In this document: piece after piece, positions 1 through 64,000 of the stretch
Position numbering within the stretch: position 1 is the first letter of the stretch
Layout of the letters: each line of letters opens with the position of its first letter
Assembly (NCBI GenBank): GCA_036501665.1
Contig: DASXZW010000063.1
Location: 8,214 to 72,213, forward strand
Direction of reading: 5' to 3'
Source of the DNA: Verrucomicrobiia bacterium
Lineage (GTDB): Bacteria; Verrucomicrobiota; Verrucomicrobiia; Limisphaerales; Palsa-1400
DNA: 64,000 nt
Notes under the pieces: model-generated
Told to the model about the DNA's origin: nothing
Seen by the model: only the letters and a program-made list of their open reading frames with translations
Database searches by the model: none
Program-made: the position numbers and the translations under genes

Positions 1-402
1 ATGACGCAGCATCCTGAATTGTGGAATGCGGTTGATATCGCGGTCCCATTGCTTGACATGATGCGCTTTGAGCAAATTGCGGCGGGAACATCGTGGGTCG
101 GGGAGTATGGCAGCGTTTCAAATCCGCAAGAGCGCGCGTTCCTCAGCTCGATTTCGCCGTACGCCAATCTGCACCGCGATGTCAAGTATCCCGAGGCATT
201 GATCTGGACGACGACGAAGGACGATCGCGTTGGGCCGCAGCACGCCCGGAAATTCGCCGCGCGGCTCAAGGAATTTGGCGTTCCATATTACTATTATGAA
301 GTGACCGAAGGTGGACATGGTTCCGGCGCAAATCTTAAGGAGCGGGCGCGAACGTCGGCGCTGGAGTTTACATATTTCACAAGAAAGCTGATGGATCTGT
401 GA
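1..402 (+). CDS. S9 family prolyl oligopeptidase, C-terminal fragment (5' end outside window)
   Basis: The ORF is open to the window edge. It carries C-terminal alpha/beta-hydrolase segments typical of prolyl oligopeptidases (IWTTTKDDRVGPQHARKF, EGGHGSGA). Confidence 0.8.
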   Translation: MTQHPELWNAVDIAVPLLDMMRFEQIAAGTSWVGEYGSVSNPQERAFLSSISPYANLHRDVKYPEALIWTTTKDDRVGPQHARKFAARLKEFGVPYYYYEVTEGGHGSGANLKERARTSALEFTYFTRKLMDL

Positions 403-459
403 CGCGCAAAATTGCGTTCGTGCTTGACGTTGCGGCGGACGGTGATTGAATTTTCGGCA

Positions 460-855
460 ATGAAGATGATTAAATTTTTATTGTCCCTGATTTGCGCGAC
501 GGCCCTTGCTTGTTTCTCCGGATGCGTTGGAACGCAGGACGGCCACAGCACCGGCGGCGATCCGTTCGCGAAAGACACCATCACGAGCCGCTACGAAAAG
601 CCGGTGGCGCCGCTGGCCAACGCCACACGCGTTGTGCTGAATCGGAACGGCAAACTGCTGGTCGATAACGCTGTCAATAACACATTTCAAGCCCGCGTCA
701 ACCAGCGCAATGTCTGGGTCCGAGTTGCTGATGTTGATGGCAAAGTCACTCAAGTCACCGTGCAGGCCCGCAGCTCGGTGGGCGGTGATGTTGAGTTGGC
801 GGCGGAAATCTCAAAGCAGATCGCATTGCAATTGATGGCGACGCAGGGACAGTAG
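460..855 (+). CDS. hypothetical lipoprotein
   Basis: The internal ATG at 460 gives MKMIKFLLSLICATALACFSGC, a signal peptide with a lipobox. No domain was recognised. Confidence 0.55.
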   Translation: MKMIKFLLSLICATALACFSGCVGTQDGHSTGGDPFAKDTITSRYEKPVAPLANATRVVLNRNGKLLVDNAVNNTFQARVNQRNVWVRVADVDGKVTQVTVQARSSVGGDVELAAEISKQIALQLMATQGQ

Positions 856-937
856 GAAGGCTCGGTTCCTTTAAGACTTTGGAGCGTCCTCGAATGTAGC
901 GCGCTGAAAAATAAGCCGCAACGCCAGTCCCCGCAGT

Positions 938-1165
938 TTATTCATTGAAGCAGGGGCTGAGACGGAAGGTCTCGATACAGTTCTGACAGACGCAGACGCG
1001 GTTCTGAAATTCACGCGGTATTCGCGCAAGCAATCCATCGGGAATGTTTATCCTGGCGCACCAACAAGGACCCTTGTAGGCCGATGAGACACAAAGCTGG
1101 CATTCGTTCCCATGATGGCATAATGGGCACTTCTCGCCGTTGGTGGAAATTTCATTGAGGGTCAT
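938..1165 (-). CDS. cysteine-rich CWC family protein
   Basis: These are the last 75 codons of ORF 938..1393, read from ATG 1165. The pattern [16 protein letters not shown]...VCVCQNC matches the Cys-rich CWC family. It overlaps the upstream gene by 14 nt, which suggests the same operon. Confidence 0.6.
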
Positions 1166-1934
1166 ACATGGAGTTGTTGGAAGAAAGGAATCCTGTTCCC
1201 GAGACCACGCTATTTGCGCCGTCGGCATTATTGGTATAGCAGCCCCGAAGGGATTCGGCGTGGCCATCGCAGAAAGCGCCGTTGCTGAGTTGTTGATGGC
1301 GGAAACCTTGTGTTCCGCCCCAACGGCCGATGAAATTTTCGTCGCCGGGATTTGGCCAGGGAGCGCGCATGAATTTATCAGCGCCAGAGGCATATTGGCC
1401 GTCGCCGAAAAGGATTGTTCCGCTTGAGCGAAGCACGTCTGAACCTTTTGCGGGATCGGGGATTGATTCCTGTTGGCCGTGGCCGATGTAACTGGTGTTG
1501 TAGTTGTAGCCAGTGTAGGGATCAGTCATCCAGTCGGAAGCGCCAGTGTATGAAGGACATTGTTGGATTTGGGCCATTGTCTGACTTTGCCAGAGCAATC
1601 CGGGAATGACCGTTTGGGGACTGCCATAGACCGTCGTCAGGTCCCAGCATTCGGCTTCCATTGTGTCGCCGTTCTGAACATAGCAATAAGCAATTGGGTA
1701 GGTGTTGCGATTGTCATCCAAATAGACGCTTGCGGCGACTCCCATTTGGCGAAGGTTGCTGATGCACTGGATTCGCTTGGCTTCCGCTTTTGACCCGGTC
1801 AACGCCGGCAAAAGAAGAGCAGCAAGAATGGCGATGATGGCGACCACCACAAGCAGTTCAATTAACGTAAAGGCAAAACAACGCGCCCCTGCGCCGGTTA
1901 AGCGGCATGAATCGGAGCGCGTGGTTCTGTTCAT
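1152..1934 (-). CDS. prepilin-type N-terminal cleavage/methylation domain protein, DUF1559 (H-X9-DG) family pseudopilin-like
   Basis: [26 protein letters not shown] is the type IV pilin-like leader and hydrophobic helix. The C-terminal [12 protein letters not shown] matches H-X9-DG. Confidence 0.85.
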
Positions 1935-1973
1935 CGGGGCCTTTATTGGAGGCAGAAGCAGCGTAACTTTGTT

Positions 1974-2019
1974 GTAGGGACCACTTGCTTCCGCGGACGC
2001 CTCGGCGAGGCGTCCCTAC
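1974..2019. repeat. GC-rich REP-like palindrome in the intergenic spacer
   Basis: GGACGCCTC-ggc-GAGGCGTCC (1995-2015) is a perfect 9-bp stem, nested in GTAGGGA...TCCCTAC. No U-tract follows on the minus strand. Confidence 0.5.
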
Positions 2020-2055
2020 CGATGAAAACTAATTTGTGTGCGATTGCCTGCATTT

Positions 2056-4182
2056 TTATTGAATGACGAGCAGGCGATAAAAGGCCTGGTTTGCGGGTGG
2101 GCTGGGGTCCTGCAGGATCAGGTTTCCGACGCTAACAGGCGTGACAGTCGTTACCGGAGTCCAGGTGAGCAAATCGGTTGATCGTTGCAGCGTGTAGGAG
2201 ACATTGGCAAACGGGGTGAATTGGAAACTCGGGCCGCTTGCGTTCGGTTGCGCGGACAATACAGGCGGCGTCATGCGGGTCACAACCAGGGCGGATAGGT
2301 TTGTCGCGCTGGAAATCCATGCTTCATTATTAGTCGCAGCAAGCGTGAACGGAATTGTATTCCAATTGGTCCAGCTCCATTGCAGGACGCGCAAATCGCC
2401 ACCCGCGCCGACGTAATTCCGACCGACGCTTAATCCGACATCCGCAACGATGGTGGTGTTTCCGATGTCCGAAATCGGAGTTGCCGATAGTTGACAGGCG
2501 TTGAGCACAGTTCCAGGAACCGGCGCAAACGCTGAAAATCCACCCAAAGGAACGGCGCTGACCACGGCGTTGGTGACGACGGATTGAACGTTCAATTCGA
2601 CGGCAGTCAGAGTTGAATCTCCCGGAGACTGAAAGGCGAGATTGGTTATTCCTGCATCAATGTCGTCGCTGGTGATCGTAAGCGTATCGCCTTCAACGGC
2701 GGGATTTACCGCGGCGATGGAGTCGATAACGGTGGATGAGCCTGGGGCGGGTTCAATGCGGACATATTGAATCCACGGAAAACCCGATGCTTGCAGATTA
2801 TATCCGGTGCCGCCAGCGGAACCGTCGTAATGATCTAACGCGCTGAAAGCCGTTTGGCCCTCAAAATCTGTCGAATAAATTGCGGGGTCAAGCGGCTTGG
2901 TGGGGTTGGATTGCTCCAATTTCCACGAATGATTTGGACTGTCCCACCGGTACGCGTTTTGAGGGTAGAGCTTTGCCGTGTTGTCAAACGAATACCAATT
3001 TGTGCCGTCGGGGCTCACGGAAACCGTGGCAGAATGGCCGTTGGTTCCGCTGCCGAGAGTGATATCGTCAAGGTCAGTCGAATCGCTGACTGTTCCGGTT
3101 GAGCCGAAGGGCGAAAAAAACGAATTGCCATAGACGATAAGGTCCATGCCGTAAGGATTGTTAGCGTTGTGATATACTTTGCGTCCCATCTTCACGGTGA
3201 TTTGTCCGCCGTTCGTGATTTCCGTGATTAAGTCATTGCGTCCAGGCCCGACATTGTAGGGAGGGTCAATGATGCTGCATCGATTGGTATCGCCGCCGGC
3301 GGCTACATCGAAGAACGTGAGCGAGGGCCGGCCGAGAACGGCATTGGGATTGTCGTAAGGAGGCATCGCAAGGACGTTGCTGGAGCTGACGACCTGAACA
3401 GCGAAGTCGTTCGTGTCCGCCACATAGGCGACGTATGTTCCATCGGGTGATGGGGGGGCTTGTTCGTCATTATTGTAGGCTGCTGTGGCGGCGTCGGCGG
3501 TATTCGTATCGTATCCGGCTGCGGAAACTGAGAAGCCAAGCCATGAACCGTCTTTGATTGGAAGTGTATCCAAACCAAATTCGGCGAACTCCCACTGCCC
3601 GTGAACATAAGCATTACCATCCCAAAATTGATTGGTTCCCCGATCCGGTGAAGCCGGCAACCCCCCGGCGTCATTAAGCTCGGTCCAGGAATTCCAGTTT
3701 GGACCATAATAACCGCCCCAATACAAATCACCATTGTTGACTGGCGATGAGGAATCGATGTTCAAAGCGGGATCGAGTAGAATTCCGTTTTTGAAGGCAG
3801 CGGCGGTGTAGCTCTGGCTTCCATCGGTCACGCCAAAATTTCCCGTTCCGTTGAGGTTATAGCCAATTCCTTCGACATAAGTGCCGTAGGTATCGACGAC
3901 AACCGCGTAGAGGCGGTGATCGGAGGCCAAAATAGCTTTGAACATCTCGGCGCCGGTGGCTTCGCCGTTGAATTTGTAGCCCCAGACCATTGTTTTATTG
4001 GCGACAGGCGCGGGAACCGTGCTGTTGTTGAAAAATTCCGGGGAATTCCACTCGATGACAAGCGCGGCGCGATTGGTGCCGGACCCGGCCCAGAGCTGGA
4101 TATTGTTGGTGGTGATAGCGTGGACGTTGGGAAGCAGGGCGCAGCCGGCAAGGGCCAGCGCGCAGCGGATTCTTTTTATCAT
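2056..4182 (-). CDS. secreted protein of unknown function (708 aa), first gene after the cobalamin riboswitch
   Basis: It has a signal peptide (MIKRIRCALALAGCALLPNVHA) and no catalytic motif was recognised. The C-terminal tail SYTLQRSTDLLTWTPV...AFYRLLV is common in secreted PVC proteins. Confidence 0.8.
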   Translation of the reverse strand: MIKRIRCALALAGCALLPNVHAITTNNIQLWAGSGTNRAALVIEWNSPEFFNNSTVPAPVANKTMVWGYKFNGEATGAEMFKAILASDHRLYAVVVDTYGTYVEGIGYNLNGTGNFGVTDGSQSYTAAAFKNGILLDPALNIDSSSPVNNGDLYWGGYYGPNWNSWTELNDAGGLPASPDRGTNQFWDGNAYVHGQWEFAEFGLDTLPIKDGSWLGFSVSAAGYDTNTADAATAAYNNDEQAPPSPDGTYVAYVADTNDFAVQVVSSSNVLAMPPYDNPNAVLGRPSLTFFDVAAGGDTNRCSIIDPPYNVGPGRNDLITEITNGGQITVKMGRKVYHNANNPYGMDLIVYGNSFFSPFGSTGTVSDSTDLDDITLGSGTNGHSATVSVSPDGTNWYSFDNTAKLYPQNAYRWDSPNHSWKLEQSNPTKPLDPAIYSTDFEGQTAFSALDHYDGSAGGTGYNLQASGFPWIQYVRIEPAPGSSTVIDSIAAVNPAVEGDTLTITSDDIDAGITNLAFQSPGDSTLTAVELNVQSVVTNAVVSAVPLGGFSAFAPVPGTVLNACQLSATPISDIGNTTIVADVGLSVGRNYVGAGGDLRVLQWSWTNWNTIPFTLAATNNEAWISSATNLSALVVTRMTPPVLSAQPNASGPSFQFTPFANVSYTLQRSTDLLTWTPVTTVTPVSVGNLILQDPSPPANQAFYRLLVIQ

Positions 4183-4260
4183 GCTGATCTTTCAATGAGG
4201 TTCGCCGAGAACATTTCGGAGAACGGGTTGTGATTGAGAGACCAGCGCCGAGCCTGGGGA

Positions 4261-4311
4261 CGAAAATGAAAATGCCTCCAGACTCCGGCAGAACCGAGAA
4301 TGAAGGCATTC
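4261..4311 (-). terminator. intrinsic terminator forming the riboswitch expression platform
   Basis: The minus strand reads GAATGCCTtcattCTCGGttctgCCGgAGtctggAGGCATTTTCATTTTCG. The outer stem is AATGCCT/AGGCATT, with an inner stem and a U-rich tail. It lies 80 nt upstream of the start codon at 4182. Confidence 0.5.
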
Positions 4312-4399
4312 AAAAGAACCCGCCGAAAAATCGTTTCAGCGGCCTGGCCTCATCCTTCTCTTTGTCGGAGAAGCGGCCTCGCAAAGGCGAAGCCCGACG

Positions 4400-4595
4400 A
4401 GCGTAACCGCGCTGATGTCCTGACTTTCGGGCTTCGAACCTTCCTCCCGCCTTCCCGGCTCGCGAACGAACCAGTGGCTGATGGGAGTTTGTAACCCGTC
4501 ACAGTGGCGCAACCGTCCTCGATTCTCACGAGGTTCCCAGCGTTGGCTACGATGGATGGAAAACCATCCTCTGACTTTCAAAGAACGAGCTAGAA
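4400..4595 (-). promoter_or_regulatory. cobalamin (B12) riboswitch aptamer
   Basis: The minus strand carries, in the canonical order, GGGAACCUCGUGAGAAUCGAGGACGGUUGCGCCACUGUGA, then AGCCACUGGuucguucgcgaGCCGGGAAGGC, then the B12-box-like AAGCCCGAAAGUCAGGAC. Boundaries are approximate. Confidence 0.8.
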
Positions 4596-4716
4596 ATAAA
4601 CCTTTGGCGGCGGGATGCAAGAAGAATTGGTTTTGGTTGACCCATTTTGCTTGGACGCTTCATGAGCGCTCGACGAAAACTTGCGAAAATGCCGATTAAC
4701 GCGGATAGTTTGGAAG

Positions 4717-4965
4717 ATGAGCATCGCTGCAGAAAAAGTGGCCGAGGTATTAGGTTTGCCGGAACAGGATCGCGCATTTCTTGCCCGCGAACTTATTGCT
4801 AGTCTTGACAACATTGTGGACGCTGATGCCGAAGTGGCATGGAATGAAGTCATTGACAGACGATCCCGTGAATTGAGAGAAGGCCGGGTGGACGCGCGCT
4901 CAAATGAAGATATGATTCGCGACATCCGGGCCAAATTGAGTGCTGCACATCGTCAGACATCCTGA
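4717..4965 (+). CDS. addiction-module antitoxin (putative addiction module component type)
   Basis: From ATG 4717 the protein reads MSIAAEKVAEVLGLPEQDRAFLARELIASLD...AWNEVIDRRSRELREG, a typical small antitoxin paired with ParE-like toxins. It overlaps the next gene. Confidence 0.7.
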   Translation: MSIAAEKVAEVLGLPEQDRAFLARELIASLDNIVDADAEVAWNEVIDRRSRELREGRVDARSNEDMIRDIRAKLSAAHRQTS

Positions 4966-5242
4966 GGTCTCAGGAGAATTGGAAGCCGCAGCGCTCTGGT
5001 ATGAAGATCGTGAGCGAGGCTTGGGGACCGAATTTCTGGATGAATACCAAAATACGCTCGACCGAATTTTGGAAGAGCCTGACCGTTGGAGAAAAATCAA
5101 AGGAGACAATCGCAAGCTTAACTTCCGACGCTTTCCCTACGCGATTATCTACAACGTGAACGCCACTACACTTTATATTGTGGCCGTTATGCACCTTTAT
5201 CGCCGGCCTTTTTACTGGTCGCAACGCCTGCGCTCAAAATAA
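4940..5242 (+). CDS. type II toxin-antitoxin system RelE/ParE family toxin
   Basis: HPEVSGELEAAALWYEDRERGLGTEFLDE...FRRFPYAIIYNV...IVAVMHLYRRPFYW follows the ParE-like plasmid-stabilisation pattern. It starts with GTG and overlaps the antitoxin by 26 nt. Confidence 0.75.
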   Translation: MLHIVRHPEVSGELEAAALWYEDRERGLGTEFLDEYQNTLDRILEEPDRWRKIKGDNRKLNFRRFPYAIIYNVNATTLYIVAVMHLYRRPFYWSQRLRSK

Positions 5243-5255
5243 CAACTTTTGACTA

Positions 5256-6143
5256 TTAAAAGACCCGCAACGTCTCGAGGACGGCGCGGATTCGGGGGAC
5301 TTCATGGGTGCGGAATAAATCTGTTTTTCCGAGGGCGGCGAGGACGGCGAAAAAGGGTTCGGCGCAACGCACTTCCTCGCCAAAATATTCGAACGCGTGA
5401 GGGAGCGCGTGGCAAACTGGAAAACCGAGCGAGCGCAGGCGGAAGCTGTTCAAAAACGTCGTCATTTGATGGCGCACACGGGCGGCGCTGTCGTTCAAGT
5501 TGCGGTAGTAGAAGCCAAGTCCGGGGTCGATTAGAATTTTCTCTGCGCCGGCTTGCGTCGCCATTTCAATCATGCGGGCAAAATATTCGCGCATCGCGCC
5601 GATGACATCACCGCTTAAATCAAAGTCACCCACCTCCCGGACATTCGGGCCTTGTACATGACAAATAATCGCCGCGGCCTGATGCTCCGCGACAAGCTTG
5701 AAAATGTCGCCGGCCTCCTCTACTCCTGTCAAATTGATCACCGCCGCCCCGGCTTCAAGGCAAGCCCGCGCGACTGGGGCGCGATATGTTTCGACGGAAA
5801 CAAGAATCCCGGCGGAAGCAAGGCCGCGAACCACCGGCAGCAGTTTATCCCGCTGGGCCGATTCATCCAACAAGGCAGCGTGGGCAAGGGTGGACTCCGC
5901 TCCGACATCAATAATTTTTGCACCCTGCGCCCGCAGTTCCTTGCCCCGTTCGATGGCGCGGTCCGCTGTCAAACAGACACTTTCGCGATACCAGGAATCC
6001 GGGGAAAGATTGATGACGCCCATGTATTCGGGCGCGCTGTTGAATGCAAACTGTTCCCTGCCGATGGAGAACTCGCGGACTTTTGCTGTCGCGGCGTCGC
6101 GATATTTTTCCAGCAATTCCGCCAGATGCTCCAGCGAGAGCAT
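5256..6143 (-). CDS. dihydropteroate synthase-like pterin-binding domain protein (divergent)
   Basis: The DHPS fold signatures GVINLSPDS, IIDVGAEST, VSVET, LIDPGLGF and RTHEV are present. The start is taken at MLSLEH (ATG 6143-6141), which overlaps the upstream stop as TAATG. Confidence 0.65.
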   Translation of the reverse strand: MLSLEHLAELLEKYRDAATAKVREFSIGREQFAFNSAPEYMGVINLSPDSWYRESVCLTADRAIERGKELRAQGAKIIDVGAESTLAHAALLDESAQRDKLLPVVRGLASAGILVSVETYRAPVARACLEAGAAVINLTGVEEAGDIFKLVAEHQAAAIICHVQGPNVREVGDFDLSGDVIGAMREYFARMIEMATQAGAEKILIDPGLGFYYRNLNDSAARVRHQMTTFLNSFRLRSLGFPVCHALPHAFEYFGEEVRCAEPFFAVLAALGKTDLFRTHEVPRIRAVLETLRVF

Positions 6144-9100
6144 TATTTCTTGAACGCCGGGTTGTTCCTCTTTCCGCCAGTTTCGAGGTATGCCACCAAG
6201 TCCCAAATCTCGGACTCGGTCATCGAATTGACCAAACCGTCAGGCATCGGCGACACTTTGGAGAGCCGGCGACTTTGGATGTCAGATTTTTGGATTTCGA
6301 CCTTGGTTCCCTTGATCGGCTCGGTCATCAAGACGATTTTTTGAGCATTCTCTTCGACGATGCGGCCAGTTTTAACGTCGCCGTCCTTCGTTTCAATGAT
6401 CGTGTTTTGGTACAACTCGGAAACGACCTTTGACGGTTCAATGATTGACTCTAAAACGTCGTGCGGACTGAGGCGGCTTCCGACGGCGGCCAACTCAGGC
6501 CCGACCGAACCGCCGCTGCTGCCGAAGCGATGGCACAGAATGCACTGCGCCTGAGTGTAGGCGGCTTTGCCCTTCGCGAACGAGCGTCCTGACTTCGCCT
6601 GGTCAATGTCTGGTTGCAGGTCTTCAACGGTCCACGCTTTGACGAATTTGCTTTTGGATATTTTCGGACCCGTTGAGTCAGTGTCCTTCGGGAGATAGTC
6701 AACCAAAGCAATCTGATCGGACGGCGACAGGTTTTGCACGAATTCATTGCGGAAATTTTTGATGAAGGTCGGAAAGCTTGAGCCGTCGCTGTAATCGCGC
6801 GTCACATCCTTGAAAAACTGCAAAATGTCCGCCGGATGCCCGGCTTTCTCGTGGTCTTTCTTGAACCAGGAAAGGTAATCCTTCTGCTGGTCCAGCGTCC
6901 ACCCATCAACGATATTGCGAAGGCGCAGAACGTAATACGTTTGCTCCTCCTGCGTCGGGGCTTTGTCCAACAATGCGAGAGTTTTGCCGATGGCATCGGG
7001 CGCTTTGAGATAGAGGAGCAACTGGCAAAGTTCACGGTTCACGTTGAAATCGTCCGCGGGATACATCGGGTCCAATTCCGCGACGAGCGGCGTGGCCTGC
7101 TCGGTTTCCGGCTCACCCTGGCGGGCGAAACTGACTTCCAGCACGCGCAATTTCAGCAGTTCGAGTTGTTTGTCCATTCCGGTGAACGGAAACTTTTTCA
7201 ACGCGTTGAGAAGCGGGCGTTGTGTTTCAGGGCCGCCAATCCGCGCCAGCGCAAGCAGCGCAATCATTCCGGTTTCTGGATCGCTCTCCGCCAACGCGCG
7301 GGACTTCCACCATTGGACATCCTGCCATTCCAATGCGATGCGGGCTGCGTAGCGAATCCAGCGGTCGTCGCTGCCGAGGCTTGACCATACGGCATCGACA
7401 ATCCGTGGATCACGTTCGCCGTACAGCGATTCCAAATCGTGGCGCAGGCGGCGGCCTTGTTTTCCGGCGGCTTCATCGGCCAGTTGCCCGGGAGTCTTTC
7501 TCGGCTCCACATATTTTCCGCCGACATACGTCAAACGATACAAACCCGACTCGATGCCGCGACCGCCCGTCGTGAAATAAAGAGCGCCGTCGTTGCCGAA
7601 TTGCAGCCCGGTGAGGTTCAGCGGCGTCCCGCGAAGAACTGTTTCAACGCTGGCGTGATAACTCGCGCCGTTTGGCGTCAGATGAACGGCGAACAATCTT
7701 CCATAGGACCAATCCTCCATCCAAAAGGCATCTTTGTAAGGTTTCGGAAAATCAGACCGGGTGCCGAACATCACGCCCGTCGGCGAGCCGAGTCCGACGT
7801 TGACAAGCGCCGGCAAAGTGTCTTCGTAATATGGCGGAAATTTCCCTGATCCTTCGTGAAAACCGTAATCGCCGCCGGGAACCCAAAGATTGACGCGCGT
7901 TGGGCGATACCAGGCTGTGCCCCAATCCCATTCCATATCGCTGTCAAATCCAAAAAGCTCGCCTTCCGGGCTGAAACCGATGGCGTAAGTGTTGCGAGTG
8001 CCGGCGGCGAACAATTCGACATTTTTCGCGTTCATGTCCATCCGCAAAACGTGCCCGCCAGGCGGCATCATTCCCGCTCCGAAGCCGTTTCCGTCTTCCG
8101 CCCGCTGCAACAATTGGTCATCGGCATAATTGTGGTGAGGCGAGGACGCCAGCAAATCCTTAGGCAAGTGCGTGAAGTTGCCATTAACCATGTAAAGCTT
8201 GTGCTCCGGCCCCAGGACCATATCGTGCGGGCCGTGTTCGCCGCCGTCGTTAAAAGCGCGCAGGAACTCCGGCGCTTCGAACAGATCGCCTTTCGCGCGG
8301 AGCCGGTAAACTCCGTGGCCCTGCGGACCGTCGCCATCGACGTAAAGACAATTATCCACATAGAGCAGCCCCATGGCGGAGGTCACGGGTTGATCAATGC
8401 GTTCGATCTGTTCCACGCCTTTTGGGGAAACTGTGATGCGCAGGAGCTTGCCTTCACTTTGCGGGGAAATAATAAAACGGCCCAGCGGATCAATGGCCAT
8501 TGAGATCCAGGAACCTTCCGTCACGTCGGCGGAGTGCAGCAATTCCAGCTTGAACCCGGGTTCAACGGTGATCGATTTCAACGGCGTTGCCTGCGGGGCC
8601 ACAAAAATATCGCCCCAAGGCTGGTCGCCGAGTTTTGCGACGCTTACGGCGTGATGCCAGGACGAATCGTCGAAATTCACCTTCGTCCAATTCGTCCCAG
8701 GCTTGTCGTTTGAAAACACCCAACTGCTGTCGGTGATTAAGGTATCATTCCACTGCAATCCCGCGTGAGCTTTTGGGTTGTATTCCTGGTGCGCTGCGCC
8801 GGTCGTCGGCATCGTCATTTGCAGGCGCAAGATCAAGCCCGCTGTGGACTGCTCGTTTTCGCACCGCACTGCGATGACGTTTTGGCCCGGAACAATTCGC
8901 CGGGTGACATCGACGTATTTCGGTTTTTTCCAATCATCGACGGTCCCGACTCTCGAACCGTTGATGAAAACCTCGGCCTTGTCGTCGCCGCTGAAGGCGA
9001 TGCGCGATTGGATCAAGCCGTCCTTCGCTGTAAATGTTTTGCGGAAATAGCGAACTTCCTTGGTGGTGGATTCGTTGTTGCTGGAGGTCCAAATCCATTG

Positions 9101-9202
9101 CGGCACCTGGGCGCGCGCCAGAGCCGGCGCGATTGCCAAACAGAACAAAACCGCGCGGCCATATTGTCGGAATTGATAACTAATCATAGTGAGTTGTTTC
9201 AC
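6143..9202 (-). CDS. PVC-type heme-binding CxxCH protein (membrane-bound dehydrogenase domain, HEAT repeats, C-terminal cytochrome c)
   Basis: It has a signal peptide and an N-terminal galactose-binding-like domain. The central propeller-like region includes DGALYFTTGGRG, followed by HEAT-like repeats. The C-terminal region contains the CILCHRFG...GPEL heme motif. Confidence 0.85.
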   Translation of the reverse strand: MKQLTMISYQFRQYGRAVLFCLAIAPALARAQVPQWIWTSSNNESTTKEVRYFRKTFTAKDGLIQSRIAFSGDDKAEVFINGSRVGTVDDWKKPKYVDVTRRIVPGQNVIAVRCENEQSTAGLILRLQMTMPTTGAAHQEYNPKAHAGLQWNDTLITDSSWVFSNDKPGTNWTKVNFDDSSWHHAVSVAKLGDQPWGDIFVAPQATPLKSITVEPGFKLELLHSADVTEGSWISMAIDPLGRFIISPQSEGKLLRITVSPKGVEQIERIDQPVTSAMGLLYVDNCLYVDGDGPQGHGVYRLRAKGDLFEAPEFLRAFNDGGEHGPHDMVLGPEHKLYMVNGNFTHLPKDLLASSPHHNYADDQLLQRAEDGNGFGAGMMPPGGHVLRMDMNAKNVELFAAGTRNTYAIGFSPEGELFGFDSDMEWDWGTAWYRPTRVNLWVPGGDYGFHEGSGKFPPYYEDTLPALVNVGLGSPTGVMFGTRSDFPKPYKDAFWMEDWSYGRLFAVHLTPNGASYHASVETVLRGTPLNLTGLQFGNDGALYFTTGGRGIESGLYRLTYVGGKYVEPRKTPGQLADEAAGKQGRRLRHDLESLYGERDPRIVDAVWSSLGSDDRWIRYAARIALEWQDVQWWKSRALAESDPETGMIALLALARIGGPETQRPLLNALKKFPFTGMDKQLELLKLRVLEVSFARQGEPETEQATPLVAELDPMYPADDFNVNRELCQLLLYLKAPDAIGKTLALLDKAPTQEEQTYYVLRLRNIVDGWTLDQQKDYLSWFKKDHEKAGHPADILQFFKDVTRDYSDGSSFPTFIKNFRNEFVQNLSPSDQIALVDYLPKDTDSTGPKISKSKFVKAWTVEDLQPDIDQAKSGRSFAKGKAAYTQAQCILCHRFGSSGGSVGPELAAVGSRLSPHDVLESIIEPSKVVSELYQNTIIETKDGDVKTGRIVEENAQKIVLMTEPIKGTKVEIQKSDIQSRRLSKVSPMPDGLVNSMTESEIWDLVAYLETGGKRNNPAFKK

Positions 9203-9249
9203 AGGCTGTTATGCGGACGAAAAATGGGCAAGCCGAATTCAGAAAATTA

Positions 9250-10206
9250 TTACGACACCCCTTCAGTTCCCTGGACGAGCGGTTCCAGCAGTTTTCGGGA
9301 AATCAGCAGCCCGGTGTCTTCAAGCTGCAAGCCGCCATTGTAATTGCGATAAACCGGATCGTGGCGTCCCTCGACATTTAAATCGGAATCGTAACCGGCG
9401 CGCACAAGGGCGTGGACGATTTCTACCCAGTTCGATTGCCCCAGCCCGGGAAAACGATGTTCCGCAACACCAGGATGGCAGATTCCGTAAGTTTCCAACA
9501 GCGGATGGTTGATGAACGCGTCCTTTGCGTGAACGTGAAAAATGCGCCGACCGAATTTGCGAACATTCTCCACCGGATCAATAAACTGGCAGACCAAGTG
9601 CGCCGCATCCCATTCCAAACCGATGTTCTCGCACTGGGTCGAGTTGAAAAAACGTTCCCACATCGCCGGTTGCCCGAAAATATTGTAGTGCATGATCGGC
9701 AAATGCCACGCGCCTTGCGGGCAATGCTCCAACGCAATCCGCGCGCCTCGCTCAGCGGCGTAACGCGCCAGCGGTTCCCAAAATGCAACAATCCTTGGCA
9801 GATAATCCTCTAACGGTTTATAGACAGGATTTCCGCCGCGGTCGTTCATTTCCGCTTCGATGACCGCGCCTGCGAACGACGAAACTGTTTTCACGCCGAT
9901 ATGCCCGGCGATGTCGATGGCCCGCCGGATCGTGGCTGCGGCGTATTCAGTTTGTTTCGGGTCGAGCGGGTTTCGGTAATACGCCCCGATTGCTGAGACG
10001 CGAATCCCCCGGCTTTTTGCATCAGCTGAGAACTTTTCGGCAATCGACTTCCAATCGCTGTGAGGCTGGGCGGCGGGAGATTCCGGGAACGCCATCCATT
10101 GCATCGACCGAAAGCCCAATCTTTGGACCATGGCCAACTCATCGCACTTGCATGTCATGCCAACGCGCACGGTTGCCAAGAATGCCGTCCATCGCGCAAA
10201 CTTCAA
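9250..10206 (-). CDS. sugar phosphate isomerase/epimerase (xylose isomerase-like TIM barrel)
   Basis: The segments GARIALEHCP and IFHVHAKD are typical of this TIM-barrel family. The family is a common neighbour of PVC heme-binding dehydrogenases. The start codon is uncertain. Confidence 0.7.
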   Translation of the reverse strand: MKFARWTAFLATVRVGMTCKCDELAMVQRLGFRSMQWMAFPESPAAQPHSDWKSIAEKFSADAKSRGIRVSAIGAYYRNPLDPKQTEYAAATIRRAIDIAGHIGVKTVSSFAGAVIEAEMNDRGGNPVYKPLEDYLPRIVAFWEPLARYAAERGARIALEHCPQGAWHLPIMHYNIFGQPAMWERFFNSTQCENIGLEWDAAHLVCQFIDPVENVRKFGRRIFHVHAKDAFINHPLLETYGICHPGVAEHRFPGLGQSNWVEIVHALVRAGYDSDLNVEGRHDPVYRNYNGGLQLEDTGLLISRKLLEPLVQGTEGVS

Positions 10207-10285
10207 GGTTCAATGACGTTGGAGCGTCAGGAAACGATTGACAACGGTTCCTTTGCGGCACGACTTTATTGGAGTTGTTCCAATT

Positions 10286-12073
10286 ATGAAAATCCATGCG
10301 GCGGGAATTTTTTTGCTGGCGACTGGCTTATTGAGCTTGGTGCCCGTGGCGCATTCTGAAGATGCCGTCGCCGCGACGATTCGTGAAGCAAATCAATGGC
10401 GGGCCGAACATCGTTTGATAGACCTGCACCAGCATCTTGATTACACGCCGGAATATCTGGCCCGCGCGATCAAGGTCATGGATGCTTCCGGCATCGGCCT
10501 TGGAATCGACTTGACTCCAGGCACGGTGACACATGAAAGCGGCGGGCAGCCAAGCGAATTTGAAACCCACAAAAAAATGGAGGACAGCCTTTTCCCAAGT
10601 CGATGGGTGCAATACATGAATCTGGATTACAAGGATTGGGACAAACCGGATTTCGCGCAAGAAGCCGTCCGTCAAGTTGAGGAAGGCCACCGTCTCGGCG
10701 CGGCCGGTTACAAGGAGTGGAAACGCTTCGGCCTTTTCCTGCGCGACGGCAAGGGCAAGTTGATCCGCATCGACGATACCCGTCTTGACCCGATGTGGGA
10801 ACGGCTCGGCGAATTGAAGATGCCGATCTCAATCCACGTCGGCGATCCGAAGGCTTTTTTTGAACCTTACAATGACAAAAACGAGCGATGGGAGGAATTG
10901 CGCGACCACAAAAGCTGGTGGTTCGGCGACACGAATGTTTACCCGCCCTGGAAGGATTTGCTCGAAGCGCTGAACAGGGTGATCGGACGCCATCCGAACA
11001 CGACGTTTGTTTGCGTGCATTTTGCGAACAATGCGGAGGAGCTCGACTGGGTCGCCGATTCGATGACGCGGCATCCGAATATGTATGTCGATCTGGCGGC
11101 GCGAATTCCTGAAATTGGCCGGCACGATCCGCGCAAAGTCCACGATCTTTTCGTAAAATTCCAGGACCGCATCATTTTCGGCACCGATTTTCAATCATTG
11201 GAAAGCCGGATGATTCTCGGCTCCAGCGGAAGCGAGCCGCCGCCGAGCGTTGCGGACGCGGAGGTTTTTTTTCGCAAGGAATATCGCTGGCTTGAAACCT
11301 GGGACAAAAATTGGCCCAACATGACTCCGATTCAAGGAAAATGGAACATCAGCTCCATCGGATTGCCGCCGTCGGTCTTGCGCAAAATTTATTTTGACAA
11401 CGCTCGCAAGCTGCTGGCGCGGTCGTTGCCAACGCCCATTCTTCAGGCCCGCCGGACGACGCGGGACTTCGTGCCGGATGCGGACCCATCGCGAGAACTT
11501 TGGCAGACAGTCGAGCCGGTTGTCGTAGATTGCGACTCCGGTGACGGTTCCGCCATGCCAGATGTTTCTACAAAAGTGCGCGCCCTTTGGTCCAAAGAAT
11601 TCCTTTACCTGCGATTTGATTGTCCGTTCACAAAATTGACGACTTTCGATGCCCGCAATCAAAACGGCGAACGCGCGCATTTCGGCCAGCCGGACGCGAG
11701 TCTTTGGGATCGCGATGTCGTGGAGGCGTTTATCGGCTCCGATGCGGACAATATCCGGCAATACAGGGAATTCGAAATCGCGCCGACAAACGAAAAACTC
11801 GACGTAAACGTCAACCTGCCGGAGCTCGATACGGCGTGGTCAAGCGGTTTTGAATCGGCGGTTCGAGTGGATGAATCGACGAAACAATGGATTTGCGAAA
11901 TGCGTGTTCCGCTCTCATCGATCGGGCAGACTGCGCCGCAGGAAGGAAATCGTTGGCGGCTGAACTTGTATCGTTGCGACCGCGCGCACCACGCGCAGAT
12001 CGCCTGGCGCCCGACGTTGCAAGGGTCTTTCCATACGCCGGAACGATTCGGAATTCTCGAATTTACTGAATAA
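10286..12073 (+). CDS. secreted amidohydrolase family protein with C-terminal carbohydrate-binding family 9-like domain
   Basis: The signal peptide starts at MKIHAAGIFLLATGLLSLVPVAHS. IDLHQHLDY is a metal-binding HxH motif. The C-terminal segment EFEIAPTNEKLDVNV...GNRWRLNLYRCD is CBM9/DOMON-like. Confidence 0.7.
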   Translation: MKIHAAGIFLLATGLLSLVPVAHSEDAVAATIREANQWRAEHRLIDLHQHLDYTPEYLARAIKVMDASGIGLGIDLTPGTVTHESGGQPSEFETHKKMEDSLFPSRWVQYMNLDYKDWDKPDFAQEAVRQVEEGHRLGAAGYKEWKRFGLFLRDGKGKLIRIDDTRLDPMWERLGELKMPISIHVGDPKAFFEPYNDKNERWEELRDHKSWWFGDTNVYPPWKDLLEALNRVIGRHPNTTFVCVHFANNAEELDWVADSMTRHPNMYVDLAARIPEIGRHDPRKVHDLFVKFQDRIIFGTDFQSLESRMILGSSGSEPPPSVADAEVFFRKEYRWLETWDKNWPNMTPIQGKWNISSIGLPPSVLRKIYFDNARKLLARSLPTPILQARRTTRDFVPDADPSRELWQTVEPVVVDCDSGDGSAMPDVSTKVRALWSKEFLYLRFDCPFTKLTTFDARNQNGERAHFGQPDASLWDRDVVEAFIGSDADNIRQYREFEIAPTNEKLDVNVNLPELDTAWSSGFESAVRVDESTKQWICEMRVPLSSIGQTAPQEGNRWRLNLYRCDRAHHAQIAWRPTLQGSFHTPERFGILEFTE

Positions 12074-12091
12074 GTTGCGAGTCAAATAGCC

Positions 12092-13441
12092 ATGACTATT
12101 TCGGCTACCACTCTTATGAAGAAGAATGACAAGCCGAACAAGTTTCCGCGTCGCGCGTTCGTGCGCAACGTTGCGGCGCTTGGGCTGATTCCGCTGACGC
12201 AATCGACCGTTCACGCGGAAGAAACCAATCAAGCCATCGCGCCAGAAGCAGCACAGGCTTGGCCGCACCAAGACGATCCCGATTATTGGTCATTTATACG
12301 ACAGCAATTCTGCATCCCGCCGGACGAAGCTTACTTCAACACTGGCACACTCGGCGCTCGCCCCCACGCGGTGTTGAACGCGGTTATTGAAAGCATGCGC
12401 GAAACGGAGCGGACCATCGCGGAGTATGACTACCGTTCCGAGCATACAGAATATATTGTTGGCTATCGCGCGCAGGAGGAATTGCGGAAAAAAGCCGGTG
12501 GCCTCATCAACGCAAGCGGCGGAGAAATTGCGCTGGTGCAGAACGCCACGATGGCCATCAATTTTATCGCCAACGGACTTGAACTAAAACCCGGCGACGA
12601 AGTATTGCTCACCAATCAGGAACATCCCGGTTCCGAAGGCCCGTGGAATCTCCGCGCAAAACGACAGGGCATTGTCGTCAGGAAATTGCCGATTCCCATT
12701 CCGACGCCGGACCCGCAGACTGTCATAAAGATTTTTTCCGACGCCATCGGTCCGCGCACGAAGGTGATCGCCGTTCACCATGTTATCAGCCATTACGGGA
12801 TTGTCATGCCGGTGCAGGAGCTTTGCGCGCTCGCGGCGAAAAATGGCATTTTCAGTTTGATTGATGGAGCGCAGGCGCTCGGTCAATTGCGCGTGGATGT
12901 CAAGAAGATCGGCTGCGACGCCTACGCCGCCAGCCCGCACAAATGGCTCCTTGCGCCGCCCGGCACCGGCCTGCTTTACGTGCGCGAAGGGCGCGAAAAG
13001 GATATTTGGGCGACTCTGGCCAGCGCGCACTGGGACGATTACGCGCCGGAGAGCGGCCTTTATCGCCTGATGCAATACGGCACTGGCAACAAGGCTTTGC
13101 AGGATGGATTGGATGCGGCGATTGATTTTTATCTGCGCGTTGGCCCCGAAAGAATCGAGAAGCGCACCGTTGCGCTCGCGGACCAATTGCGAAAGGGCCT
13201 CCAGGAGATCAAAGGAGTGACGATCTATTCGCCAACTCATCCCGAACTGGCGGGGGCAATTGTCAATTATGGAATTGCGGGCGTCACCGGCTGGGATTTG
13301 CAGGACGCGATGTGGAACCGGAAAAAATACCGCGTCCGCGCCGGCGGCCCCAGCGTCCGCCATTCCGTGCATTACTACAACAGCCCGGAAGAAATCGCCG
13401 GAACGCTGGAAGTCGTAAGAGCGTTGGCTCCGCGCGCTTGA
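12092..13441 (+). CDS. Tat-exported aminotransferase class V-fold PLP-dependent enzyme
   Basis: It has a twin-arginine leader (FPRRAFVRNVAALGL). ASPHKWLLAPPGTGLLYV is the PLP-lysine motif. Confidence 0.8.
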   Translation: MTISATTLMKKNDKPNKFPRRAFVRNVAALGLIPLTQSTVHAEETNQAIAPEAAQAWPHQDDPDYWSFIRQQFCIPPDEAYFNTGTLGARPHAVLNAVIESMRETERTIAEYDYRSEHTEYIVGYRAQEELRKKAGGLINASGGEIALVQNATMAINFIANGLELKPGDEVLLTNQEHPGSEGPWNLRAKRQGIVVRKLPIPIPTPDPQTVIKIFSDAIGPRTKVIAVHHVISHYGIVMPVQELCALAAKNGIFSLIDGAQALGQLRVDVKKIGCDAYAASPHKWLLAPPGTGLLYVREGREKDIWATLASAHWDDYAPESGLYRLMQYGTGNKALQDGLDAAIDFYLRVGPERIEKRTVALADQLRKGLQEIKGVTIYSPTHPELAGAIVNYGIAGVTGWDLQDAMWNRKKYRVRAGGPSVRHSVHYYNSPEEIAGTLEVVRALAPRA

Positions 13442-13720
13442 CGGATTTTTTTGTAGGTAAGAAACAAGTTTAACTGTCGCGAACTGACATAGGCGTTTGT
13501 GACAACTGCACAATGCCTGCTTGACACCAACTGAAAGAAGCTTTCAGAGGTTAGGAATTTCGCGCACCTTCGGTGCATAGAAGGGCCGCTCTAAGGCCAA
13601 TTGGCTGCTTGATTTCTCGATCGACCGGGGAATTCTGTATTTGAACATATCGAGAGCGGGTAGAATTAAATCGGAAATCGGGTGTTTGGGCTTGAACCGG
13701 TCCGCGACAACAATGATAGT

Positions 13721-13927
13721 ATGCCAATGAGCAGCGTTAAGGAGATCGAGTCTGCGCTTGCCCGGCTTTCGCTGGATGATTTGCAGGCCGTCCGCGCCTG
13801 GCTGGACGATTTCGTCGAGGAGCAGTTGGAGGTTAGCGACGAATTCAAATTGAAAATTGAACGCGCCAGACAGGAGATTGCAAGCGGAGTGCATTCGCGC
13901 GCGCGCAAGCCCGAACCTGGGAAGTGA
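13721..13927 (+). CDS. putative antitoxin of the RelE/ParE module
   Basis: A small acidic ORF (MPMSSVKEIESALARLSLDDLQAVRAWLDDF) whose stop overlaps the toxin start as GTGA. Confidence 0.6.
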   Translation: MPMSSVKEIESALARLSLDDLQAVRAWLDDFVEEQLEVSDEFKLKIERARQEIASGVHSRARKPEPGK

Positions 13928-14184
13928 GCGCGGCGCTCCAGATTTATTCTCGCGATTTCGATGCCGACTACTTCAAGCTCCCGGCCTCTGTTCAGGCCAG
14001 AATCGAATCCGCCATCGACCGGCTGGGAACCTCCCTCAATACCCATCCGCATCATCGCATGAAGGGAGTGGATGCTTTTCGATTGCGAGTCGGCGACTAC
14101 CGTGTGATCTATGACTTTGATCGCGAAAAAGGCGTCCTTCACCTGTTGGGTGTAGGGCATCGGCGCGAAGTTTATCGAAGGTAG
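13924..14184 (+). CDS. type II toxin-antitoxin system RelE/ParE family toxin
   Basis: FRLRVGDYRVIYDFDREKGVLHLLGVGHRREVYR is the classic RelE C-terminal pattern. Confidence 0.8.
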   Translation: MSAALQIYSRDFDADYFKLPASVQARIESAIDRLGTSLNTHPHHRMKGVDAFRLRVGDYRVIYDFDREKGVLHLLGVGHRREVYRR

Positions 14185-14316
14185 CGAGCCGATGTCAGTT
14201 CTTGACATTTATACTGTTTGACATGCAGCAACTTGAAGGGCCGTTCCGCGTCCAGACCGGCTGCGTTCACTGGACGTTATTGAACTCTTCCAATCCTCCC
14301 GCGAGAAAAACTTCTG

Positions 14317-14394
14317 ATCGCGAACGACGAGAAAGACGCGAAAAGCACATAAGAAAACTTTCCCATTCGCGTTTTTCGCGTGGTTCGCGGTATC
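14317..14394. repeat. imperfect intergenic palindrome built from CGCGAAC/CGCGAAAA units
   Basis: CGCGAAC (14320-26) pairs with GTTCGCG (14383-89). CGCGAAAA (14337-44) pairs with TTTTCGCG (14373-80). Confidence 0.4.
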
Positions 14395-14460
14395 CCACTT
14401 GATACAGTGCAAGGCTTTCGGGGAATTTCCGAGGGAATTTCGTTGCGCCAAATGTGAAAT

Positions 14461-17400
14461 GTGAGCACTGTTTTGCTCTCTAGCACTGTGAAAAAAATTT
14501 ATTTCAAAGGGCCTTGCGCCGCGATTGTCGCGCTGGGCGTTACGTTGACCGTTCCCCAATCGCTTCGCGCCGCTGATCATAATGCGACGCCGCACAATTT
14601 CGGTTTGGACGCGGCCAAAGAATCGCTGAAACGCCTTCACACCCCGGACGGATTGGAAGTCACGCTCTTCGCCGCCGAGCCGCTTGTCAAGAATCCCACT
14701 GACATGGACATCGACGAGCGCGGTCGCGTCTGGATCACCGAAGGCGTCAATTACCGCTCTTCGTTTCAACCGTGGGGAATTCTCGATCCAGCTGGAGACA
14801 AGATCGTCGTTCTCGAAGACACTGATGGTGACGGCATGGCCGACAAAGTCACGACGTTTTACCAGGGGCCGGAAATCAACGCCGCGCTGGGCATTTGCGT
14901 TCTGGGAAACAAGGTTGTTGTCTCGCGTTCGCCGGACGTTTTCGTGTTCACCGACACCGACGGTGACGGGAAAGCGGACACGAAGGAAATTCTTTTCACC
15001 GGCATTTCGGGCGTCGATCACGATCACGGCGTCCACGCGATGAGTTTTGGGCCGGATGGAAAACTCTATTTCAATTTCGGCAACGCCGGCGAACAGATCA
15101 AGGACAAGAACGGCAAACCGATTATTGACATGGCTGGCAACGAAATCAATAACACCGGCCATCCATATCGCCAGGGAATGGTTTTTCGCTGCAATGTCGA
15201 TGGCAGCGACATGGAAGTTCTTGCGAATAATTTCCGCAATCCATACGAGGTCGCAGTCGATTCCTTTGGGACACTTTGGCAATCCGACAATGACGACGAT
15301 GGCAATCGCGGTGTGCGCGTAAATTACGTCATGGAGTACGGTAATTTTGGTTATACGGACGAAATGACGGGCGCGGGCTGGGGCGAGCCTCGCAGTAATA
15401 TAGAGCCGGAAATTCCCCGACGGCATTGGCACTTGAATGATCCCGGGACCATTCCAAATTTATTGATGACTGGCGCGGGCGCGCCGACGGGAATTTTGGT
15501 TTACGAAGGTTTGCTGTTGCCTGAACCGTATCGGAACCAGCTCATACTTTGCGATGCTGGCGCGCGCGTAGTTCGCTCGATCCCGGTCAAGGCGGACGGC
15601 GCGGGTTATAAGCCGGAAAACATTGATCTTCTTTCAACGCCGGACACCTGGTTTCGGCCTTCGGACGTTTGCACTGCGCCGGACGGCTCGGTTTACGTTT
15701 GCGATTGGAACGATCCCGGAGTTGGAGGGCACGACATGGGCGACCGCGATCCTGACACAATGACTGGGCGCGTTTATCGTCTTGCGCCGCCGGGAGTTAA
15801 GCCGTCCGCGCCTGCGCTCGACCTCCACACCGCCGCCGGATGCGCGAAAGCCCTGCAATCCCCCAACCTCTCGACCCGTTATCTCGCATACACCGCGTTG
15901 AAGTCGATGCAAAGCGATGCGGACGGTGAGTTGATGAAAATGTGGAATGACAATCCGAATCCGCGCATGCGTTCGCGCGCGCTGTTCCTGATGGCGCAAC
16001 GTCCCGACGGCGCGGCGAAGTCGGTCGCCCTTGCTTTGAAAGACCAGGATTCCGATCTCCGCATCGCCGGACTGCGCATCGCCGAGGAACAAAAGCTGGA
16101 TGTCATCCCAGTGGTCAAATCTCTTATTGACGACCCCTCGCCGCAAGTTCGCCGCGAATGCGCCATCGCGCTTCGCCACAATGAATCGTCCGAAGCGCCG
16201 GAACTTTGGGCGGCGCTTGCGCGAAAGCACGACGGGCAGGACCGTTGGTATCTGGAAGCGCTGGGAATCGGCGCGGACAAGCAGGAGGAAAAATTTTTGG
16301 ACGCGTGGCTCAGCTCCGTCGGCAACAATTGGAACACGCCTGGCGGTCGGGACATTATTTGGCGCTCGCGCGCGCCGAAGGCTGCCTCGCTTCTTGCAAA
16401 GATCATCGAAGATCCGGCCACGCCTCAGACTGATCGCCTGCACTATTTCCGCGCGTTCGACTTCATCAAGGGCCTGGAGAAAACTGCCGCGCTGGATGAA
16501 TTGCTGATCGCGAACGCTCACAATGCTTCCGCGCCCGGGCACGATGAAATTGCGTTCGAGTCTTTGACCCGTTTGAAAGGGGTTGATACAGAGACTCATC
16601 CTGAAATCAAGACGGCGTTGAACGCGACGCTCGCCTCAATGCGCGGTTCGCCGGGGTTTGTCGATATCGTGCAGGATTTTGGATTGCGCGATCAGGAACC
16701 AGGACTACTGGAAGTCGCGCTCAATCACCCCAACGACGAAGCCGGCGCAAAAGCCATGCGCGTTGTGCTCGGCGGCAATCTTGAGCCGTTGCAAACCGCG
16801 ATGCGCGATACGAATTCCGCTGTCAAACTCGCCGAAGCGCTCGGAAATACCCGGGACAAACGCAGTGTGGCCGTTCTGATGCCGCTGCTCAACGAACCCC
16901 AGGAAGGCGCTGTCGTGCGCCGCCAGGCGGTCCGCTCGCTTTCACAAATTCGCGAAGGCGCTCAGGATTTGCTCCAATTGGCAAAGGAAAACAAGTTGCC
17001 CGACGACGTGAAATTCATCGCGACAACGGAACTCAACCGCGTTCGCTGGCAGGACGTACGCAGGGAAGCGGCGCTGGTCTTGCCATTGCCAAAAGGTCGC
17101 GACTCGCAACCGCTCCCTCCTCTCGGGGATCTGACTAAACGCCACGGTGATGCTGCGCACGGAGCGAGCATTTTCGCGCGCGTGGATGTTCAGTGCGTCA
17201 CCTGTCACCGCATCAATGAAAAAGGCGCGGACGTAGGCCCGGCGCTGTCGGAAATTGGCGCAAAACTTGGCAAGGACGCGCTTTACGAAGCTATTCTTGA
17301 CCCCAGCGCTGGCATCGAAGTCGGTTATGAAGCATGGCAAATTACTCTGAAATCCGGTGATGATATCGTGGGAATTATCAAGAGCGAAACCGACGACGAG

Positions 17401-17598
17401 ATCACCATCAAGGACGCAAAAGCCTTGGCGACAAACATTAAAAAATCGGACATCCAAAGCCGCCGGAAGTTGAAGAAGTCGCTGATGCCCGATGGACTCC
17501 AGCAAAACCTTTCGACGCAAGACCTCGTCGATTTGGTCGAGTATTTATCCTCGCTGAAGAAGGCAACTGTCCAACACGCGGCAAACGACGTGAAATAG
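14461..17598 (+). CDS. PVC-type heme-binding CxxCH protein (membrane-bound dehydrogenase domain, HEAT repeats, C-terminal cytochrome c)
   Basis: It contains GRVWITEGVNY, DGKLYFNFGN and HEAT repeats (DPSPQVRRECAIALR). The C-terminal heme motif is CVTCHRINEKGADVGPAL. It is a paralog of 6143..9202. Confidence 0.85.
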   Translation: MSTVLLSSTVKKIYFKGPCAAIVALGVTLTVPQSLRAADHNATPHNFGLDAAKESLKRLHTPDGLEVTLFAAEPLVKNPTDMDIDERGRVWITEGVNYRSSFQPWGILDPAGDKIVVLEDTDGDGMADKVTTFYQGPEINAALGICVLGNKVVVSRSPDVFVFTDTDGDGKADTKEILFTGISGVDHDHGVHAMSFGPDGKLYFNFGNAGEQIKDKNGKPIIDMAGNEINNTGHPYRQGMVFRCNVDGSDMEVLANNFRNPYEVAVDSFGTLWQSDNDDDGNRGVRVNYVMEYGNFGYTDEMTGAGWGEPRSNIEPEIPRRHWHLNDPGTIPNLLMTGAGAPTGILVYEGLLLPEPYRNQLILCDAGARVVRSIPVKADGAGYKPENIDLLSTPDTWFRPSDVCTAPDGSVYVCDWNDPGVGGHDMGDRDPDTMTGRVYRLAPPGVKPSAPALDLHTAAGCAKALQSPNLSTRYLAYTALKSMQSDADGELMKMWNDNPNPRMRSRALFLMAQRPDGAAKSVALALKDQDSDLRIAGLRIAEEQKLDVIPVVKSLIDDPSPQVRRECAIALRHNESSEAPELWAALARKHDGQDRWYLEALGIGADKQEEKFLDAWLSSVGNNWNTPGGRDIIWRSRAPKAASLLAKIIEDPATPQTDRLHYFRAFDFIKGLEKTAALDELLIANAHNASAPGHDEIAFESLTRLKGVDTETHPEIKTALNATLASMRGSPGFVDIVQDFGLRDQEPGLLEVALNHPNDEAGAKAMRVVLGGNLEPLQTAMRDTNSAVKLAEALGNTRDKRSVAVLMPLLNEPQEGAVVRRQAVRSLSQIREGAQDLLQLAKENKLPDDVKFIATTELNRVRWQDVRREAALVLPLPKGRDSQPLPPLGDLTKRHGDAAHGASIFARVDVQCVTCHRINEKGADVGPALSEIGAKLGKDALYEAILDPSAGIEVGYEAWQITLKSGDDIVGIIKSETDDEITIKDAKALATNIKKSDIQSRRKLKKSLMPDGLQQNLSTQDLVDLVEYLSSLKKATVQHAANDVK

Positions 17599-17845
17599 TA
17601 AATTACCAGAGCTTCTGATTCCAGACATGGGAATACTGTGGTCGGATTAAATTCCTGCTGTAAAGCGGCAGAGGGCTGGCGCATTCCATACGCTGCGCGC
17701 ATTATTTCCATCTTTATCATTCGGCTGGTTTCGCTTCGTTGCCCGCCAAGCCGAACTGCACACCTCGCGAAAACCGCCTTGACTTTATCCTCAAATTCAC
17801 ACACTTTGGACCGCGTCGTTTTCTGTGATTAGGAAAACGTTAACC

Positions 17846-18838
17846 ATGACAGCCACTCACACTTATGCGGCCGAATCCGCGCGTTCGGCCCGCCCTGAAG
17901 AGGGCGTTTTATCGCGCATCGAGGATTTTAATTTTCCACCGGGCTGGAGTCCCGTCGGCACCGCCGCTTCTCGGGGTCGCAAGTGTTGCGAACTTTTGGA
18001 AGATGGCCGGATCCTGAGTTTCGACGGCGCTCCATTTCCGTTTTCGGCGGAAGACCGCGAATTTCTTTTGTCCCAACGACAAAGCGGTTCGCGCCTGCAC
18101 AAAAACGTTTCCTATCGTCCGAAGCAGAACATCCTCCGCGGCGCGGCAAGCGACGGCGAAGATGTCAACCGCTTGCGCGATGTGATGAAGCGCTATTCCG
18201 AGTCGGTCACCGGCTTTATTCGTCACTTGCTGGTTCCGTATGCGAACCACCTCGATCTCGATTACGCCAGTTTCCGCCCTGAACAGGAGCAGGGCCGCGA
18301 TCTTTCCGTCCACAAGCGGAACGATCTCCTCCACTTCGATTCGTTTCCGACCCGCCCGATGCATGGGCGGCGCATACTCCGGTGCTTCACAAACATCAAT
18401 CCCACGGAGTCGCGCGTTTGGAACACGACGGACGGTTTCCAAACCCTCGCCGAAAAATTTTCATCGCACGTCGGTCTGCCGGCCATTGCCGCCAAAGGGA
18501 GTCCTCGCACGAACCCGCTGATTCGCGGAATCAAGAAAGCTTTCGGACTCAAGGCTGTGGATCATTCAGCCTATGACCGGTTCATGCTCCGCTTTCACGA
18601 TTATTTGAAGGAACACAGCGAATTTCAGCAAACCACCCGCAAAACCCGGATCGAATTCCCGCCCGGCGCAACGTGGCTTTGTTACACCGATTCTGTGCCG
18701 CACGCCGTTTTGTCGGGGCAATTCGCGCTGGAGCAAACGTTTATCATTCCGCTGCAAGCGATGGCGACTCCCCACAAGGCGCCGATTCGCGTGTTGGAAA
18801 AGATCGCCGGGATGCCGCTGGCCGCGCAACCGGCGTAA
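17846..18838 (+). CDS. kdoO: Kdo hydroxylase (KdoO)-like Fe(II)/2-oxoglutarate dioxygenase
   Basis: CCELLEDGRILSF, HKNVSYRP, LLHFDSFPTRPMHGRRILRCFTNINP and PHAVLSG match my recollection of the KdoO family. ATG 17846 is preceded by AGGAAA. Confidence 0.55.
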   Translation: MTATHTYAAESARSARPEEGVLSRIEDFNFPPGWSPVGTAASRGRKCCELLEDGRILSFDGAPFPFSAEDREFLLSQRQSGSRLHKNVSYRPKQNILRGAASDGEDVNRLRDVMKRYSESVTGFIRHLLVPYANHLDLDYASFRPEQEQGRDLSVHKRNDLLHFDSFPTRPMHGRRILRCFTNINPTESRVWNTTDGFQTLAEKFSSHVGLPAIAAKGSPRTNPLIRGIKKAFGLKAVDHSAYDRFMLRFHDYLKEHSEFQQTTRKTRIEFPPGATWLCYTDSVPHAVLSGQFALEQTFIIPLQAMATPHKAPIRVLEKIAGMPLAAQPA

Positions 18839-18881
18839 ATTGCAGCTTGAAACCGCCGCTGACGGGCCTACAATCGCCATC

Positions 18882-19757
18882 ATGAAGAGGATTGCTCTCC
18901 TTCTGGCCCTGCTGGCCTTTGCCGCCGTCCCAGCCCGCGCGCAAATGAACGGGATCACGGCCGAGTTGGAGTTGGCTCAAAACCAATATCTCCCCGACGA
19001 AGACCTGCAATTAAAGGTCAAGATCACGAACCGTTCGGGGCAGCCTGTCACTTTCGGCCAGGTCAGCAACTGGATCACGTTTCACATTGTCGGCGAGCGC
19101 AACTATATCGCGCCCGTGATTTCCGACATGCCGATCACCGGAGAGTTTACAATTGACTCTGGCCAAACCGGATGGTGGAAAGTAAACCCGACGCCGTTTT
19201 TTGATTTTCGGCGCATTGGCCATTATCGAATCAGCGCCACGCTGCGAATCCCGGCTTGGAACAACATTGAGATTACCTGTAAACCGGCAAATTTTACAGT
19301 CGCCAATGGCCTGCCTTTGCACGGGCTGGCAAACCTGCAATTTGGCGTTCCTCCTCCGCCTGGAGTGACGAACGTCGCTCCGGAAATTCGGAGTTACAGC
19401 CTCATCAAGGTCGCCTACCTTCACGAGTTAAGGTTATATTTCCGATTGACAGACAACACGGGCCGCACATTGAGCGTTTTCCCGCTATCCGGCATGTTGT
19501 CCTTCAGCGAGCCGGAGGCCCAAATGGATCGCTACAACAATTTGCACGTCCTCATGCAGACCGGCGCAAGGTCGTTCACTTATTCGGTGGTTACTCCTTA
19601 CGGGGGACTTGCTGAGCGGCAGACGTATGATTACAGCGACACGCGGCCCACGCTTCGCTCTGCCGATGACGGCGGAATTTTTGTAGGCGGCGGTTATCGG
19701 CGTCTTGCGGAGAGCGATGTTCCGCCTCCATCCACCGTTTCTGCCCGGACTCAGTAG
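18882..19757 (+). CDS. secreted hypothetical protein
   Basis: The signal peptide MKRIALLLALLAFAAVPARAQ starts at the internal ATG. No domain was recognised. Confidence 0.6.
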   Translation: MKRIALLLALLAFAAVPARAQMNGITAELELAQNQYLPDEDLQLKVKITNRSGQPVTFGQVSNWITFHIVGERNYIAPVISDMPITGEFTIDSGQTGWWKVNPTPFFDFRRIGHYRISATLRIPAWNNIEITCKPANFTVANGLPLHGLANLQFGVPPPPGVTNVAPEIRSYSLIKVAYLHELRLYFRLTDNTGRTLSVFPLSGMLSFSEPEAQMDRYNNLHVLMQTGARSFTYSVVTPYGGLAERQTYDYSDTRPTLRSADDGGIFVGGGYRRLAESDVPPPSTVSARTQ

Positions 19758-19778
19758 GTTCTCGGAATTTGTCGCCGC

Positions 19779-20330
19779 TCACACAGCTGCGGTCACCGTA
19801 CTGGAGTGGTGGCGCATTTGGGAAATCTTCTTCATCGCGTCCGCCAAATTCGGCAGCACCACGTCGTGATGTCCTTTGCCGATCCACGGCGACGAAATTA
19901 ACAGGGAAGTGCAACCCGCGTTCATGGCGGCCTCAGCGTCCTGCCATTTGTTGCTGATGACGAAGCACTGGTCGAGATTCAAGTGCCACTTGAACGCCGC
20001 TTCCGTCAGCAAACCCGGCTTCGGCCTGCGGCAAGGGCAAAAATCATCCGCGTCGTGCGGACAAACGAGAATATCGTCCAGTGAAAACATTCGCCGCAAC
20101 ACATCGTGCATCCGGTCCATTTCGCGCCGGGACATTTCGCCGCGGGAGAGCGCCGGTTGATTGGTGGTGGCGAGCAGCAGGAATCCGGCGGCCTTGAGTT
20201 GCCGCAACGGTACAATCGCTTCGGGCTTGGGCTGCATTTGCTCCAGCGACAACGGCGGTGATGGATGACGGCCTTCGACGCGGTCGCAGTTCAGAATTCC
20301 GTCCCTCTCAACAAATACAGCGGCTCTCAT
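19779..20330 (-). CDS. HAD-IIIA family hydrolase, GmhB (heptose bisphosphate phosphatase)-like with degenerate catalytic motifs
   Basis: The GmhB-like scaffold is present (TTNQPALS, CPHDADDFCPCRRPKPG). Motif I reads FVERDG rather than DxDG, and motif IV reads ISNKWQD rather than GDxxxD. Confidence 0.7.
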   Translation of the reverse strand: MRAAVFVERDGILNCDRVEGRHPSPPLSLEQMQPKPEAIVPLRQLKAAGFLLLATTNQPALSRGEMSRREMDRMHDVLRRMFSLDDILVCPHDADDFCPCRRPKPGLLTEAAFKWHLNLDQCFVISNKWQDAEAAMNAGCTSLLISSPWIGKGHHDVVLPNLADAMKKISQMRHHSSTVTAAV

Positions 20331-20445
20331 AAATTGACACCGGCTTGCTACTCTTGCTCACATTTCCCGATTGCGCAAAAAAAAAGTTATGCACCGCATT
20401 TATCGCCGCTGAAGATATTTCAGCAAATAAAGAAGAGTTGAAGTT

Positions 20446-22665
20446 TCACGAAGCGTCCATTGACTTTTTAGACTTTCTGGCTTTCCGGGCTGCAAACTTT
20501 CGCTTTATTGCCGCTGCCCGGCGGGACAAAGCCTCCGCTTCGTGGTCGTGATCAGTCGCCCGGAGAGCAAGTGCCAAATTGTTCAGACAAACCGCGATAT
20601 TCGGATGCGGCGGACCGGAACCTTTTTCGTAAATTGCCAAGGCACGGCGAAACATTGGCACTGCTTCGTTCAGCCTGTTGGTGCATCGAAGCAATTCTGC
20701 CAAATTATTAAGGCTCAGGGCGAAAGATGGATGATCCGGCCCGAGACTTTTTTCGTAAATCATAGCGGCGCGCCGCAGCAAAGGTTCCGCTTCATCCGTT
20801 CTGTAGGACGCTTTTAGCAAAGATGCCAGATTGTTAAGGACTCTGGCCACGCTCGGATGTTCTGGTCCAAAACTCTTTTCATCTATCTCCAAAGCCCACC
20901 GAAATAACGGCTCGGCCTCCGAAATGCGATTGGTCGCCATGAGGAGTAGAGCCAGATTGTTAATGCTCGACGCAAGTTTTGGATGGTCCTGGCCAAAACT
21001 TTTTTCGAAAATTGAAGTCGCCCGGCGTATCAATGTTTCAGCCTCTACGAACCGATTTGTGGACTTAAGCAGCATTCCAAGATTGTTCAAGTCCGTGGCA
21101 ACTTTCGGATTGTCTTTGCCATAACTGTCTTCATTTATTGCCAACGCCCGGCGCAGCAACGGTTCGGCTTCTCCGAAACGGTTTAATGTTGTTAAGATGT
21201 TTGCAAGATTATTGAGCCGAAGGGCCACATCGGGATGCTGTGAGCCATGGTGTTGTTCGCCCAATGCCAATGCGCGCCGAATCAAAGACTCCGCCTCCGT
21301 TAGCCGATTTGTGGCCTTCAGCAGAAGCGAAAGATTGCTGAGATCTCTTCCGACGTTCGGATGGTTGGGACCAAAACTTTGTTCGTCAATGGCGAGCGCC
21401 TGACGTTGCAATGCTTCAGCCTCAGCCAGACGATTGGTTGCTTTGAGCAGCGACGCCATATTGTTCAAGCGTGCGGCATAATCAGGATGTTGCGGGCCAA
21501 AGCACTTTTCGGTTATTTCCAATGCCCGGCGCATCAAGGGCTCTGCCTCTGCTAGTCGATTTGTTTGAAGGAACAAAGTCGCCAAATTGTTGACGCGAGT
21601 GCCGGCGATGGGATGTTCCGGGCCAAGATTCTTTTCGTCGATAGCCAACGCTCGGTGCATCAACATCTCTGCTTCGTCGAGGCGGTTTGTGTTTTGGAGC
21701 AGATTGGCCAGATTATTAAGTTTATTGGCGACGTTGGAGTGTTCTGGTCCGTGATGTTGCTCGTCAATAGCCAGAGCCCGGCGCATCAAGGATTCCGCTT
21801 CGTCAAACCGATTAAAATCCTTCAGCAGTAACGCAAGATTGCTCAGGCTTAATGAAATATCCGGATGAGTCGATCCGAAGATTTGTTCTTGTACAGCGAG
21901 CGCCCGGCGCATTAAAGCCTCGGCTTCATCCATGCGGGCTGTAGCTTTAAGCAATTGCGCGAGGTTATTAAGGCGGGCAGCAAGATCAGCTTGCTCGATC
22001 CCGGGAAATCCTTCCTGGATGGCCAGCGATCTGCGCATTAAACGCTCGGCGCGATTCCATTCTGCCAGATGAAGCCAGCGTTCGCCCGTTTGATGCATCA
22101 GCCAGGAGGCGCGAAGATGATTTGTTGCATCCCACAAATCGGCGAGCGCGGTTAGCGGTTCCAGTTCCCAACGCGCTTCAGACCACACCGTTTCTTTTTT
22201 TAATTCGATATGGCGCTGTATGATTAGTTCTTCGAGGACTTCCTGGCTCCAACTTTTATCTGGCTCCGACAAATGCAAAAGCGCGGCTTTCTGCACTGTG
22301 CGACGGGTTCGAGCAATCAATGGTTCCCCGTCAGCGTCAATTACCGAAGTTGGTAGAATCAGTTGCAAGCCGAATAGTCGGCACAGAAGATTTTTCCAGT
22401 GACGCGACCCTGCATGGCTACCCATTTTGGAGAATTTCTTCGAAACAAGAGCGCGCACCCAGGGAAGCGCAATTTGTTCAGGTGAAAGCAATGCGACGAA
22501 ACCTAACGCCAGTTTCTCGGCGTCGTCGAGTTGCTCTAATGTTTGTCTGAGATTTGCCCTCAAACTTATTTCAATTACCAACCGGGAATTCGTCGCTTTC
22601 CATGAATCCAAACTTCCCAAACTGTAACATTTGCAATCGTGGCAAAAGTTGGGTGCATAGATCAA
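20446..22665 (-). CDS. tetratricopeptide repeat protein (kinesin-light-chain-type TPR array); probable 5'-truncated STAND NTPase
   Basis: It carries twelve consecutive 42-aa repeats. The N-terminal 200 aa resemble the winged-helix/linker part of NB-ARC-TPR proteins, but there is no P-loop. Confidence 0.75.
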   Translation of the reverse strand: MIYAPNFCHDCKCYSLGSLDSWKATNSRLVIEISLRANLRQTLEQLDDAEKLALGFVALLSPEQIALPWVRALVSKKFSKMGSHAGSRHWKNLLCRLFGLQLILPTSVIDADGEPLIARTRRTVQKAALLHLSEPDKSWSQEVLEELIIQRHIELKKETVWSEARWELEPLTALADLWDATNHLRASWLMHQTGERWLHLAEWNRAERLMRRSLAIQEGFPGIEQADLAARLNNLAQLLKATARMDEAEALMRRALAVQEQIFGSTHPDISLSLSNLALLLKDFNRFDEAESLMRRALAIDEQHHGPEHSNVANKLNNLANLLQNTNRLDEAEMLMHRALAIDEKNLGPEHPIAGTRVNNLATLFLQTNRLAEAEPLMRRALEITEKCFGPQHPDYAARLNNMASLLKATNRLAEAEALQRQALAIDEQSFGPNHPNVGRDLSNLSLLLKATNRLTEAESLIRRALALGEQHHGSQHPDVALRLNNLANILTTLNRFGEAEPLLRRALAINEDSYGKDNPKVATDLNNLGMLLKSTNRFVEAETLIRRATSIFEKSFGQDHPKLASSINNLALLLMATNRISEAEPLFRWALEIDEKSFGPEHPSVARVLNNLASLLKASYRTDEAEPLLRRAAMIYEKSLGPDHPSFALSLNNLAELLRCTNRLNEAVPMFRRALAIYEKGSGPPHPNIAVCLNNLALALRATDHDHEAEALSRRAAAIKRKFAARKARKSKKSMDAS
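20539..22050 (-). repeat. 12 tandem 126-bp coding repeats (42-aa TPR units)
   Basis: The units have the form AExLxRRALAIxExxxGPxHPxVAxxLNNLAxLLxxTNRxxE and span residues 206-709 of the TPR protein. Confidence 0.85.
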
Positions 22666-22799
22666 GCCTCTTCACTGCCATCCGCCCTGAAAGCCATGAT
22701 CTCCGCCTCTCGTTGTCCGTAAGAAGAGCGGTACTATTTGAACTTTGTTTTAAAACAAAGAAGTTGCGGGAGGGGCAACCCCGTGTTATCGGTTTCCCG

Positions 22800-23216
22800 A
22801 TGGCGGCTCTGACGATTCTCCAAGTTGAAGACGACCCGGACGACGCCTTTTTCTTCCGCAGGGCCTTGAGGAAAAAGAAACTCGATTGCGAATTGCATGT
22901 GGAGAAGAACGGCGAAGGCGCCATTAATTATCTTCGCGCGGCGGCGCCGGAAGCCGGGCCTGATTCGCACCGCATCCCCGATCTCATGTTGCTGGATTTA
23001 AAGTTGCCGGGATTATCCGGTTTTGACGTGTTGTCATGGGCCAGGTCCCAGGCCGCCCTTCAAACTTTGCCGATCATCGTCCTGAGCGGTTCCTCGCTGG
23101 TGGAGGACAAGAAAAAGGCTTCCGGCCTTGGCGCTTCTGAATTCATAGTCAAACATAGCGATTACGACCAGATAGCGGAGAAAGTGGTTGAGTTAATTTC
23201 GATGGTTCGGCGGTGA
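22800..23216 (+). CDS. response regulator (receiver domain only)
   Basis: MAALTILQVEDDPDD...PDLMLLDLKLPGLSGFDVL...PIIVLSGS is a CheY-like receiver domain. The start is taken at the internal ATG 22800. Confidence 0.8.
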   Translation: MAALTILQVEDDPDDAFFFRRALRKKKLDCELHVEKNGEGAINYLRAAAPEAGPDSHRIPDLMLLDLKLPGLSGFDVLSWARSQAALQTLPIIVLSGSSLVEDKKKASGLGASEFIVKHSDYDQIAEKVVELISMVRR

Positions 23217-23305
23217 AACCCCTGTGTTCGTAACGTTCGACTTCAAGTATTCTCAACCTTCTGCGCCGGTGGAAATCATTCGGTGCGTTTTCGGGAAAAT
23301 CCCTT

Positions 23306-23977
23306 ATGATTAAACTGCTCATGGCGTTGTCTCCTGAGATTGAAATGATGCGTGCGTTCGTTTTGACGATCGCCATTCTTTCCGTCGCCATTGGCCTGCC
23401 CAATGTGGCTGTTGCCGAGGCTCACAAAGAATATGAAGTCAAAGCGGGGATGCTGTTCAATCTCACCCATTTCGTGGAATGGCCCCCCGAAGCTTTTGAG
23501 GATGCCGCTTCGCCGATTGTGATTGGCGTCCTGGGCCGTGACCCTTTTGGACACTATCTTGAGAAAGCAATCCAGGGAGAAACCGTCAACGGTCGCCGGA
23601 TCGTGATCAAGCATTTCGCCCGGCCTCAGACCCTGGCGCGGTGTCATATATTATTTATTTGCGCGGATGAAAAACCCAAACTCGATCAGATTTTTCCCAG
23701 GCTCAAGGGCCGTCCTATCTTCACAGTATCCGAAATTGAAAGGTTTTCGTCGCTTCAGGGAGGGATGCTCCTTATCCATGAGAACAATCAAAAGAAAATC
23801 CGATTGCGGCTGAACCTTAAATCCGCGCGTGCCGCCGGTCTCAATGTCAGCTCGAAATTGATTCAAGTCGCCGAACTCGAAAAAACGAGTCTTTTGGTTT
23901 CGCCGCATCCGCAAGCGCGCAAGATTTCGTTTTCGGCGCACAAGCCCTCATTCTTCGGCGCAGGCCACCTTGAATGA
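23306..23977 (+). CDS. YfiR family (DUF4154) periplasmic protein
   Basis: EYEVKAGMLFNLTHFVEWPPEAF...IVIGVLG...CHILFI is the characteristic YfiR/DUF4154 pattern. A signal peptide is present. The ATGA overlap with the downstream kinase suggests coupling. Confidence 0.75.
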   Translation: MIKLLMALSPEIEMMRAFVLTIAILSVAIGLPNVAVAEAHKEYEVKAGMLFNLTHFVEWPPEAFEDAASPIVIGVLGRDPFGHYLEKAIQGETVNGRRIVIKHFARPQTLARCHILFICADEKPKLDQIFPRLKGRPIFTVSEIERFSSLQGGMLLIHENNQKKIRLRLNLKSARAAGLNVSSKLIQVAELEKTSLLVSPHPQARKISFSAHKPSFFGAGHLE

Positions 23978-25452
23978 GTTATCCCGGGCTTAGAAGACGG
24001 TTGCTGGCGGCCATGCTTGTTCCCACCTTCATTGCGCTGCTGCTGGCGTGCGTTACCCTGCTCACTTACGACCTTCTCGACGACAGGCGGACCCTTACGC
24101 GCGACCTCACGACCCTTGCTGATAGCATCGCCGCGAACATCGGGGCGTCTGTTCTTTATGACAGTCAGAAAGTCGCGCAGCAAATGCTCGCGCCCCTCAA
24201 GTCAGCGCACGACGTCGCCAACGCGTGCCTTTACGATGAATTTGGGCACCTTTATTCGACGTATCCAATTGACGCCGCTCCCGGACTTTTTCCGGCAACG
24301 CCCGGCGCTGATGGAATTCACCTCTCGGGAACTTACCTGACCATCTTCCAGCCCGTAATGGAAGACGACGGGCGGGTTGGAACGCTCTTTATTCGACAGG
24401 ATCTCCGCAGCATCAGCAGTAAGTTTGGCATTTACGTCGCTGTGGTGTTGGTGGTCATGTTCGCATCCGCAGTCGTTGCGTGGCTGTTGTCGCGGTTTCT
24501 GCAATTGGGCATCGCCAAACCGATTCTTGACCTCGCTGCTGTGGCGCGCCAGATCTCCGACAAGGGCGACTTTTCCGTCCGCGCTTCAAACACTTCCGCC
24601 GTCGAAGAGTTGGCCCTGTTGAATAAAGCATTCAACGAAATGCTTGAACAAATTCATAGTCGCGACCTTTCTCTGGAACAAGCGCGCCATGACCTCCAGC
24701 GCCACGCGGAGGACCTTGAGTCCCGCGTGGCCGAGCGCACGCATTCTCTGGAAGAAACAACGCGGCAACTTTACGATTTCTGCTATTCCATCGCCCACGA
24801 CCTGAAAGCGCCGATCCGCTCCCAAGCGGGCTACGCGCGGATTCTTGTCAAAGACTTCGCTGAAAAACTTGGAGCCGAAGGCACCGAATTCGCCCAACGC
24901 ATTGCTGATTCCGCCGACCGACAAACCCGGCTGGTTTCCGATTTGTTGACGCACGTCAGTCTTGGCCACAACGAAATGCCGATGGAATCGGTCAGCCTGG
25001 TCATGATCGCTGAGCAGGTTTGTGGCGATCTGCGTCTCGAAATTGAACGGCGCCGCGCAAGTGTCGAACTTTCAGGCATTCAGGGCGCCGTCTTCGCCAA
25101 TCGCGCCTCGCTCAATCTCATCGTCATCAATCTGTTCTCGAACGCGCTGAAATTTGTTCCCCGCGACCGCACACCACATGTCAAAGCATGGACCACTGAG
25201 GGAGGCGGCTTTGTCCGCCTTTGGGTTGAGGACAATGGCATCGGCATTTCTCCCCAACACATCAACAAACTGTTTGCGATCTTTCAACGCCTCCATACCC
25301 GTGAAGAATACGCCGGCACCGGGATCGGACTCGCGATTGTCAAGCGCGCCGCGGAAAAAATGAATGGTCGGGTTGGCGTCGAGTCTGAGGAGGGCAAAGG
25401 CAGCCGCTTTTGGGTCGAACTGAAACAACCGCTCCAAGGAAATTCTGCCTAG
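23974..25452 (+). CDS. sensor histidine kinase (periplasmic sensor, HAMP, HisKA, HATPase)
   Basis: Two TM segments flank a periplasmic domain of about 130 aa. A HAMP domain follows, then the H-box SIAHDLKAPIRS, N-box and the G-box GTGIGLAIV. Confidence 0.85.
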   Translation: MSYPGLRRRLLAAMLVPTFIALLLACVTLLTYDLLDDRRTLTRDLTTLADSIAANIGASVLYDSQKVAQQMLAPLKSAHDVANACLYDEFGHLYSTYPIDAAPGLFPATPGADGIHLSGTYLTIFQPVMEDDGRVGTLFIRQDLRSISSKFGIYVAVVLVVMFASAVVAWLLSRFLQLGIAKPILDLAAVARQISDKGDFSVRASNTSAVEELALLNKAFNEMLEQIHSRDLSLEQARHDLQRHAEDLESRVAERTHSLEETTRQLYDFCYSIAHDLKAPIRSQAGYARILVKDFAEKLGAEGTEFAQRIADSADRQTRLVSDLLTHVSLGHNEMPMESVSLVMIAEQVCGDLRLEIERRRASVELSGIQGAVFANRASLNLIVINLFSNALKFVPRDRTPHVKAWTTEGGGFVRLWVEDNGIGISPQHINKLFAIFQRLHTREEYAGTGIGLAIVKRAAEKMNGRVGVESEEGKGSRFWVELKQPLQGNSA

Positions 25453-25621
25453 CTGCGACTGTTTTGGTCCATTGGCCAACATTCTCCCCAATTTTCCTTG
25501 CCTTGGCAAGGGGATTGGCCGATTAACAGACCCGGTAATGGACGATTACCGCCTTGGCACCCGATTTGCTTCCAAAAGTCGGGCGATTTGCAATGCCAGC
25601 CAGGGCTTGGGAATCGGAACT

Positions 25622-26617
25622 ATGCTGACCTCAAACAAACGAGGCCCAACGGGGGCTTCACGCCCGGTCTTGACCGGGGCGCGCGCGTGGCTTGTCGCCG
25701 CGGCATCTCTCGTTTTTGCTTTGCTTCTGCGCCTTTCTTTCGATTCGTTGTGGAAAGACCGGCTTCCCTATGCCGGCTTTTTCCTGATAGCGCTGTTAGT
25801 GGTGCATTACTTGGAAGTTGCCCCTGCAGTGTTTGTCATTGTCGCTGGATTTTTGCTGGGGTCCTGGTTTTTTGTCGCGCCGCGCCACACATTGCAGATT
25901 GTAAGTCCTGTGGATCGCCTTGATGCGGTCTTCTATTTCGCGATCTGTTTCATCGTTCTTTTTTATACGCGACGCACCCGCCAGGCTTTGGCGCGAGAAC
26001 GGGAGGCCTGGATGACTGTCGGGCGGCTTGCGGCGATTGTTGAATCGTCCGAAGACGCAATCCTTGCCAGGTCTCTTGACGGAACGATTACCAGTTGGAA
26101 TTCCGGCGCGTGCAGCCTCTACGGCTATACGGAAGCCGAGGCGAAGAGCCAGCCCGTGACTTTTCTGACAATGCCGGAAAACGCCTCCGAGATGATGCCA
26201 ATTCTCGAACGAGTGGGCCGCGGCGAACAGATCTGCCACCTGGAAACGACTCAGCGGAGAAAAGACGGCGCGACGGTGGAAGTCTCTTTGAGCGTGTCGC
26301 CGGTGCGCAATGGCGCGGGGGAAATCATAGGGGTGTCAACCATAGCGCGGGACATTAGCGAACAAAAAAGCGCGGAGCGGGAACGGGAACGCCTGCTCGT
26401 TGAATTGCAATGTCTCCTCGGCGAAGTAAAAACTCTCACCGGCCTCCTGCCAATTTGTTCGTATTGCAAAAAAATCCGCGACGACAAAGGTTATTGGAAC
26501 CAGATCGAGCATTACATTGGCAAACATTCAAGGGCCAATTTCACCCACAGCGTCTGCCCGGAATGCGCCAAGCATCAATACGCCCAGTTCCTCGACGAGC
26601 GGCCGAACAGCCTCTGA
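25622..26617 (+). CDS. membrane sensor protein: DUF4118-like TM region, PAS domain, C-terminal Cys4 motif (no kinase domain)
   Basis: The TM bundle resembles KdpD DUF4118. The PAS S-box reads IVESSEDAILARSLDGTITSWNSGACSLYGY. The tail reads LLPICSYCKKIRDDKGYWNQIEHYIGKHSRANFTHSVCPECAKHQY. Confidence 0.75.
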   Translation: MLTSNKRGPTGASRPVLTGARAWLVAAASLVFALLLRLSFDSLWKDRLPYAGFFLIALLVVHYLEVAPAVFVIVAGFLLGSWFFVAPRHTLQIVSPVDRLDAVFYFAICFIVLFYTRRTRQALAREREAWMTVGRLAAIVESSEDAILARSLDGTITSWNSGACSLYGYTEAEAKSQPVTFLTMPENASEMMPILERVGRGEQICHLETTQRRKDGATVEVSLSVSPVRNGAGEIIGVSTIARDISEQKSAERERERLLVELQCLLGEVKTLTGLLPICSYCKKIRDDKGYWNQIEHYIGKHSRANFTHSVCPECAKHQYAQFLDERPNSL

Positions 26618-26718
26618 GTTGAGGATTTGTTTCTCATTTCACGCAGTGGTGCCTTCATTTTGCCACGAAGGTTGTTCGGGTTATGCTTAAGAGCGTAGCT
26701 TGCATACCACGCAAATGT

Positions 26719-27660
26719 ATGAAACAACGCATTATCCTGGCAGGCGGTTCCGGTTTTCTTGGGCAGGCTCTGGCCGCACATTTCCTGCGCCTCGATTGGG
26801 AAGTCGTTATTTTGACTCGCTCGCCCAAGCGCAGGAACGACGGCGTTGCGGAAGTTCAATGGGACGCTTGCACGCAAGGCCCTTGGCAGGAGAATTTGGA
26901 AGGCGCGGCGGCTGTGATCAATTTGACGGGGAAATCTGTCGATTGCAGATACAACGCGCGCAATCGCAAGGAAATCATGGGCTCCCGCGTCGATTCGACT
27001 CGAGTTATTGGGGAGGCAATCGGTATATGCGCGAATCCACCGCCCGTGTGGTTGAATGCGAGCACTGCCACGCTTTACCGGCACACTTTCGGCGAAGCGT
27101 GGGACGAATCCGGCGCAATGGACCCGGTTGCAGAGGCAAAAGACGCCTTTTCCGTGGAAGTCGCCAAGGCGTGGGAAAAAGCATTGGACGATGCGAAGAC
27201 GCCCCGGACACGCAAGATTCCAATGCGAATGGCGATGGTGCTTGGCATGGGGAAAAACAGTGTGTTCCCGGTGTTGCGGCGGTTGGTTCGCCTGGGACTT
27301 GGCGGAAAAATGGGGAGCGGCAAGCAATACGTCTCATGGATGCACGAGGCGGATTTTTGCCGAGCAGTGGAATGGTTAATCGAGCACAAGGAACTCAGTG
27401 GTCCGGTGAATCTTGTTGCGCCGGAGCCTGTGACGAACGCAGAAATGATGCGGCTGCTTCGGCGTGAGTGCGGCGTGCCTTTCGGATTACCGGCGGCGGA
27501 GTGGATGTTGGAAGTGGGGGCCTTTTTCCTTCGGACAGAAACAGAACTCATCCTTAAAAGCAGGCGCGTCGTTCCCGGGTGCCTTTTGAAATCGGGATTT
27601 GAATTTCAATTTTCAACCTTATCACTTGCCTTTAAGAACCTTGCAGAACGTTTGCGCTAA
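26719..27660 (+). CDS. TIGR01777-type NAD-dependent epimerase/dehydratase family protein (YfcH-like)
   Basis: RIILAGGSGFLGQAL is a Rossmann GxxGxxG motif. The C-terminal region is DUF1731-like. Confidence 0.7.
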   Translation: MKQRIILAGGSGFLGQALAAHFLRLDWEVVILTRSPKRRNDGVAEVQWDACTQGPWQENLEGAAAVINLTGKSVDCRYNARNRKEIMGSRVDSTRVIGEAIGICANPPPVWLNASTATLYRHTFGEAWDESGAMDPVAEAKDAFSVEVAKAWEKALDDAKTPRTRKIPMRMAMVLGMGKNSVFPVLRRLVRLGLGGKMGSGKQYVSWMHEADFCRAVEWLIEHKELSGPVNLVAPEPVTNAEMMRLLRRECGVPFGLPAAEWMLEVGAFFLRTETELILKSRRVVPGCLLKSGFEFQFSTLSLAFKNLAERLR

Positions 27661-27877
27661 AGCTTTAACGCATCGGAGACCCGATTTCTTGAACTTGAAT
27701 TACGGGTTCAGCGTCAAACGAAAGTGGGATTTAGGCTGAATAAGTGTTATTAAATTAAGTTAATATGCGCTTTGGATCAATTAGGAATGGTTATAGTTTT
27801 CTCCGAAAGCCTTTAAATTTCGGCAAAATTACTCATAAACATCTAATAATTAGTATCTTACGTCCGCTCGTCAACAT

Positions 27878-27906
27878 TTGACACCCTTATGCCGAACTGG
27901 TATGTT
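27878..27906 (+). promoter_or_regulatory. sigma-70-like promoter candidate for korAB
   Basis: TTGACA (27878-83), a 17-nt spacer and TATGTT (27901-06) lie inside an AT-rich 335-bp intergenic region, about 90 nt upstream of the korA ATG. Confidence 0.4.
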
Positions 27907-27995
27907 GGAGCCTGAATCCTATTCGCCTAAAAGCGAGGCTGGGGTGTCGAATGACGCGACGGTCGGGATGAATTTAAAGCACAAGGCTAGTTACA

Positions 27996-29813
27996 ATGAG
28001 TGATTCTACAATGACTGCGCCGGTCGGCGGCGCGACACCACAAGTGTCGAAAATTTCCGAAGCCGTCATCCGTTTTGCCGGCAATTCCCAGGACGGTATT
28101 CAGGCCATCGGCGGCTTTCTGGCGCGATTGGCCGGGCGCAGCGAACAAGAGGTCATGACTTTCATGACCATTCCTTCGACAATTTCCGGCGGGCCTTCGA
28201 TCTTTCAGGTGCGAATCGGCTCCGGCGAAGTCTTAAGCGCGGGCGATGACGCGGATGTGCTGGTGGCCTTTTACCAGCATTCTTACGACGGTCATATCGC
28301 GGCGGTGCGTCCGGGGGCGATTGTGCTTTACGATTCCGACCATGTTCAGCCGAATCCAGAGTTGGCAACTAAATATCGCCATATCGGTGTGCCCATTTCC
28401 AGCCGGACCGTGGAAGCCATCGGCGGCACAGCCAAGGATAAGGGGAAAAACCTTTTCACCCTGGGGTTGATCGCCCGGATGTTTGACTTGAACGTTGCAA
28501 AGCTTGAAAAGCTCATCACGGAGCGATTCGCGGGCAAGGACGAGAGCATCGTCAAGACCGCGATGTCCGCGTTCAACGCGGGTTACGGCTATTCACTCGG
28601 AAAAGTTTTTGAGACGTTCCAATTTACCGAGCCAAAGAAGAAGGACGGACACCAAGTCGTGATGACCGGCAATGAAGCGCTGGCTTACGGATTGATCGCG
28701 GCCGGAATTCGTTTTGGCGCGGCGTATCCGATTACGCCGTGGTCGGAAGTCATGGAAATTCTGCGCCGGGAATTGCCCAAATACGGCGGGACATTCGTCC
28801 AATGCGAAGACGAGATTGCCTCGGTTTGTATGGCGATCGGCGCCGGATGGGCCGGTCGCGTGGCGGTGACAGGTTCCAGCGGACCGGGAGTGGCGCTGAA
28901 GACCGAAGGCATCGGATGGGCTGTCATGGCGGAAGTGCCGCTGATCATCTGTGATGTTCAGCGTGGCGGGCCTTCGACCGGGATGCCCACGAGCGTTGAG
29001 CAATCGGATTTGAACATGGCCCTTTATGGAGGACATGGCGACGCCCCACGCGTGGTGCTTGCGCCGGGAAGCGTGGAAGATTGTTTCTACACCGCGATCG
29101 AAGCTGTGAACATCGCGCGCAAATATAATGTTCCGGTTTTCATTCTGAGCGATCAATCGATCGCGACGCGCATCGAAGCGTTTGAAGAACCGCCACTGGA
29201 AAAACTTTGCCAGGACATCAGCCCGGATCTTTCGCCGGTTAATGATTACACGCCGTATCCATTGAGCGGCGAGATTCAGCCGCGAGTGGCGCCTGGAACC
29301 CAAATTCTGAGCGGCAAATATCCGATTGCCACAGGACTTGAACACGATGAAATGGGCCATCCGACCGGCTCGCCGAAATTGCACATGCAAATGTCGGCCC
29401 GGCGTCGCCGCAAGTTGCAAAAGCTGGCCGCTGAACTGCCCAAACCTCAGATTTATGGCGCACCGGAAGGAAACGTCCTGCTCGTCGGCTGGGGTTCGAC
29501 CCTGGGGCCGATCCGGGAAGCGGTGGAACGCGCCCGCGCGGCTGGGAACAGTGTTTCCGCTCTGCACCTGCGGCACATCAGTCCGTTGCCAAACGGATTG
29601 GAAGATATTTTTGCGGGGTTCAACGAAATTGTCGTGGTTGAGATGAACGATGAGGGGCTTTACGGCTACGGCCAGCTTGGGGCGCTTTTGCGCGCTCGTT
29701 ATGCCTCGCCGAAAATCCGCGGACTGAACAAGACCGACGGTTTGACCTGGCGCGTGCGCGAAATCCTGGAAGGCGTCAAGAAGGACGTGGCCGCCGGACT
29801 GCGCAAACTGTAA
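27996..29813 (+). CDS. korA: 2-oxoacid:acceptor (ferredoxin) oxidoreductase subunit alpha
   Basis: GNEALAYGLIAAGIRFGAAYPITPWSE and the overall length and architecture fit the fused KorA-type alpha subunit. Confidence 0.85.
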   Translation: MSDSTMTAPVGGATPQVSKISEAVIRFAGNSQDGIQAIGGFLARLAGRSEQEVMTFMTIPSTISGGPSIFQVRIGSGEVLSAGDDADVLVAFYQHSYDGHIAAVRPGAIVLYDSDHVQPNPELATKYRHIGVPISSRTVEAIGGTAKDKGKNLFTLGLIARMFDLNVAKLEKLITERFAGKDESIVKTAMSAFNAGYGYSLGKVFETFQFTEPKKKDGHQVVMTGNEALAYGLIAAGIRFGAAYPITPWSEVMEILRRELPKYGGTFVQCEDEIASVCMAIGAGWAGRVAVTGSSGPGVALKTEGIGWAVMAEVPLIICDVQRGGPSTGMPTSVEQSDLNMALYGGHGDAPRVVLAPGSVEDCFYTAIEAVNIARKYNVPVFILSDQSIATRIEAFEEPPLEKLCQDISPDLSPVNDYTPYPLSGEIQPRVAPGTQILSGKYPIATGLEHDEMGHPTGSPKLHMQMSARRRRKLQKLAAELPKPQIYGAPEGNVLLVGWGSTLGPIREAVERARAAGNSVSALHLRHISPLPNGLEDIFAGFNEIVVVEMNDEGLYGYGQLGALLRARYASPKIRGLNKTDGLTWRVREILEGVKKDVAAGLRKL

Positions 29814-29841
29814 ACTTTAAAATTTCAAAGATAATTTATTT

Positions 29842-30783
29842 ATGAGTGAAGCAACAATTCAAGTTCCGCAACGAGGCAATATTACTTCCGTTCCAGGCAT
29901 TCCCGGGACCGAACGCAAGCCGCTGACCAAAAAAGAAATCTCCGCCGATCACCCGACATGGTGCCCCGGCTGCGGGGACTTTTCCGTTCTCGCGCTTTAT
30001 TTCAAATTGATTGAAAAGCGCAAGATGTGGCACGAGAAAATTGCGACGGTGGCGGGCATTGGCTGCTCCAGCCGGTTTCCGTATTTCGTGCAGGCGCACG
30101 GAGCGCATTTCATCCACGGACGCGCGCTGCCGTTCGCAAGCGGCATCTCACTGACGCGACCGGACTTGCACCTGTTTGTTTTTGGCGGCGACGGCGACGC
30201 GTTTTCCATCGGTGGAAATCACTTAAACCATTGCGCGCGCAAGAACATTAAGATGACGTATGTCGTCATGGACAACTGGGTTTACGGTTTGACGAAAAAG
30301 CAGACTTCGCCAACGTCACCGCTCGGTTTCAAGAGCAAGACGGACACTTGGGGCGCGGTTGACCGACCGATCAATCCGATGAAGCAGTTGATCTCTGCAG
30401 GCGCAAGTTTTGTCTCGCGCGCGACGCACACGAATCCGAATCATCTTCTTCAGATGATGGAAGCGGCGATGGACCACGACGGTTTCAGCGTGATCGAATG
30501 CCTGAGCGAATGCGTGGAGTTTTACGAAGGCGCATTCGATGCGTCCAACCCGCGCAAGGGCGGGAAATTTGAACTGGTTCCCGCAGACCATGACGTGAAG
30601 GATGAAGTCGCCGCTTACAGACTAGCTGACGCGGCCTTCCCGGGATATTTCGGAATTTTCTACAAATCCGATCGCCCGACGAAGAACAAGCTTGAGGCCG
30701 ACATCAACGCCCAGGCGCGCCAGAAAGTCGCAGGAAAGAAAGATTGGGAAATCCTGCAAGGGACCTTTAATCGATTGAAATAA
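29842..30783 (+). CDS. korB: 2-oxoacid:ferredoxin oxidoreductase subunit beta (TPP-binding)
   Basis: The signatures WCPGCGDFSVL, GIGCSSRFP and FGGDGDAFSIGGNH are present. Confidence 0.85.
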   Translation: MSEATIQVPQRGNITSVPGIPGTERKPLTKKEISADHPTWCPGCGDFSVLALYFKLIEKRKMWHEKIATVAGIGCSSRFPYFVQAHGAHFIHGRALPFASGISLTRPDLHLFVFGGDGDAFSIGGNHLNHCARKNIKMTYVVMDNWVYGLTKKQTSPTSPLGFKSKTDTWGAVDRPINPMKQLISAGASFVSRATHTNPNHLLQMMEAAMDHDGFSVIECLSECVEFYEGAFDASNPRKGGKFELVPADHDVKDEVAAYRLADAAFPGYFGIFYKSDRPTKNKLEADINAQARQKVAGKKDWEILQGTFNRLK

Positions 30784-30824
30784 TTCGCTTGCGTCTCGGA
30801 CAGAAAGTTTTTGAAAGTAATCAA

Positions 30825-30898
30825 CCACGGATCACACGGAATTCACGGATAAAGAATCTGGATCTTTTTTCCATCCGTGGTTTCCGTGAAATCCGTGG
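30825..30898. terminator. 26-bp-arm palindrome between convergent genes (bidirectional terminator candidate / REP-like element)
   Basis: CCACGGATCACACGGAATTCACGGAT (30825-50) faces ATCCGTGGTTTCCGTGAAATCCGTGG (30873-98) with 4 mismatches. The arms are built from CACGGAT heptamers, and T-rich tracts follow on the plus strand. Confidence 0.5.
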
Positions 30899-30934
30899 TC
30901 ATTTTCTTTTCCGTCATTACCTCGTCGAGATGCA

Positions 30935-33232
30935 TCATGGATTGATCCGGTTCAGGACTTTGGTTGCTGAATCGAGGAGTTTTGATTCGGCATCCAAAGC
31001 TTTGGCGACGCGCGTGATTTCTTTTTCGGCTTCGGCGTAGCGGCCCATTTCGATTCCTTCGCGGACACCGGGAAGCGTTTTGGAGCCGTACCCGGAATAA
31101 ACGCCGGGCGCGTAAAGAAGATGTTTGTACCACGGGCGGCGAGGCAGTCCGGCGGGGTCGAGGAATGACCGTTCAGCCTGGAGCAGGATGCCGTTCAGTT
31201 CTTCGACGGCAGCGGCGTTCGCGGGATCGCCGAATTTCGGTTGCGCGGCGGCGATGGCTTTCTGGAAATGCTTGGCAGCGGAAGTCAATGTCCTCACGGA
31301 GTTTTCAAGCGGGGCAAAATTTATTTCCGGCGGCATCGCTTCAACTTCGGGTGGCCCTTTCGGGTGTTGTGGATCTGAGATGGCGGAAAAAACTCCATCC
31401 TCGATTTCCAAATTTCGTTCTTCAATGTCTCCCTGTTTGTGCTTGAGGAGATTTTGGAGATCGTCGGCGTACTTGGCGACAGTGCCCGCAAGGTCGTTGA
31501 ATTCATATGGAATCACCTCGGCATCCGCGAGGCGCAACACTGTGTCGCCGATTGTCTGTGACAGAGCCTTTCCAAAGCCAAAGTTCGTGTCCGCGTAATG
31601 GGTGTACCAATAAAAATCGTCGTAGATCGAATGGTAAACTCCCTCTTCGTGACTTTCGCCGTGGAACTCGACGTTTAGACTTGGAACGCCCACAAAATCC
31701 AGGAAGCCGGTGTAATCGCTGCCAGACCCGAGCGCGTCAAGTTGAAGATCGGTGTGATCGCGAATTTCACGCCGCTCAGCGACGTTGCCCGCGCCCGCAA
31801 TGCGTGAAGCCTGGACCCGCTTCCAAATATTCATATTGACTTCAGGATCGGCAATGTCATGGGCGACCGTGTTGATCAGGTTTTCCAAAATGTGCGAGCC
31901 TTCGAGATTCAGAAAACCGCGCCCGGTGTCGTCAGAATTGACATAAGCGACGGCGTGCTGGCGAAGTTCGTCGGCGTGCGTTTCGACCCATTCGGTGGAA
32001 CCGAGCAGCATCGGCTCCTCGCCGTCCCACGAGCAATAGATGATCGTGCGGCGGGGCTTCCAACCTTGTTGCGCAAGATGGCCGAGAGCGCGAGCCTCTT
32101 CGAGCAGGCAGACCTGGCCGGAAATCGGGTCGTAAGCGCCATTGACCCAGGCGTCGTAATGATTGCCTCGAACAACCCATTCATCGGCGGCAACGCCACC
32201 GGGCAAGCGGCTGATGACATCATAAACGGGCTTGATATCCCAATTGAATTCGAGCTTGAGGTGAACTTTCGCGGGGCCGGGACCCAGATGGTAAGTGATC
32301 GGCAGAGCGCCGCGCCAACCGTCGGGCGCGGGCGGGCCTTTAAGTTGAGAGAGCAACGGCAGCGCGTCGCCACTGGAAATGGGAAGGACAGGAATTTTGG
32401 TGATCGCGGTGGCTTCCTTGAGCGAAAGGCGTTTGGCTCCGGGAACCGCGCCGTAACCGGGCGTCAACGGATCGCCCGGACTCGTCGAAGGAAAATCCAT
32501 CGCGCTGCCGCGTTGAACGCCGTTTGTGTTGCGCATGGGGCCGTTGGGAAAAACGTCGTCCACGGAATAGCCGTCGTCCTTCGGGTCAGAGAATAGAATG
32601 CAGCCCACTGCGCCGTGCTCTGCGGCGACCTTGGGTTTGATGCCGCGCCACGACTGGCCGTATTTGGCGATGACAATCGCGCCCTTAACCGAGATGCCCA
32701 AACGGGCCAACTCCTTGTAATCATCCGGCAAACCATAATTGACATAAACCAGCGGGGCGGTCACGTCACCGTCGGTGGAGTAAGCGTTGTAGGTCGGCAG
32801 TTGTTCGGATGATTGACTTGAAGTGGGATCGACGTCCTGCGGCAATTCGCGCAGCAGCGCCGTGTATTGGACAGGATCGGTCATTTCGAGGACGCGGGTC
32901 TTTGGAGTGGGAAAGAGAACGTCGAATTGCTCAATGGTGGAATCCCATCCCCACGCGGTCATTTGCGAATGAATCCATTCGGCGTTTTCTTTCTGATACG
33001 GCGAGCCGACGTGATGCGGGTGGGCGGTAAGGCGCTCCATGTATTGACGGAGATTCGCGGGATCGGGCATGGCGCGAAAAGTCGATTCAAGTTGGAGTTC
33101 GGATTCGGAATTGGTCGGGGAAAAACCGTAGAGCGCCGCGGCGTCTGCGGCTTGCGCGCCCGGGTGAATGCTTATGAAAACCAACAGTGCGATTGAAGCG
33201 GCAAGAAAACTCGGAGGTTGCGATATATTCAT
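30935..33232 (-). CDS. M28 family metallopeptidase, glutamate carboxypeptidase II-like (PA domain plus transferrin-receptor-like dimerisation domain)
   Basis: It has a signal peptide. IIYCSWDGEEPMLLGSTEW resembles the GCPII zinc-ligand segment. The length is typical for the family. Confidence 0.8.
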   Translation of the reverse strand: MNISQPPSFLAASIALLVFISIHPGAQAADAAALYGFSPTNSESELQLESTFRAMPDPANLRQYMERLTAHPHHVGSPYQKENAEWIHSQMTAWGWDSTIEQFDVLFPTPKTRVLEMTDPVQYTALLRELPQDVDPTSSQSSEQLPTYNAYSTDGDVTAPLVYVNYGLPDDYKELARLGISVKGAIVIAKYGQSWRGIKPKVAAEHGAVGCILFSDPKDDGYSVDDVFPNGPMRNTNGVQRGSAMDFPSTSPGDPLTPGYGAVPGAKRLSLKEATAITKIPVLPISSGDALPLLSQLKGPPAPDGWRGALPITYHLGPGPAKVHLKLEFNWDIKPVYDVISRLPGGVAADEWVVRGNHYDAWVNGAYDPISGQVCLLEEARALGHLAQQGWKPRRTIIYCSWDGEEPMLLGSTEWVETHADELRQHAVAYVNSDDTGRGFLNLEGSHILENLINTVAHDIADPEVNMNIWKRVQASRIAGAGNVAERREIRDHTDLQLDALGSGSDYTGFLDFVGVPSLNVEFHGESHEEGVYHSIYDDFYWYTHYADTNFGFGKALSQTIGDTVLRLADAEVIPYEFNDLAGTVAKYADDLQNLLKHKQGDIEERNLEIEDGVFSAISDPQHPKGPPEVEAMPPEINFAPLENSVRTLTSAAKHFQKAIAAAQPKFGDPANAAAVEELNGILLQAERSFLDPAGLPRRPWYKHLLYAPGVYSGYGSKTLPGVREGIEMGRYAEAEKEITRVAKALDAESKLLDSATKVLNRINP

Positions 33233-33274
33233 ATGTGCTGGTTTTCACCTTAACCTGCCGCGCGCGACAATGCG

Positions 33275-33316
33275 GAGATTAGGATTAAGATTATGAGTAG
33301 GATTAGGAGGAAAAGG
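33275..33316. repeat. purine-rich AGGATTA-type heptamer low-complexity tract
   Basis: GAGATTAGGATTAAGATTATGAGTAGGATTAGGAGGAAAAGG lies between two minus-strand genes. Confidence 0.5.
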
Positions 33317-33324
33317 CCCTGCGC

Positions 33325-34887
33325 TCAATCCTTTTCGGGCGGGAGCGTTTTCACATAGGCGGACCAAAGCGGGACGGCGACGTAAAGTTCCATGAAGACG
33401 TTCGGTCGCAATTGATAAAAGCCGGCCATCAAATGAGTTTTGTCAGGGCGCTCGTCGAACGCCGCGTGAAGATCGGTAGAGACGATCATGATCGGAGCGA
33501 GCGGCTGCTTCGGGATTTCGTCCCAATAACCGACTTGCGTGAACCGGCGCAAATACCACGGCAACGGCCAGTAGCTTTGGGGCGCCATGACTTCCACGTC
33601 GGTTTTGTAACCGTTTGTTGACACATGCGCGATGGCATCGACAGTATTGACAAGTTGAAGGACGTCCGGCGAGGTCTGGCTGTAAACGTACGGGTTCTTC
33701 GGGCTTGAACAGTAAGCGACCCCGGCGTGGTCGGTTCCGAAATTCTCGCGGTAGGTCTGCCAGCCAAGCTGCGCTGTGCCGGCGAGAAGCGCAAGGGCCA
33801 CGATCGCTTTTATGGGAAGCGACTTTGCCATGCGCAGAATGAAAGCCGCGCCGATGCCAGCCAACAGAATTGCTCCGTGATAAAACCCGAGCAAACACCA
33901 GGGCGTTTTGTAGGCAAGCCCGGTGTAAATCAGAGTCAACCAGAAAGTATAAAATGCGAGCAGACGCGGGAACAATCGGGAAGGGCCGAAGAGCGCGACA
34001 AAAAAGCCAATCGTTGCAAGAACCGCTATAAATAATTCCGTCCAGACCGGACCGCCAGCGTTGCGGAACCAAATGAGCCGGTGGAAATAAAACGTCCACG
34101 AATGCGCGTGAATCGTTTGCCCGCCCGCCCGCCGAATCCAGGGAATATACGTTCGTATGGCGTCAAGAAGTCCGGAGGAATTTGTGAAAAATGACGAAAA
34201 GAACAATGCCACAACAGTCAGCGCAGCCAGCAGTGCAAAGACGAAATGGCTCCATTTTCCCCGCCACTGCGAGCGGTCGTTTGTATTCACTCCTCGCAAG
34301 CGAGTCCACGCCGAAGATGACACAATTGCCAGCATAAGCGCCGCAATTGTAAAGACGAACGTTTCCTTTGTCGCCGCCATGAGGCCGAGTCCTGCCCCGG
34401 CGGTGAGCGCCCAGATCAATTTGCCGGTTCCCGCGTATCGCCAGCTTGCGAAAAAAGTCAGCGCGGTGAAAAAAACCAAGAGCATTTCATGGATGTAGTA
34501 GCGGCTATAAAAAACCATCGCGGGTGAGATGGCGATCAGCGCGGCGGCCCATAGCGTTTCGGTTTTTCCAAAATCCGGCAGCAACAACATCAGCAGAATC
34601 AAACCGACGCCAAAGATCGCCGGCACAGCGCGATAAGTCGCTTCGCCGAACAGATTAAAGTCGCGCGCGCCGCTCAGAAATGCGGCGGGAAGAGTGAAAT
34701 AGGGAAGGGTCGGGCCGTGAAATTCGTTCGGGTCGTATTTGTAATTATTATCGACCCAGAGGGCGCGAAATTTCATCGCGTTGACACCCTCATCGTTGTG
34801 CATCGGGCGCAGCGCCAATTTCGGAAGGCGCAATCCCAATCCCACGACGGCCAGAAATACCAGGGCCGCTACGACCCAGCGGTTCAT
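33325..34887 (-). CDS. GT39/ArnT-like polytopic membrane glycosyltransferase (TIGR03663-like)
   Basis: It has many TM helices. The N-terminal segment LRPMHNDEGVNAMKF...YDPNEFHGPTLPYF is typical of this family. ATG 34887 overlaps the upstream stop as ATGA. Confidence 0.65.
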   Translation of the reverse strand: MNRWVVAALVFLAVVGLGLRLPKLALRPMHNDEGVNAMKFRALWVDNNYKYDPNEFHGPTLPYFTLPAAFLSGARDFNLFGEATYRAVPAIFGVGLILLMLLLPDFGKTETLWAAALIAISPAMVFYSRYYIHEMLLVFFTALTFFASWRYAGTGKLIWALTAGAGLGLMAATKETFVFTIAALMLAIVSSSAWTRLRGVNTNDRSQWRGKWSHFVFALLAALTVVALFFSSFFTNSSGLLDAIRTYIPWIRRAGGQTIHAHSWTFYFHRLIWFRNAGGPVWTELFIAVLATIGFFVALFGPSRLFPRLLAFYTFWLTLIYTGLAYKTPWCLLGFYHGAILLAGIGAAFILRMAKSLPIKAIVALALLAGTAQLGWQTYRENFGTDHAGVAYCSSPKNPYVYSQTSPDVLQLVNTVDAIAHVSTNGYKTDVEVMAPQSYWPLPWYLRRFTQVGYWDEIPKQPLAPIMIVSTDLHAAFDERPDKTHLMAGFYQLRPNVFMELYVAVPLWSAYVKTLPPEKD

Positions 34888-35555
34888 GAAGCCGGCAGGC
34901 CCCAAGCCTCGACTTCGATATAGGTATTCAGCGCGTTGTCGGTGCTGCCTTTGCTGTAGCAGCGGACGTAACGGGCTTTGGCGCCTTTTGCGTCAATCAA
35001 TTTTCCCGCGCCGGTCAGAGAATTTTCAAAATATTCGCGGTCGGTGCCGATGCCGAGGCCGGCGGCGTTCTTGGAATCATTATTGAAGAGAGTCGTCACG
35101 CCGTTGACAAACTCCGGGTCATCGGAAAGTTGCACAATGACGTCGCGGCAGACGATGGGGGTGGTGAAATCATGCCAAAGCATAATCGCGTAAAGATTAA
35201 ATTCCGCCTGAAGATCAATCTGGATCCATGTTACGCCCTTGCGCAGGGTGACGACATTTTCCTCGTAAGCCTGCTTTTTGCCGTCGGTGATTTGTTTCAG
35301 TTCGCCGGCGATGAGATTCGGATGGCTCGCAGTGACGGGCTTGTTCAGTGCGACATTGGCGCAACCTTTGGGAGCCATGAATGCCGGGCGCGGTTTGTCA
35401 TCGAGGGGCAGGGCGGTGGTGTTGGTCGGCAACGCTTGCGGCGTTCCTTTCATCGCGGGAGGAGGCAACACCAGTGGCAAGGGCGCCAAATCATCTGCCG
35501 TCACCTGGTAAACCGCGCCCACCGACAAAATCGTCAGCAAAAGTACATTTTTCAT
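34884..35555 (-). CDS. secreted discoidin (F5/8 type C) domain protein
   Basis: It has a signal peptide. NVALNKPVTAS...ITDG...WIQIDL...YAIMLWH...YVRCY follows the galactose-binding-like pattern. Confidence 0.65.
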   Translation of the reverse strand: MKNVLLLTILSVGAVYQVTADDLAPLPLVLPPPAMKGTPQALPTNTTALPLDDKPRPAFMAPKGCANVALNKPVTASHPNLIAGELKQITDGKKQAYEENVVTLRKGVTWIQIDLQAEFNLYAIMLWHDFTTPIVCRDVIVQLSDDPEFVNGVTTLFNNDSKNAAGLGIGTDREYFENSLTGAGKLIDAKGAKARYVRCYSKGSTDNALNTYIEVEAWGLPAS

Positions 35556-35613
35556 TTATTCAGAATTAACAAGGCCGAGCCTTGGATAAAAGCGCAAAGT
35601 GAAATTCGAGGCA

Positions 35614-36410
35614 TTATTCCTGGGTCAACTGGCCATAATAGACGAGCGTGTTGTAGTCGAAAGTCACCTTGCCGCCGGATTCGTATTTATCAAAAATGAC
35701 GCGCAGGTCCCGGAGCATCGGCTCGTATTTCGGATGTCCTTGTTCGGGTATGTAAGACGAGGATAGCAACCGCCCGGTCAACGCCGCCAAATCCATGATT
35801 TGCGAATTTGGGATTGCGGCCTCTGTGAAAGCGTTTGGGAAAAAGAACGCAGCGATGGCCGCCGGGTCGATGTTGCGATGGTTGACTTTGGTGTAGTCAT
35901 CCCCATAAGTCAACAATAGGCTCTCGTATGCCTCCAGAAATGGTTTTTCCGTTTTTCGGTCGTTCCAAATCAGCGCGACGTGTCCGCCTGGTTTAAGAAT
36001 TCGGACGAACTCGCTTCGGGCTTTGGCCGCATCAAACCAATGAAATGCCTGCGCCGCCGTAATCAGGTTGACCGAGTGATCCTTAAGGGTTATTGACTCA
36101 GCGGTTCCATTCACGCTGTGGAACATTGTCGTCCCGCGAGCAGTTTTTCCCCCGCCTCGCGCATGGGGCCATTAGGCTCGATTCCGAAAACGCTGGCGCC
36201 GCTCTTCAGCAACAAATCGGTCAAAATGCCCGTTCCTGAACCGATGTCCGCGACGACAGAACCCGCGCCAAGCTGGCATTCGCGTTGAAGCAATTCGATC
36301 AATCCAGCAGGATACCCCGGCCGGAACTTGACGTAATTCTCGACTCGGTTGGAAAACCGTTCAGTTGAACGCATGACTACTACTTTGGCGGCGTTTTGCC
36401 GCTCTGGCAA
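35614..36410 (-). pseudogene. class I SAM-dependent methyltransferase interrupted by a 1-nt frameshift
   Basis: ORF 36111..36410 carries motif I (VADIGSGTGILT). ORF 35614..36126 continues the same fold (AAQAFHWFD, LKPGGHVALIW). The two frames overlap at 36111-36126. Confidence 0.7.
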
Positions 36411-36444
36411 TTCGCAATCAGACCGATTGCTTTTTCCGCACTGG

Positions 36445-38583
36445 CTAGTTATGCGAGCTGATTCCGATGGATTTCAGAAACGGGTCGATTGATTGCTTTC
36501 GACCGAGGAATTTTTCGATGGAGATTTCAACGTCGCGTGAATTGCCTTTTTCATAAATCTCATGTCGCAATCGTTCGCCGGCTCCAATGTCGAAATATCC
36601 GTCCGGCGCTTTTTCGAAAACCGTCGCCATGTCAGCCGCAATGGCATCGGCCCACGCGTAACCGTAGTAGCCCGCATCGTAACCGTCCATGATGTGCGCA
36701 AAATAAGCGACCCACGCAGTGTCCGGTGGTTCCGGAAAAAACGTGTCGGCGGCAACCTTGTTCGCCAATGGGACTGTTTCATCAACATTGTCCGCGTGGA
36801 TTTGCGTATGAAGCGCGAGATCGGCCAGGCCAAAGGCGAGCTGGCGTCGATAATAGGTTCCTTCAATGGCCAGCTTCGACGCCTTGAGTTGGTCGAGAAT
36901 GCTTGCCGGAATTTTCTTTGAAGGATCGCGATAATCGGCGGCGAAACTGTCAAGAACCTTTTTGTCCCACGCCCAGTTTTCCAGCATTTGCGAAGGCGCT
37001 TCAACGAAATCGCCCGGAACGCTCGTGCCGGAGAACCGGGCATAGTGCGCGCGTGTCAAAATCGAATGCATCGCATGGCCAAATTCATGAAAGAGCGTCA
37101 CGACATCCTCGTGCGGCAGCAGTGAAGGGTGGTCGGCTTGGGGCGAAGGAAAATTGCAAATCAGCGCGACAACAGGACGCTGATAACGCCCATCGTCCAT
37201 CAACTTGCCGTCGATAATGCCGAATTCGGCGAAGTGATTGTATTTGCCTTCGCGCGGGAACATGTCGAGGTAGAAGAGACCCATCGGCTCTCCAGTCGCC
37301 GCGTCCGAAACGGCATAAAGCTGAAGATCATCAACCCATTTATACGGCGGCGTAACGCGCTGAAATTTCAATCCGAAAATTCGCTGGTAAATCGAAAACA
37401 TCCCTTCGAGACAGCGTTGGTAAGGGAAATAAACTTTCAGCGCGTCCTCATCGACGGTGTACTTTTCCTTCTTGAGTTGGTTGGCGAAGTAACGCCAGTC
37501 CCAGAGTTTGATCTGCGCGTTGGCATCGCCGGTTTCCTTGGATTTCATCACGCGAAATTCAGCGATCTCGGAATCGAACTTGGGTTGAAGCCCGGTCCGC
37601 ATACGTTCCAGAAAGTCGGTGGCGTTCTTCGCAGTTTTTGCCATTTTGACTTCAATCGCGTAATCGGCCCACGTCTTGTAGCCAAGGTCTTTTGCAATCG
37701 TGTCGCGAGTTACCAGGATTTGCTGGAGCAACGGAATGTTTTTTTCCATTGCCAATTGATCCCGCGCAGTCTGCATTTTAAGGCGCGTCTGCTCTTTTTT
37801 CGCATTTTCCTCGACGGTCAGGTAATGCCACGTGATGTTGGCCATGACAGTGTAAGTGCCATCGGCGTTTTTGATGCCCTTGCCGTCGAGAAAATCCTGC
37901 GGAACGCCTTCAAGGTCGTCTTGCGTGAAAATCAGTTTGTGCTCGGCTTTTGTGACGTTGCTTTTGAAATCCTCCGTCATGCCCGAAAGTTTTTTGCGGA
38001 GCGCCTCCACGTCGTCGCGTTCGGCCTTCGGCAAATCCAAACCGGCGCGACGATAATCGCGCATCGTGTCAGCAAGCAATTTGGCATCCTCGCCTTGAAG
38101 ACTTGGATGTGTATCCTCGTAAGCTTTCACCGCGCGGTAAACGTCTTCGCGATAATCAAGGCCAACGGCCCACGATTCGAGGGCTTTCAATTGTTCGGCT
38201 GCGGCGTCGCGAAGCGCTCCGTCTTGACTGGTTTCCTTGATGACGGAAAAGCGCTCTTCGGTTAGGCCAATGATGTAACCGACTTCATCAAGAGCGCGAA
38301 TCGTGTTGTCGAAAGTCACTCCGCCGGGCTGCAATCGGCCGACTTTGTCAAGAATGCCTTCGGCCTGGGAGATCGTTTGTTTCGAGGAAGATTCAATTTG
38401 GGCGCTCGTTGTTTCAAAGGTGGGAATCGAGATAATCGAATTATACTTCGCGGCTTCGTGCTGAAAATTCGCCAGGTTAAATTCCTTCGAGTCCGCGGAA
38501 TTTGAGTTGCCTGGCGCAGTGCTGCAGGATTCGAGAACGAGCGCCATCGCGAAGGCTGCAAGAATTGAAAGTAGAATTTTCAT
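36445..38583 (-). CDS. M3 family metallopeptidase (oligopeptidase A / peptidyl-dipeptidase Dcp-like), lipoprotein
   Basis: HEFGHAMH is the zinc motif. The lipobox is ALVLESCS. Confidence 0.85.
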   Translation of the reverse strand: MKILLSILAAFAMALVLESCSTAPGNSNSADSKEFNLANFQHEAAKYNSIISIPTFETTSAQIESSSKQTISQAEGILDKVGRLQPGGVTFDNTIRALDEVGYIIGLTEERFSVIKETSQDGALRDAAAEQLKALESWAVGLDYREDVYRAVKAYEDTHPSLQGEDAKLLADTMRDYRRAGLDLPKAERDDVEALRKKLSGMTEDFKSNVTKAEHKLIFTQDDLEGVPQDFLDGKGIKNADGTYTVMANITWHYLTVEENAKKEQTRLKMQTARDQLAMEKNIPLLQQILVTRDTIAKDLGYKTWADYAIEVKMAKTAKNATDFLERMRTGLQPKFDSEIAEFRVMKSKETGDANAQIKLWDWRYFANQLKKEKYTVDEDALKVYFPYQRCLEGMFSIYQRIFGLKFQRVTPPYKWVDDLQLYAVSDAATGEPMGLFYLDMFPREGKYNHFAEFGIIDGKLMDDGRYQRPVVALICNFPSPQADHPSLLPHEDVVTLFHEFGHAMHSILTRAHYARFSGTSVPGDFVEAPSQMLENWAWDKKVLDSFAADYRDPSKKIPASILDQLKASKLAIEGTYYRRQLAFGLADLALHTQIHADNVDETVPLANKVAADTFFPEPPDTAWVAYFAHIMDGYDAGYYGYAWADAIAADMATVFEKAPDGYFDIGAGERLRHEIYEKGNSRDVEISIEKFLGRKQSIDPFLKSIGISSHN

Positions 38584-38627
38584 GAAATTTGATTCTGAAT
38601 CTCATTGAATCATCCTAGATTAGCGCC

Positions 38628-39581
38628 TTGTTGGAAATCAAAAATCTCCAGCTTGACTTCGTTTCGCACGAGGGAAGCGTCAGGGCCGTGGACGGCGTTT
38701 CACTGTCCATTGGCGACGGCGAAACTGTCTGCCTCGTCGGCGAAAGCGGGTCGGGGAAAAGCGTGACGGCGCTGTCAATTGGAAGATTGTTGCCAACGCC
38801 GCCTGCCTGCTACCCGTCGGGGCAAATCCTGCTCGAAGGGCGCGACGTTTTGAAAGCATCCAAACGCGAACTGCGGGAGTTGCGGGGCCGTAGCGTCAGT
38901 TATATTTTTCAGGAACCGGGTGCCTCGCTCAACCCGGTCATGCGCGTCGGCGCGCAAATCATGGAATCGCTCAAATTGCATCGGCCCGATGCTGCGACGC
39001 CTGATGAAGTGGTTCGGCTGCTCAAGTTGGTCGGAATTCCCGCCCCGGAAACGCGTGCGCGAAATTATCCGCACGAAATGTCCGGTGGAATGCAGCAGCG
39101 CGTGATGATCGCCATCGCCATCGCGTCTGAGCCGAAATTGCTGATTGCTGACGAGCCCACGACCGCCCTCGACGTGACGATTCAGGCGCAAATTCTGGAT
39201 TTGCTCGCACAATTAAAGAAGCGACTTGGAATGAGTTTGCTTTTGATCACGCATAATCTGGCGATCGTGGGGCAGATCGCCGACCGCGTCGCCGTTATGT
39301 ATGCGGGCCAGATTGTTGAGATGGCTCCGGCGAGGGGATTATTGCGGCGCCCCCTCCATCCTTACACACAAGCCCTTATAAATTCCGCGCCGAAACTTGG
39401 CGCAAAGACCGAACGATTGGTGAATATTCCGGGTAACGTGCCCAGGCTGGGTTCGATGCCGTCGGGCTGCCGATTCCATCCCCGTTGCGCGAAGGCGCGC
39501 CCGGACTGTTCGAGCAACAAACCAGAGTTGGTTGAAGTCGAACCGGGCCGATTTGTCCGTTGCCCTTATTGGAACCAATGA
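38628..39581 (+). CDS. ABC transporter ATP-binding protein, oligopeptide/dipeptide (OppD/DppD) type
   Basis: Walker A is GESGSGKS and the signature is MSGGMQQR. The C-terminal segment HPYTQAL...GCRFHPRC is the Opp-type extension. The start codon is TTG. Confidence 0.85.
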
Positions 39582-40540
39582 ACCTCGCATCGGAAAACCC
39601 TCTGCTGGAAGTGCGGAACCTAAAGGTCCATTTCCGCGTGAAAGAAGGCTTCGTTAAAGCGGTCGATAATGTCAGCTTTGCGATTCAGCCGGGCGAGACG
39701 CTTGGTTTGGTCGGCGAAAGCGGTTGCGGCAAAACGACGCTTGGCCGCGCCATCGCGAAATTGGTCGAGCCGACCAGCGGCAGCATTTTGCTCAACGGCG
39801 AGGACATCGCGAAGCTGTCCAGCTCCGAATTGCGGGCACGTCGGCGGCAGTTGCAAATGATTTTTCAGGACCCTTACAGTTCGCTTGATCCGCGCATGAC
39901 GGCGGGGGAAAGCATAGGCGAGGCGCTGGATATTCATGGGTTGGCGAAGGATGCGGCGGACCGCCAACGACGAATCGAGAAATTACTCAAATCCGTGGGA
40001 CTCGATGCCGAACACGCCATGCGGTATCCGCACGAATTCAGCGGTGGCCAGCGACAGCGCATCGGAATCGCCCGCGCGCTGGCCGTCGAACCGAGGCTCA
40101 TTATTTGCGACGAACCGATCAGCGCCCTCGATGTTTCTGTGCAGGCGCAAATCATCAATCTCCTGCAAGACCTCCAACGCGAGCGCGGCATGGCGTATCT
40201 TTTTGTGGCGCACGATTTGACGGTGGTGGAGCACATCAGCCGCCGCGTCATGGTGATGTATCTCGGCAAAATCGTGGAATTGGGAAATGCAAATGCCGTT
40301 GTCCAAACTCCCAAACACCCTTACGCACAGGCATTAATTTCGGCGGTGCCGCAAATCGACGAAACCGCGCCGCGATCGCGAATTTTGCTGTCTGGCGAAA
40401 TGCCGTCACCAATCAATGTGCCCTCCGGATGCCCATTTCATCCGCGTTGTCCAATCGCCGTCGAGCGATGCAAAGTTGAAGTGCCCTTGTTTCGGGAGAT
40501 CAACGCGGCACATTGGGCTGCGTGCCATTTGGCAAAGTAG
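39578..40540 (+). CDS. ABC transporter ATP-binding protein, oligopeptide/dipeptide (OppF/DppF) type
   Basis: Walker A is GESGCGKT and the signature is FSGGQRQR. The C-terminal segment is HPYAQAL...GCPFHPRC. It overlaps the upstream gene as ATGA. Confidence 0.85.
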   Translation: MNLASENPLLEVRNLKVHFRVKEGFVKAVDNVSFAIQPGETLGLVGESGCGKTTLGRAIAKLVEPTSGSILLNGEDIAKLSSSELRARRRQLQMIFQDPYSSLDPRMTAGESIGEALDIHGLAKDAADRQRRIEKLLKSVGLDAEHAMRYPHEFSGGQRQRIGIARALAVEPRLIICDEPISALDVSVQAQIINLLQDLQRERGMAYLFVAHDLTVVEHISRRVMVMYLGKIVELGNANAVVQTPKHPYAQALISAVPQIDETAPRSRILLSGEMPSPINVPSGCPFHPRCPIAVERCKVEVPLFREINAAHWAACHLAK

Positions 40541-40593
40541 CAGGGGTGAGTTAACGTTTTTACTTCGACGCAAACTTTTTTGATGATCTGATT

Positions 40594-40986
40594 ATGCTGC
40601 AATTCTCACACGTGCTGATTTACGTAAAAGACATGGAACGCGCCGCGAAATGGTATGAGGACATTCTTGGTTTTGATGTCCAGCATATGTCCGCGCCGCA
40701 TTATGCGACCCTTTACAACGAGCCGATGAGTATTCGACTTGACTTACATCCCGATCCTTCCGGGCAAAATGTCGGTCGCGGTTCGATGGTTTATTTTGCT
40801 TCCCATGATTTGGATGACGCAATTGACTTGCTCCGCCGTCAGAACGTCGCCGTAAGCGAGCCTCGCCAGCGCGGAGAAAGCCCGCGATTTACCGAATTTG
40901 CCGACAGTGAAGGAAATCCACTCGGTTTGTATGAGATGCCCCTGTTTCAAACTTCTAAATCGAAGAAAACCGAAGACGAAGCGTAG
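40594..40986 (+). CDS. VOC (glyoxalase/bleomycin resistance) family protein
   Basis: HVLIYVKDMERAAKWYEDILGF...FADSEGNPLGLYE follows the VOC pattern. Confidence 0.75.
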   Translation: MLQFSHVLIYVKDMERAAKWYEDILGFDVQHMSAPHYATLYNEPMSIRLDLHPDPSGQNVGRGSMVYFASHDLDDAIDLLRRQNVAVSEPRQRGESPRFTEFADSEGNPLGLYEMPLFQTSKSKKTEDEA

Positions 40987-41059
40987 TTTTGAAGTTCAGT
41001 GACGAAAGTAAGGACAGGCAGTTGCGCCAAGGCGATGTGCTCTCGTCGCATATTTTTCA

Positions 41060-41687
41060 GCGCCAACGGCGCGTTTCAATCCAGCCCAGGGCAACGCCCT
41101 GGGGACTACAGCCAGCCTACACAGCAAAGCCCTGAAAGGGCGATTTAATCCCACACATAACGTTCATCGAACTCTAAGCCGTGTTTTTGCAAAAACATGC
41201 GATATTCTTCTTGAAACGATTTTTTCCGATGGTGTTCGTTTTGCGCCGCAATGTATTTTCGCACGGCGTCAATATTTGATTCGCTGACCGCAAATGCCCC
41301 ATACCCAGCCTGCCAGGCAAAGTTGCGGAAATCTGCTCCTTGCGTCTTTATCCATTTGGAGGAGGTCTTTTTGACTTTTTCGACGGCTTGGCTGATGGAC
41401 ACCGTTCGCGAAAGGTCAAACAAGATGTGAATGTGGTCGTCCACGGAATTAATTAAATTTGCGGGACATCCGAAATCCTTCAAGACGGTGGCCATATACG
41501 CATGCAACGAATCGCGCACGGCATCGTGTATAAATGGTTCACGGTTTTTGGTGCTGAAGACGAGGTGAATATGCAATCTTGCGAGAGATTGTGGCATCGG
41601 TTAAATCGCCCTTTCAGGGCTTTTTAATATTCACGTTTGTTTTCCCAGGGCGTTGCCCTGGGCTGGATTAACACGCGCCTTTGGCGC
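41060..41687 (-). mobile_element. REP-associated tyrosine transposase (RAYT) unit with about 85-nt hairpin-rich terminal inverted repeats
   Basis: The left flank carries hairpins GCGCCaacGGCGC (41060-72), CCCAGGGCaacGCCCTGGG (41085-103) and GCCCTgaaAGGGC (41129-41). The right flank mirrors them at 41608-20, 41644-62 and 41675-87. Confidence 0.75.
41145..41597 (-). CDS. IS200/IS605-like Y1 transposase domain protein (RAYT)
   Basis: The HUH motif lies in ARLHIHLVFSTKNREP. The catalytic Tyr region is WQAGYGAFAVS. At 150 aa it is typical of RAYT size. Confidence 0.8.
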   Translation of the reverse strand: MPQSLARLHIHLVFSTKNREPFIHDAVRDSLHAYMATVLKDFGCPANLINSVDDHIHILFDLSRTVSISQAVEKVKKTSSKWIKTQGADFRNFAWQAGYGAFAVSESNIDAVRKYIAAQNEHHRKKSFQEEYRMFLQKHGLEFDERYVWD

Positions 41688-41868
41688 TAACCATTTTAAT
41701 TGGCATGTCATGGATTTCAGCAGAGACTGACGCATTCATTGATCCGCCGCATGCTGATATTTGCGCAGCATCGTTATTCCAAAATGGCGGCCGGATCGAG
41801 CACAAAACTAAAACCAAATTTGCGATTGATTCCTTCCCTGTGGCTGGAGTCGTGTTATCATATTGTTT

Positions 41869-42321
41869 ATGAATTTGGATGACAAACAGCGCCAGGCGGT
41901 CGCCGCCTGGATCAACGATGGTTTGAAGCTTTCGGAAATTCAAAAACGTCTTGAGTCCGATTTCGGTTTGCGAATCACCTATCTGGACGTCCGATTGCTG
42001 GTGGATGATTTGAAACTTCAGCCGAAGGACCCGCCTCCTCCGCCAAAACCCGCTGAGCCTGTCAAACCAGAACCCTCGGCGGAAGCCGCAGGGGAACCCG
42101 GCGCTGGCGGCGTTAGCGTGACCGTCGATCAACTGACCCGGCCCGGCGCGTTGGTCAGTGGCAAGGCCAAATTCAGCGACGGAAAAAGCGCAGACTGGTT
42201 CCTCGATCAAACGGGTCGCCTTGGACTCGCTCCGGCTGAGAAGGGTTACAAACCGCCTGCCGCCGATTTGCAGGAGTTTCACGTCGCGCTGCAGGCTGAG
42301 CTGCAAAAATTGGGATACTAA
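41869..42321 (+). CDS. hypothetical protein with Pro-rich linker
   Basis: A coherent ORF with an N-terminal helical segment and a PPPPPKPAEPVKPEP linker. No family was recognised. Confidence 0.5.
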   Translation: MNLDDKQRQAVAAWINDGLKLSEIQKRLESDFGLRITYLDVRLLVDDLKLQPKDPPPPPKPAEPVKPEPSAEAAGEPGAGGVSVTVDQLTRPGALVSGKAKFSDGKSADWFLDQTGRLGLAPAEKGYKPPAADLQEFHVALQAELQKLGY

Positions 42322-42327
42322 TTTTCC

Positions 42328-43041
42328 GTGACGGAGATCAGGACATTTGCCAACGACACCGCGCTCGCTCGCGCGGCTGCGGCAGATTGGCTCGACTTGG
42401 TTCGCAAGAGGTCTGAGCCGCATTTGGTGGCATTTTCAGGGGGGCGAATTGCGAAGACATTTTTCACGGAGATTGTCGCTGCAGCAAAGAAATCGGGCGT
42501 TGCTCTCGGAAATGTGGAATTTTTTTGGGCCGACGAACGATGCCTTCCTCCCGACGATGCCGAAAGTAATTTTTGCCTTGCGGAAGAAAATCTCTTTCGC
42601 CCGATGAAGATCGCGCCACACAAAGTTCACCGTCTGAAAGGCGAAGTTGCTCCGAAAGACGCAGTGGCCGAAGCCAATGAAACGATTCGCCGAATTGCCC
42701 CAGAGGATGCTGGCGGAATTCCTGTGCTTGACGTAATTTTTCTCGGGATCGGTCCCGATGGCCATATCGCTTCGCTCATGCCCAATGCGCATCCGCAAGT
42801 AATCCAAAGCCGCGAGCCATTCGTCCACGTTGACAATTCGCCCAAGCCGCCACCCAATCGGATCAGCATGACCTATCCGGTTTTGGCCGCCGCGAAACAA
42901 GTTTGGACGCTGATTTCGGGAGATGGAAAGGCTGAGGCGTTTCGCGAATCACTTCGCCCCAACGGCACGACGTCGTTCGCGCGAGTTCTACAATCGCGAA
43001 AGGAAACGCGAATTTACTCCGACATCGGAGCGCCCGAATGA
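42328..43041 (+). CDS. pgl: 6-phosphogluconolactonase
   Basis: The signatures SGGRIAKTFF, FFWADERCLPPDD and LGIGPDGHIASLMP are present. Confidence 0.85.
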   Translation: MTEIRTFANDTALARAAAADWLDLVRKRSEPHLVAFSGGRIAKTFFTEIVAAAKKSGVALGNVEFFWADERCLPPDDAESNFCLAEENLFRPMKIAPHKVHRLKGEVAPKDAVAEANETIRRIAPEDAGGIPVLDVIFLGIGPDGHIASLMPNAHPQVIQSREPFVHVDNSPKPPPNRISMTYPVLAAAKQVWTLISGDGKAEAFRESLRPNGTTSFARVLQSRKETRIYSDIGAPE

Positions 43042-43062
43042 TTCGTTGGGAGGAGACCAGGA

Positions 43063-44940
43063 ATGACCATCAAGGTCCAATGTCCCTGCGGCGCCAAATA
43101 CTCGTTTGACGTTGAGCCGGTGGACGGGCGAATGCCGTTCGCGGTGAAATGCCCCACCTGCAACACCGACGGCACCGAGTTAGCCAACCAGGCAATCGCC
43201 GCGCAACCTCGTGGACAGAATCTGCGCGTAGCTGCGGCGTCGCCCGCGCCCGAGGAAGAAATCGCTCCAATCCTGAGGCCGAAGCCGATATCGGTGACAA
43301 CCGTGGAGAAGTTGCGCGTTCAGCGAAGAAAGTCGCAGCACGCAACCTGGCTCGGTTGGGGGGTGGCAGTGTGCATTCTGGCGATATTTGGCGGGTGGCT
43401 GTGGTACGTTTTCTTCGGCACAAAACCGCGCCTGGAATATTCGCTGAATATTCCCGGGCCGGAGACCAGTTGGAAGGCGGGCTTCCTGAACGAGGGAACC
43501 ATTCTTCTTGTCAATCCGGCCCACGCCACAGCCCACCAGCTTGGGAATGACAAAAACCTTTGGAACACGCCGATGGCGGCGGATGCCCCATCCGACGGAT
43601 CGGGGCCGCAGCCAAGAACTTTTACCGACTCCAACAGCGTTTGGATTTGCTCCGGCAACAAAGTCCTTTGGCTCAACGCCGCATCGGGGCAAATCAAGCA
43701 GACCATCCCGGTTTCCGGCGAGTTAAAGAGCTTCACGCCGACGACCTCCAACATTCTTGTTGTTTCCTCAACGAGCGATACAAACCGAGTCGCCTTGCAA
43801 ATCGACCTTGCCACCGGCCAGTCCACCACGCGCGAAATCGTCGTGCCGCGCTCGGAAAAACACGAGATGCCCAATGAACTCCCGCCCAACGTCCAGCCGA
43901 CCGCCGGTGTCCTGCTGTCGCAGGCGATGGATGAGAAAAAATTCAGCAAGCCGCTGGATGCGATGAGCAGCGAGTTTTTTTCCGCGGGCGACAACCTGGT
44001 TGAGTTGCGCGTGAAATTGCTTGAACCGAAAGTCACTTACATCAAGTCGATCAAATCTCATCTTGACGGAAATACCACCGCGTCGTCGAGCATGGCCGAC
44101 GTTGAGGAGGATGTTTTCAACGACATTAAGCGCGACCAGACCGGCGGCGTCAAAGCTATCGACGAAAGCCTCTATGAAGTAAAACTTCGCCGGTGGACCG
44201 GGGAAACGCCGATCGAGTGGACCGCGCCGGTCAGAGGCGTTCCAATGTTTTTCCCCATGAAAACCGTCGATCTTCTTGTGGCGGGGCCATCACTCACTGT
44301 TTTTGACAAACAAAACAAAAAACTCTTCGAAGCGAAATTAAGTTACCCGATCAACGACCGATTTGCGCCGGACAGGTGGGACCGTCATTCCGCTCCGGCG
44401 GTGGAAACCAACGGAAACCTTTACTTTTTTGACAAAGGTGTCTTGACAGCATTCGCTTTGCCCGGCGGCGATATTAAATGGCGCGCCACCAGCGTCGGGG
44501 TCACCAATATAATTGGCGATGGCGCCGGGGCGCTTTACATCGGCACCACGACCGCCGCTCCGGAGGACATTCAATATTCCGACCAACTCACCTTTCAAAA
44601 TGCTCATCCCCTCGTGCTCAAAGTGGACGCGGCGTCAGGGAAAATTCTCTGGGAAGCGGAGAATGTCGGACAGCAATGTTACCTCACCGGCAAATACCTT
44701 TACACTTCGATGGTCACCAAGGGAGGCATGGCGATTACAAAGGGTCTCGCTGATGCTTTGAACGCGCCGGAGCCTGACGCGCCCTCATATCTTCACATTC
44801 GCAGGCTTGATCCGCTGAACGGCAAAGTGCTGTGGGATTTTTACCGCAAAGAAGCGCCGGACGAATTTTCGTTTGACCAGAATCGCTTCCTGATTCGGTA
44901 CAGCGACCGCGTTCAGGTTTGGAAATTTTTGGATTACTGA
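43063..44940 (+). CDS. membrane-anchored protein: N-terminal zinc ribbon, one TM helix, PQQ/BamB-like beta-propeller
   Basis: The zinc ribbon is CPCGAKY...CPTCNTDG. The TM helix is WLGWGVAVCILAIFGGWLWYVFF. Repeated G-x-hydrophobic-x-W strands include GDIKWRA and GKILWEA. Confidence 0.6.
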   Translation: MTIKVQCPCGAKYSFDVEPVDGRMPFAVKCPTCNTDGTELANQAIAAQPRGQNLRVAAASPAPEEEIAPILRPKPISVTTVEKLRVQRRKSQHATWLGWGVAVCILAIFGGWLWYVFFGTKPRLEYSLNIPGPETSWKAGFLNEGTILLVNPAHATAHQLGNDKNLWNTPMAADAPSDGSGPQPRTFTDSNSVWICSGNKVLWLNAASGQIKQTIPVSGELKSFTPTTSNILVVSSTSDTNRVALQIDLATGQSTTREIVVPRSEKHEMPNELPPNVQPTAGVLLSQAMDEKKFSKPLDAMSSEFFSAGDNLVELRVKLLEPKVTYIKSIKSHLDGNTTASSSMADVEEDVFNDIKRDQTGGVKAIDESLYEVKLRRWTGETPIEWTAPVRGVPMFFPMKTVDLLVAGPSLTVFDKQNKKLFEAKLSYPINDRFAPDRWDRHSAPAVETNGNLYFFDKGVLTAFALPGGDIKWRATSVGVTNIIGDGAGALYIGTTTAAPEDIQYSDQLTFQNAHPLVLKVDAASGKILWEAENVGQQCYLTGKYLYTSMVTKGGMAITKGLADALNAPEPDAPSYLHIRRLDPLNGKVLWDFYRKEAPDEFSFDQNRFLIRYSDRVQVWKFLDY

Positions 44941-45039
44941 CCGGCGGAACTTAAATTATACCACACTTTGCGGCGTTTGCCGGAAAAAGTTTTTTTGCGA
45001 ACTCTTCTGGTTGCAAATAGTTGAGTCGGGAATAAGTTT

Positions 45040-46758
45040 GTGTTCATGGCAGAGTCCAAGAAGAAGTCCGTCCCAACCAATTCCCCGCCAAAATCCGCCC
45101 CCAGTGAGAGCATGGAATTACCGCCGGAGGAAACTGAAATTCTCCACACCGAACAGCTCGACGCGCTATCGACGTTGCAACTGGTCGATATGATCGTCTC
45201 CAAACTTCCGCCGCGCCACAGCGTCATCATGGACATGGTGTATCTGCGGGACCGCGTCGTTGAAGTGGAGGAAATCAACGATCACGCGCGCGAAACAATC
45301 GAAAAGCAGGACGCGATCATCGAAAAACTTCGCTCGCCGGCTTTCCGCGTCGGAACTTTCATCATGCCGGTCGAACCGGACAAAGCGCACGTCTGCGCCG
45401 GCGGCACTGATTACGTCTGCCGAATTGATCCGCAAATTCCCCTTTCAAGTTTGCAAGTGGGCCAGCGCGTCTTGCTCAATGAAGCCTTCGCCGTCGTTCT
45501 CGGCTTGGGCTTCGATCGGAACGGCCCAATCGTTCGCATCGACGAATTGCTTTCAGCCGGAAGGCTGCGGATCGGCCAGGAATCCGGCCTGATGAATTCC
45601 GTGATTTTGCGCTCGGCTCTTCTGACAAAGGAAAAACTCAAAGCCGGCATGGAAGTCCGCCTCGATGCCAACCAACGCGTCGCTCTGGAAGTCATCGGCG
45701 TCGGAAAACGAATCGAGCGCTCTCTGGAAAGCGTCGCGGCCCTCCCCTGGGAATCCATTGGCGGCCAGAACGAAGCCGTGCAGGCGATTCGCGACACCAT
45801 CGAAATGCCGTTCCTCCATCGGGAACTGTTCAAACGCTTCGACCACACCGTGCCAAAAGGCTTTCTGCTTCACGGCCCTCCTGGTTGCGGCAAGACGCTG
45901 CTGGGCAAGGCGACCGCCCATAACCTGCGCCAGCAAATTCGCGCCGAAACCGGCGTGGACAAACCTGAATTTTTTCTGCACGTCAAAGGCCCGGAAATCC
46001 TCAACATGTGGGTCGGCGAATCCGAACGCCAGGTCCGGGACCTCTTTGCGCAATGCCGCGAGCGGGCGGCTGAAGGTTCTCTGGCATTTTTGTTCATCGA
46101 CGAAGCGGAGTCCATTCTCGGCACGCGCCGCGCCGGGCGTTACAGTTCAATTTTGAGCACCTTGGTGCCGATGTTTTGCTCGGAAATGGACGGTTTGGAG
46201 CCGTTGCAAAACGTCGTGGTCATTCTTGCGTCGAACCGCGCAGATTTGATCGACCCCGCAATTTTGCGTCCCGGAAGAATTGATAGAAAAATCAAAGTCA
46301 ATCGTCCAAATCAGGAAGGCGCGCGGCGGATATACGAAATTTATCTCAAAGACACACTCCCGCTCGCCGAACCGAAAGAACAAATGGCCCAAGCCATTTC
46401 AGACGCGCATTATGCAAAAACGGTCGAGAACCAGTTTTTGGAAATCACGTACCGCAGCGGCAAGCATGATTTCCTTTACCGCGGCGATCTGGCCAGCGGC
46501 GCGATCATCGCCGCAATCGTCGAACGCGCCAAGAGCATCGCCATCAAGCGCGCCATTGAGACGAAACTGGAAACTCACCTGACCCGGGATGATTTGCTTC
46601 AGGCATTGCAGCGGGAATATTCGGAAAACGACCTTTTCCCACCAACCGATATTACCGAAGATTGGCTCAAGTTGACCGATTTCGACCCCGAAAACGTGAT
46701 CAAACTCGCGCCGATTCGCCCGCGCAAGAAAGATGCGGCGGGATCCGGCGTCGTTTGA
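45040..46758 (+). CDS. mpa: Mpa/ARC-type AAA+ ATPase (proteasome-associated ATPase homolog)
   Basis: It has an N-terminal coiled-coil-like helix and an OB-like region. Walker A is GPPGCGKT and Walker B is FLFIDEAE. VKGPEILNMWVGESERQVR and ILASNRADLIDPAILRPGRIDRKIKVNRP resemble Mpa/ARC. The likely ATG is 45046. Confidence 0.8.
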   Translation: MFMAESKKKSVPTNSPPKSAPSESMELPPEETEILHTEQLDALSTLQLVDMIVSKLPPRHSVIMDMVYLRDRVVEVEEINDHARETIEKQDAIIEKLRSPAFRVGTFIMPVEPDKAHVCAGGTDYVCRIDPQIPLSSLQVGQRVLLNEAFAVVLGLGFDRNGPIVRIDELLSAGRLRIGQESGLMNSVILRSALLTKEKLKAGMEVRLDANQRVALEVIGVGKRIERSLESVAALPWESIGGQNEAVQAIRDTIEMPFLHRELFKRFDHTVPKGFLLHGPPGCGKTLLGKATAHNLRQQIRAETGVDKPEFFLHVKGPEILNMWVGESERQVRDLFAQCRERAAEGSLAFLFIDEAESILGTRRAGRYSSILSTLVPMFCSEMDGLEPLQNVVVILASNRADLIDPAILRPGRIDRKIKVNRPNQEGARRIYEIYLKDTLPLAEPKEQMAQAISDAHYAKTVENQFLEITYRSGKHDFLYRGDLASGAIIAAIVERAKSIAIKRAIETKLETHLTRDDLLQALQREYSENDLFPPTDITEDWLKLTDFDPENVIKLAPIRPRKKDAAGSGVV

Positions 46759-46781
46759 CGCGATCGTTCGCCCCCAAAGAA

Positions 46782-48308
46782 ATGATCATCCAGTTTGGCA
46801 CTGAAACGGAAATCGGCATCTCCCGCGCCAACGAAGAAAATCTCGATGTTGTCGCGGAATCGATGGCTCTTGTCCGCAGCGCCACGAAGTCCGGCGTGCT
46901 CATGCGATGGGATTATAACTGCGAAGACCCGCACGCGGACATGCGTGGGTTTCACGTCGAGGAACTTCGACAGGATACCGATGAGGCTTCTTACTTCGCG
47001 CAGGACGCCGGGCGTGAGCTGAGCTTCGTTGAGATTAAAAGCGATCTCGTCCTCGGGAACGGCGCGCGTTACTATAACGATCACGCGCATCCCGAATACT
47101 GCACGCCGGAATGCAGCACCGTGGAGGAATTGGTGGCGCACGACCGAGCGGGCGAACGCATTTTGATGCGTTGCGCGCAAAAACTTTCCGAGGAACGCGG
47201 CTCCGAAGTTTATCTGTACAAGAATAATACCGATTTTCGCGGGCACAGCTACGGTTGCCATGAAAATTACCTGCTCCCCCGCTCATTGCCGTGGGAAACT
47301 CTGGCGCGAGGCATCCAGGCGTTTCTCGTTTCCCGGCAGATCATCGCCGGGGCGGGAAAATTCGCCGTTGAGGAGGAAGACCGTTTTGTCGCGCCCGGCT
47401 TTCAAATTTCACAACGGAGCGACTTTTTCAGCGAGTTGCAAAGCGTCGATACGATGCAGCGCCGCCCCATTGTCAACACTCGCGATGAACCTCACGCCAA
47501 TCCCAATCTTTACCGGCGCTTTCACGTCATCTTGGGCGACGCCAACATGTCGCCATTTTCCACCCGGCTGAAAATCGGCGCGACAGCCCTCGTGCTGGAA
47601 GCGCTCGCTCGCAATCCCAAACGAAACTTTCCTATTCTGGCTGATCCTTTGCAGGCGCTCATGTCCATCTCGCGCGATCCGAAGTTCCGTTGGAAAGTGT
47701 CCCTTGAAGACGGCGCGGGTTCCAATGCGCTCGCGTTGCAACGCGAGTATTGGAAGGCCGTGATGGAGTTGTGCGATCTTTCCGATCCGTCAAAAGCTTC
47801 CGTGGCGGCCGATTGGGATAAAGTATTGACAGATTTGGAAGTGGAGCCAATGCGTTGCCGGGACCGCCTGGATTGGGTGGCGAAACTGGCGATGGTCCGC
47901 GAATTTCAAGAGGAACAACACCTTAAATCCGACGATCCCTGGTTGCAGAGCCTCGACTTGGAATATCACAAGCTGAACCGGGAAACGGGCCTTTACTACG
48001 CGCTGGAACAATCGGGGTCAATCAAAGGAGTTCCCGACGAAGCGTTGGTGCGCCGCGCGATTGGCGAACCGCCGCGCTCGACTCGCGCCTATATACGCGG
48101 TCGGTGCATTCAGAAATTCTCCGCCGCCGTTATTTCGGCGCAGTGGGACCACATTACTTTGCAAGGCTCCCGTGGCCCGTTGAAAATTTCGCTCCTTGAT
48201 ATTTTTACGCACGACCAGATTGCGGCGTCCGCAAAAGTTGTCGATGCGGCCAAATGTCCCGATGATCTTCAACCCATCTCCGAGCAGGTGGATCACTCAC
48301 TTCTGTAA
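46782..48308 (+). CDS. dop: Pup deamidase/depupylase Dop homolog (PafA/Dop family)
   Basis: It contains GTETEIG, RWDYNCEDPHADMRGF, NGARYYNDHAHPEYCTPEC, YKNNTDFRGHSYGCHENYL, GFQISQRSDF, NTRDEPHA and RFHVILGDANM. The length (508 aa) and the DHAHPEY variant are Dop-like rather than PafA-like. Confidence 0.8.
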   Translation: MIIQFGTETEIGISRANEENLDVVAESMALVRSATKSGVLMRWDYNCEDPHADMRGFHVEELRQDTDEASYFAQDAGRELSFVEIKSDLVLGNGARYYNDHAHPEYCTPECSTVEELVAHDRAGERILMRCAQKLSEERGSEVYLYKNNTDFRGHSYGCHENYLLPRSLPWETLARGIQAFLVSRQIIAGAGKFAVEEEDRFVAPGFQISQRSDFFSELQSVDTMQRRPIVNTRDEPHANPNLYRRFHVILGDANMSPFSTRLKIGATALVLEALARNPKRNFPILADPLQALMSISRDPKFRWKVSLEDGAGSNALALQREYWKAVMELCDLSDPSKASVAADWDKVLTDLEVEPMRCRDRLDWVAKLAMVREFQEEQHLKSDDPWLQSLDLEYHKLNRETGLYYALEQSGSIKGVPDEALVRRAIGEPPRSTRAYIRGRCIQKFSAAVISAQWDHITLQGSRGPLKISLLDIFTHDQIAASAKVVDAAKCPDDLQPISEQVDHSLL

Positions 48309-48469
48309 AATTTTCCCGCATTTTTTCGCAATTTGCAAAGGTTGTTGCAGTTTGAATGGCTTCAGAAAAACTCGTAACGCATTTGCTTGCAATATGTTAC
48401 AATTTCAATCACGGCCTTCCATGAAGCTTGGCATTTTTTGTGCTATATTGGGTTAAGGAAGGCAGAATA

Positions 48470-48664
48470 ATGAGTCACCCGGAAAGACAAATGCTTGAGT
48501 TGGAAGAGGAGGCTACTATGCAATTGCGCATTGTTACGAAGGAGAATGCTGCAGTGAACGGCGTCGAAAAGAACGGAACTCGCCCGGGACCTCGTTCACA
48601 ACGACAGGAACTGGCCGCGTTAGCCTGGGAGCCGCGCCGCCGCCGGTTGGGACTTAAATCTTAA
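48470..48664 (+). CDS. small hypothetical protein (64 aa) in the position occupied by pup in actinobacterial loci
   Basis: The ATG is preceded by AAGGAAGG at a 7-nt spacing. The protein is charged, low-complexity and predicted disordered. Its C-terminus is ...RRRRLGLKS, not GGQ/GGE. Confidence 0.4.
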   Translation: MSHPERQMLELEEEATMQLRIVTKENAAVNGVEKNGTRPGPRSQRQELAALAWEPRRRRLGLKS

Positions 48665-48687
48665 CTGTAACGATGCAGTTAACTTCT

Positions 48688-48920
48688 GGGGAGCGCGGTC
48701 GTCTCGACCGCCGCGTCTGGCGTCTCGCCAGACGCTCTTGTCGAACATTTTATACGCCGCCATAGTGCTGGATTGTTCCGTCGGCGAGACGCCAACAGAT
48801 GCGACCGAGACGGTCGCGCTCCCTGCAGCGCCAAAATTTGTGGCCACAGGTTCTAATTAAAATGCTATAGTTTCTAGACCGGAGCCAGTCGGCGAGACGC
48901 CGACTCGAGACGACCGCGCT
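48688..48920. repeat. cluster of three copies of a 35-48-bp GC-rich REP-like module (one forward, two inverted)
   Basis: Unit A (48688-48736) reads GGGGAGCGCGGTCGTCTCGACCGCCGCGTCTGGCGTCTCGCCAGACGC. Units B (48779-48823) and C (48887-48920) are its reverse-complement variants. A and B can form a long hairpin. Confidence 0.7.
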
Positions 48921-48940
48921 ATCGTATATCAACTGAATGG

Positions 48941-51298
48941 TTAAGTCTTGACGGTGCCGCCAGACGGCAACGGTTTGACAAGGCGGACGTCCGTGTTTTC
49001 TTCAGGAGGCGGCGGGACATTGGCGTCAATTCGCCAGAGAACCTCGTAAAGTTTCACCGCGTGACGAAATCCTTTTACCATGCGCGGCGGCCATTCCAGG
49101 CAACGCGCCGCAAGCTGGGGATCATCCCTTTTCAAAGCCAGATAAGTCGCTTCCCCAATCAAAATTCTGCCATGCCCTGAGATGCCTTCAAGCCGGCTGG
49201 CAAGGTTCACCTCGCGTCCGAACGCGGTGTAATTCAACAGGTGAGTTTCCGATCCCATGTAACCCACGATGGCCAGACCGGTATTGATGCCGGTTCCCAT
49301 GTTGAGCACTGGCAGCAAGGAATGTGGCGGCAGGCCTGACTTCTCGCGCGAAGCATTTTCCTCCTCAAGCCGTTTGTTTTGCGCAGCGCGCTTCAAATTT
49401 AGTTCCGCAAGCGCCAGTTGCGCGTCAATAGCCGCTCGCACCGCATCCGCAGCATGACGCGGATTTCCGAGCGGGGCGCCCCAAAAAGCCATGACGCAAT
49501 CGCCGATGTATTTGTCGAGAAGTCCTTTCCTTTGCTTGACAATATCCGCGATGGTGCCGAGATAAAGGCTGATGGTGTCCAGCGATTCCTTGGCCTGTGC
49601 GTCCACGTACGCTTCTGCGGCTTCAGGGTTGAGCTGGTTTTTTTCAATGTATTCGGCCGCATGGGCCTGCGTGACATCGGTCAATTCCGTGAATCCACGC
49701 ACGTCGGCAAAATAGACGGTGATTTCGGTGCGGACACCCCCTTTTGAAAGAGTGGGCGCGGACAAAACTTGATTGACAACATCGGGAGACACCAGCCGTG
49801 AGAAAAGCCCCTTGACTCGCCTTTTTTCCATTTGTTCCACACGCACCCGATGAGTGAGCAGGAGAAGGTGCGTCGTCGCGCCCGCGCAAGCCATCGGAAG
49901 AATGATCGGCACCCACAACCGGTAATGTCCATAGATTGCCACGGTGGAAGTAACGTAGGTCGCGACAAACCCCAACATGAGCAGTGAACCCGTTATCGGG
50001 CGCGACACGACCCAAGTGATCCACGCAGAGATGCTGCCAACAAGAACAATCAGCAACAGATCCAGCGGGAGGGGCATAAGGTGGATGAAACGCCCGGAAA
50101 TGACCGAGTTCGCGATATTTACGTGGTTGGCGACGTTGTAAGTCGCGTTCTGAAGCGGAGTGGCGCTAACGTCGGTCAAATCGCTTCCTGTCGCTGTCGA
50201 ACCGACGACGACCAGCTTGCCTTTCCAAGTGTTTGGAATTTCCTTCCCCTTGTTGCGTTCATTGAAATCGTTCAACAATTCCTCAAACGCCCCTTCTCGC
50301 AGGCGCGGATCGTTTACCGTGAGAGACCAATCCGTGTAGAAATAACCGACGTCATCAACCGGGATGGTTCGCGTGACGCCGGCGGCGCCGTGAAGAATAA
50401 TCTGGCCGGGTTTGATCTCTGGGTGGTCAAGGTCAAGTCCCAATTCACGGGCTGCGAGCACGATTCCCATGCTCCAGGCGCGGTACGGAGTGTATGGCAG
50501 AAATTGCAACGTGGTTCCCGGCCGCGGGTGGCTGTACAAATTGGTGGTCGCAAAGCGCCCTGATTCGTCGAGTGGAAAAACAATTTCTTCGCCGGCGCGG
50601 CGTCGAAAAAATGTTATCCGATTCGTTTCTATTTTGGTTTTGGAAAGATCGACGCCATTATTGTTGGCCATGATTTCAAGAAACGGGTGCCATACTTTGT
50701 AGTCTTGAAACGCCCTCGCCCGGCGGAGCACGCCGTCGCGGTCACGGTCCACCGCAATATTGGCCACCCGCCAGGCGCTTTCCCGAAAATCCCGCGCCGG
50801 GACCAAACCCTGGTCCGCGCCCAAGATGACGTTGCTCGATTCCTGTATTTGACTTGTGAAGTAATCGTCGGAGTTAATCGTTGTGCCATTGGGCAATTTT
50901 GCCGGAGCATGGTCGTGACGGAGAGTGGCAAAAAGCACGTCGAATGCGACTGCTTTTGCGCCCTGCATTGTGAGTTCGTGCAACGCGCGTCCATAGACTT
51001 CTCGTGGCCAGTAAAGTCCATACTTGAACCCAAGGCTGCCGTTGTTGACAGCACCGATGGTGTCGTCGCTGATCTCCACCAGGCCGAGATTGGTGGCGTC
51101 GTTGGCAAAGCCGACGTCGTAATGATGGGTCACCCGAACCCGCCAGTCGTATGTCATCCATTCAAGGCGGTCCAAACCCAGAAGGCGAACTGCGTTGGGG
51201 AATAATTGAAGAAGGCAAACTCCCAAAATAACCGGCGCGGCAATAAAAAACGTCGGCGATTTGAGGAATTTCAGGCGCACGGCGCGCAGAATAAACAA
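48941..51298 (-). CDS. CHASE2 domain-containing class III adenylate/guanylate cyclase
   Basis: It has an N-terminal TM helix, a large periplasmic CHASE2-like region and three TM helices. The cyclase domain includes ITVYFADVRGFTELTD, GDCVMAFWGAP and GINTGLAIVGYMGS. Confidence 0.8.
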   Translation of the reverse strand: MFILRAVRLKFLKSPTFFIAAPVILGVCLLQLFPNAVRLLGLDRLEWMTYDWRVRVTHHYDVGFANDATNLGLVEISDDTIGAVNNGSLGFKYGLYWPREVYGRALHELTMQGAKAVAFDVLFATLRHDHAPAKLPNGTTINSDDYFTSQIQESSNVILGADQGLVPARDFRESAWRVANIAVDRDRDGVLRRARAFQDYKVWHPFLEIMANNNGVDLSKTKIETNRITFFRRRAGEEIVFPLDESGRFATTNLYSHPRPGTTLQFLPYTPYRAWSMGIVLAARELGLDLDHPEIKPGQIILHGAAGVTRTIPVDDVGYFYTDWSLTVNDPRLREGAFEELLNDFNERNKGKEIPNTWKGKLVVVGSTATGSDLTDVSATPLQNATYNVANHVNIANSVISGRFIHLMPLPLDLLLIVLVGSISAWITWVVSRPITGSLLMLGFVATYVTSTVAIYGHYRLWVPIILPMACAGATTHLLLLTHRVRVEQMEKRRVKGLFSRLVSPDVVNQVLSAPTLSKGGVRTEITVYFADVRGFTELTDVTQAHAAEYIEKNQLNPEAAEAYVDAQAKESLDTISLYLGTIADIVKQRKGLLDKYIGDCVMAFWGAPLGNPRHAADAVRAAIDAQLALAELNLKRAAQNKRLEEENASREKSGLPPHSLLPVLNMGTGINTGLAIVGYMGSETHLLNYTAFGREVNLASRLEGISGHGRILIGEATYLALKRDDPQLAARCLEWPPRMVKGFRHAVKLYEVLWRIDANVPPPPEENTDVRLVKPLPSGGTVKT

Positions 51299-51385
51299 AA
51301 AGCCCGGAGCAACACAAGTTACTCCGGGCGCAAACTTAAGGCGGCAGCAGCGTCAAACGATTGCGCGCCGCAAGCCAACCCGATC

Positions 51386-52171
51386 TTACTGAGCCGAACT
51401 TGGCGAGGCCTGGCCAGTGGTCGGGAAAGGATTGAGCAGGGGAGGCGGCGCTCCGGGAGCTCCGAATTGCGGGTTGGTGCTTGCCATCAACTCGCCCAAT
51501 TCACCTTCAAACAATTGCAGCTCATAAACGGGCGTCGGCTGGACATCGCCGTAACCGGGCGTCCAGGATTCGCCGTCGCGCAGCACTTTGACAACCGAAG
51601 GGCCACCCGGATCAACAACCGCAGAAACAATGACTTGACCGGTGATACTGGTGAAGGTCACGCGATGGCGGCCATCCGGCTCCAAACGTGATTTCACATG
51701 GTAATCAGTTCCACGAATTCCAGCCACGCCGTGCGGGGTCTTGATTTCGTATTGGGAATTGGCTGTAATTTTCTTGACGTTGCCGAGGATGGCGCCGTCC
51801 TGCAAATCCAGCATGGTCTGTTGATCCGCGTCATGGCTTGGGCCTGTGCGAGTCATCGTCGGAATGCCGAGAGTCGTTTCCGCTTCAATGCGCAATGCGG
51901 ACGAACTGCCATTCACGGCGAGATCAGCGCTGGATTCCGGACCAGTCCGAACAACCACGCCAGCATCCAATTCAGTATTGACCTTGAGCGGAGCCCAACC
52001 GCCACCTGATTGATATTCGACGTTGCCATGAACCGCCCTCACGATCGCCTTGCCCTGTACGCTGCCTTCTTCAGCGGCCCTGAGAGTTGCGACCCCAACG
52101 AACGCGAGCGCAAAGGCGCACGCCATGCTAATTTGGATGTTTCTTCTCATAAAATTGCTGGTTACATACAT
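51386..52171 (-). CDS. FecR domain-containing secreted protein
   Basis: It has a signal peptide. KAIVRAVHGNVEYQSGGGWAPLKVNTELDAGVVVRTGPESSADL is FecR-like. It lies upstream of the CHASE2 cyclase in the same orientation. The start may be at 52150. Confidence 0.65.
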   Translation of the reverse strand: MYVTSNFMRRNIQISMACAFALAFVGVATLRAAEEGSVQGKAIVRAVHGNVEYQSGGGWAPLKVNTELDAGVVVRTGPESSADLAVNGSSSALRIEAETTLGIPTMTRTGPSHDADQQTMLDLQDGAILGNVKKITANSQYEIKTPHGVAGIRGTDYHVKSRLEPDGRHRVTFTSITGQVIVSAVVDPGGPSVVKVLRDGESWTPGYGDVQPTPVYELQLFEGELGELMASTNPQFGAPGAPPPLLNPFPTTGQASPSSAQ

Positions 52172-52270
52172 ATGTATGTCGTCCAGATTACATTTCGACC
52201 ATTAAATGTCAACTGAATAAAATTCAGAAAAACACGGTTTTTTATTCACAAAAAAGACCGTCAAAACGGC

Positions 52271-53146
52271 TCATTCGGGAGCCAGCTTAACCGTTGCTGT
52301 CCAAAGATTCACGCCAAATTTCGCTTTAAATTTCTCCAAAAGCTTCTCCGCCTCCGTTTTGGAGCGGGCAAGCGCGAACGTAGTCGAACCGCTTCCAGAC
52401 ATTAAAGCGCCAATGGCTCCATTCTCGCGAAAGTTCTCCTGAACCAGCGCCAAGAACGGATATTTATGCAAAGCAGGCGCTTCCAACGAGTTATAGAATT
52501 CCTTTCCACCCGCGACAAGGTCGTTTTGCAGAACGGAAACCAAATTTTGCGCCCGCCCAGGCTCTCCTTTGGCTGCGGCGGGAAATTTGGAAAGCTGCGC
52601 ATAAGCCCAAGGCGTAGAAATGCCGAAACCCGGATGGACCAGCACCAAATAAGTCCCACTCAATGTTGGAAAAGGAGCCAAAGGGGCGATGATTTCGCCG
52701 CGTCCTGTCGCGATTGCGGGATTCTCCTGTAGGAAAAACGGGATATCCGAACCTAACGAAGCCGCCAGTTCCCCTAGTTTTACCTGTTCGAGCGGATGGC
52801 CAAATAGTTCGTTGAGAGCAAGCAGCGTCACTGCTGCGTTTCCGCTCCCGCCACCGAGTCCCGCCGCAATGGGAATTTGTTTATGGAGATGGATGCGAAT
52901 GCCGTCATTCGACCCGATTGTCTGCAAAAAGAGGGCTGCGGCGCGATGGGCGAGGTTCTTGGAGTTGGTCGGCAACCGGTTGTCGCTGCAACTAAGGCGA
53001 ATTCCAGTTTCCGCTCGCTCGAAATCAAGCCGGTCGCACAAATCGACCGGGTGCATGACGGTTTCCAATTCGTTGTAACCGTCAGCGCGCTTTCCGAGGA
53101 CGTTTAGGAGAAGATTGACTTTGCAGCCTGATGCCTTGGAAAGCAT
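52271..53146 (-). CDS. ispE: 4-(cytidine 5'-diphospho)-2-C-methyl-D-erythritol kinase
   Basis: KVNLLLNVLGKRADGYNELETV is present, together with the GHMP kinase motif PIAAGLGGGSGNAA. Confidence 0.85.
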   Translation of the reverse strand: MLSKASGCKVNLLLNVLGKRADGYNELETVMHPVDLCDRLDFERAETGIRLSCSDNRLPTNSKNLAHRAAALFLQTIGSNDGIRIHLHKQIPIAAGLGGGSGNAAVTLLALNELFGHPLEQVKLGELAASLGSDIPFFLQENPAIATGRGEIIAPLAPFPTLSGTYLVLVHPGFGISTPWAYAQLSKFPAAAKGEPGRAQNLVSVLQNDLVAGGKEFYNSLEAPALHKYPFLALVQENFRENGAIGALMSGSGSTTFALARSKTEAEKLLEKFKAKFGVNLWTATVKLAPE

Positions 53147-53200
53147 GAAAGGGGCGCGAAACGTTCCGCGCTCAGCGCCGCGAATGTTCCGCGCAAAGGC

Positions 53201-53647
53201 TTAGTTGTCGAAAATGCGGAAACGGCTGCCCGGAATGAACGGCGCAATATCTCCACCGCTAAATCCAAGCGAAGTATCCGGGGACAATGTGGTATCCGCG
53301 AGCCAGTTTGGCTTGTAGCTGTCCGGGTAAACAGGATCAGCCGGGAAAAAGACCGGGCCGTAATTGCCGGGAGAATGGTTGGGAACCGGGAAAGTCACGA
53401 CTTCATAAACACCGACGGCGGTCCTGGCGACCGTGCGATCAAATCCACGAACGAAGCCAGTCATGGGCAGATTTGCAGGAGCGCCAAAGACGGATGCCTG
53501 TTCAAAGGAACGGCGGAACTCGCCACCGCGACCGAACTCGGTCATATTGTTGATTCCGCGACCCAACTTTTCTTCCGGCCCGGCGCAACCAACGATAAAA
53601 GCTGCAACCGCAGACAGGGACAACAATACACAGGACTTCTTAAACAT
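53201..53647 (-). CDS. exosortase system-associated protein, TIGR04073-like lipoprotein
   Basis: The lipobox is FIVGCAG. KLGRGINNMTEFGRGGEFRRS...RTAVGVYEVVTFPVP matches my recollection of the TIGR04073 signature. Confidence 0.6.
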   Translation of the reverse strand: MFKKSCVLLSLSAVAAFIVGCAGPEEKLGRGINNMTEFGRGGEFRRSFEQASVFGAPANLPMTGFVRGFDRTVARTAVGVYEVVTFPVPNHSPGNYGPVFFPADPVYPDSYKPNWLADTTLSPDTSLGFSGGDIAPFIPGSRFRIFDN

Positions 53648-53792
53648 ATGTGACTCTCTTTTTGCCAAGATAATGTGTGAGAACGCGTGTTGTCGAGTTT
53701 TTTTTGTTGATTACGATTAAAGATCTCGAAAAGGCGCAGCCCGTAGTTTTGGAAATGCCAGTGACAATAACTTGTTAAACGCTTAAGCTGGA

Positions 53793-54008
53793 TTGCACAT
53801 GAAACGGCATGATCAGCCTAAAACGCCCGCCGAAGCCAAGCGCTGGGCGCGTCGCTTATCTGAACGTGTCAACAAGGTGCTTGACGCTCATCCCGACGCC
53901 GACCCCGATACCGTTCGTCATACTCTAATTTTGCTGGAAATGCCGCCAATCGAACGACTGCGGCGAAGTTTAATCCGTGGCCGCGCCACTGCCATTTTCC
54001 GAAAGTGA
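53793..54008 (+). CDS. small hypothetical protein upstream of and overlapping a nucleotidyltransferase-like gene
   Basis: A 71-aa basic ORF that overlaps the next ORF by 32 nt. It is a possible cognate partner. Confidence 0.35.
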   Translation: MHMKRHDQPKTPAEAKRWARRLSERVNKVLDAHPDADPDTVRHTLILLEMPPIERLRRSLIRGRATAIFRK

Positions 54009-54465
54009 AGTCCGCCTGCTCCGCGCACTCTTGAAACAGGATGTGCGGTTCATGGTGGTTGGACTCTCGGCCGCTACTTTGCAAGGCGCGCCGGTCGTGA
54101 CTCAAGACGTTGATCTGTGGTTTGAGAACCTTGGTGAGCAAAAAATATCTGACGCATTGCGCGAGGTTGGCGCTGCATATGTCCCTCCTTCCATTAACAA
54201 TCCGCCGATGTTGGCAGGCGCGGGCTCAGAATTGTTCGATATCGTTATCCGAATGGATGGTTTGGGGCCTTTTGCCAACGAAATTAAGAACTGCATTGAT
54301 GTTCCGTTGGGGCCTGACAAACTCAAAGTGCTTTCGCTTGAACGTATTCTGGCCAGCAAGATCGCCGCGAATCGACCGAAGGATCAATTGACTATTCAAA
54401 TTCTCCGCGATGTGCTTGCTGCGACTCAAACTATTAAATCGGAGAGCGGCAGAAGTAATATTTGA
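53977..54465 (+). CDS. nucleotidyltransferase-fold (DUF6036/AbiEii-like) protein
   Basis: LLRALLKQDVRFMVVGLSAATLQGAPVVTQDVDLWF resembles the minimal NTase GS...DxD segment. It starts with GTG. Confidence 0.5.
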   Translation: MAAPLPFSESEVRLLRALLKQDVRFMVVGLSAATLQGAPVVTQDVDLWFENLGEQKISDALREVGAAYVPPSINNPPMLAGAGSELFDIVIRMDGLGPFANEIKNCIDVPLGPDKLKVLSLERILASKIAANRPKDQLTIQILRDVLAATQTIKSESGRSNI

Positions 54466-54485
54466 TCAAACGCAACTGGGAAATC

Positions 54486-54827
54486 TCAGGCCGTTGCGTT
54501 GAACGTGCCGCCGCTGGAGGATTGTTGCACGTTGCTGCTGGGTGCGGGGGAAATGTTACTGATAGTCTGCTGATTAGTCGAGGGGGCTGGCGTAATGCCG
54601 CCAGAGGCTTGAGTGCTTGGCGCTTTACCTTCCCGTTGCAGCCTCCCCAAGGCAACCAGCGCAGCTGAAACGTTACCGGAGTCGATGGCGTTTTGCAGCG
54701 ACTGGTAATCTGCTTTGCCTTGCCAATTCGGGCTGTTCGCGAAGTGGGAATATTGCACCATTAACAATTGTAAAAGCGCCGTCGTCGGCTGGCTTGTTGC
54801 CGACGATATGGCAGATATCGGGCTCAT
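54486..54827 (-). CDS. low-complexity hypothetical protein
   Basis: It is Ser/Thr/Gln-rich and contains a YQSLQNAIDSGNVSAALVALGRLQ helix-like unit. The start was chosen at MSPISAIS, and the call is weak. Confidence 0.3.
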   Translation of the reverse strand: MSPISAISSATSQPTTALLQLLMVQYSHFANSPNWQGKADYQSLQNAIDSGNVSAALVALGRLQREGKAPSTQASGGITPAPSTNQQTISNISPAPSSNVQQSSSGGTFNATA

Positions 54828-55041
54828 AAGATAACATATGGATTGTTGAATTTCTTGTCCGTCGTCCGTCTTGTCCGCACCTCTAACCAACCAAAGGCAT
54901 CGGATGGATGTGCCGGAGACTTTAGGACATTTTTTTGGATTTATTTTGCGGCAAAATGCGGCTGGGACGGAATTGTTGCGTAACTTGTTGCAAGGGAATA
55001 TGAATAGGCTGATTTTTCGCCTTTACCACCGAGGAGGGAAA

Positions 55042-56499
55042 TTACTTGGCGTATTCTGCGATTACGGGGATAACGATGAGTTCCTTGTCATCGGGGCAAT
55101 CGCGCCGGAGAAGGACTACGACACCCAAAGACAGCAAAATCAACAGGCTGACGAGAGGCAAACCATCGTCGCGAAGCAGTGGTCCGATGCGAGGCAGGCG
55201 GGCAGCGAGATCGGTCAACGTAAAAATCGCCAGAGCGGTTAAAATCGTGCGGTTGTTTTTGTTTTCCAAGGCGCGATGCAGAAGGGAAACCACGAGCGGC
55301 AGCAGCAGGAGATAGTAATAATTATGGGCGACGGGATTGATGATCAATGCAACGCCAACAAGGAGTCCGGCTATGATGAGCAAGTCACGCGGCGAATCGT
55401 TTCGACGACTTCCAAGCGCACAGATTAGTCCGGCCAAAAGCAGGGCGCCAACTGCATAGACGATGAAACGTTCGGCGGGCGCGGCAATCGCGGGGCGTTG
55501 CTCGCGGATTTGGTTGTGGTAACGCCAGTTGTGAATGAATGCCAACAGGGACTGGTTGTCGGTCGATTGCATCCCGGTGAGTTCGTGGATAAGTGATTTG
55601 TCTGATCCTTTTCCCAGGGCGGGTTTTACGAGGATTTGAACCCAATCTTTGTAGAGCGCTGCGCTGCGGCTCGGACCCATCGTCAAAACTGGAAGGGCAA
55701 CCAGCATCAGAACCAGGCCCGTGCCTGCTCCTGCCGCCATGCGCCACTGGCGTCGCCAAAGAGGGTAGATCAGCAGGAGCGCGGGAAATAGTTTTACAAC
55801 GGCAGGTCCTGAGAGCCAGAGGCCGGCTTTAAATGCCTGGCCGATTGCCGTCAGATACAAACCGAAGGACATCGCGGCGAGCATGAGGATGTCGGTTTGG
55901 CCACGGGACAAGTCAGTGCCGAGTGAACCGGCGATGACCACCAATGGTATGGCACGCAATATCCACCAGCGGCGGCGTTCGGCGGCATCGACGTGCGGAG
56001 GTTCCTTAAGGCTGTTTCCTTCCAACGCGCACGCCAATGCATGGGCCGACAGGCAGATCATTGCGATGTTGATGAAGTACCAGGCGGCGACGATGAAGAA
56101 GAAGCGCGCGTTTTCCCGATGCAGGCCAAAGAACCGATGCGGTCTGTCAAGATCATAACCCCAAGGAGTGTTGGCGACCGTGCGCGGTGTTCCCGGCTTT
56201 TCGACTATTGCCGCCGGCGCGGCCTGGCTGAAGGGAACGAATAGGATCGCCAGCGCGGGCGGATAAACATAGTGCCAGCCGTGCCAGTCGGAAACGGTGT
56301 AGAGATTGTCGCCGCTTCGCACGGCTTCAGCGGCGGTTGCGAAAACGCCCAGGTCGGTCATGGGAACGCGGCGCAGCGCGGTGCGTTGCTCCACGTTGGC
56401 GCCAAAGGCGAGCACCAGAAAAAGAGCCACTGCGAGCCAAGTCCGTTCTCGCGGCGTGAAGCTCCAGCGACGAACCTTTTCGGCGGCAGGAGTTGTCAC
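55042..56499 (-). CDS. GT87 (DUF2029) family polytopic membrane glycosyltransferase
   Basis: It has multiple TM helices. DLGVFATAAEAVRSGDNLYTV...YVYPPALAILFVPF is the DUF2029 N-terminal signature. Confidence 0.65.
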   Translation of the reverse strand: MTTPAAEKVRRWSFTPRERTWLAVALFLVLAFGANVEQRTALRRVPMTDLGVFATAAEAVRSGDNLYTVSDWHGWHYVYPPALAILFVPFSQAAPAAIVEKPGTPRTVANTPWGYDLDRPHRFFGLHRENARFFFIVAAWYFINIAMICLSAHALACALEGNSLKEPPHVDAAERRRWWILRAIPLVVIAGSLGTDLSRGQTDILMLAAMSFGLYLTAIGQAFKAGLWLSGPAVVKLFPALLLIYPLWRRQWRMAAGAGTGLVLMLVALPVLTMGPSRSAALYKDWVQILVKPALGKGSDKSLIHELTGMQSTDNQSLLAFIHNWRYHNQIREQRPAIAAPAERFIVYAVGALLLAGLICALGSRRNDSPRDLLIIAGLLVGVALIINPVAHNYYYLLLLPLVVSLLHRALENKNNRTILTALAIFTLTDLAARLPRIGPLLRDDGLPLVSLLILLSLGVVVLLRRDCPDDKELIVIPVIAEYAK

Positions 56500-56724
56500 G
56501 CGGCCAAAAGTGCCGCGAAATTGTGTATTTGAGTCGTGTGCAAAATAAGTTCGCCATCCAATCAGTCAGTCCAGGAAGACGGCGGTCAATCCGGGAGGTT
56601 AGCGAACGAAAATATTGTTCAGGGGACAATGACTTTCCGCAAGCTCATTCGAGTTTCATGAAAATCGCAGCGCCGAAATTCACTTTCTGCTTTCTGTTTT
56701 TTGGGTCGGGCTTATGCTTCGCGG

Positions 56725-57996
56725 ATGATTCACAGAGATGTTGTTTGCGCCGCGCTGGGACTGGCCATCGGAGTCGCGTCTGCGCAGGAAAAGGGGCCGA
56801 CGTTTCGGAAAATACAGTTGACGAGCGACTTTTGGAGCGAAGGGGCGGCGTACGCCGATTTTAATCACGACGGCGTCATGGACATTGTTTCCGGGCCGTT
56901 TTGGTACGAAGGACCGAATTTTGTGTCCCGACACGAATATCGCCACGCCACCCAAAAATCCTTCACCACTACTAATGCCGCTGGCGAAGCTCTGACTTTC
57001 CCGGGATTTGAAGGCGCGCATGGAGAGAAGAATGATTATTCCGACGATTTTCTCACGTTCACCTGGGACATCAACGGTGATGGCTGGCCGGACGTGATTG
57101 TCGTTGGCTATCCAGGCAAGGAAACCTACTGGTACGAAAATCCTCACGGCAATGGCAGCCTTTGGACGCAGCACACAATAATTGATTCCACCGACGACGA
57201 ATCCCCTGCCTTCGGCGATTTGTTTGGCGATGGAAAAGGCGAGTTGCTCTGTTGCACGAGCAATTACTTGGGTTATGCCGCGCCTGCGGATTGGAAGAAT
57301 CCATCTGAGAAGTGGGTTTTTCATCGAATTTCTCCGATGCACCCGGACTACCAACGTTACCTTCACGGCCTCGGATTCGGCGATGTCAATGGCGACGGGC
57401 GAAATGATCTTATCATCAAGGACGGCTGGTACGAACAACCCGCTTCACGCGATGGCGATCCGGTCTGGAAATACCATCCGTTTCCATTCGCGCCCAATGG
57501 CAGTTCGACGATGTTCGCCTACGATGTCAACGGCGATGGGCTTGCGGATATTATCACTTGCCTGAACCCACACGGTTTCGGGCTTGCCTGGTACGAGCAG
57601 TTGCCGGAGAAATCAGCCGACGGTGAAATCCAATTCAAGCAGCACCTGATTCTTAACCCCGACGGTTCTCCAAATTCCTATGGCGTCGCATTTTCACAGC
57701 CGCACTCAGTTGCGCTGGTGGATATGGACGGCGACGGGTTGAAAGATATCGTGACGGGCAAACGATTCTGGGCGCATGGAAAACATGGGCCGGACCCCAA
57801 ATCCAATGACCCTGCGGTTTTGTATTGGTTCAAGCTGGTGCGCGGTGAGAACCATTCCGCGGAGTTTATTCCGCATTTGATTGACAGCGATTCCGGCGTC
57901 GGCACGGAAGTTCTTGCCGGAGATGTAAACGGCGATGGGAAGCCGGACATTGTGGTCGGCAACAAAAAGGGGACCTTTGTATTCCTTCAACAATAG
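56725..57996 (+). CDS. FG-GAP/VCBS repeat-containing secreted protein
   Basis: It has a signal peptide. Repeated segments include DFNHDGVMDIV, DINGDGWPDVI, DVNGDGRNDLI, DVNGDGLADII, DMDGDGLKDIV and DVNGDGKPDIV. Confidence 0.8.
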   Translation: MIHRDVVCAALGLAIGVASAQEKGPTFRKIQLTSDFWSEGAAYADFNHDGVMDIVSGPFWYEGPNFVSRHEYRHATQKSFTTTNAAGEALTFPGFEGAHGEKNDYSDDFLTFTWDINGDGWPDVIVVGYPGKETYWYENPHGNGSLWTQHTIIDSTDDESPAFGDLFGDGKGELLCCTSNYLGYAAPADWKNPSEKWVFHRISPMHPDYQRYLHGLGFGDVNGDGRNDLIIKDGWYEQPASRDGDPVWKYHPFPFAPNGSSTMFAYDVNGDGLADIITCLNPHGFGLAWYEQLPEKSADGEIQFKQHLILNPDGSPNSYGVAFSQPHSVALVDMDGDGLKDIVTGKRFWAHGKHGPDPKSNDPAVLYWFKLVRGENHSAEFIPHLIDSDSGVGTEVLAGDVNGDGKPDIVVGNKKGTFVFLQQ

Positions 57997-58002
57997 TCCA
58001 AC

Positions 58003-58803
58003 ATGAAACGACGTGACTTTCTGAAATCCTCGATCGCAGTCGCCGGCACTGGCGTTGCGCTGGCAAATTCCACGGCTCGCGCGCAAGAAGACAAATCCAC
58101 CATGCGAACTTATTATGAATTGCGCGCCTATCATTTAAGGCGGGGGAAGACCGATCTGTTCGATAGCTTCTTCAAGGGTGCGGCAATTCCCGCGATGAAC
58201 CGCGCCGGGATTGAGCAAGTTGGCGTCTTCAACGTCAGCGTCGGGCCGGATAGCCCTACAAATTATGTGCTGGTGCCGCACACTTCCCTCGAATCAATCG
58301 CGACGCTGCGCCAGCGTCTCCATGCCGACGAAGAATATCACAAAGCCGGGGCGGAGTTTCATAACGCGACTCCCCAGGACCCGGCTTTTCTCCGCGTTGA
58401 CAGCATGTTGCTGATGGCTTTTGAAGGAATGCCGAAGTTGCACGTGCCGTCATTTCCCGGTGGTGGCCGCTCTGGTCTTTACGAATTGCGCACTTACGAG
58501 AGCCACAGCCAGAAGGCCAATGACAAGAAGGTCGAAATGTTCGATCTCGGTGAAATCGAAATTTTTCGCAACGCAGGATTTCAGCCGGTGTTTTTTGGCA
58601 AGGGAATCATCGGGACACGACTGCCGAGCCTGACTTACATGCTCGCCGCGGAAAACGCCGAGTCGCACGACAAGTATTGGAGAAATTTCGGTGGATCGCC
58701 TGAATGGAAGAAGCTTCGCAGCACGCCGGGTTATCAGGACAATGAAATTGTGGGTGGCATCACCAATGCCTTCCTGCGGCCTGCGTCCTATTCGCAAATC
58801 TAG
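58003..58803 (+). CDS. Tat-exported NIPSNAP family protein
   Basis: It has a twin-arginine leader (MKRRDFLKSSIAVAGTG) and duplicated YELRAYHL / YELRTYES NIPSNAP motifs. Confidence 0.7.
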   Translation: MKRRDFLKSSIAVAGTGVALANSTARAQEDKSTMRTYYELRAYHLRRGKTDLFDSFFKGAAIPAMNRAGIEQVGVFNVSVGPDSPTNYVLVPHTSLESIATLRQRLHADEEYHKAGAEFHNATPQDPAFLRVDSMLLMAFEGMPKLHVPSFPGGGRSGLYELRTYESHSQKANDKKVEMFDLGEIEIFRNAGFQPVFFGKGIIGTRLPSLTYMLAAENAESHDKYWRNFGGSPEWKKLRSTPGYQDNEIVGGITNAFLRPASYSQI

Positions 58804-58846
58804 TGTTTTACCTGCGCTGACAACCTGCCGATAAACACTAGGACAA

Positions 58847-59641
58847 GTGCTCCCAGCGTCAGTTGGGCAGTCTTGTAACAGATTGGAAAATGCTGTGAAT
58901 CAGTCGTTTGTAGTAAATTCGGTCGGAGCACGCCGACCGATTCAAGCTATTTCTTCCGTTGTCGCTGTTCTCCTGATCGGTTTGTTCGTTGCTGGATGTG
59001 CCAAAATGCCCCAGTCCATCGAGGAGATCGGGCCTCGCTATAAACCGGCGAACATCTACAAGATTGCTGAAATTCTTCCGGCGGAGCTTCGCCGCGTGGC
59101 GGTTTTGCCACTGACGACCCCAACTGATAAGCCATTATTGATCTCAGGTGTCCAAACTTTGGAAACTACAGTTTATTCTGAACTGGAAAAGAGCGAGCGA
59201 TTTGAGGTGATTCCTGTTTCAGGCGATCAACTTCGGGAATGGACCGGACACGCGAGTTGGAGTGCCGATGAACCTTTGCCGCCCAACCTGTTACAGAAAT
59301 TGCGCGAAGGGACGGGCTGCGATGCGATCCTCTTCTGCCAATTGATCCGCTACCAGCCCTATGAACCTTTGGCCGTTGGATGGAAATTCTCCTTGGTGGA
59401 CAAGGGGGGAGCGCCTAGAGATTCCAAGGATCCTGCGACGCGGATTTTGTGGTCTGCAGACGAAGTTTTCGACGCCGGTGACGTTGAGGTAGCCACTGCG
59501 GCGCGCGTTTACTATTCGCAACATCTTCGTAATGAGACGCCTCTGGCGGATTCGTCCACAATCCTGGGTTCGCCCAGCCGATTCGGGCAATACACGCTGA
59601 GCGCTCTGTTTTCGACCTTGCCAAAACGGTCGTTGCGTTGA
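58847..59641 (+). CDS. hypothetical lipoprotein
   Basis: VLLIGLFVAGCAK is a lipobox. No family was recognised and the start is uncertain. Confidence 0.5.
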   Translation: MLPASVGQSCNRLENAVNQSFVVNSVGARRPIQAISSVVAVLLIGLFVAGCAKMPQSIEEIGPRYKPANIYKIAEILPAELRRVAVLPLTTPTDKPLLISGVQTLETTVYSELEKSERFEVIPVSGDQLREWTGHASWSADEPLPPNLLQKLREGTGCDAILFCQLIRYQPYEPLAVGWKFSLVDKGGAPRDSKDPATRILWSADEVFDAGDVEVATAARVYYSQHLRNETPLADSSTILGSPSRFGQYTLSALFSTLPKRSLR

Positions 59642-59728
59642 TGAAAAGCGTCCTAAAGTTTTACACTTTCTCGCCGATATTAAAACAGCAGGTATTTGAG
59701 CGTTTGGGCAAGTGACCTGATTCTGTTT

Positions 59729-59998
59729 ATGGAAATCAATACCAGTATGAAAGTCAGCGGTGTTAATGGATTTACTTCGTCCGGTCGCACATCTTCCGCG
59801 GCAAAAGCGGTTCCGGACACAGCTTCATTCCCGGGGACGGCGGGGGTTCAAGCGGCATTGGGAATCCTTCCCGACAGCCGCCCGGACGCCGTCAGCAGGG
59901 CGCAGTCGCTTATTAACGATCCCAATTATCCATCAGCGGGGATGGTTCATCAGCTTGCGAATCATCTGACGCGCAATCTCTCTTCGCAGAACTCATAA
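59729..59998 (+). CDS. flgM: anti-sigma-28 factor FlgM
   Basis: A small protein with a disordered N-terminus. Its C-terminal segment DAVSRAQSLINDPNYPSAGMVHQLANHL is FlgM-like. Confidence 0.6.
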   Translation: MEINTSMKVSGVNGFTSSGRTSSAAKAVPDTASFPGTAGVQAALGILPDSRPDAVSRAQSLINDPNYPSAGMVHQLANHLTRNLSSQNS

Positions 59999-60012
59999 AA
60001 GATTTAAATCCC

Positions 60013-60450
60013 ATGATCCAGAGCAATAACGCCTGGCAGTCCTATCGCAAAGTCGCCGTTCAAACAGCCTCGCCCGGACATTTGGTTTTGATGCTCTACG
60101 ATGGAGCCATCAGTTTTCTGGAGCGGGCGTTGACCGGTTTTAATTGCAAGGACCCGGCAGAATTCAACCAAACCATCAGCAACAATATCATTCGCGCGCA
60201 GAATATCATTCGCGAGATGAACACCCGGCTGGACATGGAGCGGGGCGAGGACGTCGCGGAGAATTTGCGGAAGCTGTACAACTATTTCAATCGCCGGTTG
60301 CAGCAGGCCAATTTAAAAAAGAACCGCGAACCGATTGAGGAAGTGATTAAACACGTTCGCGTCATCCGGGATGCCTGGGCTGAAATGCTTTCCAAAGGCG
60401 GCGCAAACGCCTTGGCGGAAGCGGAAAAAGCTCAGCTTCAACCGGCGTGA
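60013..60450 (+). CDS. fliS: flagellar export chaperone FliS
   Basis: AWQSYRKVAVQTASPGHLVLMLYDGAISFLERA...LRKLYNYFNRRL is the FliS signature. Confidence 0.8.
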   Translation: MIQSNNAWQSYRKVAVQTASPGHLVLMLYDGAISFLERALTGFNCKDPAEFNQTISNNIIRAQNIIREMNTRLDMERGEDVAENLRKLYNYFNRRLQQANLKKNREPIEEVIKHVRVIRDAWAEMLSKGGANALAEAEKAQLQPA

Positions 60451-60456
60451 TTTTCC

Positions 60457-60846
60457 ATGACTGCGCAACAGGAAATGGCCGGGCTTTTTGAGCGTTGGCT
60501 CCAATTGACCCAGGCCGAAGCCGGCGCGATTGAAAATGCGGCATGGTCCGGCCTGAAGGAAATCCAGGCTGCCAAAGATTCCCTACAAAAGCTTTTAAGC
60601 GACGTCAAACAAAAGTGGAACTCGGAAAATCCGCGCCGAGCTTCCTGCCCACCGGAGGAAAGTCCATTTCACCCTGTAATTTGCCGTCTTCTCTCAATGG
60701 AGACGCACAACGCCGAATTGCTCGCCGCCAAGATCAGTGAGGCGCAAGCTGAGAAGAAATCGCTCGAAGACGCCGCCCGTAATTTGCACAACATCTCCAA
60801 ATCCTACGCAGCAAAGCCGGGTGAATTTTGGACGTGTTACTCCTGA
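60457..60846 (+). CDS. hypothetical helical protein (possible FlgN/FliT-like chaperone)
   Basis: An all-helical 129-aa ORF lying 7 nt after fliS. The function is inferred from position only. Confidence 0.4.
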   Translation: MTAQQEMAGLFERWLQLTQAEAGAIENAAWSGLKEIQAAKDSLQKLLSDVKQKWNSENPRRASCPPEESPFHPVICRLLSMETHNAELLAAKISEAQAEKKSLEDAARNLHNISKSYAAKPGEFWTCYS

Positions 60847-61178
60847 AGAGACTTGCCGTGGTCTCTTTCCCAAGCGGCGTCATCGGCTGCCGCTTTTGCA
60901 TGTAATCTCAGACCGAGCGCCTCGATGACTTTCAGGATTGTATCAAAGCCGGGACTGCGGTCTCCAGAAAGAGCTTTGTAAAGACTTTCACGCGAAAGCC
61001 CCGCGTCACGCGCCACCCTTGCCATACCTTTGGCTCGCGCGATATCGCCCAGCGCCTTTGCAATAAAGGCAGCGTCGCCGTTGGCTTCTTCCATGCATGC
61101 TTCAAGATATGCCGCCATCTCCTGGGGCGTTCTGAGATGTTCCGCGACGTCGTAACGAGTTGTGACTGCTTTTTTCAT
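60837..61178 (-). CDS. addiction module antidote protein (HigA-like HTH antitoxin)
   Basis: From MKKAVTTRYDVAEHLRTPQEMAAYLEA...IARAKGMARVARDAGLSRESLYKALS, it matches the antidote family that pairs with the killer-protein family. Confidence 0.75.
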   Translation of the reverse strand: MKKAVTTRYDVAEHLRTPQEMAAYLEACMEEANGDAAFIAKALGDIARAKGMARVARDAGLSRESLYKALSGDRSPGFDTILKVIEALGLRLHAKAAADDAAWERDHGKSLQE

Positions 61179-61185
61179 TTCATTC

Positions 61186-61476
61186 CTAAAGATTCCGCGC
61201 GAGTCTCCGGGCGATGATGATATCCCTGGCTTGGGTGCGTTTATCGCCACCCGCCAGAAGGATGACCAACTCCCGCCCGCGCTGTTTAAAATATACCCGG
61301 TATCCAGGACCGTAGCTGATTCGCAATTCCAAAACGCCTTCGCCAACAGGCTTGACGTCGCCCGGGTTTCCCATGGCAAGACGTTCGATTCTTGCCTGAA
61401 TTCGCGCCCTTGCTTGAAGATCGCGCAAACCGTCGAGCCACTGTGCAAACAGGCCGGTCTTGCGAATCTCCACCAC
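61186..61476 (-). CDS. type II toxin-antitoxin system RelE/ParE family toxin (addiction module killer protein, HigB-like)
   Basis: FAQWLDGLRDLQARARIQARIERLAMGNPGDVKPVGEGVLELRISYGPGYRVYF is the killer-protein signature. The toxin lies upstream of the antitoxin, as in HigBA. Confidence 0.8.
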   Translation of the reverse strand: MVEIRKTGLFAQWLDGLRDLQARARIQARIERLAMGNPGDVKPVGEGVLELRISYGPGYRVYFKQRGRELVILLAGGDKRTQARDIIIARRLARNL

Positions 61477-61588
61477 ATGTCCAATGTAGCCAACAGGCTA
61501 CACACTGTCAATAGTCCTAAACGAACGATTTTGCGGTTGAGTTTGGGGGTTCAATCGTCAATACTCCGGTTGTCGCGCCAAAAAAATT

Positions 61589-63565
61589 ATGCAAACCTCG
61601 CTTAAGCCAGCAAAACCGGCTCCAACCGGGAAAATCGCGGCGACGCCGATCGGGTCCTCCGCCCGGCATAGCTGGCTGGAAGGCGGGATGGCAATACTTG
61701 ACTCAATCGGCCGTGTGCTGGATGTCAATGAGCCGTTAAGCTATTGGCTTGAGCGGACGCAAAAGGAACTCATCGGCGGCGTTTTCTGGGATTTTCTTGG
61801 CGCGATTTCGGCGGAATGGAAAAAGCCGCTTCTCCAACTCAGACAAAACTCCGCTCCGTTTGAAAGGCTGAATCTCAAGCTGGCATCGCCCGATTCCCAT
61901 TCGTCGCAATGGTTCGTCATTGAAATTGCGCGGCGGGAAGAAAATCGTTTTGTGCGGATGAGTTCGATTCTGCCGCCGCTTTCCGAACTCGAAGATTCTG
62001 TCTGGAACGAAATTCTCGGAAGCGAATCGGCGCGTCGCGAAGCATATGTGCGCATGCTCCGCGCTGAGGCGCAATTGGACGGGTTGATGCGCCGCTGGCC
62101 GTGCGTCATTTTCAGCCAGCGCCCGGATTTCAGCATGCAATTCGCCAGCCCGAACATCGAGGAATTGACCGGCATCCCGGCGGCGAATTGGTCGCGTCAA
62201 TCACAGCAATTCTGGCAGGTCGTTCACGAACTGGATGTGCCGGAACTCCAGCAACAATTTAAACGCGCTGTGCGCACGGGCGCGGAAATCACCAATACAT
62301 TTCGGATTCGGCACGCGATCACGGGATTGGTCGCCTATGTTTTGGAGCATCGCCACCCGACCATCAGCCAGAACGGATTGCTGCTCGGCTACGAAGTTGT
62401 CTGGCTCGACGTCACGCGGCAAACGGTCGCGGAAAAACGCCTTTCCACCGCCGCATGGAAGGAAACGCTCGCGGAATTGACCCTGGGAATGGCGCATGAT
62501 TTCCGAAACATCATGGCTGGCATCCATTCGTTGAGTGAAACCTATCTTTCGCAGGTCGATGACAAACATCCGTTTCACGAAGGGCTGAGTTTAATCAAGA
62601 AGAATTCCTTGCAGGCCAGCCAGCTTGTTCAGCGGATGATCAACCTGCACTTGGGCCAGACGGGCGAGCGCAGTTATTTGAATTTGAACGAAGTCGTTAC
62701 GGACGTGGCGGAATTGGTGAGCAAAATCATCCCGCGCCGCGTCCGGGTGGAGACTGAATTGTCAGATGAAACGCTTCCGATCTACCTCGATCTGGTGGAA
62801 CTGCGCCAGGTCATCATCAACTTAATGCTCAACGCCGCCGACGCGATGCCTCAAGGGGGAATTCTTACGCTGCAAACTTCCCGTCATGCCACGTTGCCGG
62901 AATTGAAGAACATGAAGGGAACTTTGCCGCGGCCCCCGTGTGTTTGCCTGACCATCGAGGATACCGGTTGCGGCATCAAGGAACGGCATTTGGAGTCGAT
63001 CTTTGATCCGTTTTTCACGACGAAATCCAAGGGGTCGGGCCTGGGACTTTACAACGCTCGGATCGCGGTCGAGAAACATCAAGGCGCCATTTCCGTCCGC
63101 TCGAAGGAAGGAATCGGCACCAGTTTTCACATCTGGCTGCCGCAGGCGGATTTCTCGGAATCCGATCACGAAACAGAGGCGGCTGAGCGAAAACGGGTGG
63201 CCCGCCGGAGCATCTTATTGCTGGGCAATGCCGGGGATATGCTTGACAAAACGGCGGAATTCCTTCGCTCGCACAATTATCACATCGCGACCGTGAAGAC
63301 GGCGGAGACGTTGCCGGAAATGCTGCGATCTGGCGACTATCAGTTCTCCGGGGCGATGCTGCTTGCCGAGCCGAACGCGCCGAGTCTCAATTCGTTTTTG
63401 GATGGCGTTCGCCGAAATACCAAAAACATGAAAGTCGTACTAAGGTTGGTCGGGTGCAGCCAGGACAATCTGGAAAGCCAGGTGGCCAACGGAGTTGATC
63501 TGGTTCTCAACGCGGACATGCCCCAATCGGAAATGCTGGCGAAGCTGGAAAGTTTCCTTGCTTGA
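61589..63565 (+). CDS. PAS-containing sensor histidine kinase with C-terminal degenerate receiver-like domain
   Basis: It has two PAS-like regions, the H-box GMAHDFRNIMAGI and the HATPase segments EDTGCGI and GSGLGLYNA. The C-terminal 120 aa are receiver-like. Confidence 0.8.
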   Translation: MQTSLKPAKPAPTGKIAATPIGSSARHSWLEGGMAILDSIGRVLDVNEPLSYWLERTQKELIGGVFWDFLGAISAEWKKPLLQLRQNSAPFERLNLKLASPDSHSSQWFVIEIARREENRFVRMSSILPPLSELEDSVWNEILGSESARREAYVRMLRAEAQLDGLMRRWPCVIFSQRPDFSMQFASPNIEELTGIPAANWSRQSQQFWQVVHELDVPELQQQFKRAVRTGAEITNTFRIRHAITGLVAYVLEHRHPTISQNGLLLGYEVVWLDVTRQTVAEKRLSTAAWKETLAELTLGMAHDFRNIMAGIHSLSETYLSQVDDKHPFHEGLSLIKKNSLQASQLVQRMINLHLGQTGERSYLNLNEVVTDVAELVSKIIPRRVRVETELSDETLPIYLDLVELRQVIINLMLNAADAMPQGGILTLQTSRHATLPELKNMKGTLPRPPCVCLTIEDTGCGIKERHLESIFDPFFTTKSKGSGLGLYNARIAVEKHQGAISVRSKEGIGTSFHIWLPQADFSESDHETEAAERKRVARRSILLLGNAGDMLDKTAEFLRSHNYHIATVKTAETLPEMLRSGDYQFSGAMLLAEPNAPSLNSFLDGVRRNTKNMKVVLRLVGCSQDNLESQVANGVDLVLNADMPQSEMLAKLESFLA

Positions 63566-63580
63566 ACGCAAACAATTACA

Positions 63581-64000
63581 ATGCCTGCTGATACGAACAC
63601 AGCGAAAGAATCGGCCCATCCGATTCTGATTGTTGACGATGAAGAAATCGTCCTGGTGGCCTTGCGGGACACTCTGGTGCGCGAAGGTTACCCGGTCGTT
63701 GCGTCGCCGCACGCGGTCCATGCCTTGAGCATCCTCAAGGAGCACCAGTTTTCGGTGGTCATCACAGATCAGCAAATGCCGATGGTGACCGGCCTGGAAT
63801 TCCTGGCCCAGGTCAAGCAGGTCCAGCCCGATGCGACGCGTATCCTCATCACCGCCGTGTTGAGCCTTGGCACTGTGATCGACGCCATCAACAAGGGGGA
63901 AATTTACCGGTTCATTGTCAAGCCGTGGCTCCGGGAGGAATTGCTCGCCACTGTCAAGAATGCCGTTCAGCGATACGACTTGATTCGCAGCCATTCGCGC
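63581..64000 (+). CDS. response regulator, N-terminal receiver domain (3' end outside window)
   Basis: My own translation from ATG 63581 reads PILIVDDEEIV...VVITDQQMPMVTGLEF...ILITA...YRFIVKPW. This ORF is absent from the ORF track. The KPW motif is typical of RpfG/HD-GYP-type regulators. Confidence 0.75.
   Translation, partial: MPADTNTAKESAHPILIVDDEEIVLVALRDTLVREGYPVVASPHAVHALSILKEHQFSVVITDQQMPMVTGLEFLAQVKQVQPDATRILITAVLSLGTVIDAINKGEIYRFIVKPWLREELLATVKNAVQRYDLIRSHSR

Follow-up and report, generated by a model that had tools for sequence, protein, structure and literature searches.

What does a cobalamin riboswitch control when none of the genes behind it belongs to a known corrinoid gene set? 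To our knowledge, the only B12 uptake systems understood so far are the relay of Bacteroides and the BtuB paradigm of E. coli, and we know of no route by which the abundant Verrucomicrobiota, Planctomycetota and Armatimonadota of soil, peat and aquatic habitats acquire corrinoids. The first-pass annotation of a 64-kb stretch of Verrucomicrobiia DNA (the window) had placed a B12 riboswitch upstream of a three-gene operon, and this observation is confirmed. The aptamer is the sole Rfam match in the window, scoring well above the RF00174 gathering score of 31.5 bits and covering model positions 45–169, and the three ORFs downstream lie on the same strand. The elements of the locus are as follows.

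4413..4539, minus strand: cobalamin riboswitch aptamer (RF00174; cmscan 70.7 bits, E 2e-15)
4320..4342, minus strand: terminator-like hairpin followed by a U-rich tract, between the aptamer and the start codon (consensus scan; putative function)
4183..4246, minus strand: predicted helix, 4246-4233 paired with 4196-4183 (MFE fold, pair list)
2056..4182, minus strand: ORF for a 708-aa secreted protein, a fusion of modules A and B with Verrucomicrobia-specific C-terminal parts
1995..2016, minus strand: perfect GC-rich hairpin, located between the genes for the 708-aa protein and the pilin (121-nt spacer; sequence, RNAfold)
1152..1934, minus strand: 260-aa prepilin-type pseudopilin of the H-X9-DG/DUF1559 kind (PF07963, TIGR02532)
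938..1165, minus strand: 75-aa Cys_rich_CWC protein with nine conserved Cys (PF14375)

The operon thus runs from the riboswitch through the genes for the 708-aa protein, the pseudopilin and the CWC protein, with 230 nt between the aptamer and the first start codon. This 5' leader contains a putative expression platform, consisting of the terminator-like hairpin and the start-sequestering helix, and both elements are kept in relatives. The hairpin is found in three other loci (L002, L003 and L024) with both of its arms altered, and both arms of the helix are near-invariant across four relatives. One of these arms (4196-4183) comprises the 14 nt directly 5' of the AUG, such that the helix, as modelled, would sequester the translation-initiation region. 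The hairpin in the 121-nt spacer has no U-run on its 3' side. Within 10 kb on either side of the cassette, there are no btuB, btuFCD or other ABC importer genes and no cob/cbi genes, and the 708-aa protein has no match in Pfam, NCBIfam or the PDB sequences; hence, the earlier statement that the cargo is not a known corrinoid gene set holds. Secretin, pilus ATPase and platform genes are likewise absent from these 10-kb flanks, and the genes for prepilin processing and assembly may be encoded elsewhere. We found no publication in the literature that describes the cassette.

Whether the riboswitch also precedes orthologs in other genomes is a comparative question, and the answer is strongly positive. 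In all 38 ortholog loci with enough upstream sequence (46–83% protein identity), the gene is immediately preceded by a riboswitch in the same orientation. Eight of these encode short variants that retain only module A and the C-terminal tail. Recurrence at 38 of 38 loci argues that the arrangement of riboswitch and gene is not due to chance. More distantly, a cobalamin-class riboswitch occurs within 3 kb on the same strand at 64 of 80 loci (the best 80 of the 387 genome loci with module A), compared to only one such riboswitch across the entire 64-kb window. These 64 loci span Planctomycetota, Verrucomicrobiota, Armatimonadota, Kiritimatiellia, Desulfobacterota, Bacteroidota and others. Module A genes of Desulfobacterota follow a c-di-GMP-I riboswitch, and this hints at a role in adhesion or at the surface. 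Cultured carriers include Adhaeretor mobilis HG15A2, Planctomycetales bacterium ZRK34, Bacteroides salyersiae DSM 18765, Segatella hominis and Desulfosarcina cetonica.

The 708-aa protein has more than 262 full-length homologs, every one of them named hypothetical. It had been described as one protein of unknown function; the lack of annotation stands, but the protein is not a single unit, as it joins two modules that are encoded by separate neighbouring genes in many lineages. It can be divided into the following parts.

4120..4182, minus strand: Sec-type signal peptide, aa 1-21, with predicted cleavage VHA/ITT (sequence)
3415..4119, minus strand: module A, aa 22-256, 'FW.G.G.N ... WGY[RK][FW].G ... 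G.GY ... GW..G.W' (AF2, profile search)
2683..3414, minus strand: module B, aa 257-500, 'NPYG.D[LF]IV[FY]GN ... VSVS.DG..W ... GSAGG.G.DL ... YV[KR][VI]' (jackhmmer)
2224..2682, minus strand: beta-rich spacer, aa 501-653, confined to Verrucomicrobia-type proteins (12/80 distant loci; AF2)
2056..2223, minus strand: C-terminal beta-sandwich ending FYRL, aa 654-708 plus stop (BLASTP of short variants; pLDDT 84-91)

Across 33 homologs, the Ala22 of the cleavage site is invariant, and a lipobox-like string (LAGC) in the signal peptide is not conserved. Module A, for which AF2 gives a confident model (pLDDT 92.6, pTM 0.90), was recovered by profile search in 944 representative proteins (50% clustering, E<=1e-3). 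Invariant Trp and Gly residues abound in it, and it lacks conserved metal-ligand clusters. Module B is present at 59 of the 80 distant loci and occurs in other lineages as a standalone PEP-CTERM protein; it has no relative in Pfam or the PDB, and PDB profile searches with either module returned nothing. In the spacer, AF2 predicts beta strands with pLDDT of about 60-85. The beta-sandwich, also retained in the short variants (about 325 aa), sits where relatives bear PEP-CTERM or T9SS sorting tails, and from this position we infer that it may have a sorting role. Signals for secretion or surface sorting (Sec signal peptides, PEP-CTERM or T9SS tails) are present in all members of the family.

The second gene encodes a pseudopilin, in which two motifs stand out.

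1871..1851, minus strand: class III signal motif FTLIELL in the pseudopilin gene
1298..1263, minus strand: H-X9-DG motif, aa 213-224 of the pseudopilin

The protein scores above the cut-offs for PF07963 N_methyl (26.6 bits versus 21.2) and TIGR02532 (24.7 versus 16.3), and its class III signal peptide shows CFA/FTLIELLVV cleavage, Glu at +5 and a hydrophobic alpha-1 helix. Among PDB entries, this N-terminal helix matches GspG, PilA and geopilin (E 1e-6), being closest to GspG-type major pseudopilins. Against PF07596 (DUF1559), the match is restricted to the N-terminal part and reaches 16.5 bits, below the cut-off of 23.3, and TIGR04294 was not reported at E<=0.1. Cassette pilins of Pirellulales, where the pseudopilin is the first gene after the riboswitch, match PF07596 over its full length (E 6e-44) as well as TIGR04294 and contain H-X9-DG, and an HMM built from the window-type pilins matches them at 1e-20 to 1e-28. 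Given the H-X9-DG motif and this homology to bona fide members, we regard the 260-aa protein as a divergent DUF1559 member. The DUF1559 context pointed out earlier is therefore real, and it is general. In the ortholog loci, a pseudopilin homolog adjoins the 708-aa-type gene, with H-X9-DG in 34 of 34 complete copies, and a same-strand pseudopilin partner is found at 54 of the 80 distant loci, of which 28 have it upstream of module A and 26 have it downstream. Pairing of the two genes thus survives rearrangement. Bacteroidota module A loci contain no pseudopilin.

The CWC protein matches PF14375 at 45.3 bits (cut-off 24; E 1e-11), and its ORF overlaps the pilin gene, at the stop codon, by 14 nt. 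It is present at 17 ortholog loci and four distant loci, and the pattern C-x2-C-x5-C-x2-C ... CWC ... C-x-C-x2-C is conserved in 21 copies. At six loci, a fusion places the CWC domain on the N-terminal side of the prepilin cleavage site, where it replaces the prepilin leader; this position argues that the CWC protein is cytoplasmic. The CWC ORF is missing from the public annotation of the contig.

Several lines of evidence tie the cassette to known B12 binders. Among the 70 distant proteins with module A, DUF5074 is present in eight and DUF4430 is matched by six. The DUF5074 part of these fusions aligns over its full length (E 1e-8) to PDB 9S6C, which is BtuK1 bound to cyanocobalamin (PMC13616437). 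In gut Bacteroidota, module A is widespread, and Bacteroidota module A genes adjoin separate DUF5074 (BtuK-like) genes. For the CWC protein, a tie to corrinoids comes from Sulfurospirillum, in which a CWC-family gene within the corrinoid biosynthesis cluster is co-induced with that cluster (PMC7755780). An analogy to the accessory binders of Bacteroides, drawn initially from the riboswitch, is thus backed by fusion and adjacency of module A with BtuK1-like propellers.

A resemblance to transcobalamin had also been suggested, by eye, for the N-terminal segment. TCN proteins end in a DUF4430 (PF14478) domain (PMC4350170). Neither the 708-aa protein nor 33 orthologs match DUF4430 at E<=0.1 or E<=1. 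A Foldseek search of the module A model against a PDB set that covered transcobalamin, BtuF, BtuG, BtuH, BtuJ and BtuK entries gave no match (best E 1.7, TM <=0.12), although a match confined to some 70 residues might escape detection; hence, a kinship with transcobalamin or BtuG/BtuH folds finds no support at the level of structure. What remains is a transitive link, below threshold. A helix and the 'G.[FY]V..I.Y' segment of module A align to Bacteroidota repeats (hhalign 99.3%, E 5e-20), and these repeats match DUF4430 with whole-protein E values down to 1.5e-15 (35-37 bits per protein), whereas single repeats in isolation reach 19-23 bits, short of the 23.8-bit cut-off. The mapping of module A onto DUF4430 through the repeats is co-linear with the segment flagged by eye. 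Unlike the beta-domain of transcobalamin and intrinsic factor, module A is about 200 aa in length (DUF4430, about 70) and its protein has no alpha6/alpha6 barrel partner.

Comparison with the Bacteroides Btu relay (BtuG, BtuH, BtuJ/DUF4465 and BtuK) shows common logic and different parts. Both systems have a cobalamin riboswitch and several components that are secreted or displayed on the surface (as predicted from secretion signals for the cassette), with the binding modules, putative in the cassette, held off the cell on beta-sandwich spacers. In contrast to the relay, modules A and B lack similarity in sequence or fold to BtuG, H, J and K (Pfam and PDB, and Foldseek for A; there are no DUF4465 or DUF5074 Pfam matches on the 708-aa protein), the cassette has no adjacent BtuB TonB-dependent transporter or BtuFCD, its proteins are not lipoproteins, and its partners are a pseudopilin and a CWC protein.

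Our preferred reading, to which we assign a probability of about 60%, is that the cassette encodes an envelope or surface apparatus, induced by B12 starvation, that acquires corrinoids in a pseudopilin-dependent manner. High intracellular cobalamin would shut the operon off via the riboswitch, and scarcity of B12 would lead to its expression. Sec would export the 708-aa protein, which would then be displayed on the cell surface or beyond it; there, module A, probably with module B, would capture corrinoids extracellularly, as BtuJ, BtuH, BtuK and BtuG do in Bacteroides. The pseudopilin would be processed by the prepilin peptidase of the cell and enter a type II secretion or type IV pilus-like filament, which would either export and hold the capture protein or carry the loaded cofactor back through the envelope. 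The CWC protein would act on the cytoplasmic side of the prepilin. Of this scheme, the riboswitch and gene order, the joint conservation across phyla of riboswitch, module A, pseudopilin and module B, the secretion signals and the fusions to BtuK1-like propellers are shown, whereas we infer that corrinoids are bound, which way transport runs, and what the pseudopilin and CWC protein do.

One variant of this scheme differs in the role of the pseudopilin. Modules A and B would be secreted corrinoid binders and the pseudopilin a dedicated adaptor or anchor for their type II secretion through the outer membrane, with import left to BtuB/BtuFCD encoded elsewhere. The GspG-like N-terminus of the pseudopilin is consistent with this, as are the Bacteroidota loci, where T9SS tails and the lack of a pseudopilin fit an export role that another secretion system can replace. 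Yet we know of no type II secretion substrate that comes with a private pseudopilin of its own, there are no linked genes for secretion machinery, and a cytoplasmic CWC domain on the prepilin leader would be left unexplained; this variant is a genuine possibility, if not a probable one. A different ligand can also be considered. Cobalt transporters are likewise under B12 riboswitch control, and the cassette could acquire cobalt or another precursor instead of intact corrinoids, with the His/Asp of H-X9-DG and the Cys-rich CWC protein as metal sites. The conserved His, Asp and Cys residues are compatible with this idea, as is the position of the CWC-family gene of Sulfurospirillum within a cbi cluster (PMC7755780). 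Nevertheless, module A is rich in Trp and Gly instead of metal-ligand clusters, it adjoins corrinoid-binding BtuK-type genes in the gut Bacteroidota, and H-X9-DG occurs throughout DUF1559, a family whose members are mostly not under B12 regulation. We consider acquisition of cobalt very improbable.

It could also be that the proteins bind no corrinoid at all. Co-regulation does not prove binding: in Bacteroides, BtuL is under riboswitch control and yet does not bind B12 (PMC13616437). By analogy, the cassette might remodel the surface upon B12 starvation, with adhesins or matrix proteins, displayed through PEP-CTERM, T9SS or a pilus, attaching the cell to B12 producers or biofilms. Links of PEP-CTERM proteins with systems for exopolysaccharide and biofilm have been described (PMC1569441), BspA-type LRR repeats occur on some Bacteroides module A proteins, and the c-di-GMP-I riboswitches of Desulfobacterota point the same way. 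Against this, the repeated fusion of module A to BtuK1-like propellers and DUF4430-positive repeats, or its adjacency to them, implicates the ligand itself, and very tight coupling to a riboswitch across multiple phyla is typical of genes for transport, biosynthesis or isozymes. On this evidence, adhesion as the sole function is improbable.

Corrinoid acquisition by a pseudopilin-dependent apparatus has a more far-reaching form, which we put forward tentatively and think rather unlikely to hold in full. Here, PVC bacteria and Armatimonadota would import B12 without a BtuB-type receptor, with a DUF1559 pseudopilin, assembled into a filament like that of type IV systems, and modules A and B capturing and delivering corrinoids. 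The ComGC pseudopilus of competence acts in DNA uptake. The Boedeker model, summarised in PMC12673574, proposes macromolecule uptake via pili and crateriform structures in Planctomycetes. Such type IV filament machines share with the cassette a prepilin-type subunit tied to ligand entry, but in the cassette a 1.3-kDa cofactor would be taken up, and the cassette has no linked assembly ATPase, platform or secretin.

The cassette defines two widespread, unannotated protein families, modules A and B, both of which are connected to the BtuK-type binders found in gut Bacteroidota. In planctomycete genomes, no paralog family is larger than that of the DUF1559/H-X9-DG prepilin-like proteins, for which no function is known; Planctopirus limnophila alone has 68 such paralogs of unknown function (PMC10632474). 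The cassette pilins share with them the class III signal peptide with E5, the GspG-like helix and the C-terminal H-X9-DG, and differ from the bulk of the family in having a defined regulator and defined partners. This subgroup, locked in several phyla to a cobalamin riboswitch and to two secreted partners, provides the first testable physiological context for DUF1559, and the cassette bears on the gap in the B12 ecology of Verrucomicrobiota, Planctomycetota and Armatimonadota. If import by a filament-assembled pseudopilin proves true, it would be the first functional assignment for any DUF1559 member and would suggest that DUF1559 paralogs are ligand-specific uptake pseudopilins.

The sole Rfam match across the 64-kb window is a cobalamin riboswitch aptamer, and three open reading frames lie downstream of it on the same strand. 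The features are:

4539..4413, minus strand: cobalamin riboswitch aptamer (RF00174; Rfam, 70.7 bits against a gathering score of 31.5, E 2e-15)
4342..4320, minus strand: terminator-like hairpin with a U-rich tail
4246-4233 / 4196-4183, minus strand: predicted helix, whose second arm is the 14 nt directly 5' of the AUG
4182..2056, minus strand: 708-aa open reading frame
1934..1152, minus strand: 260-aa open reading frame
1165..938, minus strand: 75-aa open reading frame, with a 14-nt overlap at the stop codon of the 260-aa frame

Rfam, ORF and domain matches show that the first-pass annotation described the riboswitch and the three frames accurately. The leader, of 230 nt, is unusually well conserved in the closest relatives (loci L002, L003 and L024), in which pairing of the terminator-like hairpin is maintained despite base changes. 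Judging from sequence, both this hairpin and the start-region helix would be suited to an OFF-switch. In ortholog loci, the prepilin motif starts 29-341 nt past the upstream stop codon, with one exception, and such tight packing in most orthologs argues that the gene of the 708-aa protein and the pilin gene are co-transcribed. In the window these two genes are separated by a 121-nt spacer of a kind absent from most orthologs. It contains a GC-rich perfect hairpin (1995-2016, minus strand; GGGACGCCTCG CCGAGGCGTCC) with no U-run after it, which may set different expression levels for the two genes.

Genes for btuB, btuFCD, cob/cbi, a secretin or a pilus ATPase are absent within 10 kb on either side of the cassette. 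The neighbors in this range are a ParDE-like toxin-antitoxin pair, a pterin-binding DHPS-like gene, a large cytochrome-c-containing protein, DUF3568 and a prolyl oligopeptidase; those conserved in relatives are the housekeeping genes mdh and folP-cdaA-glmM. The pair, ParD-like (Unstab_antitox) plus ParE-like (4681-5242, plus strand), borders the riboswitch on its upstream side, is encoded on the opposite strand and is missing from related loci, where mdh is found on that side. The DHPS-like protein (5256-6206, minus strand) scores 126.8 bits, under the NCBIfam DHPS equivalog cut-off of 162.6. We rejected it as a member of a B12/folate module: its homologs in related loci belong to a housekeeping folP-cdaA-glmM block that is encoded on the opposite strand and lies elsewhere. 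No annotated system accounts for the cassette, and its cargo does lie outside known corrinoid gene sets, as the first-pass annotation had proposed.

We scanned one genome per GTDB species with an alignment query and obtained 41 ortholog loci; the alignment was required, as a single sequence returned one locus only. In 38/38 ortholog loci with upstream sequence (10/10, 14/14 and 14/14 by batch), the gene is preceded at 100-500 nt by a cobalamin riboswitch on its own strand, L023 being left out of the 38 because only ∼150 nt of its upstream sequence is available. A further scan with small distant relatives gave 387 confirmed loci, and the best 80 were analyzed. These come from Planctomycetota, Verrucomicrobiota, Armatimonadota, Kiritimatiellia, Hydrogenedentota, Desulfobacterota, Chloroflexota and Bacteroidota, and 64/80 (16/20, 20/20, 15/20 and 13/20 by batch) have a cobalamin-class riboswitch (RF00174, RF01482 or RF01689) on the same strand within 3-kb flanks. 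Both counts give a strongly positive answer to the earlier question of whether orthologs in other genomes are also preceded by the riboswitch. Given that the element occurs once in the whole 64-kb window, its coupling to the N-terminal domain of the 708-aa protein (module A, aa 22-256) is far beyond chance. The 16 riboswitch-less loci comprise ten from Bacteroidota, in which the module A gene lies within a longer operon, three from Armatimonadota, one from Verrucomicrobiae, and two in which the gene is near the 5' end of the retrieved sequence, with little upstream. Cultured carriers include Adhaeretor mobilis HG15A2 (NZ_CP036263.1:5384316-5390921) and Bacteroides salyersiae DSM 18765.

In two Desulfobacterota loci (L063 and L071), the cobalamin-class riboswitch is downstream of the module A gene. 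In Desulfobacterota loci a cobalamin riboswitch is found 5' of an AraC-type regulator with a cNMP-binding domain, and a c-di-GMP-I class riboswitch directly upstream of the module A gene, giving a two-riboswitch arrangement. The Acido-Lenti-1 RNA motif (RF01687) recurs ∼0.9 kb downstream of the gene for module B (aa 257-500 of the 708-aa protein) in Pirellulales cassettes, and also occurs upstream of one Chthoniobacterales cassette. Positions within these distant loci are:

L066, 470-654 and 2299-2420: two-riboswitch locus, Desulfobacterota
L104, 899-1082 and 2572-2694: two-riboswitch locus, Desulfobacterota
L063, 4404-4488 and 4579-4820: two-riboswitch locus, Desulfobacterota
L071, 1689-1815, 4155-4247 and 4329-4585: two-riboswitch locus, Desulfobacterota
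L089, 5707-5751: Acido-Lenti-1 (RF01687)
L092, 5703-5747: Acido-Lenti-1 (RF01687)
L106, 5776-5820: Acido-Lenti-1 (RF01687)
L064, 9-55: Acido-Lenti-1 (RF01687)

Ten contigs with Verrucomicrobia-type operons (L002, L008, L012, L014, L015, L018, L026, L028, L036 and L041) are filed under MAGs labeled Baltobacteraceae, Bifidobacteriaceae, Sulfotelmatobacter or Pseudomonadales, and are probably mis-binned or mislabeled.

The 708-aa protein begins with a Sec-type signal peptide and has no match in Pfam, NCBIfam or PDB sequences. A lipoprotein reading of the signal (LAGC) was rejected, as the Cys is not conserved. Its full-length homologs number >262, every one named hypothetical and all from Verrucomicrobiota-type MAGs. 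A short form of ∼325 aa in eight ortholog loci consists of aa 22-256 plus the C-terminal 55 aa of the window protein; because only module A and this tail are kept, module A is the core. In other Verrucomicrobia the operon order is riboswitch, small module A protein, ∼500-aa protein, pseudopilin and CWC, with the ∼500-aa protein colinear with window aa 257-708. By sequence comparison, the 708-aa protein is a fusion of modules encoded separately elsewhere. Outside Verrucomicrobia, neither residues 501-653 nor the FYRL C-terminal sandwich occurs. The full-length AF2 model is poor (pLDDT 60, pTM 0.36), and its Foldseek matches to CBM and F5/8-type C domains (E>=4e-4, TM ∼0.1) were used only as a hint of beta-sandwich spacers.

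Module A on its own (aa 22-260, 90 sequences) gave a confident AlphaFold model (pLDDT 92.6, pTM 0.90), for which Foldseek found nothing in the PDB (best E 1.7, TM <=0.12). By this test of the modeled structure, module A does not appear to have the fold of BtuF, BtuG, BtuH, BtuJ, BtuK or transcobalamin. PDB profile searches with narrow and broad module A profiles and with the Bacteroidota repeats returned nothing useful, and no NCBIfam model covers the module. A profile of 31 trimmed sequences matched 944 of 1.84 billion representative proteins at E<=1e-3 and 469 at E<=1e-10, among them small proteins with a signal peptide and PEP-CTERM and large Bacteroidota-type proteins with 2-7 module A copies and T9SS tails. 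A Pfam scan of 70 distant relatives found Por_Secre_tail in 24, PEP-CTERM in 11, DUF5074 in 8 and DUF4430 in 6. In one relative, the DUF5074 part can be aligned over its whole length with PDB 9S6C (E 1e-8). According to a 2026 review (PMC13616437), this entry is BtuK1 with bound cyanocobalamin; BtuK1 belongs to btu operon 1 of Bacteroides thetaiotaomicron and binds B12 with nanomolar affinity. Equating DUF5074 with BtuG was rejected, since the region matches BtuK1 and no BtuG entry. Separate DUF5074 genes and PKD-domain genes adjoin module A genes in Bacteroidota loci. In Bacteroides salyersiae, a riboswitch is immediately 5' of the gene for a module A protein that also contains Ig and BspA-LRR domains. 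There (L112, 2887-6570) and in a related Bacteroides (L103, 2869-6492), this protein exceeds 1200 aa and carries many BspA-type LRR repeats, recalling the LRR-like lipoprotein BtuL of B. thetaiotaomicron, which does not bind B12 (PMC13616437).

The first-pass annotation had likened an N-terminal segment, by eye, to DUF4430, the C-terminal domain of transcobalamin-type proteins (PMC4350170). No DUF4430 match was found in the window protein or its orthologs even at E<=1. The resemblance is only transitive: the first 100 residues of module A align with the Bacteroidota repeats (hhalign probability 99.3%, E 5e-20), and these repeats score 35-37 bits per protein, or 19-23 per single repeat, against DUF4430 (cut-off 23.8), the best E among the 70 distant proteins being 1.5e-15. 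The match spans a helix and a 'G.fV..I' segment, the stretch that had been singled out. Remote homology between module A and DUF4430 is plausible on these alignments; the fold comparison, with no PDB match, did not confirm it.

An iterated search with aa 257-500 found module B in 59/80 distant loci (best 80 of 387), although the Bacteroidota matches are weak and call for caution. Module B is usually a separate 280-310-aa protein with signal peptide and PEP-CTERM directly after module A, and in some loci is fused to it; it has no relative in Pfam or the PDB, PDB profile search included. One Sedimentisphaerales protein (L060, 2416-3639) ends in a type I dockerin domain rather than PEP-CTERM, a further variant of surface-attachment device.

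The pseudopilin is a true partner in the cassette. The 260-aa protein scores above the PF07963 and TIGR02532 cut-offs and combines a class III (prepilin) signal (...CFA|FTLIELLVV) with a globular domain at about aa 50-260, which includes an H-X9-DG motif at aa 213-224; its N-terminal helix matches GspG and PilA structures, and its DUF1559 match is sub-threshold (16.5 vs 23.3 bits). A homolog adjoins the 708-aa protein's counterpart in ortholog loci, with H-X9-DG in 34/34 complete copies. A same-strand prepilin-type homolog occurs in 54/80 distant loci (best 80 of 387), preceding module A in 28 and following it in 26; the pairing therefore outlasts changes in gene order. Among these 80, the pseudopilin is absent from Bacteroidota and Desulfobacterota loci. 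Pirellulales cassettes run from the riboswitch through pseudopilin and module A to module B, and their pseudopilin matches DUF1559 over its full length (PF07596, E 6e-44) and has a TIGR04294 H-X9-DG tail. DUF1559 is still described as a large family without assigned function (PMC10632474).

The 75-aa protein clearly belongs to the Cys_rich_CWC family (45.3 bits). Its frame (938-1165, minus strand) is uncalled in the public contig annotation (L124, JGI 3300036780), despite the Pfam match and conserved homologs. CWC was found in 17 ortholog loci and four distant loci. In six loci (L001, L021, L036, L037, L039, e.g. 4213-5211, and L041), CWC and pseudopilin share one ORF, with CWC N-terminal to the G|FTLIELL site, replacing the leader peptide; these pseudopilins have an unusually long (∼90 aa), folded 'leader peptide'. 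In type IV pilin biogenesis, prepilin leaders remain cytoplasmic, and prepilin peptidase cleaves them off on that side of the membrane. The leader position of the fused domain thus requires CWC to be cytoplasmic, and the free-standing window copy, which has no signal peptide, is consistent with this location. A programmed frameshift from the pilin C-terminus into CWC over the 14-nt overlap was rejected because real fusions place CWC ahead of the prepilin site. In Sulfurospirillum, a CWC gene between cbiA and sirC is co-induced with corrinoid biosynthesis genes (PMC7755780), an independent hint that the CWC family is corrinoid-related. As a homolog search with the 75-aa protein gave only 3 close relatives, the general link comes from this one published cluster.

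The cassette is real. It combines a predicted B12-repressible leader with a conserved gene set for a pseudopilin and two secreted modules, to which some loci add a cytoplasmic Cys-rich protein. The module proteins carry different surface-sorting signals in different phyla, and module A is fused repeatedly to a family with a proven B12 binder. We infer, as the most economical account, that the secreted modules would capture corrinoids extracellularly when B12 is scarce, with the pseudopilin serving as an export device or anchor, or relaying the cofactor inward. Surface remodeling or adhesion, and likewise cobalt acquisition, are less well supported than corrinoid capture. In capturing corrinoids, the cassette would work like the accessory-binder relay of Bacteroides, yet it belongs to none of its families. 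A literature search found no link of cobalamin riboswitches to pseudopilins, DUF1559 or PEP-CTERM proteins, and the cassette is undescribed there, Planctomycetes included. Extending across many phyla, the finding is far more general than could be seen from the window sequence, and the coupling to a pseudopilin has no known precedent among vitamin uptake systems.

Follow-up and report, generated by a model that had tools for sequence, protein, structure and literature searches.

Cobalamin riboswitches are the most widespread riboswitch class, and a peripheral extension of P6 separates the Cbl-I from the Cbl-II type. All cobalamin riboswitches have been described as sharing a kissing loop that involves L5 (PMC7367189). 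In the repressing corrinoid riboswitch of Priestia megaterium metE, the logic linking P13, antiterminator and terminator has been demonstrated by mutagenesis (PMC10327014). Here we describe the leader at about 4620-4183 (minus strand) of the window, a 64,000-nucleotide stretch of DNA that was analysed as a whole. This leader belongs to a three-gene operon and carries a Cbl-I-type cobalamin (corrinoid) riboswitch, with good probability one that represses transcription.

A cobalamin aptamer conserved across phyla

The initial annotation had placed a cobalamin riboswitch in a 530-bp gap, a figure that agrees with the gene calls of the source contig (534 bp, from the 708-aa gene to a divergent antitoxin/ParE pair). 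Its aptamer strings are found on the minus strand where it had put them: GGGAACCUCGUGAGAAUCGAGGACGGUUGCGCCACUGUGA starts from 4538, AGCCACUGG and GCCGGGAAGGC, separated by 11 nt, end at 4449, and the B12-box-like string AAGCCCGAAAGUCAGGAC occupies 4434-4417. Also present as quoted are the hairpin AAUGCCUUCA...UGGAGGCAUU (4310-4271), followed by UUCAUUUUC(G) to 4261, and the ATG start codon at 4182 on the minus strand. The covariance-model search that had been proposed was positive: RF00174 (Cobalamin) matches window positions 4539-4413 (minus strand) with 70.7 bits, where the gathering score is 31.5 (E 2e-15; Rfam 15, whole window), and with an E-value of 1.9e-17 when the region alone is searched. 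It is the sole family above its gathering score in the 64 kb, and a permissive Rfam scan of 4150-4750 gave no further credible match. This alignment is local, covering model positions 45-169 of 189. When Rfam aligns the full length, the 44 positions at the 5′ end of the model fit poorly, relatives included, and a hairpin upstream of the aptamer was therefore rejected as Rfam's P2.

Homologues of the 708-aa protein were collected from a scan of 185,579 species genomes, which yielded 73 loci. A cobalamin riboswitch lies upstream of the homologue in 66 of these, spread over Verrucomicrobiota, Planctomycetota, Armatimonadota and Bacteroidota, plus one Desulfobulbus. Six of the seven loci that lack one have less than 460 nt of upstream DNA; the sole exception (L048) has 6 kb of upstream DNA and no cobalamin riboswitch match. 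In each of 10 close loci Rfam finds the element upstream, in the orientation of the gene, and it is equally constant (10 of 10) at distant loci with only one protein domain in common, which is the N-terminal ~90 residues in Bacteroidota and the middle domain in Planctomycetota, Armatimonadota and Desulfobulbus. An additional Rfam run added 5 further distant loci with a riboswitch. Our own covariance model, built from the elements of 12 relatives, recovered all 45 Verrucomicrobial loci with upstream DNA and one fragment at 131-177 bits, and scored the window element at 146.5 bits over 4561-4393.

An alignment of 40 loci covers the whole leader, and on it we built by hand a structure comprising the aptamer, platform hairpins, terminator and start-codon helix. 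In this structure 86.9% of cells are paired across the 40 leaders, compared with 38-53% in slid controls, and 55 pairs show compensatory changes; none of 500 shuffles reached any of these measures. The covariation is borne by the outer helix, P4, the peripheral arm, and hairpins H1 and H3. The aptamer comprises the following parts:

4403-4550, minus strand: cobalamin (corrinoid) aptamer, by RF00174, our own covariance model and helix covariation
4550-4538 with 4414-4403, minus strand: outer helix of the aptamer
4533-4517, minus strand: P4 hairpin
4514-4506, minus strand: P5/L5, GG-UUGCG-CC, by Rfam alignment
4478-4449, minus strand: peripheral arm carrying GCCACUGG..CCGGGAAGGC
4425-4410, minus strand: B12 box, AGUCAGGACAUCAGCG

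The outer helix lies outside the local RF00174 match and is nevertheless present, GUAGCC/CGCUG (4550-4538) pairing with CAGCG/GGUUAC (4414-4403). Its letters differ in relatives (GCAGUCAAA / UUUGAUUGC), with compensatory changes at 6 of 6 pairs in the 40-leader alignment; P4 shows them at 4 of 5 pairs. The core strings, aligned to the consensus, follow the expected order (GGGAA, P4 GGUG..AA..CC, GCCACUG, CGGGAAGGC, B12 box AGYCAGGA) and are invariant among 12-40 relatives. As had been anticipated, then, the conserved strings thread onto the consensus secondary structure, whose helices covary over the 40 related leaders. The P6 peripheral extension is also present (model positions 87-160 aligned; the arm at 4497-4430 with its distal hairpin covaries), and we assign the element to the Cbl-I type because of this arm. 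The sequence at 4403-4550 is a genuine member of the known cobalamin riboswitch class, and is predicted to bind its ligand.

A multi-helix expression platform with a candidate kissing loop

In most of 46 Verrucomicrobial leaders, ~200-215 nt separate the aptamer from the ATG, and the ~215-nt platform is conserved in element order and spacing in all 27-40 aligned leaders. The order is CUCGUC, the variable H1, the invariant CUUCUC-CGCAAA-GAGAAG, GAUGAGGCCAG and the variable H3, then the hairpin with its U-tract, CUGGUCUCUCAA, the variable H5, UUGAAAGAUCAG and the AUG. In the window these elements lie as follows:

4375-4401, minus strand: linker CUCGUC (4401-4396, pairing with GAUGAG 4354-4349) and variable hairpin H1 (4394-4375)
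4355-4373, minus strand: P13 hairpin, CUUCUC-CGACAAA-GAGAAG, with its loop L13 at 4367-4361
4344-4367, minus strand: proposed antiterminator 5′ half, made of L13, the P13 3′ strand and GAUGAGGCC (4367-4346) and extended to 4344
4320-4342, minus strand: hairpin H3, CCGCUGAAA-CGAUU-UUUCGGCGG, conserved, with a covarying stem
4262-4310, minus strand: predicted intrinsic terminator, stem-loop 4310-4271 and U-tract UUCAUUUUC (4270-4262), by comparison
4184-4245, minus strand: post-terminator structure, CUGGUCUCUCAA (4245-4234) paired with UUGAAAGAUCAG (4195-4184) around hairpin H5 (4224-4200)

The CUCGUC:GAUGAG helix is 98.8% paired in the 40 leaders, H1 has compensatory changes at 8 of 8 pairs, and the CUUCUC hairpin is invariant and 99.2% paired. 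L5 (UUGCG, 4512-4508) is complementary over 5 bp to the loop of this hairpin (CG(A)CAA, 4367-4362), and for this reason we take the hairpin to be P13 and its loop to be L13. The two loops pair in 98.5% of cells over 40 loci, where slid controls reach 50-69%; in the window copy, L13 can pair in this way only with one A (1 nt) bulged out. Since both sequences are almost invariant, the case for a candidate L5-L13 kissing loop consists of conserved complementarity and one compensatory event, a G-C to A-U change in a single locus (L009), beside one wobble. An absence of any kissing loop had been concluded from the hairpin CCACUGG..CCGGGAAGG taken as P5, whose loop scored 1.83 with the H1 loop (control 1.84). 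That was the wrong loop, and the Rfam alignment gives L5 as UUGCG, which matches the P13 loop.

A scan for complementarity kept in at least 85% of leaders returned, beyond the hairpins, GGGAAG of the aptamer core with CUUCUC, CUCGUC with GAUGAG, CGCAAA with UUUGCG of the terminator loop, GAGGCCAG with CUGGUCUC, CUGGUCU with AGAUCAG, and UUCUUUG of the 5′ leader with CAAAGAG. A leader peptide was rejected, as the AUG in GAAUGCC is missing from many loci (GAAUUUCC).

A predicted terminator and a proposed antiterminator

The terminator-type platform of the initial annotation is supported by comparison: 36 of 40 loci keep the hairpin with a U-rich tail, and an alternative antiterminator pairing is conserved as well. 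Its choice of the hairpin at 4310-4271 was also right. In 36 of 40 loci, 6 or more of the 9 nt that follow it are U (mean 7.0), four GC-rich relatives having weak U-tracts; H3 (4342-4320), which a scan had flagged as a terminator, has such a tail in 2 of 40 and was rejected as the terminator because the other 38 relatives lack it. The simple terminator scan, whose loop rule is 3-8 nt, missed 4310-4271. The hairpin has an energy of -18.5 kcal/mol in the window and -15.6 kcal/mol on average, and in its lower stem 89% of cells are paired and 4 of the 7 pairs have compensatory changes, seen in 1-2 loci apiece. These data support the reading of 4310-4262 as an intrinsic terminator, at which termination is predicted.

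The proposed antiterminator 5′ half, stretched to 4344 so as to take in GAGGCCAG (4351-4344), pairs end to end with the 5′ strand and loop of the terminator. Mean duplex energies are -17.9 kcal/mol for the antiterminator, -15.3 for the terminator hairpin, -13.0 for shuffled controls and -6.7 for P13. The antiterminator is 88.7% paired against 50-64% in slid controls, and shows no significant covariation because both strands hardly vary. GGGAAG (aptamer core) and CUUCUC (P13 5′ strand) are 99.6% paired, and this pairing is a possible helper of the antiterminator state. RNAduplex often preferred the purine tract of the aptamer (GGGAAGGCGGGAG..) as a direct partner of the terminator 5′ strand; this candidate was set aside, since any pyrimidine-rich strand would pair with the tract and the P13-derived antiterminator is closer and full-length.

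The initial annotation had also suggested a folding test for mutually exclusive aptamer and terminator pairings. Such folds did not emerge from MFE folding alone, which favours the terminator by 9-14 kcal/mol always, even without ligand energy. As thermodynamic folding alone always keeps the terminator, the ON state would be kinetic, which is usual among transcriptional riboswitches. MFE folding with the terminator 3′ strand blocked gave no consistent ON-state partner across loci.

From these comparisons we infer ligand binding, termination, the direction of regulation and the details of switching as follows. With corrinoid bound, L5 (UUGCG, 4512-4508) would kiss the P13 loop (CG-A-CAA, 4367-4362), and this contact would hold both the weak 6-bp P13 (CUUCUC/GAGAAG) and the closing helix CUCGUC:GAUGAG. 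With P13 held, the terminator would form and RNA polymerase would stop at the U-tract. Without ligand, P13 would open, and L13, the P13 3′ strand and GAUGAGGCC (4367-4346) would pair with the 5′ strand and loop of the terminator. The antiterminator thus formed would allow the operon to be transcribed. Pairing of GGGAAG in the aptamer core with CUUCUC of the P13 5′ strand would favour this unbound, antiterminated state.

Alternative modes of control

The start-codon region invites a different reading, in which control is mainly translational. The helix CUGGUCUCUCAA (4245-4234):UUGAAAGAUCAG (4195-4184) would hide the initiation region until opened, depending on the state of the aptamer, by pairing of GAGGCCAG (4351-4344) with CUGGUCUC, and the hairpin and U-tract would be secondary or would act only jointly with the start-codon helix. 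Such control has precedent in the E. coli btuB-type cobalamin riboswitches, which control translation (PMC10327014). The start-codon helix stops 1 nt short of the AUG and is 93.3% paired in the 40 loci, its inner hairpin covaries, and the GAGGCCAG:CUGGUCUC pairing, which is the consensus picked by RNAalifold, is 98.8% paired against 44-62% in slid controls. Both helices are invariant, however, and so show no covariation; the sequestered strand contains no obvious Shine-Dalgarno sequence; and a conserved U-rich tail straight after a conserved hairpin (36 of 40 loci) is hard to account for without termination. Moreover, GAGGCCAG overlaps the antiterminator, so the translational and transcriptional layers are not independent. 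We regard mainly translational control as unlikely. The start-codon helix may instead form an added, second translational layer. It is a conserved feature for which the kissing-loop/antiterminator model does not account.

Much less probable still is an activating (ON) corrinoid riboswitch, of the sort known from A. halodurans cobT (PMC10327014), in which a ligand-stabilised P13 would block the terminator. Here P13 (4373-4355) is separate from the terminator (4310-4271) and compatible with it in every fold, the competitor of the terminator being the P13 3′ strand and not P13 itself, and the usual targets of repression include secreted scavenging-type genes. A chance or decayed aptamer-like sequence devoid of function could be suspected from the local Rfam match (model 45-169) and the poor alignment of its 5′ part even among relatives, but is effectively refuted by conservation: the RF00174 E-value is 2e-15, the outer helix is present and covaries, and 66 of 73 loci, from several phyla, keep the element in front of homologous genes.

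The leader upstream of the aptamer

Two further features precede the repressing riboswitch favoured here:

4593-4620, minus strand: tentative sigma-70-like promoter, TTGCAT (4620-4615) and TATTTC (4598-4593), by comparison only
4554-4586, minus strand: conserved 5′ leader, with the invariant GUUCUUUGAAAG (4586-4575) and the hairpin GGAUGG-UUUU-CCAUCC (4569-4554)

A TTGnnA ... GTAAA pattern is conserved at the promoter position in the 40-locus alignment, and a promoter scan of the minus strand found no promoter; TTGCAT/TATTTC is a weak candidate for a sigma-70-like promoter. The motif G(U/C)UCUUUGAAA, outside the aptamer, is near-invariant in 40 loci. By eye, every locus has a 5′ leader hairpin of differing sequence; only 38-51% of its cells pair as aligned, and covariation is not established. 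UUCUUUG of this leader and CAAAGAG of P13 could pair in 97% of cells. The kissing-loop/antiterminator model leaves the 5′ leader motif unaccounted for.

The regulated genes and their possible role

Three genes lie behind the riboswitch:

2056-4182, minus strand: first gene, 708-aa secreted protein with a signal peptide
1152-1934, minus strand: second gene, 260-aa prepilin-type (N_methyl, weak DUF1559) pseudopilin-like protein, by Pfam and NCBIfam
938-1150, minus strand: probable third gene, ~70-aa Cys_rich_CWC protein (PF14375, E 9e-12)

The 708-aa protein consists of an N-domain (~22-250), a middle domain (~251-497) and C-terminal beta-sandwich domains, and has >260 homologues, all named hypothetical and mostly from Verrucomicrobiota of soil and peat metagenomes. 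It has no Pfam or NCBIfam match even at E 10, and no PDB sequence match was obtained with the single sequence or a profile. The AF2 model (pLDDT 90, pTM 0.88) is a string of beta-sandwich domains for which Foldseek, run with the whole model, returned no convincing PDB neighbour. The Plug and TonB_dep_Rec beta-barrel domains of a BtuB were not found (Pfam/NCBIfam, E 10), nor did the protein match DUF4465/BtuJ (PF14717) in Pfam or by PDB sequence; none of the solved BtuJ/D5EK51 structures is among the Foldseek matches listed for its models. For the N-domain model (pLDDT 84), the highest-TM Foldseek matches are the transcobalamin structures 7qbe and 4zrp, with TM 0.30-0.32 on the query and E 3-8, which is not significant. 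A TM of 0.62 on the target was obtained with 3u7z, which we take to be a DUF4430 member, again not significant (E 3-8, probability at most 0.13). DUF4430 is the C-terminal domain of transcobalamins (PMC4350170). The 708-aa protein has neither sequence similarity nor a Pfam match to the transcobalamin beta-domain/DUF4430, and a transcobalamin-beta/DUF4430-like N-domain is put forward as a lead only.

The 260-aa protein carries the N-terminal prepilin cleavage/methylation motif and hydrophobic helix of type IV pilins and T2SS pseudopilins (PF07963 E 4e-6, TIGR02532 E 1.4e-5, with a weak DUF1559 match). By tblastn, 60 of 73 loci have a homologue adjoining the gene of the 708-aa family, including Planctomycetota at 41-53% identity. 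The Cys_rich_CWC ORF is conserved in 28 loci and is absent from the gene calls of the source contig; a corrinoid biosynthesis cluster of Sulfurospirillum includes a CWC protein (PMC7755780). None of the three operon proteins (708-aa, 260-aa, CWC) matches a known B12 family, and we found no report in the literature tying a cobalamin riboswitch to DUF1559, prepilin or Verrucomicrobia proteins.

Distant loci divide the same parts differently. A Planctomycetaceae locus holds a split module of riboswitch, 203-aa PEP-CTERM protein, 313-aa middle-domain protein and DUF1559 pilin-like protein, the 203-aa protein showing weak colinearity with the N-domain (E 5e-5). A 576-aa protein of Parabacteroides, which also has Big_2 and a T9SS tail, contains the N-domain motif (45% identity), and its gene sits behind a 111-bit riboswitch. 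The surface-sorting signals that accompany the N-domain are thus a C-terminal domain in Verrucomicrobiota, PEP-CTERM in Planctomycetota and a T9SS tail in Bacteroidota, and these forms indicate three export routes for the N-domain, one per phylum, with a B12 riboswitch in control in every case.

Because the riboswitch linkage is kept across phyla, we propose an extracytoplasmic role for the operon proteins, in acquiring or handling corrinoids. The operon genes probably form a B12-related module. A role in B12 capture or uptake is plausible, though somewhat doubtful; some corrinoid-related role is the likelier claim. Tentatively, the genes may represent an unrecognised extracytoplasmic corrinoid-acquisition module of Verrucomicrobiota, Planctomycetota and Armatimonadota, one domain of which also occurs in Bacteroidota. 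In such a module, the N-domain and jellyroll-like middle domain of the surface or secreted protein would capture B12, the dedicated prepilin-like (H-X9-DG/DUF1559-type) protein would pass the ligand across the envelope, and the small Cys-rich CWC protein would be a third component.

The prepilin-like (DUF1559/H-X9-DG) group of PVC bacteria is very large and unexplained. The riboswitch serves here as a functional label, giving direct evidence of corrinoid response for the genes behind it, and the genes so labelled encode a family of >260 secreted proteins named 'hypothetical' and one particular subfamily of prepilin-like (DUF1559/H-X9-DG) proteins. Proteins that abound in Verrucomicrobia of soil and peat are thereby given a first functional hypothesis open to test, the capture or uptake of B12. 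The well-conserved ~215-nt expression platform is also suited to dissecting kissing-loop-driven termination.

Comparison with known systems

The closest parallel is the P. megaterium metE riboswitch (Cbl-I, transcriptional, repressing), which shares with the window element an RF00174-type aptamer with a peripheral arm (PMC10327014). Both have an L5-L13 kissing loop (predicted for the window element) onto a P13 that is short. In both, an antiterminator can be made from the P13 3′ strand and the 5′ strand of an intrinsic terminator lying further downstream, and P13 is weaker than this antiterminator (-6.7 vs -17.9 kcal/mol in the window family). The window element differs in its L5/L13 sequences (UUGCG/CGCAA, where the usual type is CCC/GGG), in the extra conserved hairpins H1 and H3 and the closing helix, which make up a ~215-nt multi-helix platform, and in its invariant 5′ leader motif and conserved start-codon helix.

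The translational E. coli btuB and env8 riboswitches resemble the window element in aptamer class and kissing-loop logic, and in controlling a B12 acquisition function, which is a presumed one here. They hide a ribosome-binding site and have no terminator, whereas the window has a hairpin and U-tract 80 nt before the AUG, and the regulated gene, unlike E. coli btuB, does not encode a TonB-dependent transporter (no Pfam match).

On the protein side, the nearest analogues are BtuG, BtuH and BtuJ/DUF4465, accessory surface B12 binders of Bacteroides B12 loci, which, like the 708-aa protein, are extracytoplasmic, riboswitch-controlled and beta-rich (PMC8941943, PMC10404256, PMC13398666). Bacteroidota relatives of the N-domain with a T9SS tail also stand behind cobalamin riboswitches. 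The 708-aa protein matches none of BtuG, BtuH and BtuJ, and has no sequence or fold match, at a meaningful E-value, to DUF4465 or any other solved structure, and its locus, unlike Bacteroides B12 loci, has no adjacent BtuB or ABC transporter and a prepilin-like partner gene instead. The riboswitch itself is nothing new in kind, its kissing-loop/P13/antiterminator/terminator logic having been shown elsewhere; the main interest lies in the cross-phylum link between this riboswitch and an uncharacterised module of secreted, pilin-like and CWC proteins.

Leader and operon elements outside the aptamer

Four features of the window lie around the cobalamin aptamer that precedes the gene for the 708-aa secreted protein:

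4554-4586, minus strand: invariant 5′ motif G(U/C)UCUUUGAAA together with a hairpin of differing sequence, upstream of the aptamer and outside the Rfam model
4184-4245, minus strand: long conserved hairpin with sequence-invariant outer strands, ending 1 nt short of the start codon
938-1150, minus strand: Cys_rich_CWC ORF of ~70 aa (PF14375, E 9e-12), directly 3′ of the pilin-like gene
4681-5242, plus strand: type II toxin-antitoxin pair (Unstab_antitox, ParE_toxin), divergent from the riboswitch promoter region

The 5′ motif is complementary to CAAAGAG of P13, the hairpin downstream of the aptamer. For the 5′ strand of the hairpin next to the start codon, GAGGCCAG (4351-4344) is another conserved partner, and this hairpin may constitute a translational layer. 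At the other end of the operon, the Cys_rich_CWC ORF is missing from the gene calls of the source contig and is kept in 28 related loci. The ORF listed at 938-1393, of 151 aa, overlaps the pilin gene, and its length is probably an overestimate. As the Unstab_antitox/ParE_toxin pair was found at none of the related loci, it was probably inserted locally, with folP on one side and the riboswitch operon on the other.

Variation among related loci

In some Verrucomicrobia (L037, L038, L042-L044, L046, and L049), the N-domain of the secreted protein is encoded as a separate protein of ~320 aa, and the pilin-like gene adjoining it shares only ~31-33% identity. Therefore, a split variant of the module exists inside this phylum. 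The Verrucomicrobia-type operon also occurs on contigs labelled Baltobacteraceae, Bifidobacteriaceae, Sulfotelmatobacter, Pseudomonadales, Dongiaceae, or Altiarchaeota (L001, L007, L011, L013, L014, L017, L025, L027, L036, and L048); mis-binning of the contigs or mislabelling of the MAGs is the probable cause.

Additional RNA elements near related operons

In L018 (9437-9606; 67.6 bits) and L029 (487-652; 57 bits), the family-specific riboswitch model has another match, weaker than the main one and no more than a few kb from it, and thus some genomes contain more B12-regulated units close by. Separately, a match to the DUF805b RNA motif, at 40 bits against a gathering score of 35.6, was found close to the Tannerella B12 locus (L072:3289-3325, minus strand).

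A pair of aptamers was recovered at locus L050 (1503-1858), on contig_61008 of a Desulfobulbus sp. MAG, where a c-di-GMP-I-GGC aptamer (64 bits against a gathering score of 59) begins 94 nt downstream of a cobalamin riboswitch (113.5 bits) and shares its strand. Because both aptamers precede a string of genes, among them three paralogues homologous to the middle domain (5866-8807), they may form a tandem two-ligand leader.
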